Source: an uncultured bacterium (lineage in GTDB: Bacteria > CSSED10-310 > CAZUFC01). Taken from it: 64,000 nucleotides of DNA. Every line of letters starts with the position of its first letter. Position 1 is the stretch's first letter. Positions 1 to 64,000 of this stretch are shown here, one piece after another. Location of the stretch: the NCBI GenBank assembly GCA_964619725.1, contig CAZUFC010000017.1, positions 21,708 to 85,707 of the forward strand, written 5' to 3'. The translations under genes and the position numbers were made by a program. The notes below the pieces were generated by a model. It was not told where the DNA came from. It saw only the letters and a list, made by a program, of their open reading frames with translations, and made no database searches.

Positions 1-643
1 TTTTTGACTCTCCTGGCTGCATGCCGCATAGAGATTCTTCAAACTCAGTGCCCGGCAAGAATCTGCCCGTTCCCGGCTCGATATCCACATCGCCCGGACC
101 GAACAATACCGTCTCATCCTCTTCATCAATCCCCTCAAGATTTACTTGAAGTATGTCGCCTTCCTCCGACGGACGATCCGATACGGGAACCTGAATCGAA
201 TGCTGAGCCCGCAACTGCTCCAACTGGCGGTCAACCATTTCCTCGGTAACCGGCAGCTTTTCTCTTTTGACTCTGATGTTTTTATAATCGCCGAGGCTTA
301 TTTCCGGCAAGATTTCCACCGTTACCTGAAAAGAATAAGGTTTTTTCCATTCTACAGGATCATGTTCCACCAGGGGACTTCCTACAGCCCTTATCTCTTT
401 CTCTTCTAAAGCCTTGTCAGTGTATTTGCGAGCCAAATCGTCGCCAACCTGCTCATTAACGAGTTTGCCGAATCTCATCCTCATAATCCCGAATGGAACT
501 TTACCCACCCTGAAACCATCAACCTGCACCGTTTTTCGAAGTTCTCTATAAGCCTTCTCCAACTCTTCCATTACCTCTTCTTCAGACAACTCGATTTTCA
601 ACAACTTTTTCAGTCCCTCGAGCTCCTCAACCTCAACTTTCAT
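1..643 (-). CDS. tig: Trigger factor, 5' part (runs off the window edge)
   Basis: Not in the ORF track. Manual translation from the ATG at 643 (RBS GAGGTG) gives MKVEVEELEGLKKLLKIEL...DGFRVGKVP (ribosome-binding signature GFRxGKxP) and, at the window edge, GRFLPGTEFEESLCGMQPGESK (FKBP-like domain). Lies downstream of a tRNA-Leu, a common synteny. Confidence 0.93.
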   Translation of the reverse strand, partial: MKVEVEELEGLKKLLKIELSEEEVMEELEKAYRELRKTVQVDGFRVGKVPFGIMRMRFGKLVNEQVGDDLARKYTDKALEEKEIRAVGSPLVEHDPVEWKKPYSFQVTVEILPEISLGDYKNIRVKREKLPVTEEMVDRQLEQLRAQHSIQVPVSDRPSEEGDILQVNLEGIDEEDETVLFGPGDVDIEPGTGRFLPGTEFEESLCGMQPGESK

Positions 644-746
644 CAGTCACCTCAAATCTAATTTTACCTGGGACCAATTACCTTGCGTCCCCTCAAAATT
701 ATAATGTTTCCCGGCTTACAATCCTGTCATACCAAATCTATAAAAA

Positions 747-827
747 TGCGAGAGGGGGGACTCGAACCCCCACGGTTTTACCACTGGAACCTAAATCCAG
801 CGCGTCTGCCAGTTCCGCCACCCTCGC
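747..827 (-). tRNA. tRNA-Leu(TAG)
   Basis: Reverse complement is GCGAGGGTGGCGGAACTGGCAGACGCGCTGGATTTAGGTTCCAGTGGTAAAACCGTGGGGGTTCGAGTCCCCCCTCTCGCA. Anticodon arm CTGGA-TT-TAG-GT-TCCAG, long variable arm, GTTCGA T-loop; no encoded CCA. Confidence 0.96.
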
Positions 828-1053
828 CTTTACTGCCCGTCGCCGGCCCTCTTCAGACCTGGCCGCACGGTATAGCCGAACAGCAGAGTCAACATAAGTA
901 TCTTTCTCTAATAAGTCAAGCGCTTATAACTTGCAAGCCGTTTTTGAACGGAAAAAATTCCTTCCTCTAAACGCGGTCACCTTGCAGCTCCCCGCTCTAA
1001 AAACGCCTTTATGCTTTTCTGTTTTTCAACGAGCAGAAGTCCCGTCAGTCTCT

Positions 1054-1518
1054 TCAGTCGCGGACAATACCTCCCAAATGCTTCGAAGCCGGTTTGTGAG
1101 GCTTGTCCAGGTCCATCCTGATGCGGCCGCCGTCATATTTTCCGACTATGATCATCCCGTCGTTCCTCTGAAATAAACGGTCAACTTTCAGCTCATTCCA
1201 TTTGTCGTCCGCCTTCTTGTATAACTTCTTCTCCTTCAGCTCCATCTTGTACGACGCTTTACCGCATTCTATCTTCAAAGTATTGCCGTCTGCCGATTTC
1301 ATTATCTTGCAATCTTCCATTGGCGTCCACGGTTGTCCCGACATGACTTTTCCTTCCAATACCGTCCAATCTGAAGTCTTAGCCGCCGCCGGCGCCGCTT
1401 TCGCCGCCTTTTCCGTGTCGGCTTTCGGTTTTTCAGGTTGTTCCGTCCCGCACATGACAGCCTGAGAAAGCGCGAACAACAACAGAAAACTCAAAAAAAC
1501 CACAAAAAAACGATTCAT
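1054..1518 (-). CDS. Hypothetical exported, Lys-rich protein
   Basis: Likely start MNRFFVV at 1518 (GGAGGTG RBS), followed by a hydrophobic signal peptide and an Ala/Lys/Pro linker. No family recognised. Confidence 0.7.
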   Translation of the reverse strand: MNRFFVVFLSFLLLFALSQAVMCGTEQPEKPKADTEKAAKAAPAAAKTSDWTVLEGKVMSGQPWTPMEDCKIMKSADGNTLKIECGKASYKMELKEKKLYKKADDKWNELKVDRLFQRNDGMIIVGKYDGGRIRMDLDKPHKPASKHLGGIVRD

Positions 1519-1556
1519 AAAACACCTCCAAAGAGTTAAGGTCTCACATTCCGAAA

Positions 1557-2933
1557 TCAAACTATATAAATTATTCTTAAAAATGACAACACTATGCTGA
1601 TCCAGAAAATCGATAAAAGCACAGCCGTCGTCAGATTCTGCCGGTTTAGAACCAACAGTTCTTCCGGTTTATTCATTATGCACTGAAATCCTTTCAAAGT
1701 AAACAGAAAAAGAAAAGGCAGCATTGGAATTCTATATCTCGGCAACCCGTGTACGCAAAAATGGACGAAAGAATAATACACGATAAGCATAACGATCAGG
1801 TGTTTGAGAGGGGAGGATTCCGAACGTACGAGTCCTACGAGTGCGAGTGAAAGGAAAAAAATGTAAAGGAGACTGTTGAGTATCAGCAGAAGCGAGGCTG
1901 TATATTTGCATCCGTCGAGGTTGCTCAGTCTGAGGAAGTGTTGCAATCTTCCCCAGAGGTTGACGAAATGAACGACGCCCATTTTCAGGAAATCAACAGG
2001 ATTCTGCATGACGTGATCTTTTATTTCCCTGATCAATCTCTGATAATGTATGTATTCCTCGGTTTTCGTCTGATTTTCGTCCAATATTTTCAGTTTCCTG
2101 GTATGCAGTGCGTTCGGATTGAATTCCTTGAGCAGCCCAATGTTATTATCTTCCCTTCTTTCGGTGGTTTGATGCTCCAGGGTCCGGGCTACGCTGGTGT
2201 TGATGAGGATAAAACCTCCATGGAGCAGGTAATTTCTGACGGTCCACGGGCCAATGCATAAAAAGGCGCCCAGCAGAAGAAACGCCGCTCCTTTTTTCTT
2301 TGTCTTCGGCAACTTAAAGAAAGCGTACACTCCGCTTACAATTATAAAACCCGCCATGACGGAACGGGTCAGGGCTGCCGCTCCAAAGAGTATTCCTGCT
2401 CCCAGTCCGGCAAAACTCGATTTAAACATTCTGTTCAACAACAGAAAACCGCCGCTGATCAAAAAAATAAAAAGAATTTCCGTCATCAGATAACTGGGAA
2501 AAAAAATGAATACGGGATAGGACAAAAAGATCAGGGCGCCGACTGCTGCGGAAGGCGAGTCCTTCCATAAGCGCAGGCCGAGGATGTAAATCAAAAAAGC
2601 GATAATTAGAGACATGGCGATCTGTATTAGTCTGACGACAATGAGGGATTCACCGAAAATTGCGTATATGCCGGCCAGGAAGAAGGAATAGAGCGGAGGA
2701 CGAATGGAGGACCTGATGCCGTCGTGAAGGTACAAACCATACTGTACAAGGCCCTGAGCCGAACCGTGATAGAAATGACCGTCGAAATGAATGGGAGCAG
2801 CAGGGAGACTGAAAACGCAGATCAGTTTAAGTATCGTTGAAACCGCAATGATGAAAACAGCGAACCGATAAAACCGCCGGTTTTTGTCCTTCCGACGGCT
2901 GCGCTTTGAATGTAGATATGAATCTTTCGTCAT
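1557..2933 (-). CDS. GT-C membrane glycosyltransferase (ArnT/PMT-like, GT39/GT83)
   Basis: Multi-TM protein with an Asp after TM1 (HFDGHFY), RPPLY, the motifs LMTEILF, AALTRS and PWTVRNY, and a late PRYRIP motif. Confidence 0.82.
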   Translation of the reverse strand: MTKDSYLHSKRSRRKDKNRRFYRFAVFIIAVSTILKLICVFSLPAAPIHFDGHFYHGSAQGLVQYGLYLHDGIRSSIRPPLYSFFLAGIYAIFGESLIVVRLIQIAMSLIIAFLIYILGLRLWKDSPSAAVGALIFLSYPVFIFFPSYLMTEILFIFLISGGFLLLNRMFKSSFAGLGAGILFGAAALTRSVMAGFIIVSGVYAFFKLPKTKKKGAAFLLLGAFLCIGPWTVRNYLLHGGFILINTSVARTLEHQTTERREDNNIGLLKEFNPNALHTRKLKILDENQTKTEEYIHYQRLIREIKDHVMQNPVDFLKMGVVHFVNLWGRLQHFLRLSNLDGCKYTASLLLILNSLLYIFFLSLALVGLVRSESSPLKHLIVMLIVYYSFVHFCVHGLPRYRIPMLPFLFLFTLKGFQCIMNKPEELLVLNRQNLTTAVLLSIFWISIVLSFLRIIYIV

Positions 2934-3018
2934 CGTCTTATATCACGGCATATGTTATTGTTATAAAATCTCTTTTTAGGCCGTAGCGGAATAAAAAAAA
3001 GCGCTGCCCGGCAACGAA

Positions 3019-4728
3019 TTACATTTTTTCCAGAGCTTTAATTCCCAGAAGATTCAACCCGTTTTTCAATATCTGCCTTACGGACTGAATAAGAAGCAAT
3101 CGGTTTGAGCGGACCGGTTCTTCGCTCTGCAGGACGCGATGAGTATGATAAAAGCTGTTGAACTTGGAAGCCAGGTCAAGCAGATAATTGCTGAGAACCG
3201 ACGGTTCGAATTCATTTGCTGCCTGCTGTACGGTCTCCGGAAAGGCTGCAGCCGCCATCAGCAGCCGTTTGACCTCCGGGTCGGCAAACTGGTCCGGAAC
3301 AAGAGCGCTGACTTCAGGAACATCTTCCGCTTTCCTGAGTATGCTGCAAATGCGGGCGTGGGAATACTGCAGATAAGGCCCTGTTTCACCCTCGAAACTC
3401 AACATCTGATCGTAATCGAAAGTAATATCCCGCACGCGTTTGTTTTTCAGATCGTTAAAAATCAAAGCGCCGATTCCCACGGCCTCCGAAACGGCATCAA
3501 TTTCACTGTCATCTGAAAACCGGCCGGCATGCAGGCCGCTCACGATCTTTTCCCGCGCCTTTTTCACGGCTTCATTTATAACGTCCTTGAGGAACACGAC
3601 CGTTCCCTTCCGGGTGCTCATTCCGATAATATGTCCGAATGAAACGTGGTGCATGTTTTCAGCCCAGGGATAGCCCAAAAGTTCGCATACTTTGAATAAT
3701 TGTTGGAAATGAAGCGATTGGGGGGTTCCGGTGACGTAAAGCGCCAGATTGAATTTGTATTCCTGCGCCCTGTATTCTGCAGCAGCCAGGTCCCGGGTGC
3801 CGTAAAGGGTCGTGCCGTCGGATTTGCGGACCAGAAAAGGCGGCAGATCATACCTGTCCAGCGGAACGATCCAGGCTCCCTGACTTTCCTGAAGCAACGA
3901 TCTGTTCTGAAGATGTTCAATAGCGGATTCCATTTTATCCGTGTAAAAACTCTCACCGGTGTAAGCATCAAATTCCACGCCCAAACGGTCGTATATCTTT
4001 TTCAACTCATCAAGACTTTTACTCTTTAATTTTTCCCATAACCGCGAAGCTTCTGAATCGCCTTCCTCAAGCCTCCGAAACCAGGAACGCGCCTCATCGC
4101 GATACGTCTCATCCTGCTCCATAAGCCTGTTATACTCGACATACAGCCGGTAGCAGTATTTGATCGAGTCTTCGTCGAGTTTTCTTTCATCGCCTGTTTT
4201 TTTCAGAGCTGCCAGCATGACGCCGAACTGGGTTCCCCAATCGCCCAGGTGGTTGATTCCCATGCAATTCCAGCCGAGATACCGGAAAATCCGATACAGG
4301 GCGGCGCCGATCATCGTCGAGCGAATATGTCCTATGCCCAAGGGTTTGGCTATGTTCGGCGAAGAATAATCAATTACGACAGTTTTGCCGCTGCCTTCTT
4401 CCGATGAACCATACTCAGCGCCACTCTCATGCACTTCCCGCAACGTCCTTTCCGCCAAATATGCCTCATCAATAAAAAAATTGACATAGGGCCCAGCCAC
4501 GCGAATCTCTCTAAATGGATGAATTTCCCCTTTCCCGATTGAACCGACCAGTTCTTTTGCCGTCTCATTAGGATTCAGACCGGAAAGACGATATTTAAAA
4601 CACCCGAATGCGATATCTCCTAATTTCGGATCAGGCGGCGTTCCCAAAGCCTCATACAATTGTAACGTATCTGCTTCAAAGTAAGGTTTTAAAAGCTCTA
4701 TCGCCGCTCTCCTGTATTCAGTAATCAT
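3019..4728 (-). CDS. argS: Arginine--tRNA ligase
   Basis: IDYSSPNIAKPLGIGHIRST (HIGH-motif variant GIGH), NHLGDWGTQFG, MSTRKG, GETGPYLQYSHARICSI, and C-terminal GLNLLGIKALEKM. Confidence 0.97.
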   Translation of the reverse strand: MITEYRRAAIELLKPYFEADTLQLYEALGTPPDPKLGDIAFGCFKYRLSGLNPNETAKELVGSIGKGEIHPFREIRVAGPYVNFFIDEAYLAERTLREVHESGAEYGSSEEGSGKTVVIDYSSPNIAKPLGIGHIRSTMIGAALYRIFRYLGWNCMGINHLGDWGTQFGVMLAALKKTGDERKLDEDSIKYCYRLYVEYNRLMEQDETYRDEARSWFRRLEEGDSEASRLWEKLKSKSLDELKKIYDRLGVEFDAYTGESFYTDKMESAIEHLQNRSLLQESQGAWIVPLDRYDLPPFLVRKSDGTTLYGTRDLAAAEYRAQEYKFNLALYVTGTPQSLHFQQLFKVCELLGYPWAENMHHVSFGHIIGMSTRKGTVVFLKDVINEAVKKAREKIVSGLHAGRFSDDSEIDAVSEAVGIGALIFNDLKNKRVRDITFDYDQMLSFEGETGPYLQYSHARICSILRKAEDVPEVSALVPDQFADPEVKRLLMAAAAFPETVQQAANEFEPSVLSNYLLDLASKFNSFYHTHRVLQSEEPVRSNRLLLIQSVRQILKNGLNLLGIKALEKM

Positions 4729-4749
4729 TAATTCCCGCTCCCTTATTCC

Positions 4750-5121
4750 TCATTTGACATACGAAGTCCTCAACAGGGATACATTGTCTATTATTTCCAC
4801 TCGGTATATGTCCATTTCAAGCTTCTCGGTCTTCTCTTCCACTATACCGTATAAAACTCTGGCAAAATCCTCTATCAATACCATTGTCCCCTGGAACTCC
4901 GGCAAATCAGTCAGATTGATGCCGTCATATCTCTGTACGCAATTCTGAATGATATCCTCAATCTCCCGTGAAGGCAAAAAATGCGCCTTCGTCTGAGAAA
5001 CTTTTAATCGAAAATGAAAACGGATCGTTAAATCATGCTCATGAAGCACACTATCGTCCTGGTCGGAATCAACTATCTTGTGCATGGGACGAACTTTAGC
5101 CTCCGCAGCCAGTTCATACAT
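4750..5121 (-). CDS. Divergent QueD/6-pyruvoyltetrahydropterin synthase-like T-fold protein
   Basis: MYEL...PMH...LHEH...YDGINLTDLPEF...IEDFARVLY parallels QueD MYEL...AAH...CxxLHGH...LDHxYLNDLPEF...AENIARxIY. The catalytic Cys is missing. Confidence 0.65.
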   Translation of the reverse strand: MYELAAEAKVRPMHKIVDSDQDDSVLHEHDLTIRFHFRLKVSQTKAHFLPSREIEDIIQNCVQRYDGINLTDLPEFQGTMVLIEDFARVLYGIVEEKTEKLEMDIYRVEIIDNVSLLRTSYVK

Positions 5122-5258
5122 GAGACTCTCCCCTTCCTGTAATTCCAGAGTCCATATTCCGGTTCATCAAACCAACCATCCCCCGACAATCGGATCGCCG
5201 GCTCATCACATAGCGCTCCCTCAACCTGAAATTCGAGACGCCTTTCATATGAAAGCAT

Positions 5259-5288
5259 AAAAGGCTGCAGCAACCTTGCTGCAGCCCT
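5259..5288 (-). terminator. Intrinsic terminator after tRNA-Val
   Basis: GGCTGCAGCAA-GG-TTGCTGCAGCC hairpin followed by a T-run on the minus strand. Confidence 0.75.
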
Positions 5289-5294
5289 GTATTA

Positions 5295-5366
5295 TGGGCG
5301 ATACAGGATTTGAACCTGTGACACCCGCCGTGTGAGGACGGTGCTCTCCCCCTGAGCTAATCGCCC
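5295..5366 (-). tRNA. tRNA-Val(CAC)
   Basis: Reverse complement is GGGCGATTAGCTCAGGGGGAGAGCACCGTCCTCACACGGCGGGTGTCACAGGTTCAAATCCTGTATCGCCCA. Anticodon CAC; no encoded CCA; upstream TTGACT-N17-TTTAAT promoter. Confidence 0.96.
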
Positions 5367-5453
5367 TGTTGAACCGATTAAAACACCACGCTGCCCAAAA
5401 GTCAAGACCATTTAATATTCCGACTCATTCGCCCGATTCTGAGCATATGACGT

Positions 5454-6578
5454 CTACAAATTATTGATTATTATTTCCATCTTTCGGCGAACGCTTTCCG
5501 TAAAGAGCGCCAGTTTTTCCATGATCTCATGGATATCCTCTCTGAAAAGGAAATATCCGGCTGCAGCGGCTATAACCGCCAGACACAGAAGATAAATCCC
5601 GGCCTTCCTTCGAAAAGATAATACTGTCTCGGTCTTATCCGCGGTCCCCGACTTTCTCGATTTCATGTTCTTTTTGTGCATCTCGCCGATTCTTCGTTTC
5701 AAATAATTTTTTACGGTCGACCGGTCAGCGGCAAAATATCCTAAATTTCGTATCACCACATTTATGTTCTCAAAACGCTCTTCAGGATATGTTTTCAGCA
5801 TTCCCTCCAACAAAGCGCTCAATTCCGGATCAAACTTTGACGGCAGAGGCCTGGGCTTTGTTTTAGTTTTTATGTTGATTACGCGGAAGATATCTTCATT
5901 TTTCTTGATCGAAAACGGCAACTTTTTCGTCAACATCTCGTAAGTCATCAACCCCAAAGAATAAATATCGGATCGCTCATCAAGCTCCTGCCCTCTTTTT
6001 CCTTCAAGCTGTTCGGGTGACATGTAAGCGGGAGTGCCGACCATGAATCCGGTCTGCGTCAAAGCGATGTTTTCAGTCCTGGCTATGCCGAAATCCGTTA
6101 ATTTAATGATTCCCTTTTTCGAAATGAGGATGTTGTCCGGCTTCAGGTCTCGATGGAGAATATTTTTTTTATGAATGTAGGCCAGAGATTTTGCAATAAT
6201 GAGCGCTATGCCTGTCGCTGTCTCCTCCGGCAAAGGACCGTTTTTTCTTATAAGCTCTCGCAGTGATATCCCGTCAATGAATTCCATTATTATCTGACAC
6301 GTTCCCATTTCCTCAAGAAAATCGTAAACCCTGACCACGTTGGGATGCTTGATTCCTTTGATTGCTTCATATTCATATTTGAATCTAAGTTTGGTCTCTC
6401 GCTTGTCCGTCAATTCAAGGCGCAGCTCCTTCATGGCCAGAGTCCGGTTTCCGGCATCTTTAACCTGGTATATCCGGGACATACCGCCCTTCGCAGACTG
6501 GCAAACAACCCGATAACCGCCTATCTCAAAGCCCTTTGAATAAACAGGACTCCTTTTCTTTCCTCTTTGCGTCGTCAT
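5454..6578 (-). CDS. Hanks-type Ser/Thr protein kinase with C-terminal TM helix
   Basis: KGGMSRIY, LAMKEL, HRDLKPDN, DFG and GTPAYMSPE motifs. One TM segment near the C-terminus and no sizeable extracellular domain. Confidence 0.93.
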   Translation of the reverse strand: MTTQRGKKRSPVYSKGFEIGGYRVVCQSAKGGMSRIYQVKDAGNRTLAMKELRLELTDKRETKLRFKYEYEAIKGIKHPNVVRVYDFLEEMGTCQIIMEFIDGISLRELIRKNGPLPEETATGIALIIAKSLAYIHKKNILHRDLKPDNILISKKGIIKLTDFGIARTENIALTQTGFMVGTPAYMSPEQLEGKRGQELDERSDIYSLGLMTYEMLTKKLPFSIKKNEDIFRVINIKTKTKPRPLPSKFDPELSALLEGMLKTYPEERFENINVVIRNLGYFAADRSTVKNYLKRRIGEMHKKNMKSRKSGTADKTETVLSFRRKAGIYLLCLAVIAAAAGYFLFREDIHEIMEKLALFTESVRRKMEIIINNL

Positions 6579-6996
6579 GATGGTTCTAAAATTTTCCGGC
6601 CTGCCTCCTTCTTCTTTTTAATCTTATAAACATAATCGGTCACCCGGAAAACAAATTACCCTGTTGCAGCCGGCGAACAGACCCGACCGCAAGGCAGAAC
6701 AACAATATATTATACTTCTCGCCGCCTCAAGAGCTATTCATGTTTCTGTTTCTGTCCTGAGACGCAATCCGGCGTCGAGGATTTAACCAGCGCCTCAGAA
6801 TAGTGAAAAAAACAGACGGTTCGTTTTTTGTCGGATAAAATTAATTTTTAATGCTTGAGATACTCATCAGCCCCTGTCCGCTGAGTCTTTGTGCGTGAAA
6901 AACATAATGCGGCAGCGTAGCTCTTTATTGTTTTTGCCGGCGTTTCGCATTGACATGAATCCGCCTGATATGTTAAATAATTGATGTTTTGAGGAA

Positions 6997-7809
6997 ATGA
7001 GCAGCAATAAACCAAACTATGCGGGAGCGATTATGAATAAAGTTCTTATCGTCGAAGACAACAGACAATTTTTGGATGATGTCGCCCGATCATTGGAAAT
7101 GAGAGGATATAAGGCGCTGAAGGCTGAAAACGGGAGACAGGCTTTGCAACAGATCGAAGAAAACAAAGATATTCTGCTGATGATACTGGATGTTGTTCTT
7201 CCCGATTTTAACGCTATGGAAATACTGCAAAAGATTTCCAGATTGGATCGCAAGGTTCCGGTGGTCATTTGCACGGTGAGAGATAAATTAGTGCAAGAGT
7301 ATGAATTCACTTTTCCATTTGTACGCGGATTCATTTCGAAACGAATGGGCATCAGAAAAATTATCGATCAGATCGAAAACGTCCTGGCTGGAAGTAAAGT
7401 TGAAGCCATACCGGAAACTGAAGAAAACGCCAATGTGAAAAGAGTTTCGATGGAACTGAGGAAAAAATTGAACCTGGAGGATGGAAGCGGGAAAGAAATC
7501 GTCGATAAGCTACTTTACCTTGCCGATCTTCAGAATATCAACAGAATCGTGCTGGACATCAAAGGTATGCATTGTCGGGTGGCCCTGCTCTCTGACGACA
7601 TGGAAGCAAGCAGCTTTACTTGTACCGAATCCATTTTCGGAATAATCGGCAGGCGATTGGAGATAATGGCTAATCTTCCTCTGTCGCAGCCTGCAGTAGA
7701 AGTTAAGGGTAATTTCGACGTTGTGGTTAACGGAAGAAAAAGCTCTTATACGCTTATAAGAAACTGGATGGGGACGACCAAGGTTTTCTCTCTGGAAAAA
7801 AACGCCTGA
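6997..7809 (+). CDS. Response regulator: receiver plus degenerate GspE/PilB N2-like domain
   Basis: Receiver motifs LIVEDN, ILDVVLP, ICT and FISK. The C-terminal IIGRRLEIMANLPLSQPAVEVKGNFDVVVNGR resembles GspE [24 protein letters not shown]. Start may be the ATG at 7033. Confidence 0.8.
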   Translation: MSSNKPNYAGAIMNKVLIVEDNRQFLDDVARSLEMRGYKALKAENGRQALQQIEENKDILLMILDVVLPDFNAMEILQKISRLDRKVPVVICTVRDKLVQEYEFTFPFVRGFISKRMGIRKIIDQIENVLAGSKVEAIPETEENANVKRVSMELRKKLNLEDGSGKEIVDKLLYLADLQNINRIVLDIKGMHCRVALLSDDMEASSFTCTESIFGIIGRRLEIMANLPLSQPAVEVKGNFDVVVNGRKSSYTLIRNWMGTTKVFSLEKNA

Positions 7810-7892
7810 CGGGGACGGGGATGCTCGCCCCTTATTCCAAATCGTGGGACTTCACAATTAGTTTAATAATCTGGTCTTTTTCGGGAGGAGCT

Positions 7893-10238
7893 TTATACGT
7901 CAACCCGGGATTTTCTCCATAACGACAGAAGGAATCCGGGTATAACGAGGAGCAGCAGGGCGCTCCAGGGTGATGTTGCGGGTATGGGCGGCGGAAGTTC
8001 ATCCGAAACGTCGCCTGATACGACCAGGGCGTAGCCTTGGGTAAAGGCGTTCAGGTCCGCGCAGTTCACGTTCACGGTATAAACGCCTGGTTCCGGTTCA
8101 TCCAGATATACGCATTCCACGGTGTTCACGTCATCATATATGCCGCCGGTCGTTGACCATCCGTACTGGAATTTATTGCCGATGTATTCAGTTTCATCAG
8201 GCGCGGCGACGGTCAGGTTAAGGTCGTTCCTGACCACGGAACCTGTAGTTCCTATTATTCCATAATAGTCGGTCCAGCAGAGAGTAATTTTGAGAGGCTC
8301 ATCGGACGAGGACACGTAATACTGGTATTCGTGTTCCTGCCCCGAGGCGGTGAAGCCATCAGCGTTTAAAATATCCTTTACGCAAATTTTCCGCGTATCG
8401 CCTTCAAAAAACATCACGTCATCCAGGGTAGGCCGTCCCCACCCCTGATCGTCTCCGGGTCTGTCGCCGAAACCGGTGCATATGCCGATCATTCTTCTCG
8501 CTGAATTGATAATCATGGCTTTGAGTAAAGCTCCTGAAGGATCGAGTGAGTCTTCGGTTATTTGTGTTCCGGAGGGGTAATAACCTTCTTCAAAATACTG
8601 ATGGATCAAAGCTACGGCCCCGGCCACTATAGGCGCGGCAAAACTCGTTCCCCCCACGGAACAAACCTGACTGTTGAAGAATCCCTCACAAACTCCATCG
8701 GCTTTGTTTAATCTCAAGCCCGAATGATTACTGTCGGAACCCGGAGCGACGACATCCGGCATCTGACTGTTCCCTGTAGCGTTAGGCCCCCTGTTGCTGG
8801 CCCACCACCCGTTATACATATCGTCCAGATCATCCAGATCGTCCGAGGCTCCGACATCAATCGGGCTTTTGGAATAATTCGGGTCCTGGTAGTCGGCCAT
8901 TGATGCGCATGAACCGTCATTCCCGCAGGCATTCGTTATCATGCACTCTTCATTGTATCTAATGGTGTAATCGTACAACCGGGCCTGGTTGGTATAATCT
9001 TCAGGCGGGGAACCGGGAGACCCCCAGCTCCAGCTTGTGTTCAATACGCATGCGCCCATATCCAGAAGGTTGTTCCATTGATTGTACTGGTCTGTGAAGT
9101 TGAACCCGGAAAAACCGTTGTTCGGTCCGAAAAATATCTGGGCCTCGTGAGCGAGCGCATCCCCGTAATAACCCGCGGAATGGTAAAGCGTAAAAATTGA
9201 AGCATCATCGGCATTGCCGTCCTGGGCCGCTGCCGCTGCCACAGACGTCCCATGTCCGTCGTATTCGTCGCAAAGAACTCCTCCGGCCAAGTCCGCATAA
9301 GGAACCTTCAGCGTGTAATCGGGCGTCGTTATCAATGGATTGACGGGAGGTCTGAAGTAAGCATGATTATAATCGATCCCGGAATCCGAAATCGCTATCG
9401 CCTGATGCTGTCCATGTATGCCATGCTCCATCCAGACAGGATAATCATCAGTATTGACAGTTCCGTCCGTTATATCATCATCATCTCCGCCGGCCGACTG
9501 AATTATTCCCGCTGCGCTTAATCCTTCAAATTTCTTGATCTTGGGCCGCGGACTTATATATCTCACTTTCCCCCGTTTCGACAAAACGATTATAAGGCTT
9601 TCAGGCTGCGGCACGTATAAACCCATGCTTAAACCGTCGCTTCCGAAATCAAAACAATCAAATATCTCCGCATTTAACTCACTCGCTATCTCACCGGCCT
9701 CAGCTTCACTCACACCGGGAAAAAATTCTACATATACTTCGCCTCGCCCCTCGGCATCCCTCGGTATATGAGCATCCGGCAAACCCATTAAATTGGGTGA
9801 AATCTTGTAGGCCGGATGATATCGGCCCGTCCAATCAACAAATTCCAAATTCCTTAACGCCGTAACCTGTTCCTCGGAACTGACCTTTACAATATAAAAA
9901 TAATTGGGAATCCGAAGCCGCGTAGTTTCCGCTCCCGTCCGCCGCACTTCACTCAGCCAGCTCTCTTCCCACGGTTTCTCAATATGTACCAGCAGCCATT
10001 CTTCCTCTTCGCCTGCCTTGCCCGTGCACAATAACTCAGCAGGCATCTCCGGCTCAGAATCATCATGAATGGAAAAACAAACCGTGGACAAAAAAATGGC
10101 CGAGTCGTCCTCGAAAGGTAATTTTTCGCCGTAAAGCGGTCTAACGGAATAAGGCCACGGCTCACCCGCTGCGATTGCTCCGGCAGAAAACATGACGGCT
10201 GTAAACAAAAAAACAAATAAATTTTTTCTGATTTTCAT
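7893..10238 (-). CDS. Secreted S8 subtilisin-like peptidase (KP-43 type) with IPTL-CTERM-like tail
   Basis: Signal peptide from MKIRKNL (10238). Catalytic triad in ISDSGID / GHGTSVA / GGTSFAAP; PSGALLKAMIIN and DQGWGR; C-terminal beta domain; ends PIPATSPWSALLLLVIPGFLLSLWRKSR. Confidence 0.9.
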   Translation of the reverse strand: MKIRKNLFVFLFTAVMFSAGAIAAGEPWPYSVRPLYGEKLPFEDDSAIFLSTVCFSIHDDSEPEMPAELLCTGKAGEEEEWLLVHIEKPWEESWLSEVRRTGAETTRLRIPNYFYIVKVSSEEQVTALRNLEFVDWTGRYHPAYKISPNLMGLPDAHIPRDAEGRGEVYVEFFPGVSEAEAGEIASELNAEIFDCFDFGSDGLSMGLYVPQPESLIIVLSKRGKVRYISPRPKIKKFEGLSAAGIIQSAGGDDDDITDGTVNTDDYPVWMEHGIHGQHQAIAISDSGIDYNHAYFRPPVNPLITTPDYTLKVPYADLAGGVLCDEYDGHGTSVAAAAAQDGNADDASIFTLYHSAGYYGDALAHEAQIFFGPNNGFSGFNFTDQYNQWNNLLDMGACVLNTSWSWGSPGSPPEDYTNQARLYDYTIRYNEECMITNACGNDGSCASMADYQDPNYSKSPIDVGASDDLDDLDDMYNGWWASNRGPNATGNSQMPDVVAPGSDSNHSGLRLNKADGVCEGFFNSQVCSVGGTSFAAPIVAGAVALIHQYFEEGYYPSGTQITEDSLDPSGALLKAMIINSARRMIGICTGFGDRPGDDQGWGRPTLDDVMFFEGDTRKICVKDILNADGFTASGQEHEYQYYVSSSDEPLKITLCWTDYYGIIGTTGSVVRNDLNLTVAAPDETEYIGNKFQYGWSTTGGIYDDVNTVECVYLDEPEPGVYTVNVNCADLNAFTQGYALVVSGDVSDELPPPIPATSPWSALLLLVIPGFLLSLWRKSRVDV

Positions 10239-10523
10239 CCTTTTTTTCTCCTGATCATTCTGTAAATTTAATCCGGATATGTCCCGGTTATGCGTCTTTA
10301 AACGTTCCATTAACTGCGACGCCTCATGAAACCATATTCATATATACGAACGTCCCACTCCCGTGTCAAACTTTGAGCTGCCCATCCGTATACTCATACG
10401 ACCGACTCTGCGTTCTGCCCTGCAGCAGCCGGCAAGCGTTCTCGCCTTCTACGCCGACGGATATTTTTTTACAGTCTCTATATTCTTTGCTATCTTGATT
10501 CCGGAGAACGGACGGTCCTTATC

Positions 10524-11561
10524 ATGAAAGAAATTCAGGAATTAAACAAAACGCAAATGGATGTCTCAGTCCGCAACCTGGGATGGAAGCCCTACCGCTC
10601 ACGGCAGATACTCCGCTGGCTGTATAAAAAAAACGAATTCAATGTCGACCGGATGACTGATATTCCTGAAAGATATCGAACGGCAATCAAGCAAGAATTC
10701 TTCTGCTATAAACCGCCTGTGATTCGTTCTCAAAAAGCAGAAGACGATACGAAAAAACTTCAATTGATGCTGAAAGACGGTCATTCGATCGAAACAGTTT
10801 TCATGCCCTACGAAGATCGCTCCACTGTTTGCATCTCCACTCAGGTCGGCTGCGCCATGGGCTGTCGCTTCTGTGCAACAGGAAAAATGGGGTTAATTCG
10901 TAACCTCAGCGCCTCCGAAATATTTTCACAGCTCAAAATCGTTCAACGCGAATTCAACGATAAAAAAGATAAGAAACCGGTGAATATCGTACTGATGGGC
11001 ATGGGAGAACCTCTTCATAATTTCGCCAACGTCATCAAAGCCCTTACTTTTTTATTGGCTGATTGGGGATTTGACTGGTCCAAACGGAGAATAACTCTAT
11101 CAACCTGCGGTTTGATTCCTCAATTGGAGGCTCTGGGAAAACTGAATCTGGGTATAAATCTCTCCGTTTCCCTCAATGCCTCCGACGATAAGACCAGAAG
11201 CCTTCTCATGCCCGTCAATATTAAGTATCCTCTGGACCAGCTCATGAACTGCCTTCGCCGTTATCCCCTGGCTAAAAGACAAAGAATTACCTTTGAATAT
11301 ATTCTGATTAAAGGCATAAACGACTCTTATCAGGCGGCTAAAAAACTGATCAGAATTCTCCATGGCATAAAATCTAAAATAAATCTCATTCCCTACAACA
11401 CTATTCCTGAATTTAAATCACAGCAGCCTTCTCAAAAGGATATCCTGACCTTTCAGAATATCCTCATTGATTCAGGATACTCGACTTTTATCAGGGAAAG
11501 TAAAGGCTCCAGCATATCTGCAGCATGCGGGCAGCTCGTTACCCGTAAGCCGGATATTTGA
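10524..11561 (+). CDS. rlmN: 23S rRNA (A2503)/tRNA C2-methyltransferase RlmN
   Basis: CISTQVGCAMGCRFCATG (radical SAM), MGMGEP, and AACGQL. Confidence 0.96.
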   Translation: MKEIQELNKTQMDVSVRNLGWKPYRSRQILRWLYKKNEFNVDRMTDIPERYRTAIKQEFFCYKPPVIRSQKAEDDTKKLQLMLKDGHSIETVFMPYEDRSTVCISTQVGCAMGCRFCATGKMGLIRNLSASEIFSQLKIVQREFNDKKDKKPVNIVLMGMGEPLHNFANVIKALTFLLADWGFDWSKRRITLSTCGLIPQLEALGKLNLGINLSVSLNASDDKTRSLLMPVNIKYPLDQLMNCLRRYPLAKRQRITFEYILIKGINDSYQAAKKLIRILHGIKSKINLIPYNTIPEFKSQQPSQKDILTFQNILIDSGYSTFIRESKGSSISAACGQLVTRKPDI

Positions 11562-11623
11562 TTAATGCAGCGGAAGGCATTAGAAATTTCGGCAGCGTTA
11601 CTTTCCGATTATGACGCATTGCA

Positions 11624-11695
11624 TTGTAAAATGTAACTTTACAACGATCCTTTCCGCGCTTTTTTGTTGACAGGACGCATCCAAGTTTTTATACT
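11624..11695 (+). promoter_or_regulatory. Sigma-70 promoter plus upstream palindromic operator of the FadL-like gene
   Basis: TTGACA (11667-72)-N17-TATACT (11690-95), with TTGTAAA-N7-TTTACAA at 11624-11644. Confidence 0.7.
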
Positions 11696-11823
11696 CGCAC
11701 GAACTGCATTCCTCAACAGGATTTAATTCAATTCTTGGATTGGAAAGATGTTCGATTTGTTCCGGGTTTTCATCGTTTGAAGGAGGAATGCGAGGAACGT
11801 TTTATTCTCAAGAAGGAGGAATC

Positions 11824-13071
11824 ATGGAGCGTATCAAAGTTATTTTAACGGCAGCGGCGATAATTATTCTGATGACGGAAAACGCGATGGGCAACGGATT
11901 TGCGGTTCCTATTCAGGGCGGGCGTTCACTCGGCGCCAGTTTTGCCGTCTCTTCCGATGCGGAAGATATTTCCGTCCTTTATAACAATCCGGCCGGATTG
12001 ACGCAGATGGAGGGAACTCATATAACGCTGGGAACCAATAACGGATATGCGGATGCCGAGTACAAAGCCGGCGGAGAAAAAAAAGTAAGCATTCAACAAC
12101 ATGCATTTTACCTGCCGTTAGTGGGAGTCGCTTCGGATTTAGGCACGGAGAGATTCCGGGTTGGCCTGGGTTTGTATGCGCCCTACGGAGCGCGTATGGA
12201 TTATCCTTCGGAGGGGCCTCAGCGTTTCCTCATACAGTATGTGGATTTACACACCATATTTACCACGGCGGCGGCTGCCTATAAAATAACGGATAAACTC
12301 TCTGCCGCGCTGGCGTTGCATTATGTCATGGCTGAATTGACTTTGGAGCAGAGTCGCATTGAAGAATTCCTGGGACTGGAAGTGGACGTTGATATCGGCA
12401 TGAACGCTGAAAGCGACGATCTGGGCTGGGGGCTTTCATTGATGTATGACGTCAACGACAGGATAACAACAGGATTAAGTTATACGCATAAACTGGTGGG
12501 CGACATGGACGGCACGGTCAGAATTCGGGAAGTCAATATGGATATTCCCTTTGAACTGGAATTTGAAGAGATGAAAATCAGGGAATTCGACGTAGTGCTG
12601 CCTAACGTTTATCGCTACGGAATTAATTATAAGTTTAATCCCAATTTTAAAATTCTGGCTGACGTGCTTTACTGGAAATGGTCTCTCTGGGAGGAAAATG
12701 AAATACTTCTGGAAGAGAATCCTTACGGCATTGAGGAAGTGAACATTAAAAGAGACTGGAAGGATGCCCTGACGATTTGTGTTGGAACCGAATACAAACG
12801 GAATAAATGGGAATATCGTTTCGGACTGGGTTACGACCAGAAAGCCATTCCGGATGAAACGCTCGATCCTGCTATTCCTGATTCTGATAAATATTTATTC
12901 GCTGTTGGAATGGGATACAACTTCTCTGACAGGTACGACGTCAATCTGGGATTCGGGCACCTTCATTATCTTGATCGTGAAGTAGACAACAGCGAGCTTG
13001 AAGTCCCGGGTAACGGCGAATATGCCTATGGAATGGATTTCCTGAGTTTCGATTTCAATATCAGACTATAG
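11824..13071 (+). CDS. OmpP1/FadL/TodX-family outer-membrane transporter
   Basis: Signal peptide then NGFAV; YNNPAGL hatch motif, GLGLYAPYG, PAIPDSD and a C-terminal beta signal. AGGAGGA RBS before 11824. Confidence 0.9.
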   Translation: MERIKVILTAAAIIILMTENAMGNGFAVPIQGGRSLGASFAVSSDAEDISVLYNNPAGLTQMEGTHITLGTNNGYADAEYKAGGEKKVSIQQHAFYLPLVGVASDLGTERFRVGLGLYAPYGARMDYPSEGPQRFLIQYVDLHTIFTTAAAAYKITDKLSAALALHYVMAELTLEQSRIEEFLGLEVDVDIGMNAESDDLGWGLSLMYDVNDRITTGLSYTHKLVGDMDGTVRIREVNMDIPFELEFEEMKIREFDVVLPNVYRYGINYKFNPNFKILADVLYWKWSLWEENEILLEENPYGIEEVNIKRDWKDALTICVGTEYKRNKWEYRFGLGYDQKAIPDETLDPAIPDSDKYLFAVGMGYNFSDRYDVNLGFGHLHYLDREVDNSELEVPGNGEYAYGMDFLSFDFNIRL

Positions 13072-13374
13072 GATTCTGGGGATAGATCAAATAGGGGTTA
13101 CGCCTTTTCATAAAATATTTGATTGATTGAAATTCCCGTCAAGATACCAGACCTGACCCATAACTTTCTCTCTGACAAACTCACTTGGTTGTTTTTTCAT
13201 AAAAGGACGTTTGTTTCGGTATCATTTATCGGAGTAAGCTGTTACGAGGATATGTGTTTTGCCTTTATCAGATGTTCAAGGCTGCGAAAATTCACATCTA
13301 CTGAATTTGATTCATGAAAATTGTGAAATGTTTAATGAAAAAATACAATCGATAAATTTTAAATCCGCTTTTTT

Positions 13375-15258
13375 TTATTCAGCGGCATTTCTGCCTTCAG
13401 CCAGTTTAAGATATATCATAAGAGCGTTAAGCGCTGCAGGGGTTATGCCCGGAATGCGAGAGGCCTGTCCTATAGAAAGCGGTCTGATTTTTTTGAGTTT
13501 TTGGCGCAGTTCGAACGAGAGGCCGTGCACTTCCTCATAGTCAAGCCCTGCCGGTATGCGGATTTGTTCGGATTTTCTGAATTTTTCGGCTGTTTCTTTC
13601 TGTCTCTGTATATAGCCTTCGTACTTGATTTTTATTTCGAGTCTTTTGTGGAGCATCTCAGGCAAAGGCATATGGGAATGGTCTTTTATGAGATCGAGTA
13701 GTTTGCGATAGGATATGCCGGGCCTGCGTAAAATTTGTTTTGCGGTTAAAGGATGATCAGGCGGGTTTTCATTATTGGCTGTGAACCAGCGTCTGGTGTT
13801 TTCGGTAGGATTGAGCGAAAGAGCGTTAAGGAATTCGATTTCAGATTGCAGTTGATCCAGTTGTTCCTGGACGTGTTTTATTTCATTTTCGGATATGAGA
13901 CCAAAGCGTCTTCCGTATCGAATAAGCCTTTCCTCGGCGTTGTCTTCACGCAACAATAACCGGTATTCAGCGCGGGAAGTAAACATCCGGTAAGGTTCAT
14001 CGACACCGCGAGTGACCAGATCGTCAACCATGACTCCGATATAAGCTTCGTCTCTCCGAGGAACCCAGGAGGATTCGCCCTGCAACTTTAAAGCGGCGTT
14101 GATGCCTGCCAGCAATCCCTGGGCAGCGGCTTCTTCATATCCGCTGGTGCCGTTTATCTGACCCGTGAAATAGAGGTTTTCTATTTTTTTCGTTTCCAGC
14201 GTGGGTTTGAGCTGCGTGGGGGGCATGAAATCGTATTCTATGCCGTAGCCCGGTTTGAGGATTTCCGCCTTTTCCAGGCCCTCTATTGATCGAATATACT
14301 CTACCTGCACATCGTAAGGAAGACTTGTGGATATTCCGTTAGCATAGTATTCGTCGATATCCGAGCCTTCCGGCTCCAAAAATAACTGATGTTTATTCCG
14401 GTCCGGAAAACGCACGACTTTATCTTCAATGGATGGGCAATATCTGGGTCCGATTCCGACTATTCTTCCCTGATACAATGGCGATTTATCCAAATTCTCC
14501 CTTATAATTCTGTGAGTCGTTTTATTAGTGTAGCCAATCCAGCATGGTCTCTGGGGACGTTCAATGTTTTTTGTGCGAAATGAGAACCAATGATGATCTT
14601 CCTCGCCGTCTTGCCTGACGAATTTTTTAAAATTGATGGTCCTGCCGTCGATTCTTGCCGGAGTGCCCGTTTTTAACCGCCCCACTTCAAAATTCAATGA
14701 TTTAAGCGAATCTGACAAACGATGAGAAGCGAAATCGCCGATACGGCCGGCTGGATAGTTCTGAAGTCCTATATGGATCAGTCCGTTCATAAAGGTCCCC
14801 GTCGACAGAATAACAGCGCTGCTCAACCGTTCGCCGCCCCATTGCAGTTTTACGCCGACAACGCGACCGTCATCCGCCAGAATCTCCTGGACCATATCCT
14901 GAGTCAACAGAAGGCGCTCCTGGTTTTCTACCGCTTTTCTCATATAAAGAGAATATTGGCGTCTGTCTGATTGAACGCGAAGCGCCTGCACCGCCGGTCC
15001 CTTTTTCTTGTTTAGCACGCGAAACTGAATGGCTGTCTGATCCGTAGCATCGCCCATGACGCCTCCGAGAGCGACGATCTCCCTTACAAGATGACTTTTT
15101 CCCAGGCCGCCGACGGCAGGATTACATGACATCTGCGCTATATGATCAATATTGGAAGTGACCAGCAGCGTTTCCATTCCCATCCCTGCAGCAGCCATCG
15201 CCGCCTCGATACCCGCATGTCCTGCCCCGACTACTATGATATCATACGTTTCAGGCAT
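13375..15258 (-). CDS. mnmG: tRNA uridine-5-carboxymethylaminomethyl(34) synthesis enzyme MnmG
   Basis: VVGAGHAGIEAA, MSCNPAVGG, RLKTGTPAR, GPRYCPSIEDK, GQINGTSGYEEAAAQG and EPYRMFTSRAEYRL. Confidence 0.98.
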   Translation of the reverse strand: MPETYDIIVVGAGHAGIEAAMAAAGMGMETLLVTSNIDHIAQMSCNPAVGGLGKSHLVREIVALGGVMGDATDQTAIQFRVLNKKKGPAVQALRVQSDRRQYSLYMRKAVENQERLLLTQDMVQEILADDGRVVGVKLQWGGERLSSAVILSTGTFMNGLIHIGLQNYPAGRIGDFASHRLSDSLKSLNFEVGRLKTGTPARIDGRTINFKKFVRQDGEEDHHWFSFRTKNIERPQRPCWIGYTNKTTHRIIRENLDKSPLYQGRIVGIGPRYCPSIEDKVVRFPDRNKHQLFLEPEGSDIDEYYANGISTSLPYDVQVEYIRSIEGLEKAEILKPGYGIEYDFMPPTQLKPTLETKKIENLYFTGQINGTSGYEEAAAQGLLAGINAALKLQGESSWVPRRDEAYIGVMVDDLVTRGVDEPYRMFTSRAEYRLLLREDNAEERLIRYGRRFGLISENEIKHVQEQLDQLQSEIEFLNALSLNPTENTRRWFTANNENPPDHPLTAKQILRRPGISYRKLLDLIKDHSHMPLPEMLHKRLEIKIKYEGYIQRQKETAEKFRKSEQIRIPAGLDYEEVHGLSFELRQKLKKIRPLSIGQASRIPGITPAALNALMIYLKLAEGRNAAE

Positions 15259-15263
15259 ATCGC

Positions 15264-16652
15264 TCACTTTCCGATGCAAAATCGACTGAAAATTAAATCA
15301 AGCACATCATCGGGCGTCGCTTCGCCCGTTACTTCGCCTACAGCATCCAGCGCAGCCATAATATCCGCTGCCGGAAATTCCGGAGAACTGCCTTCTTCTA
15401 CACGTTTTCCCGCCCTGGCAAGATTCTCCAAAATTTCTTTTAACAATTTGCGATGACGCACTCCAGCCAGAATATCGCTTTCGCTCGATTCAGCCTTCTG
15501 ACGCACCCACATTACCGCTGCTTTCCTCAAATCTTCAACGCCGGCGCCGGTCAATGCGCTGATGATGAAGAGCGGGAAGGAAGGAAATCGATCCCCAAGC
15601 AAAGAAACATCCAGTTTCATTTCCAAGTCCTTCTTGTTGCAGACCAGGAAAACATCAGGTCCTTCAATGTTCGTAATTATTTCCAGATCGTCCTCTCTTA
15701 ACGCCAAAGAGGCATCCAGCACAAAAAACAGTAAATCAGCTTCCCGTATCCTCTTTCGACTTCTGTTTATCCCCTCTGCTTCAACTTCTAAGGCATTCTT
15801 CCTTAATCCAGCCGTATCGATCAATCGGAACAGAACGCCTCCTATCATCCGCTCTTCCTCAATAAGATCACGGGTAGTTCCCGGTGAAAAATGAACTATC
15901 GCCCGGTCCTCTTCCAGAAGGGCATTCAATAATCGTGACTTGCCCGCGTTCGGAGGCCCTGCGATAACAAGCCTGTATCCCTCCTTCAAACCCTTTTTTT
16001 CTTCCGAATAATTCAAAAATTTCGCCGTATCTCTGCTCACATCTTCTAAAACCGCTAAAAATGCTTCCCTGTCAAAGTCATCCAGCTCTTCTTCAGGAAA
16101 ATCAATGGCCGTTTCCAGCCGCATCTTAAGTTCTATCAGCTTCTCCTTTATCTGCTCGAATCGCTCCGATAATCCGCCTTCCAGTTGTTTTAATCCTGAT
16201 TTCAAGGCCGATCGGCTTTTGGCGTTTATGATGTCCAGCACAGCCTCGGCCTGAGTCAAATCGATGCGATTGTTTAAAAAAGCCCTTCGAGTGAATTCTC
16301 CAGGTTGCGCCATACGGGCGCCGGCATCCGTGACGACTTCCAGAATTAACATGGAGACAAGCCTGCCGCCGTGACAGTATATCTCCGCTGTATCCTCTCC
16401 CGTGTAACTGCGAGGTCCCTTCATGAAGCTAACTAATACCTGATCGATGATCTCCTCGTTTTTCGGCTCCTTTATGATGCCGTGATAAAGTCTGTGCGAT
16501 GCGTAATCCTTACGCGCTTTACCGTCTCTTTTGAAAAAAATTCTCTGAAGCAGCGCTGACGATTCAGGTCCGCTTATTCTTATAACGGCTATTCCGCCTT
16601 CGCCCTGCGGAGTCGCAATAGCTGCAATCGTGTCGTTCAGGATGACTTTCAA
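15264..16652 (-). CDS. mnmE: tRNA modification GTPase MnmE
   Basis: DTIAAIATP, GEFTRRAFLN, GPPNAGKS, PGTTRD, DTAG, NKKD and C-terminal FCIGK. TTG start. Confidence 0.98.
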   Translation of the reverse strand: MKVILNDTIAAIATPQGEGGIAVIRISGPESSALLQRIFFKRDGKARKDYASHRLYHGIIKEPKNEEIIDQVLVSFMKGPRSYTGEDTAEIYCHGGRLVSMLILEVVTDAGARMAQPGEFTRRAFLNNRIDLTQAEAVLDIINAKSRSALKSGLKQLEGGLSERFEQIKEKLIELKMRLETAIDFPEEELDDFDREAFLAVLEDVSRDTAKFLNYSEEKKGLKEGYRLVIAGPPNAGKSRLLNALLEEDRAIVHFSPGTTRDLIEEERMIGGVLFRLIDTAGLRKNALEVEAEGINRSRKRIREADLLFFVLDASLALREDDLEIITNIEGPDVFLVCNKKDLEMKLDVSLLGDRFPSFPLFIISALTGAGVEDLRKAAVMWVRQKAESSESDILAGVRHRKLLKEILENLARAGKRVEEGSSPEFPAADIMAALDAVGEVTGEATPDDVLDLIFSRFCIGK

Positions 16653-16784
16653 TTTCCGACGCCTCCCCGGTCGAATATTACATCAAGAAGTCTTGAAAAA
16701 AAACCTCAAAAATATTATAAAAATCATCGATTATTTGAGTCTTCCGATTTAAAATCTCAAACCAGGGAAAATCAGGATTCAAAA

Positions 16785-18419
16785 ATGACGGAAAACAATG
16801 ACGGGAAATTTTACAAAAGCAAAATAAAATCTGCGGCTAAACTAGCAACCGCTTTTGCGCTCATTATCCTGACCGCGCTTTTCGCTTTCGGTTCTTCGCT
16901 GAACAACGGGTTCGTCTATGATGACGAATACCTGATCCAACCGGGACGCTACATGCTCAGCAATATCGAACCGAATGTCTTCTTTTCAGATCAATATTTC
17001 GGCTGGTTCGGCGAAGCTTCCTACCGGCCCGTCGTCAGCCTGTCTTATATGATCGATTATCAATATTCCGGTCGTCTGCCTGTGGGATACCATCAGACGA
17101 ATTTTCTTTTGCATTGCGGGACAGCGCTGCTAATTTTTATTCTCTTAAGAGCTATAAAAATAAATATGCCGGGAGCTCTGGCTGGTACGCTGATCTTTGC
17201 AGGATTACCGGCGGCTTCAGAAGCCGTCAATGGAATAGCTTTTCGGGAGGACCTGCTGGCAGCCTTATTCAGTATAGCCGCTATTATATGCCTTGTCAGA
17301 AGCATCATGACGAAACATCTGCGATGGATCATACTTTTCACGCCGCTTATGATCCTGGCTCTGTTTTCCAAGGAATCGGCTTTCATGCTGCCGGTAATGG
17401 GAATAGCCGTAATGCTTCTGCTCAAAAACCCGAAAGACAGACCGGGCAAAAAATTTTACCTTATCTGGACGATCACCATGTCTGTCGTAACCGGTCTTTG
17501 TCTTCTGGGCTGGTTTCTGCTGATGAAGGATAATGCTTTCTTCCTGCCCAACAAAAACCCAGAACTAAATCAAAGAATCTTCGAAATACCCTGCCTGTTC
17601 TCTTTTTACTTTCAAAAACTGTTCGTGCCCTCCCGTATCGCAGTTGAACTGCCGATGCCCGAGAACCGAAAAGCCGCTTTGTATGTGTCCATCCTCTTCC
17701 TGACCGGCGCTCTCATTGCCGGATTCATGAATAAAAAAGCTGCCCTGTTTTCGCTTTGGTTCGTCATCTTCCTTATCCCTGTATTACAGATCATTCCTTT
17801 AAAAAATAAGATCGGTCTGCGCTTTGTTTATTTACCCGCAGCAGCCTACGCCGGATGGACTGCACTGATCTTTCAACGTCTATGGAACGACGGAAATAAA
17901 ATAAAACGATTAGCCGTCGTCGCCCTTATCGTTATCGTCACATTTCAATGCGGCATTTCAAGAGCCGTCACCGAAAGCTGGGAAAATAACCTGGCCCTGT
18001 GGTCTGTCGCAACGAAAATCAATGCTGACAACGCCCGAGCGGCCTACAATATGGGTAAATATTCGGTCGAAGCAGGATTCATCAAACTGGGAGAAAAATG
18101 GCTTACTAATGCTGTGGAAATCGATCCCGACTCACATTTTTTACTTTTTCAATTAGGCTATTTCTACGAAACCAAGCAGAAAAACAAGAAAAAAGCCGCT
18201 GAATTTTATAGAAAATCCCTTGAATTAAAACCGGATACTTTTCAGCCGAACTTCCAGTTGGGACGGCTACTCTTCCTCAATAATCAAGTGGAAAAAGCGG
18301 AAAAATACTTGAAGAAAGCCCATGCTTTGAAACCGAACTGGATTACCGTTAACGTATGGCTGGATTACGCCCTTGATGAAATTGAAAAAAAGAAGAAAGA
18401 ATCAAAAAATGAAAATTAG
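16785..18419 (+). CDS. TMTC-like GT-C glycosyltransferase with C-terminal TPRs
   Basis: [36 protein letters not shown], then TPR repeats. Confidence 0.85.
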
Positions 18420-19509
18420 TAAAAACCGCTACCTGTCCGGTGAAGAAATCCTTCCGCCGGCGATCTCTCCGCAAATCAGCGCCGCTGAACTCATCGACAA
18501 TCAATTTACTGCATACAACGCCCGACGTTTAAATGAAATTTGCCGACTTTTCACGAAAAAAATACTGAATAACAAAACTACAATAGGACTGTCGCTGTCA
18601 GGTGCGTTGACCCCTGCAGGATTGGGCATTTCCTGTATCATTCCTCTTATGCGGTACGGAATGATAGACTGGATCGTATCAACGGGAGCGAATCTCTATC
18701 ACGACGCGCATTTCGCTATCGGTAAATCTTTGCATAAAGGAAAAATTTCCTGGAATGACGTTGAACTGAGAAAAAACAACGTGGTCAGAATATTCGACGT
18801 TGTGTTCGATTATAATGTCTTGCTCGATACGGACGCCTTCTTTCGGCGAATAATTAAACAACCTGAATTTCAACGGGAAATGGGCTCCGCAGAATTCCAC
18901 CGCCTCTGCGGTCAATACCTGATAGAACGAGAAAAAGAACTTGGACTGAAAAAAGTCTCAATCCTGGCCGAAGCATGCCGGCTTGACATTCCCGTTTTTA
19001 CCTCCTCCCCAGGCGACAGTTCAATCGGAATGAATATAGCCGCTGCCGAACTGGAAAACAATAAACTGAAAATTAATTCGTCCGTTGATGTAAATCAAAC
19101 CGCTGCCATCGTCTATAATGCAAAAAACAACGATGAATTCTCGGCAGTCGTTATATTGGGCGGCGGCTCGCCTAAAAATTTCATGCTCCAAACAGAACCT
19201 CATATCCAGGAAGTCCTGGGACTAAAAGAAACAGGTCATGACTACTTCATCCAGATAACGGATGCCAGACCTGATACCGGCGGTCTTTCCGGCGCCACTC
19301 CATCAGAAGCCGTTTCCTGGGGAAAAATCGATGCCGATAAATTGTCCAACACCGTCGTCTGCTACTCCGATACTACCATTGCACTCCCTCTTTTCGTCGC
19401 TTACGTCCTCTCAAAACAAAATCCCAGAAAACCTTCACGGATTTATAAAAATCTGGATAGCTTTACCGAAAAAATGAAAAAGGCGCTGAATATCAAAAAA
19501 CGAGACTGA
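18409..19509 (+). CDS. speY: Deoxyhypusine-synthase-like homospermidine synthase
   Basis: [38 protein letters not shown] and [23 protein letters not shown] (catalytic Lys). Overlaps the end of the upstream gene. Confidence 0.88.
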
Positions 19510-19659
19510 GCAAACAGGGATTACACTTTTGGGAATCATTTCTTCTCTTTTCTGTGATGATCAGATATGTCCCGGGCTGAGGTGTCTTTGTAATTGTTTC
19601 TGAAAATCCGGGCGTTTTGACCATCGATCCCCCAAAAAAACGCTGTATATTTCTATGTT

Positions 19660-19740
19660 TCATACTTCCTGAGCGGCAGCATATCTCTGAAAAAGCCTGA
19701 ATGTGATCATCAACGCTTCCTTGCGCAACCCTAGCGCCAC
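19660..19740 (-). CDS. Candidate 26-aa small protein MALGLRKEALMITFRLFQRYAAAQEV
   Basis: GTG at 19740, 5 nt after the SD-like AAAGGGGGTGA; TGA at 19660-62. Below the ORF-track cutoff. Confidence 0.35.
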   Translation of the reverse strand: MALGLRKEALMITFRLFQRYAAAQEV

Positions 19741-19771
19741 GCACCTCACCCCCTTTTCACGGGCCCTCCCC

Positions 19772-19900
19772 CGCTCGCTTTCAGATTCGGATCATCCACC
19801 ACCTCGGGCAAACCTTGCCTCTGAAACAGGTCATGCTTCAGAAACATGCCCCCTGCCTTCCTTGCGAGCGAAAGTTCCAAGATTCTGGATCCGAATCTCA
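19772..19900 (-). ncRNA. Candidate structured (pseudoknotted) RNA or 5' leader
   Basis: 11-bp helix (19898-19888 with 19793-19783) crossed by a 7-bp helix (19870-19864 with 19778-19772), plus internal hairpins. Begins at the predicted sigma-54 +1; a G-U pair favours the minus strand. Confidence 0.5.
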
Positions 19901-19911
19901 TTCAGCTTGAA

Positions 19912-20165
19912 GCACCTTTCATGCCAAAAATAAGTTTTCTTTAAAAACAATAAGTTATATTTTTCTCTTGCCTTGCCGTATCTCCGAAAATTCAAAAAAT
20001 TTGAATTTTTTTCAAATTTTTTGAATTTCATTCCAGCCGCTAATTCAGTCAACCCAAAAAAACAATTCCATAATATCCTTTAAACACAATAAATTAAATT
20101 CTTCGATAATTCCATAGAAACGGCGGTTTTTACCGTAATCCAGAGTTCAAATTTTTTGAATTTCA
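19912..20165 (-). promoter_or_regulatory. Sigma-54 (-24/-12) promoter with IHF-like site and enhancer palindromes
   Basis: TGGCATGAAAGGTGC (GG-N10-GC, 19926-19912); AAACAATAAGTTA (one mismatch to the IHF consensus) at 19945-57; TTCAAA-N3-TTTGAA at 19991, 20011 and 20146. Confidence 0.65.
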
Positions 20166-20394
20166 CGTTTTTGTGTGACATGCGATCAAAGGATATCACT
20201 GTTTTCCTGTAGACATAACCCTTCCAGCATAATATTTTATCCATTGAATGGGTTTGCGGAGGTCCCCTGATAATATTTCTTACAGCTTCGCAACAAACTC
20301 ATTTTCGGTAAAAGCTTCCTCATGCATTGAGAAAAAGTAGAAGGACACAGAGAAACACTTCATCCGCTAAAGGGTTCTATTAAGGAGTTAAGCG

Positions 20395-23300
20395 ATGCAG
20401 CGAATAATTTTTCTGGCGATTTTCCTGGCGCTGATGGAATACTGTTTATTTTCAAGGGAATGTTCTGGAGTAGAATCGTACGATCAATCATCATATTTTA
20501 TAAGTGATGCCGAGCCTGTGCCGTTGGAGAAACCGATTTCAAATCCTCTGGAATATTCGACGTCGAGGATAGGCTTGGACATTGACGGTTTCAAACTTCC
20601 TCGAGGACATGAAGGGAGGTACAGGTTTTCATGCCGATTTCCGGTCATTGATTATGTTTCCGAGCGTCCATTGTATATGAAACAATGGACGGAGGAACAG
20701 GCGGATTTGCTGATGAGTTCTCACAGTGAGAAGGGCATAGAGGTTGTAGCGGACGCTTTGACTATTTTGTGCGGAGGTAAAAACGAGACTGACGTTGAAC
20801 CTGCCGAATTAAAAAAGGAGAAGGAATTATTTCGCGATAAGCTTCAGGCGTCGTCTTTTAAGAGCTGGTATCAGGACGCTCTGCTGGAGCTTTACGAGAG
20901 TTATTTGAAAGCGTGGAGATTGACGAAATACGGGCGCCGGGGATTGAGCGAAGAGGATTTGTCGTTTTTCAATAAGAATCCTGGTTATTATATCGCTCCG
21001 ACGGAAGAAAAGATGACGTCATTAACGGGGAATGTCGAGACGCATTTTCGATATATCGAATGCGCCAGGCGGGCGGATTATGCCTGCATATTCGGAGGAG
21101 CTGAAATCGTGTCGAAAGCGGTGATGGCTTATATAGAAAGGGTGGAATCACATTCATCGAGTGATTTTTGTCGTGGTGATGCGAGCAAAAGCTTCCGTTT
21201 AGAATATGAATCGCCGGCGGGACTCATAAAAGTATCGGGTAAAGGAAACGACGAACACAACGAAGATGCGGTTTTTCTGATCGATTTAGGAGGCGACGAC
21301 GTATACGTCAACAATGCCGGAGGCGTTTGCAATCTGAAACAGGCGGTCTGTTTATGTATTGATCATGCGGGAGACGACGACTATATTTCTTACAAAGGTC
21401 GTTATATGCAGGGATTCGGACATCTAGGAACAGGAATGCTGATTGATTTGTCTGGAGATGACCGTTATATGGCGGGACATTTTTCGCAGGCGGCTGGGAT
21501 AATGGGAGTCGGAGTTATCTGGGACAAAGAGGGTGATGATCAATACATCGGGCAGACTTTCGGACAAGGGGCCGGTATGTTCGGACTCGGGATGCTCCTT
21601 GATGATGCTGGAGAGGATTTTTATGATATTGCGAGTTTAGGCCAGGGAGCAGCGACTACATTAGGATTGGGTATTCTGTCTGATTTAACGGACGACGACA
21701 GATACCATCTTGCGGTCGGAAGAGACAAGGATTCTCTGGGGGGAATGCCCGGATACGGCCAGGGAGGCGCTTTATCCTTTCGTCACTATCCCTGGGAAGG
21801 CGAATTGACGCCTTACGGCGGAGCGGGAATGCTCATAGACGCCAGAGGGAACGATCGATACCGCACAAAAGGATGGTGCGATCAGGGAGGCAGCTACATC
21901 ATGTCCCTGGGAGCGTTGGTCGATTATGAGGGAAATGATCATTATTCGGCTCATACAGGCCAGGGAAGCGGAATACATATTACTAACGCTATCCTGGTCG
22001 ACCGGAAAGGACATGACGTGTATGAGGGGAAATTTCGATGCGGCGGTTCCGGAGGAGACCGTTCACCCGGATTTTTGATCGATTATCAGGGCAATGACGT
22101 TTACCGATCCAGGACTTCATCTTACGGCACAGGCTGCAAACCCTTCTGTTTTTCTCTGTTTGTCGACTATTCGGGCGACGACGTTTACATATGTCCTCGG
22201 CCGGAAGATGAGATCACTTTCAACAACTGGGAAAGCTTCGGCGGAGTATGGCCGGAATCGGAACCTCACATCTGGCCTTACGCCGTTTGTCTGGATTTAA
22301 GCGGCGACGATGATTATCAGGTCCGCAATCGTTCGAATAACTCCGAAACACACAGTTTCGGGCACGGAATTCATCTGGACACGGAATTTCCCTCCAGCGA
22401 CATCATAGGAACCCTTCCCTGTCCGCTGGAACCTTATCGCTCGTTTCCACTTCCTCTTAACGTTAAAAATTCCGAATATTACGAAGACATAAAAGCGCTT
22501 CAAAATCCCCATACTTTTATCCGTTTTCAGACCATAGGCCGCATAACGAACAGCGGTACCGATGTTTTGCCGTCTCTTGTCGACGCTGTAATTAATTCTG
22601 AACATGTTCAATTCAACAGAGACGTTCTCGAATGCATTCATATTTTCTGTTCATCCCGGATAATCAGCGAAAATGATGAAAAAACGATAGCGAAGCTGCT
22701 GAAAGCAGCGTCGCCGGAAATCAGGATCATCACAGCCGATAACTGCGGAATTTGGAAATGGACATCCTCTGAACATGCACTTATGGAATCTTTAAAAGAT
22801 GAAAACGCTGAAGTTCGCAGATTTGCGTTGAATTCGCTGATCAGCCTGGAATCCGATAAAGCATCATCCTTCGTCAGAGAAAGCCTGATAAAGGATTCGT
22901 CAGAAAACGTCAGACGAACGGCCGTTCGATATATTCAACTGATATCGGAAGAATTCGATCCTTTTCCTTACCTGGCGGATGCTCTGCTGGATGATCCGGC
23001 ATCGTCCGTAAGAGTCGCTGCGGCTGAGGCGCTGGGTTATCTGCAGGAGCAGCGCGCTGTTGAGCTGCTCAAGGATGCTGCGGAATCATACGATGTATAC
23101 CTAAAACGTGCGGCGGCAAAAAGTCTGGGGGAGCTGGGAGAGATCGAGGGCATTGAAATTCTGATCGATTCACTCTCCTTTCCGTCCATTGATGCGTTTT
23201 TCAATTACGACCGCAACATCCCAAACTATATATCGGCATATGCCGGACATGACCTCAACGAGGATGAAAGATATGACAGAGAAAAGTGGCGTCAATGGTT

Positions 23301-23742
23301 CCAAAAAAGTAAAGATCAAATTGATCTGAAGGAAAACGTAAAAGCCTACAGGGCATATCAGGATACGGCAAAGGCAGTGCGAGACATTACAATTAAACGG
23401 AAAATCGAAAAATATGAAGCATTTTTATCGAATTTTCCTGATTATAATCGCGCTCGAAAAGCCCTGGCGAAAATTCTGAATGAAGCCGCCTGGAAAATGG
23501 TCACGGCTCCCGAAAATTCGAAGGATCATGATCCGGAGACAGGCCTGAAATACGCTCTGCGCGCCGTTGAACTGGAACCTCACATCAATTACATCGATAC
23601 TCTTGCTGAAGCTTATCTCGCCGCCGGCAAAACGGCTGAAGCGGAAGAATTATGCCTGGAAATGCTGGAAAAGCATCCGGATGAAAAGATGTTTCAAGAC
23701 AGGTTGGATCGTTGCAGGAAAACCAGTGAAAATGATTTATAA
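20395..23742 (+). CDS. Large exported protein: about 12 DxxG[DN]DxY Gly-rich repeats, HEAT repeats and TPR
   Basis: Signal peptide; repeats IDLGGDDVY, IDHAGDDDY, IDLSGDDRY...LDLSGDDDY separated by QGxGxxGxG; HEAT-PBS motifs (VRVAAAEALG); C-terminal TPR. Confidence 0.85.
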   Translation: MQRIIFLAIFLALMEYCLFSRECSGVESYDQSSYFISDAEPVPLEKPISNPLEYSTSRIGLDIDGFKLPRGHEGRYRFSCRFPVIDYVSERPLYMKQWTEEQADLLMSSHSEKGIEVVADALTILCGGKNETDVEPAELKKEKELFRDKLQASSFKSWYQDALLELYESYLKAWRLTKYGRRGLSEEDLSFFNKNPGYYIAPTEEKMTSLTGNVETHFRYIECARRADYACIFGGAEIVSKAVMAYIERVESHSSSDFCRGDASKSFRLEYESPAGLIKVSGKGNDEHNEDAVFLIDLGGDDVYVNNAGGVCNLKQAVCLCIDHAGDDDYISYKGRYMQGFGHLGTGMLIDLSGDDRYMAGHFSQAAGIMGVGVIWDKEGDDQYIGQTFGQGAGMFGLGMLLDDAGEDFYDIASLGQGAATTLGLGILSDLTDDDRYHLAVGRDKDSLGGMPGYGQGGALSFRHYPWEGELTPYGGAGMLIDARGNDRYRTKGWCDQGGSYIMSLGALVDYEGNDHYSAHTGQGSGIHITNAILVDRKGHDVYEGKFRCGGSGGDRSPGFLIDYQGNDVYRSRTSSYGTGCKPFCFSLFVDYSGDDVYICPRPEDEITFNNWESFGGVWPESEPHIWPYAVCLDLSGDDDYQVRNRSNNSETHSFGHGIHLDTEFPSSDIIGTLPCPLEPYRSFPLPLNVKNSEYYEDIKALQNPHTFIRFQTIGRITNSGTDVLPSLVDAVINSEHVQFNRDVLECIHIFCSSRIISENDEKTIAKLLKAASPEIRIITADNCGIWKWTSSEHALMESLKDENAEVRRFALNSLISLESDKASSFVRESLIKDSSENVRRTAVRYIQLISEEFDPFPYLADALLDDPASSVRVAAAEALGYLQEQRAVELLKDAAESYDVYLKRAAAKSLGELGEIEGIEILIDSLSFPSIDAFFNYDRNIPNYISAYAGHDLNEDERYDREKWRQWFQKSKDQIDLKENVKAYRAYQDTAKAVRDITIKRKIEKYEAFLSNFPDYNRARKALAKILNEAAWKMVTAPENSKDHDPETGLKYALRAVELEPHINYIDTLAEAYLAAGKTAEAEELCLEMLEKHPDEKMFQDRLDRCRKTSENDL

Positions 23743-24037
23743 ATCTGGTCTGATCAATCCGGGTCGCAATGAGCTTCAATGACCTACAGACGTTTTTATA
23801 ATCCGGAGCGCTTCTCGTTTTACTCTGCTTCGGATACCAATCGTTCAGAATATTAAGCGGCAATGTTGCGATGGATTTGCTCCTTCCGGAATTCAATAAT
23901 TGAAAAAAAGCAATGACTATGATAGGTAAGTCCCGGTTGAAATTTGATTTTGCATCTGACTCATAAATCAAATTGCCTGGGAGAGCGTTCAATGAAGATG
24001 GCGAAGAAGAGAGCATGAAGGAGGTTAGGAGGTTGAA

Positions 24038-24388
24038 ATGAGCATGAAGATTGCGCTTTTTGCTTTTAACGGGGAGCAAATGTGTTTCATCCACGTATTA
24101 TTGAATGCATTGGATATGAATGAAAAAGGATATGACGTCAAACTTATCATCGAGGGAACAGCGACGAAGCAGATAAAGGAGCTCTCGGAACCGGGAAAGA
24201 TATTCGCGGGATTATATGAGAAGGTAAAGGCTGCAGGGTTAATCGACTGCGTATGTCAGGCGTGTGCGAACAAGATGCAGTCTCTTGAGAGCGCCCGTTC
24301 ACAGGAATTGCCGGTTTGCGGAGAGATGAGCGGACATCCGTCGATCAGCCGTTATTTGCAGCAGGGTTATGAAGTTTTAGTATTTTAG
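24038..24388 (+). CDS. DsrE/DsrF-like family protein
   Basis: CFIHVLLNALDM...VKLIIEG...IDCVCQACA...GHPSI...GYEVLVF. Confidence 0.8.
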   Translation: MSMKIALFAFNGEQMCFIHVLLNALDMNEKGYDVKLIIEGTATKQIKELSEPGKIFAGLYEKVKAAGLIDCVCQACANKMQSLESARSQELPVCGEMSGHPSISRYLQQGYEVLVF

Positions 24389-24533
24389 TATAAGAAGCGA
24401 GAGAAAGAGAAAGCGCAGGTATTGAACTTTTGCAAAAAGGAATTAGAATTACTAAGCGAGAAGCTTTCATGAGACAAAGAGAGTCTGAAACAGAGAGAAG
24501 CTTCATTTTGTATTCATGCGAGGAGGAAGAATT

Positions 24534-27143
24534 ATGAGGAAAGCATTAAGTGCAATATTGGGAATTCTATTATTGAGCGGAGCGGCGAGGGGAGCTGAGC
24601 AGCTTGTATTTGAGGACCCTGCGAGCGATGACGACGGTCCCGGTTATTACATTTACCCGACTGATCGTGTGTATACGCCGGGCTCGTTTGATCTCAGGAT
24701 GCTTGAGGTTGTTGATCGGGGCAACTTAGTGGAAGTAACGGTGACGGTGGGAGCGAAATTGGAGAATCCCTGGGAGATGGATACGGGTTTTTCCTTACAG
24801 ATGGCGACGGTTTATATCGATCTGGACGGTAAAACCGGTTCCGGTCACGAGTGGGCGCTTCCCGGTTTTAACGCCGGTTTTCGAGCAGACTCATTCTGGG
24901 AAAAAGCTCTTATTCTTTCACCCCAATCAGCTTCTCGTTTAAACACGGAAATAAAAACCAAAGCGCCTGAACTGGAAGAGGACATTCTCATACCCATCAA
25001 AATGAAAGTAAGGACCAGGAGTTTTACGGGAGTATTTCGCAAGGATGATTTAGGAGCTGATGTGTCTGAAGATTGGGGATTTCAGGTTTTGTTGACGAGC
25101 AACGAAGGTTTTCCTGATGCCGACGAGATAATGACGAGAAAAGTTAATGAGTATGAAGGTCCTCATCGTTTCGGAGGCGGCAGCGATTATGACGGAGACC
25201 CTCATTTCATGGATATGCTCTGGCCGCCGGCGCAGGGTGGTCCGGATGAAATAGATGGACAGCACGAATGTCTTTCGAGGTACGAAAGCAGTTCTGATCC
25301 TTCGGAGAATGTATATGTAAGGATACCTATGGTCAAGGCGGGCCGTGAAGAAGGGCCGGCGCCCTTTCAACCGGATGTAAGGACTTCGGTGTACGGAAAA
25401 GCTCCTGTGTCGAAAAGCCAGGTTGTAAAAGTGGGCGAAGACCTGAGATTTAAATGGGGCGGAAAATTTTTCACTAACTGGTTATGGGGTAATGACGTAT
25501 CCGAACATTCCGTCTACATGGATGCGTTCGGTGATCACGGACTGAACGGCATCAATTCAGAGCTGGAATTGACGATTCACGCCTATATTTCAGATTACGC
25601 CGAAGCGGGAGCAAGAATCAAAAACAGATTCAGATACAATTACTGGACGACATACTGGAACAACGACAATTTGGATGAAGCCGAGTATATGAAATTAAGG
25701 GGATACTGGCTGCGATTCCGCCTGCCGGAAGTGTTCGCTCCTTATCTGGAAAAAATACATATCGGTTCTTCTGACCTGGGAATGTTCAACGCCTGGACCG
25801 TGGGCAGAATCAGATATATCGACAGAGACAATGCCAAAGGCATCTTCTTCATGGGAAAATTCAGCGACAAGGTGACCTATGATCTCGGGCGCATCAGCCT
25901 TCCTGAATTGTGGGCAGGACCAGGATGGTCTACCCGCGGCAAGGGATATTATTCAGCCGACGGTTTCGCAGTGCAGGATTACGCGCTGGCGGCATCCGTA
26001 AACGTGGATGCATCGGATTATTTCAGGTTTCGCGTGTTAGGCGATTACACGAGCGATAAAGAAGGAGACCTGGATGATGATAATCCCAGGGACGGAGTGG
26101 ACCGGGAAACTCGATATCAGAACACCGTAGGCAGCTTTGAATTTGCAGCAGACCTGGCCGGTTTCGCTGAATTAAACGGCGTTTATAATTATTCAAAATC
26201 AAATTACGATGCGAAATTCGATTATCTTGCACAAAAAGGCGAAAACGTCATTCCGCAGAAAGATGTTTCAGATTCAGCTTACAAACTGGGGCTGGAGTCC
26301 GACGATCCTTTCGGCATAGGCCTGGGCATCGAATTGGAATACTTCAACATCGGAGCGGACTTCATTTCACTGATGGCTGCCCGTCGCGAAACCGACGTAC
26401 TCCTCACAGAAGGTTTTGAGGCTGATGACGTCCTGGAATTAAATCCCGAGGACGATTTTCCTGAGGCCTATGAATACGGAGGCTGGTGGGGCGCCATGGG
26501 TCAAGCGCCCACGTTGAACATCGACAACAATGATACCCAGTTTGATGAAACTTATTATCAGTCCATAATCGGCTGGAAAGGTTTTACCGCTCTACTGAAA
26601 TACGGATTCGGAAGTTTGGATTTTTCAGGCGAATATACCATCATTGATTACAACACCAATATGCAGGGCAGGGATATGAGCGTTTATCCCCTTTACGCAG
26701 GCGTTTATAAAGAAGACCAGGACAGAAATTCCTCCATCGCAGCGCTTAACGCTTCATATACATTTGAGATGGGAAGAACGTTCGATATTTCTGCCAGAGC
26801 CAAACACATACTGGATGAAGACGATCAGAACAAAGACATATCTGCGGATGATTACGAATACGACAAATGGATATATGAAGCAGCTTTGGGCTGTCGCATC
26901 ATTGATGAGATTTATCTCAATATCGGAACCACAATGTACGACCGTACGATTACTCTGGGCGACGAAGAACATCCCGCCGATAAAACCCGCATATTTTTCA
27001 AAGGTTCTTACGACCTGGGAGGCGTGAAAATAGGCGGCGCACTGGAACAGTACAAAGGCGAATCCTGGTCTGCCGATTTCACCGAAAAATATGACGATTA
27101 CAAGCTGAACAGAGCAAGAATCTTCTTTGAAGCCGCTTTTTAG
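24534..27143 (+). CDS. Glucodextranase C-terminal (DOMON-like) domain fused to a predicted outer-membrane beta-barrel
   Basis: FEDPASDDDGPGYYIYPTD..Y.PGSFDL, NPW..GFSLQ...VYID and RFGGG motifs. The C-terminal ~570 aa are aromatic/Asp-rich alternating strands ending FFEAAF. Confidence 0.8.
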   Translation: MRKALSAILGILLLSGAARGAEQLVFEDPASDDDGPGYYIYPTDRVYTPGSFDLRMLEVVDRGNLVEVTVTVGAKLENPWEMDTGFSLQMATVYIDLDGKTGSGHEWALPGFNAGFRADSFWEKALILSPQSASRLNTEIKTKAPELEEDILIPIKMKVRTRSFTGVFRKDDLGADVSEDWGFQVLLTSNEGFPDADEIMTRKVNEYEGPHRFGGGSDYDGDPHFMDMLWPPAQGGPDEIDGQHECLSRYESSSDPSENVYVRIPMVKAGREEGPAPFQPDVRTSVYGKAPVSKSQVVKVGEDLRFKWGGKFFTNWLWGNDVSEHSVYMDAFGDHGLNGINSELELTIHAYISDYAEAGARIKNRFRYNYWTTYWNNDNLDEAEYMKLRGYWLRFRLPEVFAPYLEKIHIGSSDLGMFNAWTVGRIRYIDRDNAKGIFFMGKFSDKVTYDLGRISLPELWAGPGWSTRGKGYYSADGFAVQDYALAASVNVDASDYFRFRVLGDYTSDKEGDLDDDNPRDGVDRETRYQNTVGSFEFAADLAGFAELNGVYNYSKSNYDAKFDYLAQKGENVIPQKDVSDSAYKLGLESDDPFGIGLGIELEYFNIGADFISLMAARRETDVLLTEGFEADDVLELNPEDDFPEAYEYGGWWGAMGQAPTLNIDNNDTQFDETYYQSIIGWKGFTALLKYGFGSLDFSGEYTIIDYNTNMQGRDMSVYPLYAGVYKEDQDRNSSIAALNASYTFEMGRTFDISARAKHILDEDDQNKDISADDYEYDKWIYEAALGCRIIDEIYLNIGTTMYDRTITLGDEEHPADKTRIFFKGSYDLGGVKIGGALEQYKGESWSADFTEKYDDYKLNRARIFFEAAF

Positions 27144-27182
27144 ATTCCGGGTAACAGCAATACTTTAAAATTCAAGCCGACG

Positions 27183-27211
27183 GCCGTCCGCTGCAAAGCG
27201 GACGGTTTTTT
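27183..27211 (+). terminator. Intrinsic terminator
   Basis: GCCGTCCGCT-GCAA-AGCGGACGGT followed by a T-run. Confidence 0.8.
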
Positions 27212-27335
27212 ATTCAATCCAATTTCGATGCAAAAAAAGCGGCTGACGGAGCGATATCCTCGAATAGCGGTCCACAGGAAAATAATACTTTTAAAAAAGC
27301 GCTTGCCGTCTCTTATCGTCCCATAACCGCAAGGT

Positions 27336-28145
27336 TCAAAGAACATAACCGGATGCATAACCCACAACAGCCAGATAATCGCCGGTGATATCGCCTGATG
27401 TCTGATACCTGACTATTTTCGCTTCCGTGGCGCCCATTCGCTTGCATGCCTCCAGCATTGTAACGGTGGGAATGAAACCGCACATACTGATATTATGTTT
27501 TCTGACGACGCGATAAAGCCCCTCCGGATTCAATTTTTCAAACTCGGTCAGCGCCATTTTATCCTTTCTGTTTGCAGATTCCTGAGGTTCCTGATGAGTC
27601 ATGTCGGTACTGGCTACTATCAGGTATTCCTTTTCCGTTTCGGATTTAACAGCTTGCGCTATGGCGGCTCCCACTTCGGTACAAGTTTCATACTTGTGAT
27701 CCATGAAACTTATTGGGACTAATTTAAAATCCTCTCTGAAATATTGCAGGAACGGAAGCTGCACTTCAAGCGAATGCTCGCCCGTATGCGATGACGGATC
27801 GTCGCTGATCCTTCCCTGACCGGCTTTTAAAATCGACCTGGCCATATCCGCATCTATCTGCACCTCACCTAATGGTGTTTCCCAGGAACCCTCGGTCATG
27901 ATGCTGACGCTCGATGTCGCCCACCTGTGATTGGGACACATGACTATCACCGTTTCAGGGATGACGATCCTGGAATATATCGCTCCGGCTACAGGACCGG
28001 AAAACATATATCCGGCGTGAGGAGAAATTATCCCCATTACCTTGCGTTTAGCTTCGATCTCCTCTACGTATTCTTCGATCTGGCTGATCAATGCGCTGCG
28101 TTTACCGGCATAAAACTGACCCGCTACTGCCGCTTTTCTGATCAT
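27336..28145 (-). CDS. amrB: MEMO1-family protein (AmmeMemoRadiSam protein B)
   Basis: IRKAAVAGQFY, SPHAGYMFSG, PNH, EHSLEVQLPFLQ, ASTDMTH, ISMCG and VVGYA. Confidence 0.93.
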   Translation of the reverse strand: MIRKAAVAGQFYAGKRSALISQIEEYVEEIEAKRKVMGIISPHAGYMFSGPVAGAIYSRIVIPETVIVMCPNHRWATSSVSIMTEGSWETPLGEVQIDADMARSILKAGQGRISDDPSSHTGEHSLEVQLPFLQYFREDFKLVPISFMDHKYETCTEVGAAIAQAVKSETEKEYLIVASTDMTHQEPQESANRKDKMALTEFEKLNPEGLYRVVRKHNISMCGFIPTVTMLEACKRMGATEAKIVRYQTSGDITGDYLAVVGYASGYVL

Positions 28146-28557
28146 TTTTTCTCCCTCCTCTTTATAACGAAAAGATATTTTTATGTTTTAAGTTTTTTAA
28201 TTCCGCATTTCATCATAATCCTGGAATCTCTTTCAATAGTTTGAAAAATCATCGCTGTAACAATTTAAGCAGAAAACAGAAAGCGAATCAAATACAACAG
28301 AATTCACCCGTTGCGCCCCTGATGTTTCGGCGACAGATCGATTCTTTTCCGGCAAGGCGAAAGTTGAGTATCAAACCCGGCGCACAATGATCCTTCGAAA
28401 AATTAACATCATTGGGCTGAAACCGCTCCTCACAAGCTCATGCACCATAATGAGAGACAGGCTCACGTATTGCACTACGACATCGCATATCGGTAAATCC
28501 TGATCAATCTCCGTCCCTGCACTCCAACACCGGCCCCGGCCTGTTCCTCTTGCAAGA

Positions 28558-30270
28558 TCAGTCTCCGTTCCCATTTATCGGCGTCAACCGTCTCAGGTAT
28601 TCCTCTATCAGCCGATTTTGTTCTGCCTGTTGCAATTCCAGTTCTTCTATTCTTTTCTCCTGTTTCTTAACGATCTTAGTCAGAACGGCTATTATATTCA
28701 TTGTGCTTATGCTTTTTCCATCCGGACCTACGATAGATTCTGGAGATTCTTCCGCAATGAATCCCAGCATTTCCTCCGCCTTAGCCTTACTCTTTTTGTA
28801 TCTAACGGGATTCAACCCGGCTAGAGCATTCCTGGCATCTTGAATATCCAGAATACGGATTTCCGTCATATCGCCAAGCGCAGCATGCTGATGATAATTG
28901 TCAGCTATAACGTTACCGTTTACATCCAAGGCTTCTCCCGGGCTGTTTGTCCTGATTCCCACCGAACCATCTTTCGTAAAGTACATGACGTCGGTTCTTT
29001 CCGTGTAATCATGAAAAAGTTCCAAGTCCTGGGAATTCGGCGGAACCCTCATAACCCAGATAGTCGGGTCCGTTAAATACATCAACCTGTACCAAAGAAG
29101 TTCGGATGTCGCTGCATCGCCTCGCGCAGACATATAAAAACGGGCTCTATCGTTGCTCTGAGCGATAACGTCTGCGGTTCCGGAAGTATTCTCCATAAAG
29201 ACCATCTTTCCGTAATAATTCTCAGCCCTGGCATCCCCGTTCACATGGAGAAGAGTTCCCGGGTCGTTCGTACCTATACCCAATCTGTTATTGGTATTAT
29301 TGTAATACAGTTCAGCTCCCGCAGCATTGCCGTCGTTGTTGTAAATCAGTTGCATATTTGATCCTGCGACTGGTCCAGCAGGGCCATTAGGACCTGAAGG
29401 CCCGCGCTCACCCTGAGGGCCGGAAACGCCCTGAGGGCCGCTGGGCCCCTTTGATCCCTGAGGTCCCGAAGGTCCTGGTTCGCCCTGATTGCCGGGCTCT
29501 CCCTGCGGGCCGCTTGGTCCCCGAATTCCCTGGTTGCCTGAAGGACCGGTCGGTCCCCGGTCGCCTGCTTCGCCCTGCGGACCTGTCGGGCCTGTGGGGC
29601 CAACTGCTCCGGTATCTCCCGGCGGACCCGCCGGACCGCTGGGGCCTCGATCCCCCTGAACGCCGACAGGACCTGAAGGGCCGGTAGGGCCCTGTATACC
29701 AGCTTCACCTGCCGGACCCGAAGGTCCTGAAGGTCCCTGGTCGCCGATATCTCCCTGCGGGCCTGTCGGTCCCGTCAAACCGGAAGAAGGGCCGACCCAT
29801 TCGCCATATTCGTTAATGACCTCCCCTTTTTCATATCCCGGTATACTGACCGTTCTTGGATTTATGTCCGCCTCATATACATCCTCAGCCTGTAATGCCC
29901 TGCCTACGCCTGTCAATAGCTGCCTCGGCATCAGTGTCTCCGCCCCGCTCACTCCGTCGTCAATCTCTATTTCCAACCAGTAGGCCTCATTAAAATGCAT
30001 CTCCGAAGGAAATTCCAGGATAGACCCCATTTCTACATGAAAAATCCCACCTTCTGTCGAAACTCCCGGATGAACCTCCATCCAAAGCGGCGTACCGCCG
30101 GTTTCCTCGTCATAAATCCTGAAACTGAATGCAAAAATTCCCTCCAAGGGCTCACCCGTCGACGGATGCGTTATCTGACCCTGATAATTGATTGTCCTCG
30201 GGCCTTCAGCTCCTGCCGTGACTGAAAATATTACGAAAATCATGATCACTGCATATCTTATCCGTTCCAT
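28558..30270 (-). CDS. Secreted collagen-like trimeric fibre with C-terminal peptidase S74-like chaperone domain
   Basis: Signal peptide, INYQG N-terminal domain, 46 uninterrupted G-X-Y triplets, RLGIGT/VGIRT..P..LDVNG fibre repeats, LNPVRY...GFIAEE.PE and a terminal coiled coil. Confidence 0.88.
29369..29782 (-). repeat. Collagen G-X-Y coding repeat (46 triplets, mainly GPS/GPT/GPQ)
   Basis: Counted from GLT-GPT-GPQ to GPA-GPV in the translation; coordinates approximate. Confidence 0.85.
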
Positions 30271-30702
30271 TCTTCCTTCTCCCCGCTGTTTGCATAATCG
30301 TTTTAAATCTCCGAATTTTATTGTACCGTCGCTCACTTGCTCCTCGAATAATAAAACAAAATTCCTTCCTATTTCACGAAAACCTCACATCTTCAATCAA
30401 TTGTTATTATTCCAGCCTCCTTTGTTGAGGTTTCAAACTGTCGTCAATCACTTACAGTTATAAAGAGAAAAATAGTAAAAGCAAGAAATAGTCGATCAAA
30501 CTGTCTGAATATTTTAAATCGCAACGTGCACAGTACAACCCGCATTCCGATATTCTTTATGCTTCGATATCGACTCCCTTCTCCTTATTTTGAAGCGCAC
30601 CTTCGGTTCTTCACTTATTCATAAAATATTTTCTGAAACCCATCAATGCAAAAGTGAATCCTAATAATGAGGCCATTGGGGTCTGAAGCGAGGGGACGTA
30701 AT

Positions 30703-30939
30703 ATGAGAGAGTGCATCATTGTTCAAAAATTTACGGAATATTATGACGGAGAAATAAATGAAAGGGATCGGCAAATGATCGAAAATCAATTGAGCGTCTG
30801 TCCCAATTGTAAAAAATGTTACGAAGCATACAAAATTGCGGTGGATATTTGCCGACGTCTAAACAAAGAACAAATGCCCCCCTACTTGCATATAAAATTA
30901 ATAAGACGCCTGCGCCTTGAATACGAGAAGAATTATTGA
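30703..30939 (+). CDS. Small zf-HC2 (ZAS anti-sigma-like) zinc-finger protein
   Basis: C...YYDGEI...IENQLSVCPNC (HxxxCxxC with His replaced by Gln); AGGGGA RBS. Confidence 0.7.
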   Translation: MRECIIVQKFTEYYDGEINERDRQMIENQLSVCPNCKKCYEAYKIAVDICRRLNKEQMPPYLHIKLIRRLRLEYEKNY

Positions 30940-31060
30940 GATGAAATAATGATCCGAACATTCAGGTCCGAACCCTTTTCAAGCCGTTCCGTATATTCTC
31001 ATCCGGAACTTAAATCGGAATTGATTATGAATTAAGGAAGTGAATTTGTAAGGAGTGTAA

Positions 31061-32023
31061 ATGAACTCAAAAATTTCAAGGCGTAATTTCCTCAAAGCAG
31101 GGCTGACGATGGCCTGTAGTATCGCTGCTGCCGGTCCCGCGGGAAGGGCTGCAGCAGCGTTTGAAAAAAAGGAGTTGCTTGCAACTTTAATCGACGTCCG
31201 CAAGTGCATAGGCTGCGAGGCATGTGTTTACGCCTGCCGGGAAGCGAATGCCGGCAAATTTCCGGAACCGGAAAAGCCTTTTCCCAGGATGTATCCCGAC
31301 CGTGTTCCCGTAATGGACTGGTCCGGGAAAAGGGATGTAACCGACAGGCTGACGCCTTACAACTGGCTTTATATTCAAAGGGCGTCCGTAGAAATAAACG
31401 GAAAAAAAACCGATATCTCACTCCCCAGAAGATGTATGCACTGCGTTAATCCTCCCTGCGTCAGGCTTTGTCCCTGGGGCGCCGCACGACAGTACGATGA
31501 CGGTATATCCGCCATTGATCCGGAATTATGTCTGGGGGGTTCGAAATGTAAAAATGTTTGTCCCTGGGGCATTCCTGAACGGCAGACAGGCGTCGGACTC
31601 TATCTGGATTTTCTGCCCTCACTGGCCGGGAATGGAGTCATGTACAAATGCGACAGATGCGTCGACCGGATCAGAAAAGGAGGAATTCCCGCTTGCATCG
31701 AGGCGTGTCCTGAACATGTTCAGTCCATTGGCCCCCGGGAGGAGATTCTGAGGAAGGCTCATCAGATTGCGGAAGAAATCGATGGATATATTTACGGCGA
31801 ACATGAAAACGGCGGAACGAATACGATATATGTTTCTCCCGTACCGTTCCAGGAGCTCAATGAAGCGATAGACAAAGGTAAAGGAAAACCGCATTTGCAG
31901 CGCGTCAAAGATAAAATGGCGGCGGGGAATAATCTCGCTAAAGCTATGATAATCGCTCCTGTTGCCGGCGTCGCAGCGGCTTTCGGAAAGTTTTACCGAA
32001 CGATGAGGGAGGATGACAAGTGA
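31061..32023 (+). CDS. Tat-exported multi-4Fe-4S protein (DmsB/FdnH-like)
   Basis: SRRNFLK Tat signal; CIGCEACVYAC, CMHCVNPPCVRLCP, CLGGSKCKNVCP and KCDRC...PACIEACP. Confidence 0.9.
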   Translation: MNSKISRRNFLKAGLTMACSIAAAGPAGRAAAAFEKKELLATLIDVRKCIGCEACVYACREANAGKFPEPEKPFPRMYPDRVPVMDWSGKRDVTDRLTPYNWLYIQRASVEINGKKTDISLPRRCMHCVNPPCVRLCPWGAARQYDDGISAIDPELCLGGSKCKNVCPWGIPERQTGVGLYLDFLPSLAGNGVMYKCDRCVDRIRKGGIPACIEACPEHVQSIGPREEILRKAHQIAEEIDGYIYGEHENGGTNTIYVSPVPFQELNEAIDKGKGKPHLQRVKDKMAAGNNLAKAMIIAPVAGVAAAFGKFYRTMREDDK

Positions 32024-32505
32024 AGCGGCAGGGCAATCTTTTAAATAACCGCAGCTCCATTTACGTAAAATATATCTATCGCATCGGCCTGCTGTTCCTT
32101 TTCCTGTCGGGGTTCGCTCAAATGCCTATATTCAAAAGATATTATATTGCCGATATGCCAGGGTTGGGGTGGCTGGCCGACTTCTATGCAACTCATTTTA
32201 TGCATTACCTTTTTGCCTTTATTCTGATTGCCCTGGCCGCCTATGTGATGACGGACAGATTTCTTCATCGCAGCGATCCAAGCAGAATCACCGCCTTCGG
32301 GTATGTCAAAGGCGCATTGATAACCGGCCTTATCCTGACAGGAGCGCTTCTCGTCGTCAAAAATTTTACCGGCACTCCCTTTTCACCGAACACGGTCTTC
32401 CTCCTGGACGTATTACATCTCGCTCTGGCAGTCGCCTTGCTTTTTACCGGTTTGCTGAGTCTTGTCCTGCGCAAAAAATGGATTGCCGGACTAAAGAATG
32501 GGTAG
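32020..32505 (+). CDS. Four-TM membrane partner of the Fe-S protein (cytochrome b-like)
   Basis: GTGA overlap with the upstream gene; SGFAQMPIFKRYYIAD.PG motif; His residues within TM helices. Confidence 0.72.
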   Translation: MKRQGNLLNNRSSIYVKYIYRIGLLFLFLSGFAQMPIFKRYYIADMPGLGWLADFYATHFMHYLFAFILIALAAYVMTDRFLHRSDPSRITAFGYVKGALITGLILTGALLVVKNFTGTPFSPNTVFLLDVLHLALAVALLFTGLLSLVLRKKWIAGLKNG

Positions 32506-32869
32506 GAGGATGGTCGGAACAGAGAATTCGATGCGGCATCAAGTTAGAAAGCTTGCGAATAAACGTTTCTTTGCATCTGGAGATGTGAAGATTATAATCG
32601 GGCCCCTGTCGTCTCAGGATCACCGGCGGCGACGAAGCCGCATCGGCTTTTGGAAAAGCGTTTTCGCCGTCCGGTTCATCCCTGGGTCAGGCAATAATAT
32701 CAGCCACGGATAAACACGGATGATTAATAAACGAATCGCTTGACTTGAATTTAACTTTTTCCTTACCGAAATTAATAAGCAAGGCGACGCTTATTTCCGT
32801 AGCCTTCAATTGATTCAACAATTGCGGTTCATCTTTGGAACGGTGACTTCTATGCTTTTTTGGGGACTT

Positions 32870-33025
32870 ATCAAACAGGATTAAACTTTTTCAAAACGTT
32901 TGACAGGTTGTTTCAGGAATCGGACTCGGTATCAGGATCGCAATCGGGGTCGGTATCGAAATCGAAACAAAATGTTCGGATACTCGGAAGAACTGTAACC
33001 TCAAAAGTCGAATTTTTGATCAATG
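32870..33025. repeat. Dispersed intergenic repeat, copy 1
   Basis: Shares collinear blocks TTTCAAAAC.TTTGACAG, TCGGTATCGAAATCGAAACA, TGTAACCTCAAAAG and TTTTTGATCAATG with 46994-47133. Confidence 0.8.
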
Positions 33026-33077
33026 ACTCTTTTTCAAAAAGACCGTCCATCCACTGTCCAGCATTTCTCTACATACA

Positions 33078-33299
33078 TCAAACGCAGGGATGCTTTTTCA
33101 CATCTCCATGACATTTGCGTATCTGCTCCGGCGTACAATCGCCGGGACGGCCTTTCAAACTCTCGGGATGCTCGCATTCCTGCTTGACGCAAGGATGCTC
33201 CTTAACTTCACCGTGACACTTTCTTATCTGCTCCGGACTGCACTCCTTCACATCCGCTTTCTTAACATCCTCGTTTTGACATTCCTTTTTCCGACACAT
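33078..33299 (-). CDS. Small Cys/His-rich duplicated-motif protein (candidate metal binder)
   Basis: AGGAGG RBS; two copies of C[ST]PEQIRKCHG[ED]VK[EK]HPCV; directly downstream of an ArsR gene. Confidence 0.8.
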   Translation of the reverse strand: MCRKKECQNEDVKKADVKECSPEQIRKCHGEVKEHPCVKQECEHPESLKGRPGDCTPEQIRKCHGDVKKHPCV

Positions 33300-33335
33300 T
33301 TTTTTCCTCCTTTTACTAATGATAAATATTGATCC

Positions 33336-33623
33336 TTAAATTTCCTCTTCACTCTCCAGAAGTTTATTCATTGCGTTTCTCCATTTATCGAGAGTTTCCC
33401 GGTTAATCGCATAATGCACGAAATATCCTCGCTTTTGGGAAACCACCAGGTCTATATCCCTGAGAATCCTCAAATGTTGCGATACGGCTGCAGGCGATAT
33501 GTCAAGCTGGGCCGCCAGAGCGTTCACGCAAAGCATCCTCTTTTTCAGAAGCTGAATAATGCGTATACGCTTGTCCGTCGCCAGGGCCTTTAATATTCTT
33601 TCAAGCTTTTGAACTTCATCCAT
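33336..33623 (-). CDS. ArsR/SmtB-family transcriptional repressor
   Basis: LKALA...RIRIIQLL...LCVNALA..LDISPAAVSQHLRILR..LV...RG..VHY. Confidence 0.93.
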   Translation of the reverse strand: MDEVQKLERILKALATDKRIRIIQLLKKRMLCVNALAAQLDISPAAVSQHLRILRDIDLVVSQKRGYFVHYAINRETLDKWRNAMNKLLESEEEI

Positions 33624-33636
33624 TTGCACCGCATCC

Positions 33637-33683
33637 TTTTAAGCGGCTGCTTAAAAACTAAATTACTTCGACAATCATGTCAA
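33637..33683 (-). promoter_or_regulatory. ArsR operon promoter with operator palindrome
   Basis: TTGACA-N17-TAGTTT, immediately followed by the inverted repeat TTTTAAGC-N4-GCTTAAAA (33637-33656). Confidence 0.72.
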
Positions 33684-33790
33684 GTTAATTTGAGTATTTT
33701 TTTACCTTTAAGGGGGGCAAATAAAATCAGCGTCCCCGGTCATAATGTTTTTACATTTTTTATGATCGTCCGGCGTCAGGCAAATGCATT

Positions 33791-34906
33791 TTACTGGTAA
33801 AGGTTTTTGCGAATAATGCGCTTCAATCCTTGATCGGCATCAATATTACCGGGTTGTTGAGCCAGAACGCGTCGGTAGAAATTTTCAGCCATGTCGTAAT
33901 TGCCGGCCTGTTCGAAGGTTCTGGCGATGGCGAGGTCTCTTTTAACGGCATTAGCGACGAGAGGGTTTTTGCTTCGGGAGCGAGCGGCCGGTGATGCGTG
34001 GCGTGCGCTTTTCAGGAGATAAGCGGCAGCGCCTCCGATGGCGAATCCGCCGACATGTGCCCAGAAGGCGACGCTGGAGAATTCGCCGACGGTTGAGGAA
34101 AGCAGAGCGTTGCTGAGTTCTCTGATGAACCAGAAGAGGAGCGCTGCTTTGGCGGGTATATGGACAACGCCCCAACCGATGAGCAGGAAGAACCAGAAGA
34201 ATTTAATTTTAGCCTGTCTATGGGTGATCATAAAAGCGCCCATGAGGCCGGCGATGGCTCCTGAAGCGCCGACGATGGGTATATCGCTGCCGGGCGAAAC
34301 GGCAACCTGGGCCAGTCCGGCGCCGACGCCGAAGAGCAGGTATAGCAGGATGAATTTCGATCTTCCCCAGGCGTCTTCCATGGCGTATCCGGCGAGCCAG
34401 AGAAAAAAGAGGTTTCCGATCAGGTGCAGCCAGCTTCCGTGAAGGAACATGTATGTAATCAGGTCATGGAAGTTGAGTTCTTCCGGAATAAGGCCGTATT
34501 GGTACGAGGGAAAGTTTTTTTTGTATTCATTGATTTCGGCGTTGAATTCGTGCAATGTTCTGATCATATCATCCGGGGCTTCCGTCTCACCTTTGAGAAT
34601 TTTATCTTCAAAGGCTCTAAGTTTATCTTCAAGACGTTGGATTTCCTGCACGGTGATCTGACTGCCAGGATCATAGGAATAAGAATCTTCAAAAACGTTT
34701 TTCACTTCCTGAAAATCAGTTTCCAGCATATACTCGAGCAGAATTTTTCTCTTTTCACCGATCAGTTCTTCAAGGTAATAGATTTGGGTCTCTGTAGGTT
34801 TGGATTGTGAGAGGAAAACCAGGAACAGAACGACCATGAGAGTCACAGTAATTATGGGTCTTTTTTTGACTCTCCGATCGTGTCCTATAGGAAAAAAGAA
34901 AAACAT
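33791..34906 (-). CDS. Rhomboid intramembrane serine protease with soluble insertion and C-terminal TPR
   Basis: MFLHGSWLHLIGN, VGASGAI and WAHVGG. Confidence 0.92.
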   Translation of the reverse strand: MFFFFPIGHDRRVKKRPIITVTLMVVLFLVFLSQSKPTETQIYYLEELIGEKRKILLEYMLETDFQEVKNVFEDSYSYDPGSQITVQEIQRLEDKLRAFEDKILKGETEAPDDMIRTLHEFNAEINEYKKNFPSYQYGLIPEELNFHDLITYMFLHGSWLHLIGNLFFLWLAGYAMEDAWGRSKFILLYLLFGVGAGLAQVAVSPGSDIPIVGASGAIAGLMGAFMITHRQAKIKFFWFFLLIGWGVVHIPAKAALLFWFIRELSNALLSSTVGEFSSVAFWAHVGGFAIGGAAAYLLKSARHASPAARSRSKNPLVANAVKRDLAIARTFEQAGNYDMAENFYRRVLAQQPGNIDADQGLKRIIRKNLYQ

Positions 34907-34909
34907 GGA

Positions 34910-35761
34910 TTAATCCGATCTACCGTAAAGATCGGCATGATAGGAGCTTCTGACGAGGGGTCCTGATTCGACGTGACGGAACCCCATGTTGAGGGCTTTT
35001 TGTTTCAATTCGTCAAATTCATCGGGAGTGACGTATCTGTGGAGCGGCAGATGTTTTTTTGAGGGTTGGAGATATTGACCGAGGGTCAGCATTCTGCATC
35101 CGGTTGAGTGTAAATCCTGGAAAACTTCGAGTATTTCTGAAATGGATTCCCCCATCCCCAGCATAAGTCCGCTTTTGACCTTCAATCCATGGTTATAAAA
35201 AAAACGTAGAACGTTTAAGGAGCGCGAGTAATCGGCTTCCGGTCTGACTATGGGGTAAAGCCGGGGGACGGTTTCCACATTGTGATTAAGGACGTCCGGC
35301 GGTTCTTCAAGAATGATGCGGAAAGATTCGGTTTTGCCCATGAAATCGGGAATAAGCGTTTCAATGCCGGCATCCGGCAAATGTTTTCTGATCCGTTTTA
35401 CGGTTTCAGCGAAATGACGGGCGCCGCCGTCATCCAGGTCGTCTCGGGTGACCGAAGTAACGACGACGTAATTCAGGCCAAGCGCCTCGGCGGCCAGCGC
35501 GGTATTTTCCGGTTCATCAGGGTCCGGCTCCCCGGGGCTTCCTTTGGCAACGTTGCAGAACCGGCAGTTGCGAGTGCACAGGTCGCCCAGGATCATAAAA
35601 GTTGCGGTTCCGCGATTCCAGCATTCACCGAGATTCGGACAGGCAGCGCTTTCGCAAACGGTGTTAAGTTTATATTTTTTAAGGTTTTTCTTTACTTTTG
35701 CATAGGACTCTCCGCCTCCCAGTTCAGTTTTCAACCAGTGCGGATGTCGTTTCATTTTCAT
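34910..35761 (-). CDS. lipA: Lipoyl synthase
   Basis: TVCESAACPNLGEC, CTRNCRFC and VRSSYHA. Confidence 0.97.
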   Translation of the reverse strand: MKMKRHPHWLKTELGGGESYAKVKKNLKKYKLNTVCESAACPNLGECWNRGTATFMILGDLCTRNCRFCNVAKGSPGEPDPDEPENTALAAEALGLNYVVVTSVTRDDLDDGGARHFAETVKRIRKHLPDAGIETLIPDFMGKTESFRIILEEPPDVLNHNVETVPRLYPIVRPEADYSRSLNVLRFFYNHGLKVKSGLMLGMGESISEILEVFQDLHSTGCRMLTLGQYLQPSKKHLPLHRYVTPDEFDELKQKALNMGFRHVESGPLVRSSYHADLYGRSD

Positions 35762-37757
35762 CTTTTATCCTTTCAAATTGGCGGTTAGAGTGAACGGGGC
35801 AAATTTTGGAGGGAAGGTTATCGATTTTATAGTATACGTTCGCCTTGACGGGACAATTATCCACCGCTATTTGACCGGTATCCCTGCAAATTTCAACGCG
35901 AGCCAGTCCTGGAGGAGCGATGAATTTTTCTTCGGGATGTCGAGCTATAACGGCGCTCATGAAATCCATCCACACAGGCAAAGCGGCCCGGCTTCCTGAT
36001 TCTCCCGAGCCGAGTGATTTTTTCTGATCGAAACCGACCCATACACCGCAAGTAAGGGAAGGCGAGAAGCCCATGAACCAGGCATCGGTATAATCGTCTG
36101 TAGTGCCGGTTTTTCCGGCCAGAGGGTGATTAAGTCTGGCCGCTCTGATGCCGGTTCCTCTTTGAATGACGCTTTCCAGCATGGCTATAAGCTGAAAGGC
36201 TGATTTTTCATCAATGGCCGCCGCTGTTTCGATCTCATTTTTGTATATAACCCGTCCGTCATTATCGATAACTTTTTTAATATAAAAGGGTTTCGTTCTT
36301 AATCCTTTCGCAGCGACGGTCGAATAGGCCCTTGTCATTTCCAGAAGAGAAAATTCGGACGTTCCAAGCGCCAGTGAAAGAAAAGGCTGTATGTTGCTTT
36401 CAATCCCCAATGCTCTCGCCGTTTCAATTACCGAATCTATGCCCAGTTTATCCAGAAGCTTGATTGCCGCTATGTTTATCGACCTGTCGAGCGCTTCAAG
36501 CAGAGTAACAGGCCCGGCATAATCGCTGGAATGGTAATTACGGGGTTCCCAACTGCGTTTCGTATAGGGGTTCTTATACAACACCGGCGCATCGACGATG
36601 ATGGTCGACGGCGACATACCCCTTTTCAGCGCCGTCAGAAATATGAAAGGCTTAAACGCCGATCCGACCTGACGATAAGCCTGCACCGCCCGATTAAAAC
36701 GACTCTGCTCAAAATCTACTCCGCCCACCATAGCCTTTATTCCGCCTGTTTTCTGATCGACAGCCACAAGCGCAACCTGCATAGTTTCTTCACCCTTCAT
36801 CTCAGGGTGTCGCTCGTAATACTGCTCCGCTCCCGTCGCCGCAGCAGACTCCGCGGCCTTCTGCATCTCGACGTCCAGAGTCGTATGCACTGTCATTCCC
36901 TTCTTGTATATGGCATCTGAACCGAATTTCTCCTGCAGTATTTTTCTTACTTCTTCAACAAAATATTTCCCGGGTTCTTCTTTTCTTTTGCGGTTTGCGG
37001 TCACTACAGGTTTAAGCAAGGCTTCCCGGGCCGTATCGTTCGATATGAATCCTTTTTCCGCCATCATTTTTAACGCTAAATTTCTGCGATTGAGCGCCCT
37101 TTCAGGATGTTTCAGGGGAGAATATATTTCAGGGGCTTTCAGAAGGGCAGCGATAAGCGCAAATTCTTCCAATCCGCATTCTCTCAATTTTTTACCGAAG
37201 TAATAACGAGCGGCGGATTCAGCTCCATAATTGCCGTGACCGAAATATATCTGATTAATATAAAGCATCAAAATTTCGTCTTTGGTATATCGTCGTTCAA
37301 TCTGTATCGCCAGAAATGCTTCTTTGACTTTCCTGGAAATAGTTTTAGCAGGAGTCAGAAACAGCGTTTTAGCCAATTGCTGGGTGATGGTGCTGGCGCC
37401 CTGTTCCGGAGCGCCTGCCAGGATATCCTTCCAGAGGGCTCGCATTATACCGGGCAAATCAATACCCCAATGATTGTAAAAATCAGCATCCTCTGCCGCC
37501 AGCACAGCCTTTATGAATAATTCCGGGACTTCATGCCGCTCCAGAATAATACGGCGTTCCAGAAAAAACTCTTTCAGCAAAGTTCCGTCATCGGCAGTAA
37601 CCCTGGTTATCAGGCTTGGTTTGTAATTTTCCAGTTCTGATACGTCCGGCAGGTAATGAACCTGGTAGGTCACCAATCCGACGCCGCATAGAAGCCCCAG
37701 TCCGACAGCCGTCAATATCAATCCTGCCCATAATTTAATTTTTCTCTTGAAACCCAT
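35724..37757 (-). CDS. Class A penicillin-binding protein (PBP1A family)
   Basis: Glycosyltransferase motifs AEDADFYNH, GASTITQQL and RKVKE; transpeptidase motifs SAFK, SIN and KTG. Likely start MGFKRK at 37757; the longer ORF-track start overlaps the divergent gene. Confidence 0.94.
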   Translation of the reverse strand: MGFKRKIKLWAGLILTAVGLGLLCGVGLVTYQVHYLPDVSELENYKPSLITRVTADDGTLLKEFFLERRIILERHEVPELFIKAVLAAEDADFYNHWGIDLPGIMRALWKDILAGAPEQGASTITQQLAKTLFLTPAKTISRKVKEAFLAIQIERRYTKDEILMLYINQIYFGHGNYGAESAARYYFGKKLRECGLEEFALIAALLKAPEIYSPLKHPERALNRRNLALKMMAEKGFISNDTAREALLKPVVTANRKRKEEPGKYFVEEVRKILQEKFGSDAIYKKGMTVHTTLDVEMQKAAESAAATGAEQYYERHPEMKGEETMQVALVAVDQKTGGIKAMVGGVDFEQSRFNRAVQAYRQVGSAFKPFIFLTALKRGMSPSTIIVDAPVLYKNPYTKRSWEPRNYHSSDYAGPVTLLEALDRSINIAAIKLLDKLGIDSVIETARALGIESNIQPFLSLALGTSEFSLLEMTRAYSTVAAKGLRTKPFYIKKVIDNDGRVIYKNEIETAAAIDEKSAFQLIAMLESVIQRGTGIRAARLNHPLAGKTGTTDDYTDAWFMGFSPSLTCGVWVGFDQKKSLGSGESGSRAALPVWMDFMSAVIARHPEEKFIAPPGLARVEICRDTGQIAVDNCPVKANVYYKIDNLPSKICPVHSNRQFERIKDENETTSALVEN

Positions 37758-37986
37758 TGATACGTCCGTATGTTCAGAAAAGACCGAACGACGGCCTCCC
37801 TGACCTTTCATTTTTAACCTATCACATCGGTCGGTTCCGGAAAAGGAAAAGAGGGATTCATGTTGTAACGCAGAGCGCCCTGTGTTATCATAAATTCCAT
37901 CGGCCGTCGGACCGTAACGAAAAAGCGGCTCATCAGAAATCAATGGTCGCTTGACGAGTCGACCTTTCGCCCGGCAGCCTTGCGAT

Positions 37987-39261
37987 ATGAATCCTGTTTC
38001 TTTACAAAACCTGATAGTAATTATAAGTCTAATCGGGTTATCTGCGTTTTTTTCAGGTTCGGAAACCGCATTTTTTTCTCTGAGCCGCTGGAAGATCGCC
38101 ATATTCCGAAAAAAGCGGCTTCCCTATGCCGAACGGCTTCACCGGCTGGTGTCAAAGCCGCGAAGACTGCTGATCACCATACTTTTATGCAATAATCTGG
38201 TTAACATAGCAGCGACGTCGTTGACCGAACGTTTTTTCGAGACAAAACTGCCTCAACTGGGCGTAATCGGTTCCATTGTATTCATGACGGTAATGCTGTT
38301 GCTGTTCGGCGAAATAACCCCCAAAGTAATAGCGGTAAACGAACCGGAGCGTTTTGCGGTCAAGGCTTCCCGGCCGATCGCTTTTTTTACGGCGCTGTTT
38401 TCGCCGTTTCGTTATTTCTTTGAACAGATAATACGGATTACCGATAAACTTTTGATGCGGACCGAAGCGACGAAAGATTATTTCGTCTCGGAAGCTGAAT
38501 TGAAGTCGCTTATCCGATTGGTTCAGAAGAAGGGGCTGATACAGCAGAAAACGGGAGATTTCATCGAAAGCTTATTCACCCTGAAGGATACGCCGGTAAA
38601 AGCGGTCATGACGCCAAGGACCGACATGGCTTTAATGTCGTCGGGAACGACCATTCAGCAGGCCGTTCAATTTTACAGGAAGAAGCCTTTTTCGCGTATT
38701 CCGGTATACAAGACGAGAAGAGAAGAAATCGTGGGCATATTATACGCAAAGGACCTTTTAGAGTATCATTACGGACTGAAAAAAGGCTCTAAAATCAAAC
38801 CTTTGCTCCATTCGCCGCATTTTGTTCCGGAAACTAAAAGCGCCAAAGCGCTTCTGAAAGAGATGATGAGGTTAAAAATTCAAATAGCGATAGCAGTGGA
38901 TGAGCATGGGGGAACGGCAGGCATGGTGACTCTGGACGATCTGCTGGAGGAGATGGTGGGCGATATTTCGCAGCCGTCCAACCAATCGTTGATCAAGACA
39001 TTGCCCGGCGGACAGTCGCTTATCGACGGCCGGACGCCCATCAGCATTTTCAACCGGTATTTCAACGCATCTTTGAAGTCCGAAGAATATTACACGATAG
39101 GGGGAGTGCTTCTTGACAATTTCGGCCGTTTGCCGAACAAACAGGAAAGCATTGAAATTGGAAACTTGCGGATTTGGGTGGTAGACGTCCAGGGAGCCAA
39201 AATAACCAGGGTCCTGGTTGAACCGATAAATCCGGAAATCAACGAGGGAACGAAAAATTAA
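37987..39261 (+). CDS. CNNM/HlyC (DUF21-CBS-CorC) membrane protein
   Basis: SAFFSGSETA, NNLVN, FGEITPK, VMTPR, FSRIPVY and VDEHGG. Confidence 0.92.
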   Translation: MNPVSLQNLIVIISLIGLSAFFSGSETAFFSLSRWKIAIFRKKRLPYAERLHRLVSKPRRLLITILLCNNLVNIAATSLTERFFETKLPQLGVIGSIVFMTVMLLLFGEITPKVIAVNEPERFAVKASRPIAFFTALFSPFRYFFEQIIRITDKLLMRTEATKDYFVSEAELKSLIRLVQKKGLIQQKTGDFIESLFTLKDTPVKAVMTPRTDMALMSSGTTIQQAVQFYRKKPFSRIPVYKTRREEIVGILYAKDLLEYHYGLKKGSKIKPLLHSPHFVPETKSAKALLKEMMRLKIQIAIAVDEHGGTAGMVTLDDLLEEMVGDISQPSNQSLIKTLPGGQSLIDGRTPISIFNRYFNASLKSEEYYTIGGVLLDNFGRLPNKQESIEIGNLRIWVVDVQGAKITRVLVEPINPEINEGTKN

Positions 39262-39302
39262 CATTGACGCCAGGAGAATGCGACCGTAAATGATTTAAGG
39301 AT

Positions 39303-40565
39303 ATGGAATCTTTTTTGATCGGGATAATAATTATTGCTTTTTCGCTGTTTTTTTCTGCTTTCTTTTCCGGCAGTGAAACCGGTCTTATAACCTGCAACAG
39401 GATAAGGGTTCAAATATCGGCTGATAAGGGTTCCGCCGCCGCCAAAACGCTGTTGCGATTGTTAAACAACCAGGAAAAAACGATCGTTTTCATACTCATC
39501 GGCAACAACATCGCCAACGTTACCGGCGCTGCCGTCGCCACAGCATTTCTCTTCCGATGGCTGAGCTTCAATCCCCTTCAAACTACTCTCATCATGACTC
39601 CCCTCTTCCTGATATTCGGTGAAATATTACCCAAAGCTCTTTTCGTCTCTAATCCCGAAAAACTCGCCATGACCGTCGCGCTTCCCCTCGAAATGATTTC
39701 ATACATCCTGAAACCCCTTACGGAATTGTTCTCATATTTAACCAAAATACTGCACAAAACTTTCAGAAGAAGCGCCAGGCAGGGACCGACAACTTTAACG
39801 AAGGAAGAATTAAAGATGATGGTCGAAATGTCGAAAAGGAATTCCGATATTCCCGACGATGAACGCTTAATCGTAACGCGCCTGTTTGAATTTACGGAAA
39901 AAGTCGTTCGGGAAGCCATGATACCGCTGGTCAACGTGACCGCCCTGTCACTGGAATCCTCCACCGTAGACGTGGTTAGAAGCATGAAAAGAACGGGGTA
40001 TTCCCGTATTCCCGTCTACAGGGACCGAATAGACAATATGATCGGTATCGTCAATGCCGACGATCTTCTGATTTCTTCTGAAACGCAAAAGGATATTTCC
40101 GATCTTATCCGTAAAGCTCCCTACGTTCCCGAACTGCAGGAAGTGGATAGAGCATTGACGGATTTTCAAAAACAGGGAGCTTCCTTTGCATTCGTTGTGG
40201 ACGAATACGGCGCAGTAAGCGGAATCATCACCATTGAGGATTTACTGGAGGAGGTACTCGGAGAAATTCATGATGAATATGATCCTCCTGCGCCCAGTAA
40301 ACTCAAACAATTGCAAAAAAACATGTGGTCCGCTGACGCGAGTATTGAAATTGAAGCCTTGAACGAAGCGTTACCCGCTAAAATCATCAAAGGTGACTAT
40401 GAAACCCTGGCAGGATTTCTCCTGTCTCTCATCAGACGCATACCCGCTCCCGGCGAAATAATACACAGCAATCCCTTTACTTTTACTATAATCCATTCTG
40501 ACGAAAAAAGAATAAAAAAGGTCAGGATACTTCTGGCGCCTTCTACAGAACGGACTGCTCCCTAG
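39303..40565 (+). CDS. CNNM/HlyC (DUF21-CBS-CorC) membrane protein, second paralog
   Basis: SAFFSGSETG, GNNIAN, FGEILPK, YSRIPVY, VDEYG and EIHDEYD. Confidence 0.92.
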   Translation: MESFLIGIIIIAFSLFFSAFFSGSETGLITCNRIRVQISADKGSAAAKTLLRLLNNQEKTIVFILIGNNIANVTGAAVATAFLFRWLSFNPLQTTLIMTPLFLIFGEILPKALFVSNPEKLAMTVALPLEMISYILKPLTELFSYLTKILHKTFRRSARQGPTTLTKEELKMMVEMSKRNSDIPDDERLIVTRLFEFTEKVVREAMIPLVNVTALSLESSTVDVVRSMKRTGYSRIPVYRDRIDNMIGIVNADDLLISSETQKDISDLIRKAPYVPELQEVDRALTDFQKQGASFAFVVDEYGAVSGIITIEDLLEEVLGEIHDEYDPPAPSKLKQLQKNMWSADASIEIEALNEALPAKIIKGDYETLAGFLLSLIRRIPAPGEIIHSNPFTFTIIHSDEKRIKKVRILLAPSTERTAP

Positions 40566-40701
40566 CGCCCGTCCATAATGAAGAGTATTGTGTTTGGAGC
40601 GCTCACTTAATACTCCATCAGCGTAAATTTCAAAGTTCAGTTTTGAAGTTGAGTTGAGGTCTAAAGAGAGGTGGGCGTGAGCATTCCAAACACATCAGAA
40701 T

Positions 40702-40730
40702 TTGACATAATTTCATAAATTTTTTATGAT
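40702..40730 (+). promoter_or_regulatory. vapBC promoter with overlapping operator
   Basis: TTGACA-N17-TATGAT; the inverted repeat TCATAAA-N3-TTTATGA overlaps the spacer and -10. Confidence 0.72.
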
Positions 40731-40751
40731 AATATGCGAAAGGAGGATCGA

Positions 40752-40994
40752 ATGACGAAAAGAACGACCGTCGTTATAGAAGAGGAATTACTGGCAGCGG
40801 TGAAGGAATTTGCTGCCGACAAGGGTTGGAGCCTTAGTAAAGCCGTGGCCGAATTGGTTAAGATCGGTATGAATCGTCCGAAAGAAGCTGAAAACTATGC
40901 TTTTACCTGGCGAACATTCAGGGGTAAAACCGCGCCCGGTCTTGACATTGACGACAGGGACAAGCTGTATGACATGATGGAAGGGGAAAAATGA
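40752..40994 (+). CDS. vapB: Ribbon-helix-helix antitoxin (VapB-like)
   Basis: KRTTVVIEEELLAAVK..A.....LSKAV.EL; AGGAGG RBS; ATGA overlap with the PIN gene. Confidence 0.82.
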   Translation: MTKRTTVVIEEELLAAVKEFAADKGWSLSKAVAELVKIGMNRPKEAENYAFTWRTFRGKTAPGLDIDDRDKLYDMMEGEK

Positions 40995-41431
40995 AAACCA
41001 TTGATACGAATATTCTTGTTTATGGTCATCGAGAAGAATTCGACAGACATAATAAGGCATTATCGTTAATCAAAGAACTTTGTGAGGGAGATGAGCCGAT
41101 CATTATTTTGTGGCCCTGCATATATGAATTTTTAAGGATAGTAACTCATTCCAGACTGTTTTATCCTCCGACGCCCTTGAGCCTGGCATTGGAAGCGATC
41201 GAGGGTATTTTGAATTCTCCCTGCATTATAACCGTTGGAGAAACCAGGCGACATATAACATGTTTAAATGAAATGACGTCAAAAGGAAGCTGCAAAGGCA
41301 ACCTGGTTTTTGATGCTCATATTGCAGCGTTAATGAAGGAGCACGGAATAGATGAGATACTGACGACAGACAAGGATTTTCATCGTTTTCCGGGTTTGAC
41401 CGTCACTGATCCATTTCAGAGCGGGGATTAG
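40991..41431 (+). CDS. vapC: PIN-domain toxin (VapC-like)
   Basis: IDTNILVY, EFLRIVTH, GNLVFDAHIAA and TTDKDFHRF. Confidence 0.9.
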   Translation: MKTIDTNILVYGHREEFDRHNKALSLIKELCEGDEPIIILWPCIYEFLRIVTHSRLFYPPTPLSLALEAIEGILNSPCIITVGETRRHITCLNEMTSKGSCKGNLVFDAHIAALMKEHGIDEILTTDKDFHRFPGLTVTDPFQSGD

Positions 41432-41555
41432 TCGACGAATCTTCGGCATGACTTTCCGGCTCGGCGGATTGACACAGAACGTTTTTGATTGATAGAGTTT
41501 TCCAGCTTTTTCTTTTAAGCATGAACCTTGAGAAAAGAGGGCTGCAAGAGTAATA

Positions 41556-43382
41556 ATGAAAGCATGCACAAATATACTGAAAGCAGCGCTGCCGGTTTTT
41601 TGCATTTTATCGATATGCTGCGGCCAGAGCCCCGGTTCGGGGGGTACTTCTTCCGGCGGGCTTTCCGAAGTTAAAGGGAACGTCGTCAACGGTTCATGGA
41701 CTGCGGATTTAAAAGGTTTCGATCCTGTGGACGGCGGCGACACTTATTCCGGTCAGGCCATAAACATGGTGTACGAGGGATTGATGCAATATCATTATCT
41801 CAAGCGGCCCTTCCAGGTGGAGCCGTGTCTGGCTGACGGCGAACCGGACATATCGGAAGACCTGAGGGTTTATACTTTTAAAATCAAAAAGGGAGTATTT
41901 TTTATAGACGATGAATGTTTTCCTGCCGGAAAAGGGCGGGAAGCGGCGGCGGAAGATTTCATATTTTCATTTAAACGTATTGCGGACGTAAAAACCAACA
42001 GCACGGGATATTGGATATTCGAGGGTAAAATCAAGGGTCTGGATGATTTCCGGGAACATTCCAAAACCTCTAAGGAAACGGATTACAATCTTCCTATAGA
42101 AGGCCTCCAGGCGCCTGATCCTCATACTTTACAGATAAAACTGACCGAGGCGTATCCGCAACTGCTGTACGTGCTCGCCATGCCTTATACGAAAGCGGTT
42201 CCCCGCGAGGCCGTCGAATATTACGGACAGGAGTTTTTAAACCATCCTGTGGGAACGGGCCCTTATAAACTTTCCGATTGGATTCGCAACTCCAAAGTGA
42301 TCTTCACGCGAAACGAAGCGTACCGTGACGATTATTATCCTTCTGAAGGAGGCCCCGGGGACCGGGAACGAGGATTACTGTCTGATGCGGGCAAGAAAAT
42401 ACCTTTTACGGATCAGGTGGTGATTCACATCATGGTGGAAAGTCAACCCCGCTGGTTGAATTTCATGACGGGAAGGCTGGATCAGATATCCATACCGAAG
42501 GACAGTTTCGATTTTGCGATTGATGCTTCCAATGAGTTGAAACCGGAAGTTCTGGAGAAGGGGATCGAGTTATTTACGGAGCCCAGCCTGGACCTTACAT
42601 ATATGGGCTTCAACATGGAGGACCCTGTTCTGGGGTATCCTAATCCGAAAAGCAAACTGATCAGACAGGCTATGAGTCTCGCCTACTACACCAAGATACG
42701 AATCAAGCTGTTAAGAAACGATGCCTGGGCTGTTAAAGCCTGGAATCCGTTGCCTCCGGGAATGCCCGGATATGAATCTTATCCTCGCAGCGCTTATAAA
42801 GTATTCGATCCTGACCGGGCGCGTAAGCTTCTGGCCGAAGCAGGATATCCCGAAGGAAAAGGGCTGCCCGTGCTGACTTATGAGAATTCGGGTAATGATA
42901 CGACAGCCCGGCAATTTGCTGAACTATTCGCTGATATGATGAAACAGATCGGCATCAGGATTAAAATAAACGCCAATACCTGGCCCGAATTCGACGACAA
43001 AGTGAAAAACGCCCGAGCCCAGATGTTCGGGATGGCCTGGGGCGCCGATTATCCCGATCCTGAAAATTTCCTGCAGCTTTTCTACGGACCGAATTCATCT
43101 CCCGGACCCAACGGATGCAATTACAAGAATCCTGAATATGACAGGCTCTATGAAAAAATGGCGGGAATGTCCGATTCCCCCGAAAGGCGGGCGATCATCG
43201 CTGAAATGATTAAGATCGTCAATGAAGATTGCCCCATGATATATATGGACCATCGTCTGATCTATTCGCTGAAGCAAGCCTGGCTGGAAAATTACAAGTT
43301 CCATGACATTCAGAGCGCTCAATACAAATATTATAAGGTCGATCAGGAGCTGAAAAGCAGATTGTTGAAAGAGGTTTTTTAA
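41556..43382 (+). CDS. Peptide/nickel ABC transporter substrate-binding lipoprotein (family 5)
   Basis: Lipobox-like SICC; FDP, VYEGL, PVGTGPY and WGADYPDPENF. Confidence 0.92.
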   Translation: MKACTNILKAALPVFCILSICCGQSPGSGGTSSGGLSEVKGNVVNGSWTADLKGFDPVDGGDTYSGQAINMVYEGLMQYHYLKRPFQVEPCLADGEPDISEDLRVYTFKIKKGVFFIDDECFPAGKGREAAAEDFIFSFKRIADVKTNSTGYWIFEGKIKGLDDFREHSKTSKETDYNLPIEGLQAPDPHTLQIKLTEAYPQLLYVLAMPYTKAVPREAVEYYGQEFLNHPVGTGPYKLSDWIRNSKVIFTRNEAYRDDYYPSEGGPGDRERGLLSDAGKKIPFTDQVVIHIMVESQPRWLNFMTGRLDQISIPKDSFDFAIDASNELKPEVLEKGIELFTEPSLDLTYMGFNMEDPVLGYPNPKSKLIRQAMSLAYYTKIRIKLLRNDAWAVKAWNPLPPGMPGYESYPRSAYKVFDPDRARKLLAEAGYPEGKGLPVLTYENSGNDTTARQFAELFADMMKQIGIRIKINANTWPEFDDKVKNARAQMFGMAWGADYPDPENFLQLFYGPNSSPGPNGCNYKNPEYDRLYEKMAGMSDSPERRAIIAEMIKIVNEDCPMIYMDHRLIYSLKQAWLENYKFHDIQSAQYKYYKVDQELKSRLLKEVF

Positions 43383-43383
43383 G

Positions 43384-44316
43384 ATGGGAGCGTACATCAT
43401 AAGGCGAACGTTGTATCTCATTCCCACCGTATTGGGGGTAGCTCTCGTTGTTTTCTTCATCTTCAACGTGGTCGGCGGCAACCCGGTCTATCGCATCCTG
43501 GGTCCTCACGCTACCCAGGAAGCTATCGAATCCATGGAGCATCAACTGGGGCTGGACAAACCGCTTCATTTCCAGTTCATCGAATACATTAAAAACATCG
43601 TAACATTGGATTTCGGCAGGTCCTGGAAAACCCGGCAAACTATCGCCTCAATGGTCGCCGACGGAATCATTCCTTCTCTTTCTTTGACCCTACCGGCTTT
43701 CATGATCGCCACTCTTGCCTCCATAGGCGTTTCGCTCTTCTGCGCTTTTTACAGAAACAGCCTCTCTGACAGAATAATCGTCATCCTTTCCGTAGCCGCC
43801 ATGAGCATTTCTTCACTCGCCTATATCATCTTCGGACAGTATTTCCTGGCTTACAAACTCAATCTCTTCCCCATATCGGGTTATACCGCGGGAATTCAGG
43901 CCGTGCGTTATCTTCTGCTCCCTATTATCATTTATGTGCTTCTGACGATGGGCCCGGACGTCAGACTTTACCGAACCATCATACTCGATGAAATAAATAT
44001 GGATTACGTAAGAACCGCTTATTCAAAAGGATTGACCAAAAAACGAGTCATGTTCAAGCATGTTTTGAAAAACGCCCTGATACCGATCATCACCCAGGTC
44101 GTAGTCATTATTCCTTTTCTTTTTACCGGTTCCCTTCTGCTTGAAAATTTTTTCGGCATTCCGGGATTGGGCAACATGATGGTAAATGCCATCTTCAATG
44201 AAGACAGGCCCGTAATGCAAGCCATGACGTTCATTTTTTCAGTTATTTTCGTTCTTGCAAACCTCATATCAGATATCTGCTACACGCTGGTCGATCCCAG
44301 AGTAAGATTAAAATAA
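43384..44316 (+). CDS. Peptide ABC transporter permease (OppB/DppB-like)
   Basis: YIIRR, LGLDKP, DYVRTAYSKGL, KHVLKNA and DPRVR. Confidence 0.93.
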   Translation: MGAYIIRRTLYLIPTVLGVALVVFFIFNVVGGNPVYRILGPHATQEAIESMEHQLGLDKPLHFQFIEYIKNIVTLDFGRSWKTRQTIASMVADGIIPSLSLTLPAFMIATLASIGVSLFCAFYRNSLSDRIIVILSVAAMSISSLAYIIFGQYFLAYKLNLFPISGYTAGIQAVRYLLLPIIIYVLLTMGPDVRLYRTIILDEINMDYVRTAYSKGLTKKRVMFKHVLKNALIPIITQVVVIIPFLFTGSLLLENFFGIPGLGNMMVNAIFNEDRPVMQAMTFIFSVIFVLANLISDICYTLVDPRVRLK

Positions 44317-45221
44317 TGAAAGATGAATCCCAGAATAAAACGTTAAATGGTCTCACTTCTTCCGCAAAAAAACCTGGAAATTCATTATGGTCCGATGCTG
44401 TTCGCAGGCTGAAAAAAGACAAAATAGCCATGGTAAGTTTCGTCGTTATACTTTTTTATACTCTGACAGCTCTCGGCGCGCTTCTCGGCTGGATCGCCCC
44501 TGATTACACGAAAACAAATTATGATGATGCCTATGAAAATCCCTCACTTGAACATATCTTCGGCACCGACATCTTCGGACGGGACGTTCTAGCCCGCGTC
44601 ATTCACGGTACAAAAATAGCCATGGGCATAGGACTGATCACCTCCGTCATAGCCATCTTTATCGGCACATCGCTTGGTTCCATCGCCGGCTATTACGGCG
44701 GAAAACTAGACGACGCCATCGTCTGGTTATACTCCATCATATCTTCCATCCCTTCTCTCCTCCTCATTCTCGCTTTGAGCTTCGTGCTCGGAAAAGGCAT
44801 CTTCGCCGTCTTTATGTCCATAGGTCTGACCACCTGGGTGGGCGTATGCCGACTCGTCAGAGGTGAATTCATGAAACACAAGGAAAGAGACTATATTCAG
44901 GCCGCCAAAGCCCTCGGCGCCAGGGACAGCAGCCTCATTTTCAAACATATTCTCCCCAATGTCTTTCATATCCTCATTATTAATTTCACCCTTCAGTTCG
45001 TCTTCGCCATCAAGTCAGAAGTCATCATCAGTTATCTCGGCGTAGGCGTGCAAAGCGAACCGAGCTGGGGAGTCATGATCAGCGATGCCAAACTTGAACT
45101 GACCAGAGGCGTCTGGTGGCAACTCTCCGCCGCTACTATCGCCATGTTTATTATCGTCCTGGCTTTTCAACTGTTCGGCGATGCCCTCCGCGATGCCCTG
45201 GACCCTAAACTGAAAAAATGA
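44316..45221 (+). CDS. Peptide ABC transporter permease (OppC/DppC-like)
   Basis: FGTDIFGRD, YIQAAKALGA, KHILPN, PSWG and GDALRDALDP. Confidence 0.93.
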   Translation: MKDESQNKTLNGLTSSAKKPGNSLWSDAVRRLKKDKIAMVSFVVILFYTLTALGALLGWIAPDYTKTNYDDAYENPSLEHIFGTDIFGRDVLARVIHGTKIAMGIGLITSVIAIFIGTSLGSIAGYYGGKLDDAIVWLYSIISSIPSLLLILALSFVLGKGIFAVFMSIGLTTWVGVCRLVRGEFMKHKERDYIQAAKALGARDSSLIFKHILPNVFHILIINFTLQFVFAIKSEVIISYLGVGVQSEPSWGVMISDAKLELTRGVWWQLSAATIAMFIIVLAFQLFGDALRDALDPKLKK

Positions 45222-45459
45222 TTGTTCAATGTTCCTGGAAATATTTGCAGGGCGCTATTGATATTTTAAGCCGTTTGTATACATTATAGGAGAAAGTCGG
45301 AATGCCGAAAAAGCGTATCCCGCCGGCTTCCGGCTCGCAATGAAATGAAAACGATCAACAGCAGCAATGACATTTTTCAAAGTCGCTTGTCAGAATCGTT
45401 GATCTTATGCCTTTTTTCCCTTTTTTCGGCTGAATTGCGGTTTTGAGGAGGAACAGAAG

Positions 45460-46857
45460 TTGTACTCGGCTCATATACTTGTCGTTGATGATGAAGCGGT
45501 CGTGCGAAAAGGCGTCAAAAAAATACTGGAGCGCAAAGGACATCATGTGGAAACAGCCGAAAACGGTAATGCTGCCCTGGACAGCCTTGAACAGAACGGC
45601 TTCGATCTTATCATCACTGACCTGAAAATGCCCGACATGGACGGAATTCAGCTTCTGAAAATAATCAAAGAAAAACATGCCGACATCAGCATTATGATGA
45701 TAACAGGATATTCTACGGTACAGTCAGCAGTAGAATCCATGAAACTCGGCGCCGTCGATTACATTGAAAAACCCTTTACGCCGGAAGACCTGACGGACAG
45801 AGTCAATTCCGCTCTCAGAAAACGGATAACTTCCGGTGATTATTTCAGGACTAAAAGCATTGCTAAAAGAAAAAAATTCCCCTATATCATCGGCGAAAGC
45901 AAAAAATTGAAAGAAGTCTTCGATCTTATCGAAAAGACTGCCGTTACTTCCGCTACCGTGCTTATTACAGGAGAAAGCGGCACAGGGAAAGAGCTCGTTG
46001 CGAAAGCCATTCACAGTTGCAGCAAAAGAGCCGATAAGAAATTTATTGCTGTCGATTGTGGTGTATTTACCCCCGAATTGCTTGCTGACGAACTTTTCGG
46101 GCATATTAAAGGCTCTTTTACCGGCGCCGTATCCACTAAAAAAGGCGTCTTTGAAATCGCAGACGGCGGTACCATCTTCTTCGACGAAATCGCCAATATG
46201 GACTTGAATACTCAAACGAAACTGTTGAGGGTCCTTCAGGAAAGAGAATTCGTTCCGGTTGGGGGAACCGAACCCAAAAAAGTCAACGTCAGGCTGATCA
46301 CAGCTACAAATAAAAACCTGAAAAAACTCGTCGCCGAAGATAAATTCCGGGAAGACCTCTTCTACAGAATCTACGTCGTTCCCATTAATGTCCCGCCCCT
46401 GCGTGAAAGAAAAGAAGACATCCCCCTGCTTGCTTACCACTTCGTAAGAAAATTCTCCGTCGAAGGAGAAGAACCCATCACCATTTCCGAGGGCGCTCTT
46501 AATAAAATGATGAATTATGAGTGGCCCGGAAACGTCAGACAACTGGAAAACATGATCCAGAGAGCCATCATATTAGCCGAAAAAAACATTATCAAACCCG
46601 AACATCTGCCTATCGTTACTCAAACCGGCGAAGCTCCGGAACCCATCGATTCCATTCCCCGAACCAGCGAAGAACTTAAAGAAGTCAAGAAAAAATATCG
46701 ACACAAAGCTGTGGAAAAAATTGAAAAAAATTTCGTGACTAAAGCCCTCAATGATAACGACTGGAACATCACTAAAGCTGCAGGCGCGGTCGGCATGCAA
46801 CGACCTAACTTCCACGCCCTTATGAGAAAATACGATATAAAGAAAAAAAACGATTGA
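45460..46857 (+). CDS. Sigma-54-dependent response regulator (NtrC family)
   Basis: Receiver (VDDE, TDLKMP, KP); GESGTGKE, GSFTGA, FFDEI, FREDLFYR and WPGNVRQL; Fis-type HTH. TTG start. Confidence 0.95.
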   Translation: MYSAHILVVDDEAVVRKGVKKILERKGHHVETAENGNAALDSLEQNGFDLIITDLKMPDMDGIQLLKIIKEKHADISIMMITGYSTVQSAVESMKLGAVDYIEKPFTPEDLTDRVNSALRKRITSGDYFRTKSIAKRKKFPYIIGESKKLKEVFDLIEKTAVTSATVLITGESGTGKELVAKAIHSCSKRADKKFIAVDCGVFTPELLADELFGHIKGSFTGAVSTKKGVFEIADGGTIFFDEIANMDLNTQTKLLRVLQEREFVPVGGTEPKKVNVRLITATNKNLKKLVAEDKFREDLFYRIYVVPINVPPLRERKEDIPLLAYHFVRKFSVEGEEPITISEGALNKMMNYEWPGNVRQLENMIQRAIILAEKNIIKPEHLPIVTQTGEAPEPIDSIPRTSEELKEVKKKYRHKAVEKIEKNFVTKALNDNDWNITKAAGAVGMQRPNFHALMRKYDIKKKND

Positions 46858-46993
46858 TTCGACGCCTTACGTGCAGTTCCCTTATACGCATTTCTATAAA
46901 TACTTCAAGCCTTCCCCGCACCCGTATAAGAAAAACATACGAATCCTGCTGATGAAGCCTTTCATCTCATGTTGCGGTGAAAAGAAGGAACTG

Positions 46994-47133
46994 ATCAAAC
47001 CGGGGTTTTACTTCTTTCAAAACATTTGACAGTTAATTTCAGTAATCGGGGTCGGCATCGGTATCGAAATCGAAACAGAATGATGTGAGGTTCTGTCGAA
47101 TTGTAACCTCAAAAGAGGCTTTTTTGATCAATG
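46994..47133. repeat. Dispersed intergenic repeat, copy 2
   Basis: Collinear similarity to 32870-33025, with a shorter internal RTCGRN hexamer run. Confidence 0.8.
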
Positions 47134-47309
47134 CTGAAAAAACAATATTTCAGAAGGAAGCGTATAAAAAAAATATACATTTTTCCTGATGCATTCGCCG
47201 GAAAAATTTCGTATAAAAGTAAAAAGCTTTATTTCTTAATAAGTTAATTTTTATTATACTTTTCGGTTCAGCCGGCGCCGAATTTGATAATAGAAAAGCG
47301 GAGGTTGAA

Positions 47310-48119
47310 ATGAGCGCTTCCGTCAAAGGCAATCGAAATTCAGTATTAATAGTGGACAGCGAGCCGGTGGTATGCAGCAGCGTAAAACATATTCTTGCGG
47401 CGAACGATTTTGACGCGGACGAAGCCTACAATGCGAAAGCGGCGTTGGATTTAATGAGAAAAAAGGCGTACGATGTGGTATTGACGGACATGATGCTGCC
47501 GGGTTACGACGATTTGGAATTTTTACGGACAATCAAGCAGAGTTGGCCTCATGTAAATGTGGTATTGATGGCGCGATATCCCGGCATGAAAACGGCAGTC
47601 AAATCGATCAAGTTAGGTGCGTTTGATTTCATACCTATGCCTTTCACTGCAGAAGAGCTTACGGGAGTGACTTTCAGGGCTGTAAAAAGGAAAGAGCTAA
47701 TCGGGGAGAAGGGAGAAGGCGACTCGGAAGCCGTTCTAAAGCGATCGTGTAAGAAGAAACGATGTTACAGGTTGATGAATCATTCCTGGGTTTCGATGGA
47801 AGATGATGAAATTCTGAAGATAGGTTTAGACGAGGATTATCTTAAGACGACCGGTGAAATCGTAAATTGCGATCTTCCTTTCGAGGGCGACGATGTGGAA
47901 CAGGGAAGAGTGTGTGCGTGTTTAACCGGTAAGGATTTGAAGATACACAAGGTTTGGTCGCCGGTGAGCGGCAAGGTGGTTGAGGCGAACAGGGAATTGA
48001 TAAGAAACCCCTCGCTGGCGAATGAAGAAATAAAAGATGAATTATGGCTCATCAGAGTGATGCCGACGAATCTCCTGGAAGACCTGGAGAGCCTGGTATG
48101 CGAGGCGGACGAGCGATGA
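47310..48119 (+). CDS. Atypical receiver domain fused to a glycine-cleavage-H-like domain
   Basis: Receiver VDSEP / TDMMLP / FIPMPF; C-terminal HSWV...KIG...GEIVNCDLP..GDDVEQG...SPVSGKVVEAN..L..NPSL.N...WL. Confidence 0.85.
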   Translation: MSASVKGNRNSVLIVDSEPVVCSSVKHILAANDFDADEAYNAKAALDLMRKKAYDVVLTDMMLPGYDDLEFLRTIKQSWPHVNVVLMARYPGMKTAVKSIKLGAFDFIPMPFTAEELTGVTFRAVKRKELIGEKGEGDSEAVLKRSCKKKRCYRLMNHSWVSMEDDEILKIGLDEDYLKTTGEIVNCDLPFEGDDVEQGRVCACLTGKDLKIHKVWSPVSGKVVEANRELIRNPSLANEEIKDELWLIRVMPTNLLEDLESLVCEADER

Positions 48120-48193
48120 TTTTTTAGTAAAGAAAATAAAAGGTTGTCCTTGATGAAATCAAGGGCAAATTCCACCCTCCTATTTCCTCCTTA

Positions 48194-48225
48194 TAATCCC
48201 CCTGATTCAGGGGGATTATTTTTTT
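48194..48225 (+). terminator. Intrinsic terminator
   Basis: TAATCCCCCTGA-T-TCAGGGGGATTA followed by a T-run. Confidence 0.7.
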
Positions 48226-48279
48226 GTCTTCGTGTTGAACAATTGATAATATTCGTTTTTCTGACGATCCTGAAAGGAC

Positions 48280-49317
48280 TTGACAAGGATGCTGAAAAAA
48301 CGGAAAACCAGAGCTTATTTCCTGTGGAAGCCTGATGACCGGTTAAGGAGGTATCTTGAGAAGGGACTGGACAGGTACGATGATGTGCGCCTTGTCTATT
48401 CCGGCGAGTTACCTCAAAAGCAGGAGCAACAATACATCGAAGAAGCGAACATCATCATCGGATGGCGGCCTGACAGTGAACTGATCGAAAAAGCGAGGAA
48501 CCTGTTTCTGTTCATAAATCCGGGCGCAGGCGTTCAGCATCTGCTGAAACTTTTTCGAGAGGTAACGAAAAATCGGACCATAAGACTGATCAACGGACAC
48601 GGCAACTCCTATTTTACAGCCCAGCATGCCCTGGCTTTACTTCTTGCCTTGACCAACATGGTGATTCATCATCATAACTGGATGAAAGACGGCAAATGGC
48701 GCATGGGCGATGAACAGGCCGCATCAACGCCGTTGCGAGACATTACCGTCGGATTCCTCGGTTACGGAGCAGTCAACCAAAAATTGCATCGCATAATGGC
48801 GGGATTTGACGTCGAGTTTGCGGCATGTCGGAACGATTGGAGCAAGCAAGTAAAACCGCTCCCCTCTCCATTGGAAAAATATTGCATCCCGGAACTGCAC
48901 GACTTCCTGAAAAAAATCGATATCCTATGCATCGCTGTTCCGCTGAATCCAGACACCACAGGCCTAATCAACAGTAAAGAACTTGCTCTGATGAAAACCA
49001 GCGGTTTGCTGGTCAATGTAGCAAGAGGTCCCGTCGTTGATGAAAAAGCGCTTTATGCCGCCCTTTCGGAGAAAAAAATTGCGGGTGCGGCGCTGGACGT
49101 CTGGTATGATTACAGACCCGAACCGGACGTTGAAAACAAAAAATACCCCTCGCATAAGCCCTTCCATCTATTGGACAACGTTATTCTTTCTCCCCATCGC
49201 AGCGCCTCTCCTTTCAGCGACCTGAAACGATGGGATGAGGTAATAGAAAATATTAAGAGGTTTCATCTCGGAGCGACGCATTTCCTGAACGTAGTGGATT
49301 TGGATGCAGGATATTAA
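48280..49317 (+). CDS. D-isomer-specific 2-hydroxyacid dehydrogenase
   Basis: GAGV, GFLGYGAV, VNVARG, ALDVW and SPH. Start may be the ATG at 48289. Confidence 0.9.
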   Translation: MTRMLKKRKTRAYFLWKPDDRLRRYLEKGLDRYDDVRLVYSGELPQKQEQQYIEEANIIIGWRPDSELIEKARNLFLFINPGAGVQHLLKLFREVTKNRTIRLINGHGNSYFTAQHALALLLALTNMVIHHHNWMKDGKWRMGDEQAASTPLRDITVGFLGYGAVNQKLHRIMAGFDVEFAACRNDWSKQVKPLPSPLEKYCIPELHDFLKKIDILCIAVPLNPDTTGLINSKELALMKTSGLLVNVARGPVVDEKALYAALSEKKIAGAALDVWYDYRPEPDVENKKYPSHKPFHLLDNVILSPHRSASPFSDLKRWDEVIENIKRFHLGATHFLNVVDLDAGY

Positions 49318-49585
49318 ACCAGGCACGCGGTCATTACTCCTTCAACAAAGAATTCGATCTGGTTCGTCTGCGCCTGGTAAACGATTTGATTCAGCTTATT
49401 ATGGATCAGGAACCACCCCGCCTTGCCAAGTAAAATTGTAAATTATTGTTCAAGTTTGCGGAGTCACCATTATTCATGGTTTGGCCGGCGAGGTTTAGTA
49501 TAATAAAATCAATATCTCAAAAAAGAAGGGGGGCCATCAATGAAGAAACGAAAAAATCCTTCAATGAATACCAGGCGCCCTTTAA

Positions 49586-52522
49586 TCAATCGCCCCAACT
49601 GAAAGTCCAGTTTCCCAGATTCCCAATAAGTTGCGTGACGTTCGGGTCTGTGAAAGCGCCGTAGAATTTAATGCCATTGGCCTGTCCTGTATCGGGCGGC
49701 CACAGGAATTCATCGATGACGATTAATTTTTCCAGTCCCGGTTGTATTTCAAGCGAATAGTAATCTATTCCGTCCTCGTAATAGGTCCAGGTGGGGGCAA
49801 ACCAGTATTCGTCGTAGACATCCAGTACAATGAACATGGGAAGACCGCTGATGACCTCTTCTGTGCGGTTGCATAACCAGGCCCACAGATAGCAGGGATC
49901 GCCTTCTATAAAATAATCTGAAGGCATTTCCAGAGTGACTCCTGTTTGATCGCACGGAAAAGTGGGGGAAGGGGAAGGAAGGGGAGTCGGGACAATTTGT
50001 GTGGGAACGGCAGTAGTAGTGAATGTCACGGTAGGCGGAACTTCTGTGGGAGTCCGCGTCGGCGTGCTGGTAGGCGTGGTAGGTGTTTCGGTCGGCGAGA
50101 CGGGGGTTTCGGTGGGTAATATCGGTGTTCCTGTCGGAAAGAGCGTCGGGGTTTCAGTAGGAACAGTCGGGGTGTTCGTGGGCGTATTCGTGGGGATGAC
50201 AGGGGTTTCCGTAAGCGCTGTCGGAGTATGGGTGGGCATTGTGGGCGTTTCTGTCGGCAGTGTCGGCGTCCCGGTCGGTAATGTACCGGTTGGGGTTCTG
50301 GTTGGAGTATCCGTAGGCATGGTTGGAGTTTCAGTTTCCGTGGGCTCAACCGGCGTTTCTGTCGGCAGCGTTGGGGTCTCTGTGGGCAGCGTCGGGGTTT
50401 CCGTGGGCTGTGTCGGGGTTTCTGTCGGCAGCGACGGTGTTTCCGTGGGTATAAAGGGCGTATCGGTAGGTCCTGCTGTCGGAGAAAACGTCGGAGTGGG
50501 AGTAACCATTTCCGTGTGATATCCCAGGTCGACCGTTTCCGCGTCATAACTGAGATCGGGCGCCACGCTCATTTCATTCATGCAAAGCGGTCCCGAGCTG
50601 AGATTAATATAGATATTTTCCGCAAGATCGCTTCCGATATTCAGGCATGGCGATGAATAATCCAGATGGTAGCTGCCGTAAGGACCAGAAGCGAATTGAG
50701 GATTCTGAGAGATATTGTCGGAACCCGGTCCTGTCCATCCGAAGCGCACATCGGAATAGGATATGGTAACGGTCCCGTCTTCGATATATATTTCGTCATC
50801 CTGCACGTCCGCATCCCAGAGGATGGAATTGATGATATTGACTTCAGCGCCGGAATCGCAATACAACCCCTGTCCATGACCTTCGGGAGCGGTTTCGTTA
50901 TCCGCGATGGTGCAGTTGCTGATCTCGATGTCGGCGCCTCCTGAAAAGACTGAGGCGTAAATCGCTCCTCCGTTCCGTTGGGTATAATTGTCTACAATCA
51001 TGCAGTTGGAGACGACCGAATCGCCCCACAGACATAACGCTCCGCCGCTGGGATCGTATTCCGGATTGCACAATCCCTGGTTTCCTTCAAACCAGCAGTT
51101 ATAGATATTGATGACAGCGGTATTGCAAATAGCGCCGCATCCGCTCAATCCGGTTTCAACGGCAGTCTTGTTGTCCCGGAAAATGCAGTATTCAAGCGTA
51201 GCGATTGCGTCGGCTTTATTCATCATGGCGCCGCCTTCTCCCCGGGCCATATTATTATCGATGGTACATCGCCGGAACAAAGGTTGAGAATTATTGTAAG
51301 AACACAACGCTCCTCCCTGGCTGTTGCTGGTGTTGTAGGAAAACAAGCAGTTCGTAATAGTGGGATTGGAGCCGAATTCACATGAAATTCCTCCGCCCGG
51401 ACCATACGCATGGTTGTTGATGAATCGGCAATTAGAGATGTTTGGATTCGAACTGTTCTGGGTCAGCAAACCTGCGCCGGTTCGACCGACATTCCCGTCG
51501 AACAGGCAATCGGTCACGGTCGGATGGGAGCCGGCATGAATAAATATCCCTCCTCCACCGTCTATGAATACGCTGAAACCTATATTTTCGATAAATTCAC
51601 AGCCGGAAATCTGAGCATCTGAACCGTCTGTGCAGGCAATTCCACCGCCGCCTATTCCCGCATCATTTTTGTAGAACCTGCAATCCGATATTATCGGCGA
51701 ATTTTGCCGGCACATAATGCCGCCTCCGTACGAACACTGTGAATTAATCTCCATGGGATTCTCCAGCACGCAATCGATGATGGATGGAGCCGTGCCGTCG
51801 CAATAAATTCCTGCCCCATGTTCATAAGGAACCGAGGCGTTGCGGATGGTCAGACTCATAATGACGGCATCATTGCCTTCGCCGCTGTGCAGATGAAAAC
51901 CTCGCCCTTCACCCATACAATCGATGACCGTATCGTTCCTGTCCCCTTCGCCGGACACGGTGATGGCCTTACCCAGGAAGTCCAGGTTCTTGTTGTCTGC
52001 GCCGATATAAGTCCCCGGTGCGATAAGAATTGTATCCCCGCTCACGCAAGCGTTGATCGCTTCAGATATCGTGGAATAATCATCAGGTACCCGGCGAACG
52101 GCCCCGCCTGTCGGCGTTGAAGTCGGCGTCGGCGTCTCGGTAGGGGAAGGACTCGGCGTAAGCGTCGGCGAGGGAGTAAGGTATGAAATTTCCCGGGTCA
52201 ACAGATTTCCGTTCGGATCGTAAGTATAATCAATGATCATCCCATTGCCGTAATCCGCTTGTATCAGTCTTCCGGCATCGTCGTACAGGAATTCGACTGT
52301 CGATGCCGCAGCGAATGGCGCGAATGGCGATATTCCTGAAATAATAAGCAACAGGATTGATGCGGCCAAAAGCGCCGGGAACGAATTGTGCCTGACGGTC
52401 TCATTCGTTTCATTTCCGCTCCCTGGAATCCTGCCGTCGGCTTGCTTCGTCAGATCAACGGAAGTATGCTGATTACAGATACCGCAGTAAATAACTTGTC
52501 GCGTTTTCTCTTCATGTTTCAT
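49586..52522 (-). CDS. Secreted adhesin-like protein: N-terminal YD hairpin, right-handed beta-helix (GGAI/FxxN repeats), Pro/Thr stalk and C-terminal aromatic beta domain
   Basis: Signal ...APFAAA, then YDDAGRL...YTYDPNGNL; VPDDYSTISEAI..GDTI..APGTY; repeated C.F..N..GGGI; about 180 aa of TPT/ETP repeats. Confidence 0.87.
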   Translation of the reverse strand: MKHEEKTRQVIYCGICNQHTSVDLTKQADGRIPGSGNETNETVRHNSFPALLAASILLLIISGISPFAPFAAASTVEFLYDDAGRLIQADYGNGMIIDYTYDPNGNLLTREISYLTPSPTLTPSPSPTETPTPTSTPTGGAVRRVPDDYSTISEAINACVSGDTILIAPGTYIGADNKNLDFLGKAITVSGEGDRNDTVIDCMGEGRGFHLHSGEGNDAVIMSLTIRNASVPYEHGAGIYCDGTAPSIIDCVLENPMEINSQCSYGGGIMCRQNSPIISDCRFYKNDAGIGGGGIACTDGSDAQISGCEFIENIGFSVFIDGGGGIFIHAGSHPTVTDCLFDGNVGRTGAGLLTQNSSNPNISNCRFINNHAYGPGGGISCEFGSNPTITNCLFSYNTSNSQGGALCSYNNSQPLFRRCTIDNNMARGEGGAMMNKADAIATLEYCIFRDNKTAVETGLSGCGAICNTAVINIYNCWFEGNQGLCNPEYDPSGGALCLWGDSVVSNCMIVDNYTQRNGGAIYASVFSGGADIEISNCTIADNETAPEGHGQGLYCDSGAEVNIINSILWDADVQDDEIYIEDGTVTISYSDVRFGWTGPGSDNISQNPQFASGPYGSYHLDYSSPCLNIGSDLAENIYINLSSGPLCMNEMSVAPDLSYDAETVDLGYHTEMVTPTPTFSPTAGPTDTPFIPTETPSLPTETPTQPTETPTLPTETPTLPTETPVEPTETETPTMPTDTPTRTPTGTLPTGTPTLPTETPTMPTHTPTALTETPVIPTNTPTNTPTVPTETPTLFPTGTPILPTETPVSPTETPTTPTSTPTRTPTEVPPTVTFTTTAVPTQIVPTPLPSPSPTFPCDQTGVTLEMPSDYFIEGDPCYLWAWLCNRTEEVISGLPMFIVLDVYDEYWFAPTWTYYEDGIDYYSLEIQPGLEKLIVIDEFLWPPDTGQANGIKFYGAFTDPNVTQLIGNLGNWTFSWGD
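49960..50510 (-). repeat. Pro/Thr-rich coding repeats (7-aa unit, approx. TETPTLP)
   Basis: Degenerate 21-bp repeats such as GGCGTTTCTGTCGGCAG on the plus strand. Confidence 0.85.
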
Positions 52523-52545
52523 AATATCATCTCCCTTCCGTATAT

Positions 52546-55500
52546 CTAACGACGAAAGCCTGCCGGCGCCGACGGCGGTTTTTCGACCAGTTCTCCCGTT
52601 TCCGAATCGAATACGGGCTGCTCATCTGACGATTCGATAGCAGCATAGGATTCTATTAATTCCGATTGACGTGCTACATGCTCACACATGCGTTTGTGTT
52701 CCTTCATTTCATCGGCAGTGACCAGGGTATTGCTGGGAGCCAAAAAATACCTGCCGTAACCGATAGCGTTCTGCACCGTAATTAAAACGGCAGCGACTGC
52801 GGGGTGCAATCCTGCTCCTCCCATTATCTTTGAGAGAATATTAACTCCTCTGGCGCCGTAATATCCGGCCTGGGCGCCTTTTTGAGCCCATTCGGCGATA
52901 TCCCAGCCCGTCCAGGGATTCCCGCCGCCCGTTAAATTCAATGTCTGGTACTTCCCTTGAATCATGGGCCACATATCGATCATCCTTTCCAGTTGTTCGA
53001 TGGCTCTTTGAAATTCATAAGCCCGGGCCAGATAGTCGTTCGGCTGGTTAAGCATATCCGTCGGGCTTAAACCATCCGGATCTGTAAATTTGAGCGGATT
53101 CTGATTAGCGTAATGGTAAGGGTTGACGCCGTAAGGGTCTCCTTCCCTCGGCGACAGCGGATCACGCGATATGAACCGGGCGGTCAATGCATCGTAATAC
53201 CTGTTGCGCATCTGATAAAAATTATCGCACGCGCTTTCCCGTCGAACGCCCCATTCGCCTGCGAAAGTGAACGGTTGATCGCTGGTTCCTGTATGAGCGA
53301 GCAATTTTCCATAGGGTGAATAGGCGTATGCATCCGTTACGTCGCCCGATTGATCGGTTAGACAAAGCGTATTGCCCACCTGGTCGAAATGATAAAAATA
53401 AGCGGAAAAACCGTCCTGCGCATCAATCATGTAGATCAGTCTGCCCTCCGGCGTATAAACGTAATAACGAAGCCATCCCGAAGCATCCTTTTCCGCTGCG
53501 GCAGGTTCCCTCTCTATCCCGTAGTTATAGTAGTATTCCTTTGTTTCAATGCCTTCCGTCCTTTCATTCAGGTTATCCAGGCCGTTGTAGTTAAGCGAAA
53601 CAGCATTCAAGGCAGTCAGACGATCTCCGGCATCCCAGCCGTAGGAGTCAGCCCCGGCATCTTCCGTTAAACGCCCCTGGCCGTCATAAATGTAACCTGC
53701 AGCGCTGACCTGCGATGCATCATCATAGGTAAAATCTTCCGTCGTTCCCGCCAGGTTATCGGCAGGATCGAGCGGCAGAGTCTGTTCCAGGCGCGTTATC
53801 TGTCCTGCGGCATCGTATTGGAATTGCAGATCAGCTATGGTACCATGCTCTATTCCGGTCAACCGGTCGGCAGCGTCAAAAGTAAAATAGGTGTGAACGT
53901 TGTTGGCCCGGGCAATGGTCGTCAATCTCCAGGCTTCGTCATAATCGAAATATACCTGTATGCCGGTCAAACTGTCGTAGGTGCGAGTAAGTAAACCGCT
54001 GGAATTGTCATAGAAATAATCCACCTCGAAATATCCATCGACATATGAGACGGTTTCCAGCCTTCCGCCTGCACTGAACTCGGCATCAAAACCAACGCCG
54101 TCATGATTGACCGTTCGGGTAAAATTACCCTCTTCATCATATTGAAACTGGATTCCGTCGCCGTCCGTCAACAGGTTAAGATCAGCATCATAAGCATAAT
54201 CAAGCGTTAATCCCGTATCATAACTGCGCTGAACCGTATTGCCCGCTTCGTCGAAAAGCGTCGTCATTTCATAACCGTCCGGATATGTCACCGTCGACAT
54301 GCGTCCCCGGCCGTCATAAGTATAACTCCATTCATTGCTCAAAGGATCGATATATCTGGTGGTCCTGTTGAAAGGACTCCTTTCGAATTCCCAGTCTTTT
54401 CCATTGGCATCAGTAATTCGAGCTACATCTCCGCAATTGTTTCGCTCGTAATAAATGCTTCCGATATCGGGCACATCGAAACTGTTCAAGCTGTCCCACC
54501 CATTATAATGATAAAACGTTGTCCGTGATAAAGGGTCCATGCTTGAAGTTTGACGCTGCATGACGTCGCGCTCGTATTCCATTTCATCGGCATGGGGATC
54601 GATTATCTTCGTTACTCTTCCCATCGCATTCGTTTCGTATTGCGTTTCATGCCCCAGGGGGGTCGTTTCCGATATCACAGCGCCCTCGGCATCATATTCC
54701 GTCGTCCGCTCTTCGCCGTCTATCATTTTGCTGGTGAGTCTTCCCGCAGGATCATAACCGTAATGAATCGCAACGTTATCAGGTCCGGTTTCCCTGGTTA
54801 GCCTGTCCTGAGCGTCATATTCGAATGTAGTCGTCCCACCTCTCCTGTTCGTGTAAGTCTGAAGCCTGTCCATCAGATCGTAAGCGCGTATGAACGTATT
54901 GCTTTTGGGGTCAGAAGTTAAAGTTAGATTGCCGTTGGCACCATAATAATATTGCCAGGTATTTCCTCTTTCATCCGTCGCCTTGGTCCGCCTGTCCAGA
55001 TCGTCATAGAGCGCCTGAACATCGGTCATGTCAGGATATACCGTCATAGTTCTGCGTCCGGGAATATCATAGTAATAACTCACCGTCCCGGTTTCCGGCT
55101 CGGTTTCAGAGCCTAGCGTGCCGTCTGCATTATAAACATATTGAGTTACTCCGCCGCTCGGATTCGTCCTCGTCTCACGTTGACCGATAATCGTATAAGT
55201 AAATTGAGTCGTTTCACCCGCTCGATCCGTATAGGTCAGAATATTGCCGTTTTCATCATGCGTAAAAATTTCCGCGGTGCCGTCAGGATATGAAATGGAT
55301 GTAAGGTTATAATAAACATCAGCATCCCGGCTATTCTCAGCCGCTTTTTTCGACCTGGTTTCATAGACGTATTCTACCGTATCCTGCTCCGCGTTGGTCC
55401 TGGACGCTATCTTCCCGGTCAACGCGTCGTAAGTGAATTCAGTGATGCCGCCGTTGCGGTCCGTCAGTCTGGTCAACTGTCCTGAACCGTTGTATTCGTA

Positions 55501-58500
55501 ATATGCCGAGTTGCCGTTTTCATCCTGCACACGCGTCCTGTTGCCTTCTCGGTTGTAAAACGTTATGTTCTGATATCCCCGGTCATCTTCGAACATGTTC
55601 CTGTAGCCGCTGAAATAAAATGTGCGCATTACCGTATCATAAGCGTTTTTCTGCGTTCTGACGCGACCCAGGTCATCATACGTGTTGATCGTCAATGCAT
55701 ATCCCCTGGGTTTGACGATGCTCGTCAACCTGCTTTCAGAATTATACTGATACTCGTAATGATTCATCATCGCATCGGTATATCGGGTCAGAAGTCCGTC
55801 CGTATATTCATACTGAACGACTCGACCGGAAAAATCTTCAGCCTGGATCAATCTGCCGTCGTCGTAAGTAAATTCGAGCGTCCTGCCGAAACAGTCTTCC
55901 ACCGTTTCAAGATATCCATCAAAGTTATAAGAAAATGAAGCAGCAATACCGTTCTTGTCGGTCCAAACCTCAATCCTGCCTAACTCATTGAAATCGTATC
56001 GCGTTCCGAAGGGCTCCGAAACGTATTTCGTCGGTCCGTCGCTTACTATCCGCATTCCCGTGGTTGGAGGAGCATAATAACTGCCGTCCGGCAGTCTGCA
56101 GAACATGAAGGTCTTGTTATGCAACTCAACGACTACGGCATTATCGATCAACTGATCAACGTTCCATTTGGCGATCAGATCGCCGACTATCCAGAGTTCA
56201 ATATCCGTCGAATCGTCCAGGACGTCCTGCAGAACATAAGCTGCAGCAATTGCCGCAGAAGCTTCAATAGCGCTTCTCGTGCCCAGGCCTGCCGCTTCAT
56301 TGCTGCATTCGCTCATGTACATGTTGTAGTCATGGTCCCAACCCGGTCCCAGCGGCGTTGAGCGAATAACGTCCGCCGAATTGTAATATCGACGGAAATC
56401 CAACCCCATGGGCTCGCTTTCTCCGAAACTTAGATCAACCGTATCGTGAAGAAAAGCCCCCGTGTACATGTCCACAGGATCGCCCGCATGCTCATGAAAC
56501 CACTTCTGACGCTCCCTGAGCAGGTGAAGCGCTATAATGGCCGTATCCCGCGTTATCATGACGCCCTTTTGGGAACCCCAGGAACCGTTATAGAGTCCTG
56601 AAATCAGCATCCCCATTCCCAGCGTGGAACCGTCGAAATAGTAGCTGATGAAACCCGTTCCCTGCCAGTCGTTCAGGACCATACCCCCGTCTTCAGGCAA
56701 TACTATCGTCCAACCCTGCGAAATGTAATTTTCGATGATACTTATCGTTCCCGGAAGATAATTTATCAATTCCGGTTGTATCGAAGCCCAGTTGTCCGAA
56801 TCTGCAGAAAAAGTCCTGTCCCCGGCCTGGTTGTTCATCTGAAGAAGCTTCACCGTTGAAACTGCAGGATTGGAACTGTCCTGCTTCTGTTCGAGTATTC
56901 CATGCTCGAAAGCGCTGGACATCATTATCCTGGCCCTGGTCGCCTGACGCTTCCTAACCTGGTCGTAATGCACGGACGAAGCGCTGAAATTCCCCATCTG
57001 CATGTCTATAAAATAACCGTCCTCCTGACCGACGACCCCAATCGTATGATGCGTCACGAAAACCACATCTGCCGCCGATCCGAGGATGTCGGCGAAACGG
57101 CTTTCTTCCAATAAATAGTTTAATCCTACGTCCATCAGCGTTTTGCCCAGGATGGACTGGGACTCAGGATCATATCCCGCCTGGAATAACGCATTCAGCT
57201 CCGATCCGTGCTTGTCGAGCAGTTCCTGCGACACGCTTTCCCAATCGGAAAAAATAGCGAAACTGCCGCCGCTTCTCAAACTGTAAGTTCCCGTCGCATC
57301 AGCATATGTTCCGCCGTACGCGGCATAAGGATGATCCGCCGTTATGGTGAGATCATATCGCTCTCCAGGAGTCGATGGATTGCCCGTCGATATCAGCTCT
57401 CCCTCCAGATACAGTTCCGGAGCATTCCCCGCGCCGCTGTAAAATATGTTCATCGTTTTCCCGGATATCTCATACGTATTGAACAATTGACTGATCCCCA
57501 GATGATCGATCTGCATGGTATGGCGATACTCCTGGGGCAACTCCGAATATACGGTTTCATCAATTACCGATACCGCAAAGGGCAAAGTCGTAGGATATTG
57601 CGTCAGCTCCTCCGGGATCGTTCGTCTGCCGCTGACGACCTCCGACAGGGACGCTTCCGGCATATTAGTTTCTATGTAAGCCTGCAACGCCGCGCTCATG
57701 TCGTACATTCCACTTTGAACGTTCGGTTCGTTGACGTCCCTGACATAATCCTGTCCGGAACTTGAACCCTCCAGCGCCGACGTCAGAAATGTCTCACGAT
57801 CATAACCCAGCGCCGACTCAAGATCGATGCCTGATTCGTATTCATACTCCTTCATGGCAGGATCGAAAATGTAATCCGTTCCCCCTATATTCGCCTGAAC
57901 CCATACGCGCGTTATCATGAATTCTTCCGTCGGAGGATTGGCAGTCGTCGGTATACCCCCGTTCGTCAATACCTTCCATACCGCATCCATCTCCTCATCG
58001 ACTCCCGTCCAGTTCGCCAAACGCTCCATTGAATAAACGACGTCCCCTATCACATAATCAGCCGTATATCCCGCCTCCCGCATCAATGTTATAAATAACG
58101 ATGCCTGGTCGCAATCGTTCCCTCTTCTCGCCAGTAAAGTCGCCGTCGCTCCGTTCGCGGAACCGAAAAATGGCCTGTAGTCTATATAATTATGAACGAA
58201 ATCGAACAGCAGAAAAGGGTCGCCCTCAAGCGCATTCACCAGCTCCGTTATGTCCGCCGTCGCCTCTGTTTCGGATTTAGAAACACTGTCTCGCGCTCCC
58301 TTCACTTCTCCTCTCCTGAAAAGAACTTCCCGCGCCTCCGACGGACTCACCGACTCTCCCGTTACCGCCCTCCATCCCGGAACGTATAAGACCCTCTGCA
58401 CTCCTTCCTTCTCCGCATGCAACGACGGCGTGAAAACCCCGTTCATCAATGCAATACATATTAAACCTGATAAAATGATCACCCTTGAAGACGGCCATGA

Positions 58501-58542
58501 ATAATCACCCCACCGCCTATTCAATAAAAATCCTGAGTTCAT
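52546..58542 (-). CDS. RHS/YD-repeat protein with transglutaminase-like N-terminus, DUF6531-like plug and 173-aa C-terminal tip
   Basis: Signal-like N-terminus; FDFVHN..Y..FFGS..GA..TL..RRGNDCDQASL; GDPVDMYTG..FRRYYNS..LGPGWDH; many YD repeats; core RYYD...RFISRDP...NPYHYA.QNP..FTDPDG. Confidence 0.92.
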   Translation of the reverse strand: MNSGFLLNRRWGDYSWPSSRVIILSGLICIALMNGVFTPSLHAEKEGVQRVLYVPGWRAVTGESVSPSEAREVLFRRGEVKGARDSVSKSETEATADITELVNALEGDPFLLFDFVHNYIDYRPFFGSANGATATLLARRGNDCDQASLFITLMREAGYTADYVIGDVVYSMERLANWTGVDEEMDAVWKVLTNGGIPTTANPPTEEFMITRVWVQANIGGTDYIFDPAMKEYEYESGIDLESALGYDRETFLTSALEGSSSGQDYVRDVNEPNVQSGMYDMSAALQAYIETNMPEASLSEVVSGRRTIPEELTQYPTTLPFAVSVIDETVYSELPQEYRHTMQIDHLGISQLFNTYEISGKTMNIFYSGAGNAPELYLEGELISTGNPSTPGERYDLTITADHPYAAYGGTYADATGTYSLRSGGSFAIFSDWESVSQELLDKHGSELNALFQAGYDPESQSILGKTLMDVGLNYLLEESRFADILGSAADVVFVTHHTIGVVGQEDGYFIDMQMGNFSASSVHYDQVRKRQATRARIMMSSAFEHGILEQKQDSSNPAVSTVKLLQMNNQAGDRTFSADSDNWASIQPELINYLPGTISIIENYISQGWTIVLPEDGGMVLNDWQGTGFISYYFDGSTLGMGMLISGLYNGSWGSQKGVMITRDTAIIALHLLRERQKWFHEHAGDPVDMYTGAFLHDTVDLSFGESEPMGLDFRRYYNSADVIRSTPLGPGWDHDYNMYMSECSNEAAGLGTRSAIEASAAIAAAYVLQDVLDDSTDIELWIVGDLIAKWNVDQLIDNAVVVELHNKTFMFCRLPDGSYYAPPTTGMRIVSDGPTKYVSEPFGTRYDFNELGRIEVWTDKNGIAASFSYNFDGYLETVEDCFGRTLEFTYDDGRLIQAEDFSGRVVQYEYTDGLLTRYTDAMMNHYEYQYNSESRLTSIVKPRGYALTINTYDDLGRVRTQKNAYDTVMRTFYFSGYRNMFEDDRGYQNITFYNREGNRTRVQDENGNSAYYEYNGSGQLTRLTDRNGGITEFTYDALTGKIASRTNAEQDTVEYVYETRSKKAAENSRDADVYYNLTSISYPDGTAEIFTHDENGNILTYTDRAGETTQFTYTIIGQRETRTNPSGGVTQYVYNADGTLGSETEPETGTVSYYYDIPGRRTMTVYPDMTDVQALYDDLDRRTKATDERGNTWQYYYGANGNLTLTSDPKSNTFIRAYDLMDRLQTYTNRRGGTTTFEYDAQDRLTRETGPDNVAIHYGYDPAGRLTSKMIDGEERTTEYDAEGAVISETTPLGHETQYETNAMGRVTKIIDPHADEMEYERDVMQRQTSSMDPLSRTTFYHYNGWDSLNSFDVPDIGSIYYERNNCGDVARITDANGKDWEFERSPFNRTTRYIDPLSNEWSYTYDGRGRMSTVTYPDGYEMTTLFDEAGNTVQRSYDTGLTLDYAYDADLNLLTDGDGIQFQYDEEGNFTRTVNHDGVGFDAEFSAGGRLETVSYVDGYFEVDYFYDNSSGLLTRTYDSLTGIQVYFDYDEAWRLTTIARANNVHTYFTFDAADRLTGIEHGTIADLQFQYDAAGQITRLEQTLPLDPADNLAGTTEDFTYDDASQVSAAGYIYDGQGRLTEDAGADSYGWDAGDRLTALNAVSLNYNGLDNLNERTEGIETKEYYYNYGIEREPAAAEKDASGWLRYYVYTPEGRLIYMIDAQDGFSAYFYHFDQVGNTLCLTDQSGDVTDAYAYSPYGKLLAHTGTSDQPFTFAGEWGVRRESACDNFYQMRNRYYDALTARFISRDPLSPREGDPYGVNPYHYANQNPLKFTDPDGLSPTDMLNQPNDYLARAYEFQRAIEQLERMIDMWPMIQGKYQTLNLTGGGNPWTGWDIAEWAQKGAQAGYYGARGVNILSKIMGGAGLHPAVAAVLITVQNAIGYGRYFLAPSNTLVTADEMKEHKRMCEHVARQSELIESYAAIESSDEQPVFDSETGELVEKPPSAPAGFRR

Positions 58543-59109
58543 CTATTCCTCCTGTTTCCCTGTCAGCGGCAATAACTTTTCCCGAAAACAAGGCCGAAAA
58601 TGCCGACTCACCTGTCTCTCCATACAAGTCAGCTCAAAATGATTGAAATACTAATATCCATGCTACTTGAAGTTCCCCGGCCTTCAGAACCTGCTCAGTT
58701 ATCGCTCGCAATCCTTTGTCAGTATACTGATATACTCCGATATTTCAAAATTAAAAGTAATTGAAATCCCCCGAATATACTGATAATTATTTAATGACTG
58801 TCTCGTTGAATTACAAAAAATGCTCCGAATAACGAAAGGCGCATCTCCTGACATTGATTGATAATGAATTGTGAAATGATTAACGAAAACTCAACAATTA
58901 TGGAAATTATTCTAAACCGTAACGACCATCATCGTAAATCCTCATTAACATCAGAACTCTTGTTTGAATTTCAATTAATCTATGCTCTTCTGCCGGATAT
59001 AAAGGGGACTTAAAGCTGCGCAATCTTTATGCCGAGACGCGGTGCAGGATAATATAATGAATTCAATATGTTAAAATTTCCTCGTCGGGAGTTCTGAAAG
59101 GAGGATAAA

Positions 59110-59790
59110 ATGGAAGCGCCTTCATACCTGATGCCGCGCCCGCCATTGGATTTAAACGATGAAAAATGCACAGCATTCGACCGCCTTTATATCGCCTCGG
59201 CTAAAACCCCGCAAGGAAAAAGCATCGACTATGACCTTCCCTATCCAAAATGGCATTTTTTATCTTACCTGGGCGAGATGCACGACATAGTTCTGCACGG
59301 ATCATGGAACAAAGATATTTCGAGGATTGAGCCTCAACGCGCGCAGGATGTCAGAGCTTTCAGCGCTCAACGGGCGATCTATGCAACTACGGACGGTATA
59401 TGGGCCATATTCTTCGCCATCCTGGACCGTAAAAACCATACTTTGGGTCTATTCAATTCCTGTCTGCAGGCCAGGCTCCCCACTGGAGAACTAAGCGAAC
59501 CGCTATACTTTTTTTCCATAAACGATGACGCTCTGAAATGCCGGCCCTGGAGCCAGGGAGCGGTCTATATGCTGCCGAAGGAACATTTTGAACAGGAACC
59601 GCCCCAGCGGCATCAAGGTATCGAAGTAGTCTTTCCTCACTGGATAGGGAAAGTTGAGACCGTCCCTGTTGCAAAATTGATCGTTGGGCCGGACGACTTC
59701 CCCTTCCTGAAAAATGTTCGCGGCCATAACCAGGAGCGTCTGCTGAAACGAATGTCCGAAGACCCGGATGGTTTCCCATGGCTGGAATAG
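59110..59790 (+). CDS. Hypothetical protein, possible ADP-ribosyltransferase-like fold
   Basis: GGAGG RBS; VLHGS...IEP...AIYATTD pattern. Confidence 0.6.
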   Translation: MEAPSYLMPRPPLDLNDEKCTAFDRLYIASAKTPQGKSIDYDLPYPKWHFLSYLGEMHDIVLHGSWNKDISRIEPQRAQDVRAFSAQRAIYATTDGIWAIFFAILDRKNHTLGLFNSCLQARLPTGELSEPLYFFSINDDALKCRPWSQGAVYMLPKEHFEQEPPQRHQGIEVVFPHWIGKVETVPVAKLIVGPDDFPFLKNVRGHNQERLLKRMSEDPDGFPWLE

Positions 59791-59941
59791 CGCCTGTTCG
59801 CCCCGGCATGCCGAGTTAAAAATGAGTTTGCGGACCGGCGCTTTATGAGTAAAAAAAATCGCCGAATGCCGGCGCCGGCCTTGTCTTCATCTTTGCAGAC
59901 TTTTACAATTGAAAATGAAATTAATACTCAAGGGAGGCTCT

Positions 59942-60319
59942 ATGAACAACCAGGACCCTAAACTAACGGCGCTGCTCTTCAATGAATGCATCAACAAAAA
60001 AAATATTGAAGGGCTGATTTCATTAATGGCGGATGATCATAAGCTTGTCTGCCATGGCGAAACGGGCGCCGAAGGCAAGGAAGCCAACAGACAAGCCTGG
60101 ACATCTTTTTTCAAAAATTATCCCGATTACCTGAATCACATTTCCAGGATCGAATCCAAAGCTGACTTCGTAGTCATGATCGGACACAGTGAATGCAACA
60201 CTGAAAAAAGCTTGAACGGTAAAGCCCTGTGGAGCGCTGAGGTCAAAAACGATAAGGTTGCGGAATGGCAGGTGTACGAAGATACCGGTGAAAACAGAAA
60301 TAATCTGGGCCTTCAATAG
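59942..60319 (+). CDS. SnoaL/NTF2-like protein
   Basis: FNECIN..NIEGL..LMADDH...GKE..RQAW..FF..YPDY; GGGAGG RBS. Confidence 0.85.
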   Translation: MNNQDPKLTALLFNECINKKNIEGLISLMADDHKLVCHGETGAEGKEANRQAWTSFFKNYPDYLNHISRIESKADFVVMIGHSECNTEKSLNGKALWSAEVKNDKVAEWQVYEDTGENRNNLGLQ

Positions 60320-60480
60320 CGGATGCCCGCAGAATGCTTTTGAAAAGATAACCAGGCGCAGGCAGGCGTTGAATAGCGCCGTTATATCGCTTAAGTCCGT
60401 TTTTCTTTTAATTTAACAGAATACATGAAATGGGAGAGCATCAAATCGTTTCATAATCTGATCCTGAAGAAAGGGACATC

Positions 60481-60966
60481 ATGAAAAAAATCTTCATTGC
60501 CGCCTTTATCGCCGATATCGTTTTAACGGCTGTTTCACTGATTATTATGCCCGATCGGGTCGCTGTCCATTTCGGGCTCCACGGATCGCCCGATGCCTGG
60601 GCTTCCAAACAAACCAACGCCTTTTTCTTCCTGCTCCTCCTAATCCCGCTTTTCCTTCTTCTTTTTTATTCTCCCCGGCTCATTCTCCGAACGCCTCCCT
60701 GGATGCTTAATCTGCCGAATAAACATTATTGGTTGAAAGAAGAAAACAAACCGGAATTAAAAAGAAAATTCGAACGCCTTATTTATCGGTTCGGTTTCGC
60801 CCTGTTCCTTTTTTTCTTTTGCATTTTAATTCTGACGATAAGCGCCAATCTCTCGGAACCCGTTCGCCTTGAGGAGACGCTTTTTATCCCCGCCGTCGTT
60901 CTCTTCCTCGGTTACACGGCAATCTGGTGCATTTCGCTTTACAGGTCTTTCAAAATACCCGGATGA
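60481..60966 (+). CDS. DUF1648 (SdpI-like) membrane protein
   Basis: MPDRVAVHFGLHGSPDAW motif; four TM helices. Confidence 0.82.
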   Translation: MKKIFIAAFIADIVLTAVSLIIMPDRVAVHFGLHGSPDAWASKQTNAFFFLLLLIPLFLLLFYSPRLILRTPPWMLNLPNKHYWLKEENKPELKRKFERLIYRFGFALFLFFFCILILTISANLSEPVRLEETLFIPAVVLFLGYTAIWCISLYRSFKIPG

Positions 60967-60980
60967 CAAGGATGTTTGAC

Positions 60981-61427
60981 ATGAATAATATAGTTAAAAA
61001 ATTTGAAAAAATAATCGTATTGTCTTTGCTGGGATTGATGATGCCCGCAGTGCTGCTATCTACTATCGAACTTGGAGTCATAATGGTTCAACAACTCGCC
61101 ACTCCGCCTATGTTCCTGCTCGATATCAAAAAGATGCTCGAAGTGTTCGGATTCTTCCTGATGGTTCTGATCGGAGTGGAACTGCTGGAGAGTCTGAAAG
61201 CTTATTTGCAGGAGGATAGAGTTCGTGCGGAGGTAGTTTTTCTTGTTGCGCTGGTCGCAGTATCCAGAAAAGTGATCATCCTGGATTACAAGGAAATGGA
61301 GCCGGAAGTGATTTTCGGCATGTCCGCCCTGGTCGTTTCGCTGGGGATAGGCTATTTCCTCGTGCGGCGAGCCCTCTATACCTGCAAGTACGACAGTGAA
61401 GTGAAGCAGGATAACGAAAATGAATAA
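60981..61427 (+). CDS. Phosphate-starvation-inducible PsiE-family membrane protein
   Basis: VLIGVELLES..AY...EVVFLVALVAVSRKVIILD. Confidence 0.85.
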   Translation: MNNIVKKFEKIIVLSLLGLMMPAVLLSTIELGVIMVQQLATPPMFLLDIKKMLEVFGFFLMVLIGVELLESLKAYLQEDRVRAEVVFLVALVAVSRKVIILDYKEMEPEVIFGMSALVVSLGIGYFLVRRALYTCKYDSEVKQDNENE

Positions 61428-62325
61428 AACCGTCAGCGATCAAATTGTTTTTGTGACGCTGGTCCGTTCCCCCTTCGAGATGAAGTGCGCTCGCCTGCTT
61501 ATCGACGGTATTCGTTCATTCGGCGGTTACATGAGCCGCTGTGACGTATGGCTCTTCTATACCAGCCGCGCCGTAATCGAATCCCGGAATCTCGACGCTG
61601 TCGGAGTCCGGGTATTTTCGTTGGATTTACCGGATTGGGCTGAAGGATATTATTTCGCAGACAAAACTTATGCCTGTTTTCAAGCCGAAAAAAAAGCCTC
61701 CGCAGACGTTGGTTCGCTGATCTGGATCGATCCCGTTTGCCTTGTCGTTAATCCACCCGTACTGTTCGATCTCAAGAAAAAATTCGATGCTGCCGTCAGA
61801 CCCGTGCACATCAGAAATGTAGGCATTCCCCCTTCACAAAATCCCGACGGATTCTGGAAAAAAATATTTGAAGCCGTCGGCGTCGACGAAATCCAGACAA
61901 CTCTTGAAACCTTCGTAGACAAACAAATCATCCGCTCCTATTTCAATACGCACGCCTTTGCTGTTGATCCCGCTGAAAAACTCCTCGGCAAATGGTGCGC
62001 TCTCTTCGAATCCCTGGTAAAAAATGAAAAATATCAGGAAAATCATTGCAGCGACGAAACTCACCGCATATTTCTCCACCAGGCCCTATTCAGCGCCCTG
62101 CTCGCAACGAATATAGAAAAAAACAGGCTGCGAATCCTGCAGCCCGATTATAACTACCCCTACAATCTGCAAATGCATGTGCCGGAAGCAAGAAAAGCCG
62201 ATTCACTCAATAATCTGGTCTGTTTCGCTTATGAAAATCGCTCCCTTAACCCGCATATCATTAACGATATTGAAGTCCGAGAACCGCTGAAGTCTTGGCT
62301 GTCAAACCGCATCGCCGATTCATGA
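61420..62325 (+). CDS. Hypothetical protein, GT-A/GT8-like
   Basis: SIRxFGG-like start (GIRSFGG), FADK, LIWIDP (degenerate DxD), YFNT, HQALF and YNYP. Confidence 0.55.
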   Translation: MNKTVSDQIVFVTLVRSPFEMKCARLLIDGIRSFGGYMSRCDVWLFYTSRAVIESRNLDAVGVRVFSLDLPDWAEGYYFADKTYACFQAEKKASADVGSLIWIDPVCLVVNPPVLFDLKKKFDAAVRPVHIRNVGIPPSQNPDGFWKKIFEAVGVDEIQTTLETFVDKQIIRSYFNTHAFAVDPAEKLLGKWCALFESLVKNEKYQENHCSDETHRIFLHQALFSALLATNIEKNRLRILQPDYNYPYNLQMHVPEARKADSLNNLVCFAYENRSLNPHIINDIEVREPLKSWLSNRIADS

Positions 62326-62430
62326 CGTGGGGCTGCGCTTCCTCGCACGCCTCTTATTGCCGACCTTCACGAATTGATCGGATGACTCTGCTAACCGGTT
62401 GAATGTGCAGAGAATCAAAGGAGGCACAAG

Positions 62431-63729
62431 TTGAAAGCCCAAAAACGATTCAGAAGTTGCTTTCAAAGCATCATCCTGATGTTGTCTGCGCTGCTTCTTT
62501 TCAGTGCTGATGCATATGATGAGGGTAACGACAACCATATTTCTTTATCGGAGGAATCTATAGAGAAACAACGTTTAATCGACGCAATGGATGTAAAAAT
62601 CAACAAAGCTCTGACGATGAAAGGCCGACTTGAAGAATTAAAAAAGGAAGCCTACATCTTACAGGAAAAAATGCGACAAGCTGCGGAAAACCTGGGAAAG
62701 AAACCTTCCTTTAGCGAAATATTGTCGTCCTTCGAAAATTTGGCTGTTCAAGCAGGTCTGAAACCCCTGAAGTTCAGTCCGGCAGGTGAAAGGAAAAGAG
62801 ACTTTTATGGTGAGCTTCCCATTAACGTCGAATTATCGGGAACATTTTATGATTTGGGCGCATTCTTTGAGAAAATTGCTCGTGAATCACGGATCATAAA
62901 TATAAGCAATTTAAATGTTCAGGGATCAGCAGGTCATAAATCAAAATCTAAAGCTGAAATTGTAAAAGCATCCTGCACATTAACCGCCTTCTGGTTTCTG
63001 GGCGATCCTTCGCTTGAAAACACCTCCAAAAAGGAGAGCCTCTCTTTAAACGATCATGGATTAAATCAGCTCTCTGATTATCATTTTTCGCGGTTCGCTG
63101 ACCAGGAAAAAAATCTTGATGACATCATTCGTGAACAGAGGAAGCTGCTCCGACAAGTTGACGTCGTTATCGAACAGTTTCTTGCTTACGAAAGGAGAAC
63201 GTCATCTCTTGAGGATAAATTGAGGACGGTTGAGCAGTTAAAAAGAAATCAGCGAGTTCCCCCGTTACTGTTTGAAGAAATAGCACGGAGATTTCCGGGA
63301 GGTTTATGGTTGACAGGTCTTGAGAATACGGGAGACGCTTTAACATTGGAAGGATACGGTTTAGCAAGGACGGCAGCGGAAGAATTCGCCGCTGAACTTG
63401 ATGATTCTAACCTGTTTAAAGACATCAGAATTTACAGATTAAAAGAAATAAAGGATAACGAACAAAATATTCACCAATTCGAAATTATCGGAAAAATAAA
63501 TTTAAACAACACGGACGCCATGTTCAAAAAAATTAAATCATTCAATTACAGTCCATCTGTTTTTCGCGGTATTTTCGGCTCCTTACTTCATAATGAATTA
63601 AATCCACCGCCGCAAAAAACGACGGGAATCAGAGGGATGAAAATTTCGGAAATTACGCTTGCCGGAATAATGAAGACTCCTGACGGTATATTGCAGTTTT
63701 TGAGGGTTCGGACGGAAAAAGCTATTTAG
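62431..63729 (+). CDS. PilO-PilN-(partial PilP) fusion, C-terminally disrupted
   Basis: PilO: GL...F.P..E...FYGELPINVELSGTFYDLG.FF..IA..SRIINI. PilN: L...VEQLK.NQ..P..LFEEIA...P..LWLT.L...LTLEG. PilP-like: GIRGMKISEITLAGI. Confidence 0.75.
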   Translation: MKAQKRFRSCFQSIILMLSALLLFSADAYDEGNDNHISLSEESIEKQRLIDAMDVKINKALTMKGRLEELKKEAYILQEKMRQAAENLGKKPSFSEILSSFENLAVQAGLKPLKFSPAGERKRDFYGELPINVELSGTFYDLGAFFEKIARESRIINISNLNVQGSAGHKSKSKAEIVKASCTLTAFWFLGDPSLENTSKKESLSLNDHGLNQLSDYHFSRFADQEKNLDDIIREQRKLLRQVDVVIEQFLAYERRTSSLEDKLRTVEQLKRNQRVPPLLFEEIARRFPGGLWLTGLENTGDALTLEGYGLARTAAEEFAAELDDSNLFKDIRIYRLKEIKDNEQNIHQFEIIGKINLNNTDAMFKKIKSFNYSPSVFRGIFGSLLHNELNPPPQKTTGIRGMKISEITLAGIMKTPDGILQFLRVRTEKAI

Positions 63730-64000
63730 TTTTTGTCCATAAACGGCGAATTTTCCCTAATGCTGCTTCAGGCTTCGGATTTGCTCAGTCAACGTATAAT
63801 AAATACGCCTTCTTCGTAAATCCTTGCCTTCCTTGCCTTGAGAAAAATTCGCTCGTTTATGGATCAAAAACCCAAGTGGCTGTCCAGCATTAAATTTTGA
63901 ATCGACAATCGAGTTTATGGACAGGCACTATTTAGTTTTTGTCCATAAACGGCGAATTTTTCCCAATTCTGCATCTGTCTTCGGATTTGCTCAGTCAACG
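63722..64000. mobile_element. MITE-like tandem element (unit about 206 bp) with TAG...GTCCATAAAC / GTTTATGGAC...CTA ends
   Basis: CTATTTAGTTTTTGTCCATAAACGGCGAATTTT at 63722 and 63928; inverted ends CGTTTATGGATCAAAAAC (approx. 63855) and GTTTATGGACAGGCACTA (approx. 63913). No transposase seen. Confidence 0.65.

Follow-up and report, generated by a model that had tools for sequence, protein, structure and literature searches.

A nine-copy family of structured RNAs behind sigma-54–type promoters with a common enhancer in the genome of an uncultured microbial-mat bacterium

What is transcribed from a sigma-54–type promoter that points at no annotated gene? This question is raised by an intergenic region of the window, the 64,000-nt stretch of DNA from an uncultured bacterium that was analyzed here as a whole. 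Sigma-54 promoters follow the consensus TGGCAC-N5-TTGCW, in which the GG at -24 and the GC at -12 are held at a fixed spacing of 10 nt, and activator-dependent sigma-54 small RNAs (sRNAs) are known mainly from Proteobacteria, with Qrr, GlmY/GlmZ, CrcZ, NrsZ, and Pxr as examples. At sigma-54 promoters, the activator sites are found some 80 to 150 bp or more upstream and are common to a regulon, and transcription begins about 12 nt past the GC. According to a first-pass annotation, the promoter points only at the 3' end of the convergent gene speY, and it does face the 3' end of a gene of the deoxyhypusine-synthase family (18373-19509, PF01916). The elements of the promoter region are as follows.

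19926-19911, minus strand: sigma-54 -24/-12 promoter TGGCATGAAAGGTGCT, from sequence reading and from homologous promoters in paralogs
19945-19957, no strand assigned: IHF-like site AAACAATAAGTTA (letters of the plus strand), at about -50, from a motif scan
19991-20005 and 20011-20025, no strand assigned: tandem pair of 15-bp palindromes TTCAAA-N3-TTTGAA, from sequence reading
20146-20160, no strand assigned: distal enhancer palindrome TTCAAATTTTTTGAA, at about -253, from sequence reading

The promoter has the 10-nt gap between GG and GC, agrees with the consensus at 10 of 12 positions, and is the single match to TGGCAYN5KTGCW in the window, where 0.15 matches are expected and at least one was obtained in 13 of 100 shuffles. 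Upstream, the centers of the tandem palindromes are 20 bp apart and lie at about -98 and -118 from a +1 near 19900. All three palindromes of the locus are perfect. With up to one mismatch, the motif is found five times in the window against 0.76 expected, a number reached in none of 100 shuffles. The tandem palindromes are presumed to be the binding sites for one enhancer-binding protein. The IHF consensus is WATCAANNNNTTR, and a motif resembling it occurs at a comparable distance in six of the nine paralogous sRNA promoters by scanning and in a seventh by eye; the DNA would be bent at this site. The layout of an enhancer-dependent sigma-54 promoter described in the first-pass annotation (-24/-12 element, activator palindromes, and IHF-like site) is hence confirmed in the sequence, and the palindrome distances of -98, -118, and -253 are reproduced. 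The label "orphan" given to this promoter has to be dropped, however—the enhancer pair is common to 22 genomic sites, and the RNA gene is one of nine paralogs.

The source genome is a metagenome-assembled genome of 9.17 Mb (90.9% complete, 6.5% contamination). The tandem palindrome pair is found at 22 sites in it, compared with none for a reversed-pattern control. The third, distal palindrome is present at all 20 pair loci found in one genome scan, and a -24/-12 match lies downstream of the pair at 18 of 21 scanned sites, the exceptions being C126, C144, and C296. At nine of the 22 pair sites, a GG-N10-GC sigma-54 promoter is followed by a paralogous G-rich RNA; the same enhancer also accompanies the promoters of six RAYT-like Y1 transposase genes and of a ComEA-like/SSB operon. 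The enhancer of one activator is thus common to the nine RNA copies and to about a dozen further promoters, with a regulon of approximately 22 promoters. The genome contains one rpoN gene (a single PF04552 match) and 37 enhancer-binding proteins (PF00158 matches). None of the genes for these proteins is closer than 4 kb to a convincing palindrome site; only single palindromes with one mismatch, of which there are 332 in the genome, are found near these genes.

For the window locus, a transcript is predicted with its start near 19900 and its end near 19738-19710. Its parts, and an open reading frame (ORF) at its end, are given here, all on the minus strand.

19905-19739, minus strand: conserved RNA body, covariance-model match of 112.9 bits
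19880-19898, minus strand: 5' hairpin P1, AGAUUC / GAAUCU with loop GGAUCCA, from the comparative fold
19864-19874, minus strand: 5' strand of helix P2, CUUUCGCUCGC, pairing with 19778-19768
19806-19851, minus strand: long hairpin P3 with the invariant base GGGC/GCCC, from the comparative fold
19783-19793, minus strand: "mid" element GAUCCGAAUCU, which in the window copy pairs with 19898-19888 (11-bp helix)
19768-19778, minus strand: 3' strand of P2, GCGAGCGGGGG, pairing with 19874-19864 and overlapping the invariant motif
19761-19772, minus strand: invariant motif GGGGGAGGGCCC, identical in all nine copies
19749-19757, minus strand: A-rich linker and second G tract AAAAGGGGG, AAAGGGG-like in all copies
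19740-19660, minus strand: 26-codon GTG ORF beyond the conserved block, considered not to be a gene

The nine RNA copies score 112 to 165 bits with the covariance model R1, which has no further matches in the genome, and each of them has a homologous sigma-54 promoter at an equal distance upstream. The paralogs are G-rich RNAs of approximately 165 to 190 nt (34–38% G, 14–21% U) that share the 5' hairpin P1, the long-range helix P2, the long hairpin P3, and a tail with the invariant GGGGGAGGGCCC. By eye, three or four G tracts can be counted in this tail, which could conceivably form a G-quadruplex. Identity between copies amounts to about 67 to 83%, with the window copy diverging most, and single-base insertions or deletions distinguish close paralogs. 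Similarity is confined to the region from about -30 to +157/+197 plus the enhancer; the spacer between enhancer and promoter is unrecognizable between most pairs of copies, whereas enhancer, promoter, and RNA helices are retained. Among sequencing runs, the window sequence is present in three DNA runs of one microbial-mat study, the contigs of which show no variants, and in no RNA run.

For the window copy, the 165-nt RNA is predicted to fold with -59.5 kcal/mol (z = -2.03), a value equalled in 6 of 200 shuffles. Across the nine copies, 81.3% of the cells of the common fold are paired, compared with 28 to 46% with slid partners; the covariation score is 0.255 versus 0.057 to 0.130, and nine pairs are changed on both sides. 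None of 500 shuffles reached the observed paired fraction or score, although related rows inflate this shuffle test. Because no homolog was found outside this genome, the covariation rests on paralogs of one genome that represent about four sequence subtypes. P1 (helix 1) is paired in 93.8% of cells and helix 4, in P3, in 98.1%, the latter with two covarying pairs; four pairs of P3 never vary across copies. P2 comprises 10 to 12 bp in eight of nine copies, and its inner part is missing from copy C1:197392-197557. The P2 of the window copy (11 bp) reaches -19.2 kcal/mol between its own strands versus -6.9 to -14.5 kcal/mol with strands of other copies, and its changes are compensatory relative to the ACGUCCG/CGGACGU found there. 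Comparison of the copies shows P1, P2, and P3 as predicted helices that are maintained by compensatory change. In the eight other copies, the equivalent of the mid element forms, in differing sequences, a hairpin P4 with the P2 3' strand, so that P2 and P4 are mutually exclusive pairings of one strand; the window copy has no P4. Cognate strands pair more stably than noncognate strands in both helices (-15.2 versus -12.6 kcal/mol for P2, -10.4 versus -8.2 kcal/mol for P4), the separation being modest, and no separation is seen for the pairing of the P1 region with the mid element (-11.9 versus -11.3). At the invariant motif, RNAalifold places a C-GGG[GGAGGG]CCC-G hairpin.

Every helix named in the first-pass annotation exists in the window sequence, but not all are features of the family. 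The pseudoknot proposed there was composed of a 7-bp pairing, CGCUCGC/GCGAGCG, crossing an 11-bp helix. The former turned out to be part of the conserved and compensated 11-bp P2, whereas the latter belongs to the window copy only: AGAUUCGGAUC/GAUCCGAAUCU reaches -19.0 kcal/mol here, whereas cognate strands in the eight remaining copies reach -5.0 to -18.2 kcal/mol, and on average noncognate strands pair as stably as cognate ones. As this helix is strong in the window copy alone, the pseudoknot does not characterize the family. Likewise, the CAUGUUU/AAGCAUG and GGCAA/UUGCC hairpins do not extend to the paralogs, which have the UCUGAAG/UUUCAGA pairing instead. This pairing, originally offered as an alternative, is included in the distal helix of P3, UGUUUCUGAAGCA/UGUUUCAGAGGCA.

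A search of Rfam gave no match at E <= 1 for 18000-22000 of the window or at E <= 5 for all nine loci, in keeping with the term "undescribed" used for the RNA at the outset. Of the readings first offered, that of a structured noncoding RNA, as opposed to the leader of a gene, is supported. Model R1 detected no homolog in 60 other genomes, 13 of them from the same phylum, and only two weak matches. One of these (G046, 24.9 bits) falls in the pseudoknot region of a tmRNA and the other is (G002, 21.2 bits) a GC-rich, apparently coding sequence; both were read as chance. The tmRNA of the source genome itself bears no resemblance to the RNA by eye. A pattern of the core motif retrieved at least 116 stretches from genome contigs, with a best R1 score of 18.3 bits among the matches listed, and 16 stretches from metagenome contigs, none of which matched R1 at E <= 0.1. 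In viral contigs, the patterns of the RNA core and of the enhancer pair retrieved one stretch each with no R1 match; that of the enhancer pair belongs to a phage contig rich in AT, where it forms a tandem repeat. The titles and abstract openings of the literature searched hold no description of the RNA or of a TTCAAA-N3-TTTGAA enhancer.

We consider it probable (roughly 0.7) that these loci encode a family of stand-alone, structured RNAs that are driven by an activator and sigma-54 and act in trans. Each copy would be transcribed from its own sigma-54 promoter, switched on by one enhancer-binding protein at the tandem pair and the distal TTCAAA-N3-TTTGAA, and the RNAs would represent one output arm of the regulon of about 22 promoters. 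The working parts are probably the positions identical in every copy, namely the P3 base GGGC/GCCC and the tail with GGGGGAGGGCCC, and exposure of the tail may be gated by P2 versus the local hairpin P4 in the eight copies that have it, the window copy being without. As to the mode of action, a conserved structured core that binds a factor, be it a protein or a ligand, is favored over antisense pairing in the manner of Qrr, tentatively and at somewhat less than even odds.

The stand-alone nature has to be weighed against three other explanations. An element acting in cis, be it a 5' leader or riboswitch or a source of read-through antisense transcription or transcriptional interference on a convergent gene (in the window the one ending at 19509), would suit the exclusive P2/P4 pairings, which look like an expression platform, and the convergent neighbor at five of nine copies. 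Moreover, no intrinsic terminator follows the RNA at the window locus or at most copies, and since none is evident, transcription may enter the convergent gene 233 nt downstream. On the other hand, the downstream neighbors are mixed (five convergent at 153 to 740 nt, four codirectional at 122 to 983 nt), and the genes flanking the nine copies belong to unrelated families. Conservation ends about 160 to 195 nt past the start, before any neighbor is reached; neither a U tract nor a start site follows P4; and across the nine copies there is no consistent codirectional gene, nor, at the window locus and at most copies, a terminator-like site after the RNA. With five of nine copies facing a convergent gene, the loci are therefore best described as stand-alone RNA genes, not leaders, and an action in cis is unlikely. 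A nonfunctional repeat, in the form of a promoter cassette that was mobile or duplicated, perhaps carried along by the RAYT/REP system, and whose transcribed part is functionless, appears quite unlikely too. It would account for a multicopy unit restricted to one lineage as an orphan, for the six RAYT-like transposase genes behind the same enhancer, and for the 116 REP-like hairpins of the genome. However, the unit is not bounded by terminal repeats or REP hairpins, and the copies are not near-identical as in a REP or MITE family: at 67 to 83% identity and with a diverged spacer, similarity is restricted to the functional parts, and enhancer, promoter, and helices are kept via compensatory change. 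Least credible is a dual-function RNA or small-protein gene. The window copy does contain the 26-codon ORF at 19740-19660 and a 51-codon ATG frame over the RNA body at 19901-19746, and a G tract resembling a Shine–Dalgarno sequence lies upstream of the former. Yet the 26-codon ORF, initially put forward as a small-protein gene, begins at the point where paralog similarity stops; a related peptide is absent from all eight other copies, and copy C135 has no ORF of at least 10 codons at the corresponding place. The supposed Shine–Dalgarno element AAAGGGGG is a conserved segment of the RNA tail that is kept in copies with no ORF behind it. Over the core, none of the reading frames combines a start codon with an uninterrupted run in every one of the nine copies; one is open in seven, starting at differing positions, and is closed in C9 and the window copy. 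Close paralogs differ by single-base insertions or deletions, and long open frames are expected anyway in an RNA of such high G and low U content.

Two further alternatives share the stand-alone transcription and concern only what the RNA does. The RNAs may be Qrr-like antisense sRNAs, nine redundant or additive copies aided by an RNA chaperone; this differs from factor binding in mode only and is a possible, less likely reading. Its arrangement is that of the multicopy Qrr genes driven by sigma-54 and LuxO, all paralogs share one invariant segment, and P4 formation would release both candidate seeds. These seeds are the G-rich tail and the pyrimidine-containing 5' strand of P2. The genome also encodes a divergent tandem Sm/Hfq-like protein with a YRHAI motif by eye, which scores 24.4 bits with the Hfq Pfam profile against a cut-off of 27. 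Against pairing stands the observation that the 12-nt complement of GGGGGAGGGCCC is found only in the RNA genes themselves (nine of nine genome matches) and that CCCTCCCC is rarer in the genome than expected (110 versus 194). Purine-rich ribosome-binding sites cannot pair with a G-rich seed, and duplexes of the full-length RNA with seven regulon mRNA leaders were no better than shuffles (z of -1.1 to +2.0) by a crude method. Since the invariant positions lie on both strands of P3, recognition of a structure fits better than a linear seed. A sponge that titrates CsrA/RsmA through GGA motifs, including the GGAGGG on the GGG/CCC tail hairpin, is very unlikely. There is one csrA gene in the genome, RNAalifold presents the invariant motif in the hairpin described above, and AAGGAA motifs had been pointed out as potential CsrA sites. 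However, GGA occurs three to seven times per copy against shuffle means of 4.5 to 6.5, the sole universal GGA is in the tail, and the AAGGAA motifs lie downstream, outside the conserved block; their assignment as CsrA sites is not supported. In addition, no CsrB/Rsm family of Rfam is matched, and csrA resides in a flgL-fliW-csrA cluster (by eye from translation), an arrangement that points to the protein-antagonized type. No sponge RNAs are described for this fliW-linked type in the excerpted text of the pertinent study (PMC4894983).

Recognition of the structured core by a factor hence remains the favored mode, and comparison with known systems is instructive. Qrr1-5 of Vibrio (RF00378) are likewise several paralogous intergenic sRNA genes, each preceded by a separate sigma-54 promoter with upstream palindromes that a single NtrC-type activator binds, and they too have a stretch that is invariant in all copies. 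Half-sites are built in a similar way in both systems, as short inverted repeats flanking an A/T core of 3 bp; for LuxO, the site is TTGCA-N3-TGCAA. However, the Qrr RNAs comprise about 100 nt in four simple stem–loops, whereas the RNA described here is longer, at 165 to 190 nt, is G-rich, and contains a long hairpin within a long-range helix. It further differs by the missing U-rich terminator, by its nine copies, by the absence of an Rfam match at E <= 5 (the Qrr model has a conserved core of about 32 nt), and by a genome in which no canonical Hfq scores above the Pfam cut-off. By analogy, the arrangement would count as Qrr-like with an unrelated fold, from which a function may be suggested. 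CrcZ/CrcY (CbrB/sigma-54) and CsrB/RsmY/RsmZ are also noncoding RNAs under enhancer or two-component control and act via protein binding, a role that the invariant structured elements would suit. Unlike CsrB and CrcZ, the RNA has no repeated short binding motif, with GGA at chance level and no series of A-rich CA motifs; again there is no Rfam match to this group, and csrA is fliW-linked here. GlmY and GlmZ are stand-alone sRNAs with sigma-54 promoters. RNAs of the GlmY/GlmZ, NrsZ, Pxr, and FlmE type resemble the present family in being controlled by activators of the NtrC family, frequently with an IHF site; they differ in occurring in one or two copies and in other lineages, with unrelated sequence and fold and no Rfam match. 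Excerpts of the respective reports describe NrsZ (PMC4253122), Pxr (PMC5684412), and RpoN-dependent sRNAs of C. jejuni (PMC11187230) as stand-alone and sigma-54–transcribed. Riboswitch-like orphan RNAs share the multihelix architecture, invariant junction nucleotides, covarying stems, and exclusive pairings of one strand, but here five of the nine copies lack a downstream gene that could be controlled, no particular ligand suggests itself, and each RNA has its own promoter, predicted to be inducible.

The regulatory arrangement of the activator-dependent sigma-54 sRNAs appears to be present in a sparsely sampled, uncultured microbial-mat lineage, as judged from one assembled genome. Its RNA has a fold unrelated to those of Qrr, GlmY/GlmZ, CrcZ, NrsZ, and Pxr, with two competing helices that both covary. 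To our knowledge, nine is the highest number of paralogs in any family of activator-dependent sigma-54 sRNAs. Sequence alone suffices to define the full enhancer motif and a regulon of some 22 promoters, which makes it possible to test both the activator and what the RNA does in a heterologous host. The regulon unexpectedly contains RAYT transposases of domesticated appearance.

A more specific version of factor binding, which is rather improbable, combines these elements: the nine RNAs could be conformational-switch decoys whose invariant core binds a protein or small molecule with P2 and P4 setting its exposure, in a lineage-specific program for handling single-stranded DNA under a single activator, the RNAs titrating one of the players. 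The core would here be the GGGC/GCCC helix base plus the GGG[GGAGGG]CCC tail hairpin. The program would include the RNAs, the six RAYT transposases, the 116 REP hairpins, and the DNA-uptake/single-stranded DNA operon (ComEA-like, SSB). An example of a target could be RAYT, the REP substrate of which is likewise a GGG-loop-CCC hairpin. In sequence, the 116 copies of the REP-like hairpin are distinct from the RNA unit.

The -24/-12 promoter on the minus strand of the window, which the first-pass annotation had described as an orphan, is part of a repeated arrangement of tandem TTCAAA-N3-TTTGAA palindromes (the pair), a sigma-54 promoter, and an RNA. A nine-member RNA family with a shared regulon is a better finding than an orphan promoter; both the family and the sharply delimited regulon around it, with a single activator, are predicted for an uncultured lineage from one assembled genome (9.17 Mb in 344 contigs, 47% GC, 90.9% complete, 6.5% contamination). 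The locus contains the following elements:

19926-19911, minus strand: -24/-12 promoter TGGCATGAAAGGTGCT, read directly
19945-19957: IHF-like site, with a comparable motif in six of the nine RNA promoters
19991-20005, 20011-20025, and 20146-20160: three perfect palindromes upstream of the promoter
19905-19739, minus strand: RNA copy, matching the covariance model R1 with 112.9 bits
18373-19509, plus strand: deoxyhypusine-synthase-family gene, converging on the promoter
20395-23742, plus strand: HEAT-repeat protein gene, divergent from the promoter

The sigma-54 pattern has its sole match in the 64-kb window at this promoter (chance expectation 0.15), which agrees at 10 of 12 positions with the sigma-54 consensus TGGCACG-N4-TTGCW. 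At up to one mismatch, the palindrome occurs five times in the window versus 0.76 expected, and none of 100 shuffles reaches five. Given a start near 19900, the perfect palindromes lie at -98, -118, and -253 as previously noted, and the two neighboring genes had likewise been described correctly.

When the region is compared with its own genome, the pair appears on many contigs, and several of these loci also resemble the downstream RNA. Allowing up to three mismatches, 22 sites are found in this genome and none with the reversed control pattern; 13 other genomes of the phylum hold a single occurrence, with three mismatches. A genome scan for two palindromes exactly 20 bp apart gave 20 loci, each with a third copy 30 to 200 bp away. 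Nine of the 22 sites continue with a -24/-12 promoter and then a related RNA, and R1, built from these nine paralogous copies, retrieves exactly the nine from the genome (112-165 bits). The distance from pair to promoter is 47 to 76 bp in the RNA copies and 246 bp in one (G000:C18:48172-48452, L004), where the extra DNA, apparently inserted, includes a long inverted repeat. Paralog similarity spans about -30 to +157/+197 from the model start plus the enhancer, with a mostly unalignable spacer between; this confinement to RNA body, promoter, and enhancer argues against a plain repeat. On sequence grounds, the repeated unit is enhancer–promoter–RNA, with selection evidently acting on the RNA structure as well as on enhancer and promoter.

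By analogy with established sigma-54 systems, one NtrC-family activator would bind the palindromes, the DNA would be bent at the IHF-like site (19945-19957 in the window), and, upon a signal, the closed complex would be opened, inducing the nine RNAs at the same time as the other members of the regulon. One RpoN and 37 AAA+ enhancer-binding proteins are encoded in the genome. Qrr has the same regulatory arrangement, and GlmY/Z, CrcZ, NrsZ, Pxr, and the RpoN-dependent small RNAs of C. jejuni have similar ones. The RNA has no Rfam match even at permissive thresholds and belongs to none of these families. No homologs were found in 60 other genomes, a full metagenome pattern scan, or viral contigs; among the matches listed from a pattern scan of genome contigs, at least 116 stretches, the best scored 18.3 bits with R1. 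An R1 match in the tmRNA pseudoknot region of another bacterium (L011, G046:C5:69245-69322, 24.9 bits) was taken as chance; by eye, no such likeness is seen in the tmRNA encoded by the genome of the window itself (contig 221, 7820-8178).

All nine copies share a 5' hairpin (P1), a long-range helix (P2), a long hairpin (P3), and a purine-rich joining stretch. In the window copy these and the adjoining elements are located as follows, all on the minus strand:

19898-19880: P1, AGAUUC/GAAUCU
19874-19864: P2 5' strand CUUUCGCUCGC, pyrimidine-containing
19851-19806: P3, whose base GGGC/GCCC never varies, while the next pairs and the distal helix covary
19793-19783: mid element GAUCCGAAUCU, at the place of the stretch that forms P4 in other copies, pairing over 11 bp with the P1 5' side
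19778-19768: P2 3' strand GCGAGCGGGGG, running into the invariant motif
19772-19761: motif GGGGGAGGGCCC, identical in the nine copies
19757-19749: A-rich linker and second G tract, common to the nine copies

In the model alignment of the nine copies, 81.3% of cells are standard pairs versus 28 to 46% with partners slid by one to three columns, and nine pairs show changes on both sides. The covariation score is 0.255 versus 0.057 to 0.130 with slid partners. None of 500 shuffles matches the alignment in paired fraction, double-change cells, or covariation score, whereas 81 reach the number of pairs with a double change and 21 that of further pair types. As the aligned sequences are paralogs that fall into about four subtypes, all these figures overstate independence. 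P2 comprises 11 bp in the window copy (-19.2 kcal/mol, versus -6.9 to -14.5 kcal/mol with other copies' partners) and reads CGCUCGC/GCGAGCG there and ACGUCCG/CGGACGU in most others, the clearest compensatory change in the family. The features described in the first-pass annotation are confirmed; its reading was correct for the promoter and for an undescribed RNA, mistaken for the ORF and the CsrA motifs, and incomplete for the structure. The 7-bp pairing lies within P2, and the "alternative" UCUGAAG/UUUCAGA pairing makes up the distal section of P3 and is conserved, whereas the inner hairpins CAUGUUU/AAGCAUG and GGCAA/UUGCC are not kept across copies.

In eight of nine copies, the stretch just before the P2 3' strand is complementary to that strand and can form a local hairpin, P4 (GUCCGA/UCGGAC, GCGCCC/GGGCGU, GCCCGA/UCGGGC, CCCGGG/CCCGGG, or GGCU/AGCC; -6.7 to -18.0 kcal/mol). 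P2 and P4 are mutually exclusive, yet both track changes of the shared strand, as is characteristic of a conformational switch. Two of the nine copies seem to be locked: C1:197392-197557, which keeps of P2 the outer CUCC/GGAG part alone, and the window copy, which lacks P4 (-2.6 kcal/mol). In the latter, the mid element and the P1 5' side make up the long helix of the first-pass annotation, which would cross P2 as the proposed pseudoknot. Across the family, cognate pairing of these regions (-11.9) is no better than non-cognate (-11.3), and the long helix is therefore taken as a peculiarity of this copy.

A coding role finds no counterpart in the paralogs. Similarity of the window copy stops at about 19738, the start of the proposed 26-codon ORF (19740-19660), whose peptide is absent from all eight other copies, one of which has no ORF there. 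Across the RNA core, not one frame has a start codon and stays open in every copy; one open in seven is closed in two, and its start positions differ. A leader function is unlikely from the surroundings, with a convergent gene 153 to 740 nt downstream in five copies, a co-directional ORF at 122 to 983 nt in four, and adjoining genes of unrelated families. No intrinsic terminator follows the window copy, and the other copies have weak candidates only. The Rfam motif Acido-Lenti-1 matches the genome 19 times at E≤0.01, four of these at or above the gathering score (C185:7063-7117, minus strand; C42:11495-11549; C189:12256-12310; C292:3521-3575; 37.5-38 bits). One match is on the same strand as an RNA copy, about 260 nt downstream; none was found beside the other eight.

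As to mode of action, binding of a protein or ligand, gated by the choice between P2 and P4, is favored with a probability of roughly 0.4. This is because both strands of a helix are among the positions that never vary, as is a tail able to present a GGG[GGAGGG]CCC hairpin, because the fold is more intricate than in seed-type small RNAs, and because the genome contains no 12-nt complement to the invariant motif other than in the copies themselves. These same points make antisense pairing somewhat less likely, although a divergent tandem Sm/Hfq-like protein could assist it as a chaperone (G000:C35:about 26315-26770, minus strand; two repeats, the second ending in FYRHAIYDF; Pfam Hfq 24.4 bits, below the cut-off of 27). 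Titration of CsrA, toward which the previously noted CsrA-type motifs would point, is unlikely: GGA is no commoner in the copies than by chance, and csrA follows fliW and flgL-like genes (G000:C7:about 53364-54400, minus strand, by eye from translations), a predicted order that is the flagellar partner-switch arrangement.

Besides the nine RNAs, the enhancer precedes protein-coding genes; a -24/-12 match is present at 18 of 21 pair sites scanned and absent at C126, C144, and C296. Six further sites with all three palindromes lead to Y1_Tnp (PF01797) genes of 226 to 232 codons, with a promoter CGGCA(T/C)-N6-TTTGCT 241 to 254 bp from the pair and then a strong ribosome-binding site (G000 C5:24581-25655, C12:95166-96120, C22:70175-70941, C22:72554-73320, C27:20261-21250, and C35:6577-7358). 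These HUH transposase genes look like REP-associated tyrosine transposases (RAYTs) because they are set among REP-like hairpins (GCGAAGGG-GTCAGAG-CCCTTCGC, core GGGGTCAGAGCCC), which number 116 exact cores, cluster beside these genes, and occur genome-wide, e.g., at L153 and L159. Control of such transposases by sigma-54 and an activator seems unusual. At the C10 site (G000:C10:51077-51500, L159), the promoter-like AGGCGCCATTCTTGCT is accompanied by a ribosome-binding site but by no RAYT ORF, and the site may be a relic. The same enhancer with TGGCACAGAGCTTGCT precedes a gene for a secreted ComEA-like HHH_3 protein and then an SSB gene (G000:C43:25621-26705, L154:965-1706), and that contig has a second site (C43:49740) with a gene for an ERCC4/HhH nuclease about 2.5 kb downstream, which suggests a common theme of DNA uptake or single-stranded DNA. 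Further sites precede genes for an EF-hand protein, a 1043-residue beta-helix/PMP-repeat protein, and an aminopeptidase-C-like peptidase. The C144 site (G000:C144:156-600, L158), with no promoter match and no ORF of at least 70 codons within 900 bp, might conceal a further small gene or RNA. No enhancer-binding-protein gene was found beside a pair site. Within the window, a sigma-54 activator AAA+ domain (PF00158) in a 484-codon open frame lies at 45886-46386 (plus strand), about 26 kb from the RNA locus, and a one-mismatch palindrome is located at 47016-47030.
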